Positions 1 to 12,014 are shown, numbered from the stretch's first letter. The stretch is 12,014 nt of DNA from Candidatus Dadabacteria bacterium (GCA_040289575.1 PSLL01000003.1:20976-32989); one strand, 5' to 3'. Notes: generated by a model not told the origin, from the sequence alone. A program made the numbers and translations.

Positions 1-21
1 TCTCTCAAGAGATTGTTATTC

Positions 22-141
22 AGCCGCAGATCGGCGCGTATGGACACGAATAAGAAATATGAGTTTTGTAGGAGGCGGGTTTCAAACCTGCCCCCTATTT
101 TAAGATTAATTTGTGTTAATTTGTGTCTATTCGTGGCTAAA
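22..141. repeat. Palindromic intergenic repeat with 10-bp-periodic arms (copy 1)
   Basis: Left arm units GCCGCAGATC/GGCGCGTATG/GACACGAATA (23-52). Right arm TAATTTGTGT TAATTTGTGT CTATTCGTGG CTAAA (107-141). 40-52 is the exact reverse complement of 11800-11812, and 128-141 of 11702-11715. Confidence 0.75.
68..97. repeat. REP-like GTAG-led palindrome
   Basis: GTAGGAGGCGGGTTT-C-AAACCTGCCCCCTA. Positions 69-82 pair with 84-97 with one mismatch and one G-T pair. It begins with GTAG, as GTAG-family REPs do. Confidence 0.65.
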
Positions 142-172
142 TAATCATTCATAAATTTTTGGAGAACTCGAT

Positions 173-2257
173 TTGAGCGAGATGGATTACGAAGAGGAAA
201 GGAGGAATAAAAGGGGCTATGACATAAGGGTTATAAAATGGCTCTTTGGGTTTGCCCGCCATTACAGAGGGCTCATGGTCCTCTCCCTGATTTTTATGCT
301 TATTACAGCGGCAATTGAGCTCCTTGTTCCATATATAACGAAGATTGCCGTAGATAAATACATATTTCTCCCTTGGATGGAGGTGAGGTTTTCGAGTAAT
401 GAAGGACTTGAGAAATCCATTAAGGAGAAATATTCATCGGGATCTGGGGTAGTGATAAAGAGGAAGGGTATCGGGGGAACCACAATCATCCCAATTGATA
501 AGGATTCATACTTAATTGATCTCTCCCGGATTGGAAAAGGGGATAGGGTTGATCTTGAAAAATTTGGAGTTGTCTCAAAAGAGAGATACCTGGTTGTTGA
601 CAGGGCCGGAGATAAGGTTGATGAAATATTAAAGAGCCATCCCGATATATTTAAACCCCTAAGGCGGGTATATTTTGCGAGTTACTCCTCTCTTAAAAGG
701 CTCAGCCGCGATGAGGTAAGGATGCTGCGGATTGGAGACATAGGGCAGGTTGATAAACTCGCCCTCCTTTTGCTTATTGTCCTTTTTTCAGACTTTCTTT
801 TTAGCTCTGCTTACACCTATTTTCTAAATTACTCCGGGCAGAGGATTATGCACAAAATAAGATTGGGTGTATTCTCCCATCTCGTTACTCTTCCTCAATC
901 TTTTTTTGACAGGAATCCCGTTGGAAGGCTCACAACACGCATCACAAATGATGTGAATGCGATAAACGAAATGTATACATCAGTACTTGTACAGTTCTTT
1001 AAAGACCTTATTGTGATTTTTGGTGTTCTTATGGTGATGTTTAATATGAACAAAACCCTTACCGCGTTTATATTTGTTCTCACCGTAATTCTTGGGATCA
1101 TAGGGGCACTTTTTAAAAAGAGGTTGCAGATAATATACAGGAGCGTTAGGAGGTCAATTGCAAGACTAAACGCATTCGTCCAAGAAAGTATAAGGGGAAT
1201 TATAGTCATAAAACTCTATCTCAGAGAAAGAGAGAATTTTGAGAGATTCAAAGAGGTAAACCGAGAGAACTATAGGGCAAATATGGATCAGCTTTTTGCG
1301 TTTGCTACATTTAGACCTATCATTGAATTTATAAGCACCTTTGCCGTAGCTCTTATACTCTGGTATGGGGGGTTGAGGATTATAAAACTCGATCTTACCC
1401 TTGGCGCCCTTATCGCCTATCTTGCCTATATAAGGATGCTCTTCGGGCCGATTGTCGAACTCACAGAGAGATATAACATATTTCAGTCTGCCATAGCGGC
1501 GTCTGAAAATCTCTATGACCTTGTAAACCTGGGGCCTGAGGAAAGAGCGGGTAGAGGATTAGAGAATGTGAGGGGAAGATTGGAATTTAAGAACGTCTGG
1601 TTTTCCTATAATGGAGAAGATTGGGTTCTAAAAGACGTCTCTTTTAGTGCGGAGTCGGGCCAAACCGTGGCTCTTGTGGGTCTCACGGGTTCCGGAAAGA
1701 CCACTATAATTAACCTGATTCTTAAATTTTACGATATACAAAAAGGGCAGATTCTCTTTGACGGGATTGACATAAGAGAAATCGATCCGGATTTTTTAAG
1801 GACGAACGTCTCAACTGTATTTCAGGATATGTTCCTCTTTGGAAAAAACGTCTCCGGCGGTACACATCTCAATGGAGACGGATTTGCAAAAACGGTGGGC
1901 ACAGACGGGATGGGCTTGGACGGGCGTTTTATCTCTTCCGGTGAGAGACAACTCATTTATTTGGGAAGGGCATTTTCAAAGGACGCAAGGGTTTTAATCT
2001 TGGATGAAGCCACATCTCTTATAGATGCCGAGATGGAACTGAGGGTACAAGAGGAACTCAAAAACGGTTCTCGAAAGAGAACCACTATAATCGTTGCACA
2101 CAGGCTCTCAAGCGTAAGGGAGGCAGATAAGATCATTGTTATACACAAGGGGGAGATCTTTGAGACCGGAACCCATAGCGAGCTTTTGATGAAAAGGGGG
2201 ATTTACTATAACCTATACAGGCTTCAGAATGAGATTTATCGCTTCCCTTTAGTATAG
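173..2257 (+). CDS. ABC exporter fused permease/ATP-binding subunit (MdlB/YheH/TM288-like heterodimer half)
   Basis: Hydrophobic TM segments with FFDRNPVGRLTTRITND. Walker A GLTGSGKTT, Q-loop FQD, degenerate signature ISSGE, Walker B ILDEATS, H-loop AHR. GGAGA at 161-165 precedes TTG 173 (alternative ATG at 182). Confidence 0.93.
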   Translation: MSEMDYEEERRNKRGYDIRVIKWLFGFARHYRGLMVLSLIFMLITAAIELLVPYITKIAVDKYIFLPWMEVRFSSNEGLEKSIKEKYSSGSGVVIKRKGIGGTTIIPIDKDSYLIDLSRIGKGDRVDLEKFGVVSKERYLVVDRAGDKVDEILKSHPDIFKPLRRVYFASYSSLKRLSRDEVRMLRIGDIGQVDKLALLLLIVLFSDFLFSSAYTYFLNYSGQRIMHKIRLGVFSHLVTLPQSFFDRNPVGRLTTRITNDVNAINEMYTSVLVQFFKDLIVIFGVLMVMFNMNKTLTAFIFVLTVILGIIGALFKKRLQIIYRSVRRSIARLNAFVQESIRGIIVIKLYLRERENFERFKEVNRENYRANMDQLFAFATFRPIIEFISTFAVALILWYGGLRIIKLDLTLGALIAYLAYIRMLFGPIVELTERYNIFQSAIAASENLYDLVNLGPEERAGRGLENVRGRLEFKNVWFSYNGEDWVLKDVSFSAESGQTVALVGLTGSGKTTIINLILKFYDIQKGQILFDGIDIREIDPDFLRTNVSTVFQDMFLFGKNVSGGTHLNGDGFAKTVGTDGMGLDGRFISSGERQLIYLGRAFSKDARVLILDEATSLIDAEMELRVQEELKNGSRKRTTIIVAHRLSSVREADKIIVIHKGEIFETGTHSELLMKRGIYYNLYRLQNEIYRFPLV

Positions 2258-2260
2258 AGA

Positions 2261-3031
2261 TTATTCCTCAATTATTGCAACCGGCCTTACCCAGCCCGCG
2301 CTTCCTCTCAAAACCTTAATAGGGAAACATGCCAACTTGAAACCGAAGGGAGGGAGGAGGTCCAAATTGGTGAGCTTTTCAATCTGACAGTATTCCTTTT
2401 CGATTCCCGCAAAGTGTGCACCCCAGATGATACTGCTGTCGCCCGTTCTTTTAAACTCCTCTACAATTGCCGCAAAGGGTCTATCCCATCCGGCGGAATC
2501 GGTTCCCATGACCTTAACTCCCTGATCACAAAGCCATAGGGTGGATTCTCTTCCTAAACCCGGAAACTTAGACCAGTAATCCAGGGTACCCCAGAGCTTA
2601 TCGGCTCCCGTCATAATGAGGACAATATCAAACGGTTTAATTCTATAGGAGATTTTGTCCAGAGCCTCTTCCAGGTCAGAGACCGTAATTAAGTCTCCGG
2701 GTTTCTTGTGCCTCATATCTATTACAACCCCGTCTCCGTAAAACCACTCAACGGGTACTTCATCTATTGTTCTTGCCCTCTTTCCCTCTGAGGTTGGATG
2801 GTAGTGCCAGGGGGCATCAATATGTGTCCCGACATGTGTACCAAGGGTGACGTAGTCATTAGCCCAGCCAAGGCCCTTTGGTAGGTCTTCCCTTCTACAC
2901 TGGAACCGTCTTATCATATACTCTGCGGTCTCATGGTGCTCTTCGTGTTTTATTTGGAGAAGCTGGTGTTCCGGACCAGGGACAGGTTCAATCTTTAGGC
3001 TGAGATCAATGAGTTTCGTTGTCTTGTGCAT
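2261..3031 (-). CDS. Cyclase family protein (kynurenine formamidase-like metal-dependent hydrolase)
   Basis: Signature THVGTHIDAPWHY (HxGTHxDAPxH) and C-terminal IEKLTNLDLL...FPIKV...GWVRPVAI. Confidence 0.92.
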   Translation of the reverse strand: MHKTTKLIDLSLKIEPVPGPEHQLLQIKHEEHHETAEYMIRRFQCRREDLPKGLGWANDYVTLGTHVGTHIDAPWHYHPTSEGKRARTIDEVPVEWFYGDGVVIDMRHKKPGDLITVSDLEEALDKISYRIKPFDIVLIMTGADKLWGTLDYWSKFPGLGRESTLWLCDQGVKVMGTDSAGWDRPFAAIVEEFKRTGDSSIIWGAHFAGIEKEYCQIEKLTNLDLLPPFGFKLACFPIKVLRGSAGWVRPVAIIEE

Positions 3032-3037
3032 AAAACC

Positions 3038-3066
3038 ATTATATTAGCTATCGGGGCTCATATCAA
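3038..3066 (-). promoter_or_regulatory. Sigma70-type promoter of the cyclase gene (predicted leaderless)
   Basis: Minus strand TTGATA (3066-3061), 17 bp, TATAAT (3043-3038), 6 nt, ATG (3031). No Shine-Dalgarno sequence. Confidence 0.75.
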
Positions 3067-3172
3067 CGGGAGTTCTCCCCTCGTCTATTTGCTCTATAGA
3101 AACATGTTTCTGTCCGTCTCTATTGTCCTCTTCTTTATTTTAGGTTCCCTGATATTCATCTACAAAATGGAC

Positions 3173-3200
3173 TTGTTGTTTTCATATTCATGGGTATAAT
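3173..3200 (+). promoter_or_regulatory. Putative promoter of the tRNA pair
   Basis: TTGTTG (3173-3178), 16 bp, TATAAT (3195-3200), ending 15 nt upstream of tRNA-Pro. Confidence 0.55.
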
Positions 3201-3215
3201 TTCATTTTTTATAGT

Positions 3216-3291
<76 letters not shown>

Positions 3292-3298
3292 TCTCGAT

Positions 3299-3375
3299 GC
3301 GCCCATAGCTCAGTTGGACAGAGCAACGGCCTTCTAAGCCGTGGGTCGGGGGTTCGAATCCCTCTGGGCGCGCCA
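3299..3375 (+). tRNA. tRNA-Arg(TCT)
   Basis: Acceptor stem GCGCCCA/TGGGCGC. Anticodon arm ACGGC-CTTCTAA-GCCGT (TCT at 3333-3335). T-loop TTCGAAT. Encoded GCCA end. Confidence 0.97.
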
Positions 3376-3443
3376 AATAAATTCAGCAAGATAATTAAGT
3401 GTAAAAATATTCGGTACTATAACAATCAAGATAGGAGGAATCC

Positions 3444-4451
3444 ATGAGGGTTTTTGAGATTAAACAAGCTACGGGCATAGATGCCCTGACTCTCACTGAG
3501 AGGCCGAAGCCCAAGCCCGGCTATGGGCAGGCACTGGTGAATATAAAAGCCGTATCGCTCAACTACCGTGATTTGCTGGTGGTCAAAGGCTCATATAGTC
3601 GTAATCTACCCCTACCTCTCATCCCTTGTTCGGATGGGGTTGGCGAGGTAATTGAAGCCGGAGATGGTGTCACACGCGTCAAGAAGGGAGACCGTGTTGC
3701 CGGTATATTCATGCAGACTTGGATATCGGGAGAGCTGAATGAGAGCAAGGCAAAGTCTGCTTTGGGCGGAGCGGTTGAGGGAGTGCTTGCAGAATGTGTT
3801 TTGTTCCATGAGGACGGATTGGTACACATACCGGAGCATCTTTCTTATGAAGAGGCGGCCACATTACCCTGCGCAGCGGTCACAGCATGGAATGGGCTTA
3901 TAACCTCAGGAGGCCTGAAGCCTGGCGATACAGTGCTGATAATGGGCACGGGAGGAGTATCCATTTTTGGGCTGCAGTTTGCCAAGATTTCTGGCGCAAG
4001 GGTAATTGCCACATCCAGCAGCGATGAGAAACTGGAGAGGGTTAAACAATTGGGGGCATCCGACGGTATTAACTACAAATCAGTGCCGGATTGGGATAAG
4101 AAGGTATTGGAAATAACCGGCGGGAAAGGAGTAGATCATGTGGTTGAGGTCGGCGGCGCGGGAACGCTGACAAAATCACTTCGCGCAGTGCGTATGGGAG
4201 GACATATCAGTCTGATTGGCGTGCTTTCCGGGGCAGGAGAAGCCAATCCTTTACCGGCGGTGATGAAAAATATTCGTATTCAAGGTATCTATGTGGGTTC
4301 TCGTGAGATGTTCGAGGCAATGAACCGTGCTATTTCTATACATCAACTCCATCCGGTAATTGATCGCGTATTTTCGTTCGAAGAATCTCGGGAAGCATTC
4401 CGTTATATGGAAAGTGGTGCGCACTTTGGCAAAGTGGTTATTCGACTCTGA
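3444..4451 (+). CDS. MDR-superfamily NAD(P)-dependent oxidoreductase (quinone-reductase-like 'alcohol dehydrogenase')
   Basis: SLNYRD, PLIPCSDGVGEV, AATLPCAAVTAW, nucleotide-binding GTGGVS, C-terminal HFGKVVI. SD GGAGG upstream. No structural-zinc cysteine cluster. Confidence 0.92.
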   Translation: MRVFEIKQATGIDALTLTERPKPKPGYGQALVNIKAVSLNYRDLLVVKGSYSRNLPLPLIPCSDGVGEVIEAGDGVTRVKKGDRVAGIFMQTWISGELNESKAKSALGGAVEGVLAECVLFHEDGLVHIPEHLSYEEAATLPCAAVTAWNGLITSGGLKPGDTVLIMGTGGVSIFGLQFAKISGARVIATSSSDEKLERVKQLGASDGINYKSVPDWDKKVLEITGGKGVDHVVEVGGAGTLTKSLRAVRMGGHISLIGVLSGAGEANPLPAVMKNIRIQGIYVGSREMFEAMNRAISIHQLHPVIDRVFSFEESREAFRYMESGAHFGKVVIRL

Positions 4452-4465
4452 TATAGGCTTTCCGC

Positions 4466-4541
4466 TGTCATTGCGAGCGAAGCAATCTCCTCATTTTTCT
4501 CTGTCTTAGATTGCTTCGTCGCTTTGCTCCTTGCAATGACA
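4466..4541. repeat. Palindromic repeat element TGTCATTGCGAG...CTTGCAATGACA
   Basis: Outer inverted repeat 4466-4477/4530-4541 (one G-T pair). Inner perfect 11-bp inverted repeat CGAAGCAATCT (4478-4488)/AGATTGCTTCG (4508-4518). Confidence 0.8.
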
Positions 4542-4628
4542 TATGAGACTGTTTGCATAGATATTAATATCCTCTACAGTGAGGTTCATTGAGATTATCC
4601 AAATCAACAAAAAAATAAGGAGGGAATC

Positions 4629-5053
4629 ATGAAACGAAAAGCCTCGGCAGTTTGGAAAGGCGATCTTAAAAGCGGTAGGGGAATGATCTCAACCGATAGC
4701 GGTGTTTTATCAAATACCCAATATTCCTTCAGCACCCGATTTGAAGATGGAATCGGTACAAATCCGGAAGAACTAATAGCCGCGGCCCATGCCGGTTGTT
4801 TCTCAATGGCGCTCTCCGCACAGCTTGCCAACGCCGGTATGGTTGCGAAAGCATAAATACCACTGCCACGCTCACAATGGAAAAACTTGAGGCCGGCTGG
4901 ACTGTGACCGGAATTCATCTTGATGTAACCGCCAGGATTCCGGGTGCGGATCGAACGGCATTTGAAACGGCGGCCAAAAACGCTAAAGAGGGTTGTCCAA
5001 TTTCTCGCCTTTTGAATGCGAAGATTACGATGGACGCAAAATTGCATGGCTGA
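4629..5053 (+). pseudogene. osmC: OsmC family peroxiredoxin, frameshifted (pseudogene or sequencing error)
   Basis: N-half has [20 protein letters not shown] and ends at TAA 4854-4856. C-half [13 protein letters not shown]...[11 protein letters not shown] is in the -1 frame. Adding one base near 4847 gives a 141-aa ORF with both conserved Cys. SD AAGGAGG at 4617-4623. Confidence 0.9.
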
Positions 5054-5167
5054 CTCTGAGAGTAAAATCGAAGAGTAATGGATGAATCTCAAACCTAACA
5101 CCTATCGGTCTTAAAAAGGGCATATATCGATAATATCGCCATACTCACTATAGGGTTATCTCAAGGT

Positions 5168-5195
5168 TTGGAAGAGAGTGGAGCACGGCTATAAT
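5168..5195 (+). promoter_or_regulatory. Putative sigma70-type promoter for the DUF355 gene
   Basis: TTGGAA (5168-5173), 16 bp, TATAAT (5190-5195). Confidence 0.4.
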
Positions 5196-5308
5196 TTATA
5201 CTCTATTTGAGAGTAGGATTAGATGTCCGATCAAAGCATATAGGAAACCGATTTGTTGGCACCGCGCTTAAATTGCATAGGTTACTTAGGTTATTAAGGA
5301 GAAAGACT

Positions 5309-5794
5309 ATGGAGCTTAAAGCTGTGAAGATCCAAAAACCAGATGATGTGAACCTTATCTTAGGACAGTCCCATTTTATTAAAACGGTTGAGGATATTCA
5401 TGAGGCTCTGGTAAACACAGTCCCAGGGATAAGGTTCGGTCTTGCCTTTTGCGAATCTTCGGGTCCATGCCTTATAAGGTATAGCGGCACCGATTCTGAA
5501 CTCACCGAGTTAGCAAAGAATAACGCATTTAGTCTTTCGGCAGGTCATAGCTTTATCATATTTCTTAGGAATAGCTACCCAGTTAATGTTTTGAACGCTG
5601 TAAAGAATGTTCCGGAGGTTTGTAGAATCTTCTGTGCCACTGCGAATCCTGTTGAGGTGATCATAGTCGAGTCTGAACAGGGGAGGGGCATTGTTGGTGT
5701 CATTGATGGACTAAAATCGAAAGGGATTGAGACCGAGAAGGATATTGAGGAGAGAAAGGCATTTTTAAGAAAGATCGGATATAAGGTCGGGTAG
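5309..5794 (+). CDS. Adenosine-specific kinase family protein (DUF355)
   Basis: [64 protein letters not shown]. Start placed at ATG 5309 after SD AAGGAG (5296-5301), giving 161 aa, rather than TTG 5207. Confidence 0.9.
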
Positions 5795-5890
5795 TTTTTA
5801 CCACTTTTCCTCATCTACTTTATGCTGACGAGAGTTATAGAAGATATAAAATTCCTACGCATCGATTTTCTCTTTCAAATTGATAAGCTA

Positions 5891-5925
5891 TAAAAAGAAG
5901 CGGGCCCTTGACTCAAGGGCTCGCT
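5891..5925 (-). terminator. Intrinsic terminator oriented for minus-strand transcription (possibly bidirectional)
   Basis: Minus strand AGCGAGCCCTTG-AGT-CAAGGGCCCGCT followed by TCTTTTT. No U-tract follows the hairpin on the plus strand. Confidence 0.75.
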
Positions 5926-5979
5926 CAAAGGAAGGGAATATATCAGAATGGTGGATGTCCGGGGAGATGAAAGACACAT
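5892..5979 (-). ncRNA. Candidate ~85-nt small regulatory RNA
   Basis: Bounded by an extended -10 (TG-G-TAGCAT, 5992-5984) and the terminator. C/U-rich segments UUCAUCUCCCC and AUUCCCUUCCUUU. No SD-led ORF. Confidence 0.55.
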
Positions 5980-5983
5980 TTTT

Positions 5984-6038
5984 ATGCTACCATCCATTTG
6001 TTAAATCCATATTATGCTCTTGTTAATCTGTTGTTAAT
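5984..6038 (-). promoter_or_regulatory. Pho-box-like array plus extended -10, minus strand
   Basis: TGTTAA (minus TTAACA) at 5999, 6021 and 6032, with a 4/6 copy at 6010, in exact 11-bp phase. The proximal repeat lies 9 nt upstream of -10 TAGCAT. Confidence 0.7.
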
Positions 6039-6101
6039 TTTATATAAGTAGGGACTCGTTGCGAATAAGCTATCAACCTGAGATTGCCTTAGTGTAGTTA
6101 T

Positions 6102-6145
6102 CTAAACCTGTACTTAACGTATTCTTAATACAAAAACAACAAAAT
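6102..6145 (+). promoter_or_regulatory. Second Pho-box-like array, plus strand
   Basis: 11-bp units CTAAACCTGTA / CTTAACGTATT / CTTAATACAAA / AACAACAAAAT starting at 6102, 6113, 6124 and 6135. Confidence 0.55.
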
Positions 6146-6239
6146 CGTGTAACTATTTATTTAAAGTCAAAAAGTATTAGATAAATTGAGGAATCAGATG
6201 CTTTATGATTTGAGTGGCAACGCATGAGGAGGTCAGTGG

Positions 6240-6407
6240 ATGTGGTGGATAATATTTATGACAATCTTTGCTATATGTCTAATTGTTAAAAGCTATAATC
6301 GGTCAAAAATACCTGCAAGGCGCAAACATAAAAGATACAAATGTGAATATGACGGGTACAACTGGAATGGATACAGATGGTATGATGGATATAACTTGAA
6401 TGAATGA
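6240..6407 (+). CDS. Unannotated 55-aa single-pass membrane microprotein
   Basis: SD GAGGAGGT (6226-6233) 6 nt before ATG. Translation MWWIIFMTIFAICLIVKSYNRSKIPARRKHKRYKCEYDGYNWNGYRWYDGYNLNE. Shorter than any ORF in the supplied track. Confidence 0.65.
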   Translation: MWWIIFMTIFAICLIVKSYNRSKIPARRKHKRYKCEYDGYNWNGYRWYDGYNLNE

Positions 6408-6572
6408 GAGCCATATAAATAATCGAGTCAAAATCACAAAGGCAATAACAAGCACACCCATACTAAGTACCGGTTAGGAAAACTCTCTTTAAGAAGGTAT
6501 TTGACCCTTGTGTTTACTAAGACTTTGGTGTGCCCTTAGAAAAATCAATTAATAACTACTTACCTTATCAAA

Positions 6573-7310
6573 ATGGAAAAGGAAAAAATGGAGAACCTTA
6601 GCGCTTCAATCATTACATCCGGACGTAGGGAAGTACCTATAGCTAACACAATTATTGTTTCGGATATTCATCTTGGCTCTGATATGAGCCGAGCCAGTGA
6701 GTTAATAGATGTTCTTGACTCTTGGAGTTTTGAAAAATTGATTCTGCTTGGAGATATATTTGATGATCTGAACTTTAAAAGACTGCGTCGTCTCCATTGG
6801 GATTTTCTATCTTATATAAGGCAAATATCAAAACATAAAGAAGTTGTGTGGGTCGAAGGAAATCATGACGAAGGTCTTGTAGAGGTAGTCCCATATTTAT
6901 TGGGTGTGAAGGCGTGTAAGGAATACGTATGGGAATATAATAGGAAAGTGTGTCTTGCAATACATGGACATCAATTTGATGATTTTATAATAAATAATGG
7001 CACAATTACTGAAATAGCCTGCCGCATTTATCGTTTGACTCAAAAGATAGATACGAAGGGTTTCTACATAAGTAAGCTTCTTAAAAGGACATCAAAGAGA
7101 TATTTAAGGTTATCTAATAAAGTAGCCGATGATGCTATCTGTTACAGTATGGCTAAAGGTGCTGACTACGTTTTTTGTAGTCATACGCATCAAGCGATCT
7201 CTAAGACTGTTGATGGCATTCACTATTTTAATAGTGGATGCTGGATAGATAGGCCATCTACGTACATAACAGTAGGTGAAGATGGGGTTAGGATACGAGA
7301 GGTTGAATAA
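6573..7310 (+). CDS. Calcineurin-like metallophosphoesterase of the LpxH/YbbF/PlcP group (probable PlcP-like phospholipase C)
   Basis: SDIHLG, LLGDIFD, GNHDE, IHGHQFD, CSHTH, YFNSGCW. GNHD rather than the GNRD of enterobacterial LpxH. Alternative start ATG 6588 after AAGGA. Confidence 0.88.
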   Translation: MEKEKMENLSASIITSGRREVPIANTIIVSDIHLGSDMSRASELIDVLDSWSFEKLILLGDIFDDLNFKRLRRLHWDFLSYIRQISKHKEVVWVEGNHDEGLVEVVPYLLGVKACKEYVWEYNRKVCLAIHGHQFDDFIINNGTITEIACRIYRLTQKIDTKGFYISKLLKRTSKRYLRLSNKVADDAICYSMAKGADYVFCSHTHQAISKTVDGIHYFNSGCWIDRPSTYITVGEDGVRIREVE

Positions 7311-7421
7311 TGTAGAAATAATTATCGGCTTTCGAAAAATGCGTTTGATTATAATGGCTTTGAATTCTCTACAGAATAGATATTCCAAGATAGCAAACAT
7401 CCCGTATATAGAATAGTAAAA

Positions 7422-8636
7422 ATGAGAATTCTCCTTGCAACCGATACATACTATCCTAGCACTAATGGGGCAGCTTACTTTACATTTCGATTGGCATATT
7501 ACTTAAGTAAGTTAAAGCACAATGTCTTTGTAATTGCTCCGTCAAGAACATTAAACAATACTGTCAATTCCACCGGTGGTATTACACTCTATGGTATTAG
7601 ATCTATTCCAGTGCCACTATATCCCGGCTTTCGCTTTTCGCCGCCATTGCTGACAAGAAAATATATCCGCGAAGTCATAAGAGGTATTAAGCCGGATATT
7701 ATCCATATACAGAATCATTTTGTGATTGGGAAGGCGGTGCTTGAGGTCGCTTGCGAGATCGGTATTCCAATTATAGGAACAAACCACTTTATGCCAGAGA
7801 ATTTGATACATCATCTCCATTTGCCGGACTTTTTAGAGAGGGGACTTAAAAGACTAGCATGGCGGCAGTTTGTTAAGGTATATAGCCAGCTTTCATTTGT
7901 TACTGCTCCTACGAAAACAGCAGCGGAATTGATGTATCGGCAGGGACTGACAAAAGAAGCAGTTGTGCTCTCCTGTGGTGTTGATTTAGAGCGTTTTAAT
8001 CCAGCTAATAATGGCACCTATCTTAAGGAACGGTATCACATCCCTGATCGACCAATTATCCTGTATGTTGGGAGATTGGATAAAGAAAAAAATATCGAGG
8101 TGATTCTCAGGGCAATGCCATTGATTCTTAAAAAAACTGATGCTCGGCTTGTTTTGGCTGGTATGGGTGCATTGCGAAATCACCTAGAGGGTATAGTGCA
8201 GCAACTGTCTCTCCACAATCACACAGTTTTTACGGGGTTTGTAGGTGATGAGGACCTACCTAATTTATATAGAATTGCCGATGTCTTTGTGATTGCAGGA
8301 ACAGCAGAACTGCAGAGCATTGTGACAATGGAGGCTATGGCTTCAGCACTTCCTGTAGTTGCGGTAGACGCAGTGGCTCTCCCTGAACTCATCCATCATG
8401 GGGAAAACGGATTTCTTTTTTCTGGTGGTAATAGCCAAGCGGTTGCAGAAAGGGTTACCTGCATCTTGACCAATGAGGGGTTAAGACGCAAGATGGGTCA
8501 AAAAAGCCTTTCTCTAATACAAGTCCATGACATCAATAGGGTGGTGAAGCAGTTTGAACAGTTGTATCAAATGGCCATAGAGGCTTATTCACATACATCG
8601 GGCAAGGGCAAGAAAGTTTCACAAGGGTTTTTCTAA
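7422..8636 (+). CDS. Glycosyltransferase family 4 (probable diacylglycerol glycosyltransferase)
   Basis: MRILLATDTYYPSTNGAA, PDIIHIQ, TNHFMPEN, LYVGRLDKEKN, ELQSIVTMEAMASALPVV (E-x7-E). Confidence 0.92.
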   Translation: MRILLATDTYYPSTNGAAYFTFRLAYYLSKLKHNVFVIAPSRTLNNTVNSTGGITLYGIRSIPVPLYPGFRFSPPLLTRKYIREVIRGIKPDIIHIQNHFVIGKAVLEVACEIGIPIIGTNHFMPENLIHHLHLPDFLERGLKRLAWRQFVKVYSQLSFVTAPTKTAAELMYRQGLTKEAVVLSCGVDLERFNPANNGTYLKERYHIPDRPIILYVGRLDKEKNIEVILRAMPLILKKTDARLVLAGMGALRNHLEGIVQQLSLHNHTVFTGFVGDEDLPNLYRIADVFVIAGTAELQSIVTMEAMASALPVVAVDAVALPELIHHGENGFLFSGGNSQAVAERVTCILTNEGLRRKMGQKSLSLIQVHDINRVVKQFEQLYQMAIEAYSHTSGKGKKVSQGFF

Positions 8637-8702
8637 TTCTGCATTGCATTTGATTGATGCGGTGGGTAACTCAGCAGACAGGTTGAAATTCAGAGGCGGT
8701 AG

Positions 8703-9329
8703 TTAAATTGCCTTGTATGTTTTCTTCCCTTGCTTTAGGCAACGGCTGAGCTCTATTGCATGCCAGAGCGATGGCACATTTGGTTGCCATTCGGGGAGTA
8801 TTGCAGTCATAGCGGTCAGCTCCATCTGTGCAATAACTAGAACGAATGTGGAGAGACGAAATGGCCAAGGGGATCCGCCCAAGATTAGGATGAGCGCGGT
8901 GCCGATTATGAGCACCGTCGAGAGCTTAGTACTCCAGGCATGATAGCTTATAAGTCGGCCGTATTTGAAGAATCCGAATGTAAGTGGAACGGTGGAAACC
9001 GCAATTATAGTGATTATAAACGGAGCTTCTCGTCGTATCGGATTTGGCCATAGCCACCACGCGCAAACTAAAATAGTTATGTTTGTTACAAAATCGCTCC
9101 AGCTATCCAACTTGGCTCCAAATTCCGATGCCTGGTTCAATTTCCTGGCAACAAATCCATCTGTGAGGTCTGAAAGCAGGGAGCAGCCAAGGAAAACTAG
9201 AAAAAGAGTATGCTCACCGATCCAGGCAAGGTATAGCAGTAGAGGGGCGATAACCAGTCGAAAACTGGTAATTAAAGTGGGTACGTTAACATAATTTCGA
9301 ATTATGACAATTAACTCTCTCAAAGGCAT
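8703..9329 (-). CDS. CDP-alcohol phosphatidyltransferase family protein (PgsA-like)
   Basis: SDLTDGFVARKLNQASEFGAKLDSWSD matches the family motif. Several hydrophobic segments. Exact start uncertain. Confidence 0.9.
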   Translation of the reverse strand: MPLRELIVIIRNYVNVPTLITSFRLVIAPLLLYLAWIGEHTLFLVFLGCSLLSDLTDGFVARKLNQASEFGAKLDSWSDFVTNITILVCAWWLWPNPIRREAPFIITIIAVSTVPLTFGFFKYGRLISYHAWSTKLSTVLIIGTALILILGGSPWPFRLSTFVLVIAQMELTAMTAILPEWQPNVPSLWHAIELSRCLKQGKKTYKAI

Positions 9330-9687
9330 TTCCCAATAGGATACCTAGTATGATCCCTTTACCTAAACGCATGTCGTACATTATTATAACCCATGGGCAT
9401 CCGATGCTAGAACGACTATTAATTCATACAACAATGGATATATCAAAATTGACTTTACCGACAGGCTCAAATTGTTATAGCCGACCACGCGGCTATTTGG
9501 CACAGCAAACGAACCCAGCCATAGTATGTCAATAATTGACAAAGGCATAAACACAATATTAAATACAATAAAGCTAGATTTGCTCTAAAATAGGGTGTTT
9601 TTAGTGGCTTTTTATGGGTTCTTAGGTAAGATTATACGTCTAAGGATAATTTAAAATTAGTCCATCATTGAGACTGGATTATCTTAT

Positions 9688-9763
9688 GGTGGGTGTAGCT
9701 CAGATTGGTCAGAGCGTCGGGTTGTGGCCCCGAAGGTCGCCGGTTCAAGTCCGGTCATCCACC
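9688..9763 (+). tRNA. tRNA-His(GTG)
   Basis: G-1 at 9688. Acceptor GTGGGTG/CATCCAC with discriminator C. Anticodon arm TCGGG-TTGTGGC-CCCGA (GTG at 9724-9726). T-loop TTCAAGT. Followed by CCT, so CCA is not fully encoded. Confidence 0.96.
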
Positions 9764-9787
9764 CCTCTCAAAAACCTTGACACTTCG

Positions 9788-10966
9788 CTACGTTCTGTAC
9801 TGTGCATTGAGCTTCAGATAATCCATAGTTATATCACTTGCGATTACGAAATAACTTGACTTTCCGCCTTTTAGGTCTAGCGTGATTGTGAAGCTAGGGC
9901 TTCTAAGGATATGGTTTACTCTGCTCTCGTCCATTATCTCCGCGCCGTTTTTTACGATCCTATGATCTCCAAAGTACAAGTCTACTTTTAATGGATCGAA
10001 TTTAACCCCGGCCCGACCTGCCGCCGCAAGCACTCGCCCCCAGTTTGCGTCCTCTCCGTAAAGGGCGGTTTTCACAAGGAGCGAAGAGCCGATTGTGCGT
10101 GAGATTTTCTCCGCGTCTTTTCTATTTTTTGCTCCTTTTACTATAATCCTCACGACCTTTGTCGCTCCTTCCCCATCACGCACAATCATCTCGGCAACCT
10201 CTGTGGTGAGTTCGGTAAGAGCCTTTTCGAGTTTTCTATAATTTTTATCTCCGACTTTTATCAGCCTGTTCTCCAATGTGCCGTTTGATAGCATGAGTAC
10301 CGTATCATTTGTAGACATATCACCGTCAACTATAATTCTATTAAATGAAACATCTACCGCGTTTTTAAGTGCAATTTTTTGGGCTTTCCGGTCAATGTTA
10401 ATGTCAGTGAGAATAAAGCAGAGCATTGTAGCCATATAGGGGGCAATCATTCCCGCTCCTTTTCCAATGGCGCAGATTGTTCCGGTTTTCCCGTCAACCC
10501 TGATTTGCGCTTCTGCGTACTTGGGAAACCTATCTGTTGTCATTATGGCTTCTGCAGTATTCGATAGTCCGTCTTCGCTTAACTCTGAGACTAGGTTGGG
10601 AATTGCGCTTTTAATCTTTTCCATATTTAAGTAAACCCCTATCACACCCGTTGATGAAGGAATAACAAGAGATTCATCAATCTTAAGCTCATTGGCTACG
10701 AGTTTTGCTGTAAGGTTTGCGTCCTTTAGACCCCTCTTTCCTGTGCCTACATTGGCGTTTCCGCTATTTATGACGATTGCCTGACAGTATCCGCTTTTTA
10801 CTCTTTCCATTCCTAAGAGGACAGGAGCTGCTTTTACAACGTTAGTCGTAAAAACCCCCGATACCTTTGCCGGAACCTTCGAAAATATAAGACCCAAGTC
10901 CTTTCTCCCATTCTTCTTTATACCCGAAGATATACCGCACCCAAGAAATCCCGGAACCTTAATCAT
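9788..10966 (-). CDS. argJ: Ornithine acetyltransferase / N-acetylglutamate synthase ArgJ
   Basis: INSGNAN, SSTGVIG, AIMTTD, KGAGMIAPYMATML, VDGDMSTND, RDGEGATK, DANWGR, C-terminal YRT. Confidence 0.97.
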   Translation of the reverse strand: MIKVPGFLGCGISSGIKKNGRKDLGLIFSKVPAKVSGVFTTNVVKAAPVLLGMERVKSGYCQAIVINSGNANVGTGKRGLKDANLTAKLVANELKIDESLVIPSSTGVIGVYLNMEKIKSAIPNLVSELSEDGLSNTAEAIMTTDRFPKYAEAQIRVDGKTGTICAIGKGAGMIAPYMATMLCFILTDINIDRKAQKIALKNAVDVSFNRIIVDGDMSTNDTVLMLSNGTLENRLIKVGDKNYRKLEKALTELTTEVAEMIVRDGEGATKVVRIIVKGAKNRKDAEKISRTIGSSLLVKTALYGEDANWGRVLAAAGRAGVKFDPLKVDLYFGDHRIVKNGAEIMDESRVNHILRSPSFTITLDLKGGKSSYFVIASDITMDYLKLNAQYRT

Positions 10967-11684
10967 TCTTTATCTCCTCTAAAAATTTATATGACCTAAT
11001 CTCCTTTCCCGTGTGATACTCGGTGAATTTTATTAGGAATTTTATATAGTCAAAAGACGTTTCTAAATCCCGGTTTGAGAAATCTATTAAATCCCTTTGT
11101 ATAAGAAGACCCTTCGGCACCCTAAATCCATTCGGCTCATTCTTTCTGCAGCCGTTGCAGAGGATACCGCCTTTTTGGATGCTAAAGAAGGCATCTCCTT
11201 CTATCGAGTCTCCACATCTTGCACAGATGCAGACATCGAAATCCGGTTTATATCCGGATAGAGAAAGGGCGGAGAGTTGAAATTTTATAACTACAGACAA
11301 AGGGCTTTTCTTGGAGTTTAAATCGGATAGGGCTTGAACCAGAATCTCAAACATCTTTTCATTGGGTTCCTCTTCGGGAATAAGGGCGTCTATGTTCTCT
11401 AGGATAAAACTCCCCCATGTAAAAAGTCCTATATCTTCCATAAGAGACAAGAACACTTCTACAGTCTCTGAGTCATCAATAAACTTCATCTTACCTGGTC
11501 TCTCGTGAAACCTCACACGTAGATGCACAAACGGCTCAAGCCTTCCTCCGAACCGCTTTCTACTCTTTTTTGCATTTTTTGCAAGTCCCCTTATCTTTCC
11601 AAAATCCTTGGTGAGGAGAATAAGTATATAATCTGCCTCACCGTGCTCGATTTTACGAATGAGAAACGCTTCAGAGGCTTTCAT
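10959..11684 (-). CDS. recO: DNA repair protein RecO
   Basis: GEADYILILLTKDFGKIRGLAKNAKKSRKRFGGRLEPF and zinc finger CARC...GGILCNGC. Its stop overlaps the argJ start by 8 nt. Confidence 0.95.
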   Translation of the reverse strand: MKASEAFLIRKIEHGEADYILILLTKDFGKIRGLAKNAKKSRKRFGGRLEPFVHLRVRFHERPGKMKFIDDSETVEVFLSLMEDIGLFTWGSFILENIDALIPEEEPNEKMFEILVQALSDLNSKKSPLSVVIKFQLSALSLSGYKPDFDVCICARCGDSIEGDAFFSIQKGGILCNGCRKNEPNGFRVPKGLLIQRDLIDFSNRDLETSFDYIKFLIKFTEYHTGKEIRSYKFLEEIKND

Positions 11685-11701
11685 TGGGTTTATTAAATAC
11701 T

Positions 11702-11822
11702 TTTAGCCACGAATATAAGAAATCAGGATACAGAATACAAGAAACAGAAAACAGGATATATGGACTTAAGGTTTTTCCCTTTATTTTTCTGTTTGTATAT
11801 ATTCGTGTCCATTTGTGGCGAA
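11702..11822. repeat. Palindromic intergenic repeat (copy 2) enclosing heptamer tandem repeats
   Basis: TTTAGCCACGAATA (11702-11715) ... TATTCGTGTCCATTTGTGGCGAA (11800-11822). Inside are CAGGATA CAGAATA CAAGAAA CAGAAAA CAGGATA (11724-11758). Confidence 0.75.
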
Positions 11823-11829
11823 TTAATCT

Positions 11830-12014
11830 TTAAAAAATAACCGTAGCAATAAGTAGATAAACAATTGACCCAAAAATATCGTTAAACATTGTAACAAAAG
11901 GGCCGCAGGCCGCAGCCGGATCGAATTTTAGTTTATGTAAGACAAGCGGTTCAGCCGCCCCCATAAATGCGGTTGCAATGGTCGCGGAAGACATAGCTAT
12001 AAAAATGGAAAGTG
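11830..12014 (-). CDS. mgtE: Magnesium transporter MgtE, C-terminal fragment (5' end outside the window)
   Basis: Manual translation LSIFIAMSSATIATAFMGAAEPLVLHKLKFDPAAACGPFVTMFNDIFGSIVYLLIATVIF* resembles the MgtE DPA..SGPF.T...D..G motif. Stop at 11832-11830. Missed by the ORF track. Confidence 0.88.
   Translation of the reverse strand, partial: LSIFIAMSSATIATAFMGAAEPLVLHKLKFDPAAACGPFVTMFNDIFGSIVYLLIATVIF

Follow-up and report, generated by a model that had tools for sequence, protein, structure and literature searches.

The window analysed in this work is a stretch of 12,014 nucleotides from a Candidatus Dadabacteria bacterium (GCA_040289575.1, PSLL01000003.1:20976-32989). It contains an intergenic gap that separates a plus-strand gene of the adenosine-kinase family (PF04008, 5207-5794) from an operon on the same strand. 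The genome containing the window (hereafter G000) has 3.06 Mb in 126 contigs, with 44% G+C, and belongs to a genus of three species, of which the two congeners are designated G001 and G002. On the minus strand of the gap, between positions 6037 and 5892, lies an arrangement of four boxes, a TG, a -10 hexamer, a body and a terminator, which we call the sRNA unit. Its parts and those of the neighbouring operon are the following:

5892..5899, minus strand: U-tract UUCUUUUU, directly after the terminator hairpin
5900..5924, minus strand: terminator hairpin GCGAGCCCUUG-AGU-CAAGGGCCCGC, with an A5921/C5903 mismatch in the stem
5925..5977, minus strand: pyrimidine-rich, G-poor body of 53 nt, with the motifs AUCUCCCC, CAUCCACCA and UUCCCUUCCUUU
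5892..5977, minus strand: predicted sRNA of ~85 nt, delimited from the promoter geometry and the terminator
5984..5992, minus strand: extended -10, formed by TG (5992-5991), one base and TAGCAT (5989-5984)
5999..6004, minus strand: Pho-type box 4, TTAACA; the -10 starts 9 nt past it
6010..6015, minus strand: Pho-type box 3, ATAATA, degenerate; ATAACG in G001 and CTAACA in the G002 copies
6021..6026, minus strand: Pho-type box 2, TTAACA; TTAATG in the G002 copies
6032..6037, minus strand: Pho-type box 1, TTAACA, part of an array scoring 22/24; invariant in five of five copies
6114..6167, plus strand: candidate second, divergent Pho-type promoter, with TTAACG, TTAATA, ACAACA and GTGTAA in 11-bp phase
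6240..6407, plus strand: gene for a small membrane protein of 55 aa, preceded by a strong SD; first in the divergent operon
6573..8636, plus strand: plcP-agt-like pair, a metallophosphoesterase (6573-7310) and a GT4 glycosyltransferase (7422-8636)

The four boxes of the sRNA unit start at 6037, 6026, 6015 and 6004, and are thus in exact 11-bp phase. An earlier note on this DNA, made from the sequence alone, had described TTAACA-type repeats with one degenerate member followed by a TG-extended -10, and both elements are present on the minus strand at 6037-5999 and at 5992-5984, respectively. The C/U-rich stretch that it had estimated at about 55 nt measures 53 nt (5977-5925), with 72% pyrimidine and only six G, and the hairpin with its A-C mismatch and the U-tract follow immediately. 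A terminator scan called the hairpin at 5924-5900 on the minus strand only; on its plus-strand side, the next sequence is TCAAAGGAAGG, which has no T-run. In addition, the gene calls made on the window gave no minus-strand gene ending at this terminator within the gap, in agreement with the earlier note. The 5' end of the RNA is predicted at 5977 +/- 2, 7 nt past the -10, and its 3' end would fall within the U-tract. In the predicted fold of the G000 RNA, the body is unpaired except for a 5' hairpin that is not conserved. This hairpin (GUGUCU/GGACAU) had been proposed to expose a loop; in the minimum-free-energy folds it forms in G000 only, and the congener's copy lacks it. As a feature of the family, the 5' hairpin with an exposed loop was rejected because it is not conserved across the folds of the copies.

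To evaluate the box array as a genomic signal, every position of the G000 genome was scored on both strands against four TTAACA. With the 11-bp spacing, seven positions, which correspond to six arrays, reached at least 20/24. Spacings of 8, 9, 10, 12, 13 and 14 bp gave no position at this score in the same genome, and ten first-order Markov genomes gave a single position in total (~0.1 per genome). Since no arrays appeared at the six other spacings and only about 0.1 were obtained per simulated genome, the boxes cannot be attributed to chance. Furthermore, in five of the six arrays a -10-like hexamer (TAGAGT, TAACAT, TAGCAT, TAAAAT and TAAGAT) is located at exactly 9 nt past box 4. When a -10 at 9 nt was required, nine sites scoring at least 17/24 were obtained in G000, the sRNA unit included; the same geometry applied to six simulated genomes returned 1.2 sites per genome, all of which scored exactly 17. 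Among the nine sites, only that of the sRNA unit has a strong terminator within 100 nt (at +87, -18.6 kcal/mol). No paralogues of the unit were found within G000, where the other arrays have no strong terminator nearby.

The other eight sites, given as contig and position in G000, are the following:

C9, 12161: pstS-pstC-pstA-pstB, a low-molecular-weight phosphatase-like gene, a metallophosphoesterase and phoU downstream
C25, 37588: PhoH downstream
C69, 5548: PF04185 phosphoesterase downstream
C69, 10365: type I phosphodiesterase (two adjoining ORFs) downstream, followed by a phosphate-selective porin O/P (weak match)
C69, 3815: metallophosphoesterase downstream
C69, 2029: 69-aa ORF and nitroreductase downstream
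C9, 6187: small proteins with no family match and a heavy-metal P-type ATPase downstream
C19, 22603: the remaining site

Clear phosphate genes are found downstream of four of these eight sites, and a metallophosphoesterase downstream of one more. The PstS, PstC, PstA, PstB and PhoU proteins encoded on C9 are all above the NCBIfam equivalog cut-offs. Four of the eight sites, all on C69, lie within ~5.5 kb of the best PhoB-like/PhoR-like pair of the genome, whose members fall below the respective NCBIfam cut-offs (PhoB-like, C69:7377-8081, 243 bits against 296; PhoR-like, C69:5599-7368, 302 bits against 334). In G001 and G002, the pstS array is kept nearly letter for letter. Since the array stands upstream of Pho genes and its pstS version is maintained in the congeners, we take it as the predicted binding site of a Pho regulator. 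The Pho-box reading of the repeats advanced in the earlier note is borne out in this respect, as the array with its -10 at 9 nt precedes pstSCAB-phoU, phoH, the PF04185 phosphoesterase, and the phosphodiesterase and porin pair. On this regulon evidence, the promoter of the sRNA unit is very probably Pho-regulated.

Two regions of this set present additional peculiarities. Contig C69:1-14000 resembles a "Pho island", in which the PhoB-like/PhoR-like pair is flanked by the arrays at 2029, 3815, 5548 and 10365. The phosphodiesterase located there consists of two adjoining ORFs (10430-11089 and 11086-12009), possibly as the result of a frameshift. On C9, at ~6187 on the minus strand, a five-box array directly after phoU is followed by a leader of ~150 nt, C/A-rich at its start, and then by three small proteins with no family match, whose translations contain hydrophobic stretches, the heavy-metal P-type ATPase and a CDF transporter. 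One would not expect this P-type ATPase/CDF group in a Pho regulon.

The search of the G000 gap against 40 relatives by blastn showed matches only in the two congeners. Altogether, the sRNA unit is present in five copies in the three species of the genus (3/3), in four gene neighbourhoods, and the congener matches keep the promoter-body-terminator arrangement, as the earlier note's reading of the gap would have it. The unit is therefore conserved as a module. The stretch of G001 that aligns to the G000 gap has a mean column identity of 81%, and in that genome the copy also lies beside the metallophosphoesterase/GT4 operon. On the far side, on the other hand, G001 has two tRNA genes and no kinase gene, so that the hairpin goes together with the boxes rather than with the kinase. 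G002 contains three copies, on contigs C201, C154 and C140, and the metallophosphoesterase/GT4 operon is absent from each of these 4.5-6-kb contigs. Their neighbours, named by reading the translations, include an MntR/MntH-like pair and a Dps-like gene, among others.

Some further differences between the congeners were observed. The region 3444-5794 of the window, with a zinc-type alcohol dehydrogenase, a minus-strand ORF of 165 aa and the adenosine-kinase-family gene, has no counterpart at the same place in G001 (contig C22), where the tRNA genes abut the sRNA unit; an indel of ~2.4 kb thus separates the two genomes at this place. The window itself carries three plus-strand tRNA genes, at 3216-3372 and 9689-9763, with 63-73% G+C compared with 44% for the genome. 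In G002, the copies on C154 and C140 share an identical upstream flank of 200 nt; both contigs begin at the same base of this flank, which encodes the start of a small divergent gene, ribbon-helix-helix-like as read from its translation. These two copies are a recent duplication, at which the assembly probably broke. Their inner terminator stems are almost wholly different in sequence, and yet they pair.

In the alignment of the five copies, the invariant elements are box 1, most of boxes 2 to 4, the TG and the outer stem of the terminator (GCGAG/CUCGC), and the -10 hexamer conforms to (T/C)AnnAT in all five. The inner stems have different sequences among the copies and still pair when each RNA is folded separately. 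They differ by indels and are out of register in the MAFFT alignment, for which reason stem conservation was judged from the separate folds. The folding z-scores of the whole RNAs against shuffled sequences ranged from -2.9 to -6.1 across the copies. The bodies, of 53, 55, 38, 33 and 33 nt, are all poor in G, with one to six G in 33-55 nt. Three of them are 72-74% pyrimidine, and the two with 55-58% are G002 copies. Ahead of the terminator, the bodies are predicted to be unpaired, apart from short, non-conserved pairing in G000 and G001. Their sequence conservation is weak, with a G000/G001 type set against the G002 types, and only short motifs are common, namely AUC(C/U)(U/C)CC near the 5' end and CCUUC(C).

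Outside the genus, the unit was not found with any of the searches applied. A covariance model built from the five copies recovered only its five training sequences among 15 genomes of the family, and with this model the unit was absent from the 12 genomes that represent eight other genera (12/12). When 185,579 species genomes were scanned for the pattern, the four loci of the relatives were the only ones obtained, and two pattern scans of JGI metagenome contigs gave no match. No RNA run was listed for 5200-7400 of the window, and the contigs of four DNA runs contained either the identical sequence or a G001-like relative over 5963-6037, and no variants useful for covariation. Because the family is confined to one genus, the evidence for its conservation comes from few and related sequences. 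In Rfam, the region 5860-6060 matched ylbH best (plus strand), at 18 bits where the threshold is 50; the remaining matches reached at most 17.3 bits, with thresholds of 39-60, and the relatives' copies had no match. No match came near a gathering threshold, so that the earlier impression of a family not previously known holds. Given this result, we consider the unit a new family, although the kind of regulator is already known.

On the other strand, the operon beginning with the small ORF presents its own candidate promoter, whose boxes (6114-6152) are followed after 9 nt by TAAAGT (6162-6167). It scores 16/24, close to what chance would give (eight such sites observed versus 4.5 expected). 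Boxes 1 to 3 of this promoter are kept in G001 and also in a more distant relative (L016) that has no sRNA unit. The 55-aa ORF is a real gene judging from its conservation, with 33 of 57 residues identical in G001. Its product has a hydrophobic N-terminus and a tail rich in Tyr, Trp and Asn (...WNGYRWYDGYNL), and showed no family match in Pfam or NCBIfam. The metallophosphoesterase-then-GT4 order resembles the "type 2" plcP-agt arrangement in the available part of PMC4796936, a likeness of gene order; the same portion of that paper describes putative Pho boxes for the plcP-agt arrangement.

The interpretation that best accounts for these observations is that positions 6037-5892 of the minus strand are a free-standing gene for a non-coding RNA of ~85 nt that would belong to the Pho regulon and would probably act by pairing with ribosome-binding sites. 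We give this reading, as a whole, a probability of roughly 60%. Its parts differ in strength. That a discrete non-coding RNA is made from the unit appears likely from the promoter-to-terminator geometry. Since the unit carries the same four-repeat signal as the phosphate-uptake genes, this RNA would probably be a regulator of the phosphate-starvation response. The pairing with ribosome-binding sites is more tentative, and we would put it slightly below an even chance.

Under the proposed mechanism, phosphate limitation would lead a PhoB-like regulator, for which the product of C69:7377-8081 is the best candidate in G000, to bind the four 11-bp-phased boxes. Promoters in which phased boxes for a response regulator replace the -35 element form a class that depends on an activator. 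In the same manner, the four TTAACA boxes would stand in for the -35 element, and the bound regulator would recruit RNA polymerase to the TG-extended -10. Transcription would start near 5977 and stop at the hairpin and U-tract (5924-5892). The unpaired, G-poor and pyrimidine-rich body could then pair with purine-rich ribosome-binding regions of mRNAs and lower their translation. An accessible body that is rich in C and U and poor in G is what is expected of an RNA that pairs with such regions.

The search for targets did not single out any mRNA by this mode of action. When ~6,900 candidate start regions were scanned for duplexes, the real sRNA performed no better than three shuffled RNAs (1st percentiles of -31.8 kcal/mol for the real sequence versus -32.6, -30.6 and -32.5 kcal/mol for the shuffled ones). 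An anti-SD mode of action is plausible but receives no support from the start-region duplex scan. The best exact complement, of 16 nt, lies at C90:7955-7970 of G000 and matches the 3'-proximal motif AAAGGAAGGGAAUAUA of the sRNA. It falls inside the coding region of a 196-aa ORF and not at its start; the N-terminus of this ORF, by reading, is lipoprotein-like. About 0.05 matches of this kind are expected by chance, so it is retained as a lead only.

These results bear on an alternative in which the short RNA is real, yet is not a trans-acting anti-SD regulator. It could act locally, for instance on the mRNA of the divergent small ORF or through interference by convergent transcription. Other possibilities are that it binds a protein or that it is a functionless by-product of a bidirectional PhoB site. 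The lack of a target signal above the shuffled controls and the weak conservation of the body across the genus are both in line with such a role. So is the complementarity, over 8-9 nt in G000, between CAUCCACCA and codons 2-4 (UGGUGGAU) of the small ORF at 6240, an 8-nt match that is also seen, by eye, in G001. However, this complementarity is within chance (~0.04 expected per gene, with an 8-mer present in two of ten neighbouring genes). Moreover, the 4.5-6-kb contigs of the three G002 copies all lack the metallophosphoesterase/GT4 operon, and the convergent neighbour in G001 is a tRNA gene instead of the kinase. We regard a local or other role as unlikely.

A second alternative assigns the boxes to the divergent plus-strand operon only and the hairpin to the upstream plus-strand gene, as its terminator, with no minus-strand unit at all. 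For the hairpin, this possibility had been raised in the earlier note itself. The weaker box array that faces the operon lies 77 bp from the boxes of the sRNA unit, and the plus-strand stem has a G-U pair where the minus strand has A/C; in G002, the stems are preceded by an A-run and followed by a T-run, so these hairpins could terminate transcription in both directions. Nevertheless, no plus-strand T-run follows the hairpin in G000 or in G001, the terminator scan makes its call for the minus strand only, and in G001, where the kinase gene is absent and the flank is a tRNA gene, the hairpin is still with the boxes. The minus-strand -10 stands 9 nt past box 4, as at pstS and seven other arrays, and G002 has three full units on contigs that lack the operon. 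We consider this explanation improbable.

The least credible of the alternatives, in which the unit would code for a small peptide, leaderless or poorly initiated, was rejected. The predicted start site of G000 offers an AUG and a GUG (a 34-codon frame from AUG 5979 and a 29-codon frame from GUG 5977), but neither G001 nor any of the three G002 copies has an ATG or GTG at the matching place. The five copies have no start codon or frame in common, there is no SD, and the differences in body length are not multiples of three.

Returning to the reading of the unit as a Pho-regulated non-coding RNA, several known systems can be compared with it. The C-rich anti-SD sRNAs of the RsaE/RoxS type, from Firmicutes, have unpaired C/U-rich motifs that are proposed to pair with G-rich ribosome-binding sites. 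The body described here has similar unpaired C/U-rich motifs, whereas regulation and lineage differ, and the Rfam scan gave no family of this type at E-values up to 10. In architecture, the closest analogues are the csRNAs of Streptococcus, which depend on CiaR. As far as the available text of PMC3091779 goes, their genes were predicted in intergenic regions from the direct repeat of a response regulator, a -10 and a terminator; they contain anti-SD and anti-AUG stretches and occur in two to six copies per genome. The sRNA unit shares with them, on the basis of that text, an OmpR-family-type direct repeat that substitutes for the -35, a -10, a short predicted RNA with an intrinsic terminator, the intergenic location, an unpaired stretch of putative complementarity to SD sequences and the presence of several copies per genome (three in G002). 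By the same account, csRNAs use CiaR and two TTTAAG repeats, in contrast to the four TTAACA tied to Pho genes here, and they have two stem-loops and belong to an unrelated lineage, whereas only the terminator hairpin is conserved in the present family. No csRNA family was among the Rfam matches at E-values up to 10.

In regulation, the closest systems in the partial texts at hand are PsiR1 and PhoS. PsiR1 of Synechocystis 6803 has tetrameric Pho boxes of 8 bp with a 3-bp spacer, that is, an 11-bp period, as given in the available part of PMC4195498. According to this source, its core, PyTTAAPyPy(T/A), is close to the TTAACA found here, and in both systems the same boxes precede pstS. PsiR1 is, in that description, ~500-600 nt long, co-transcribed with a downstream gene and possibly peptide-encoding, whereas the RNA predicted here is ~85 nt and free-standing. 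The boxes of PsiR1 are placed 61-182 nt upstream of the start sites, in contrast to the present boxes, which abut the -10. PhoS, from Bacillus velezensis and B. subtilis, is described in the accessible portion of PMC11522486 as an sRNA induced by phosphate starvation and stimulated by the Pho response regulator. Compared by that description, PhoS derives from the 3' UTR of phoPR, unlike the present unit, which has its own promoter and lies on another contig than the PhoB-like and PhoR-like genes.

A more speculative extension is that these genus-specific, multi-copy RNAs, activated by PhoB and bearing anti-SD-like motifs, are general competitors for ribosome-binding sites, associated in G000 and G001 with a lipid-remodelling operon. 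We think this quite unlikely. If it were true, the motifs AUC(C/U)(U/C)CC and CCUUCC would resemble the anti-SD of the 16S rRNA, and general translation initiation would be throttled, so that the largest phosphorus sink of the cell would be cut when phosphate is exhausted. The RNAs of G000 and G001 would then act together with the divergent operon for the remodelling of membrane lipids.

According to the consulted part of PMC11522486, the regulators known for phosphorus metabolism in bacteria are nearly all proteins, and we found few RNA regulators of the phosphate response in the literature. The value of the present finding is limited by the narrow distribution of the family, which is restricted to one genus. 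Within that scope, the sRNA unit offers a clean candidate for a phosphate-response RNA from an uncultured lineage. It also comes with the first computational definition of a Pho box for this lineage, consisting of four TTAACA in 11-bp phase with a -10 nine nt after the last one, and with an outline of its core Pho regulon. The signature formed by this promoter together with a terminator could serve to find similar RNAs in other uncultured bacteria.
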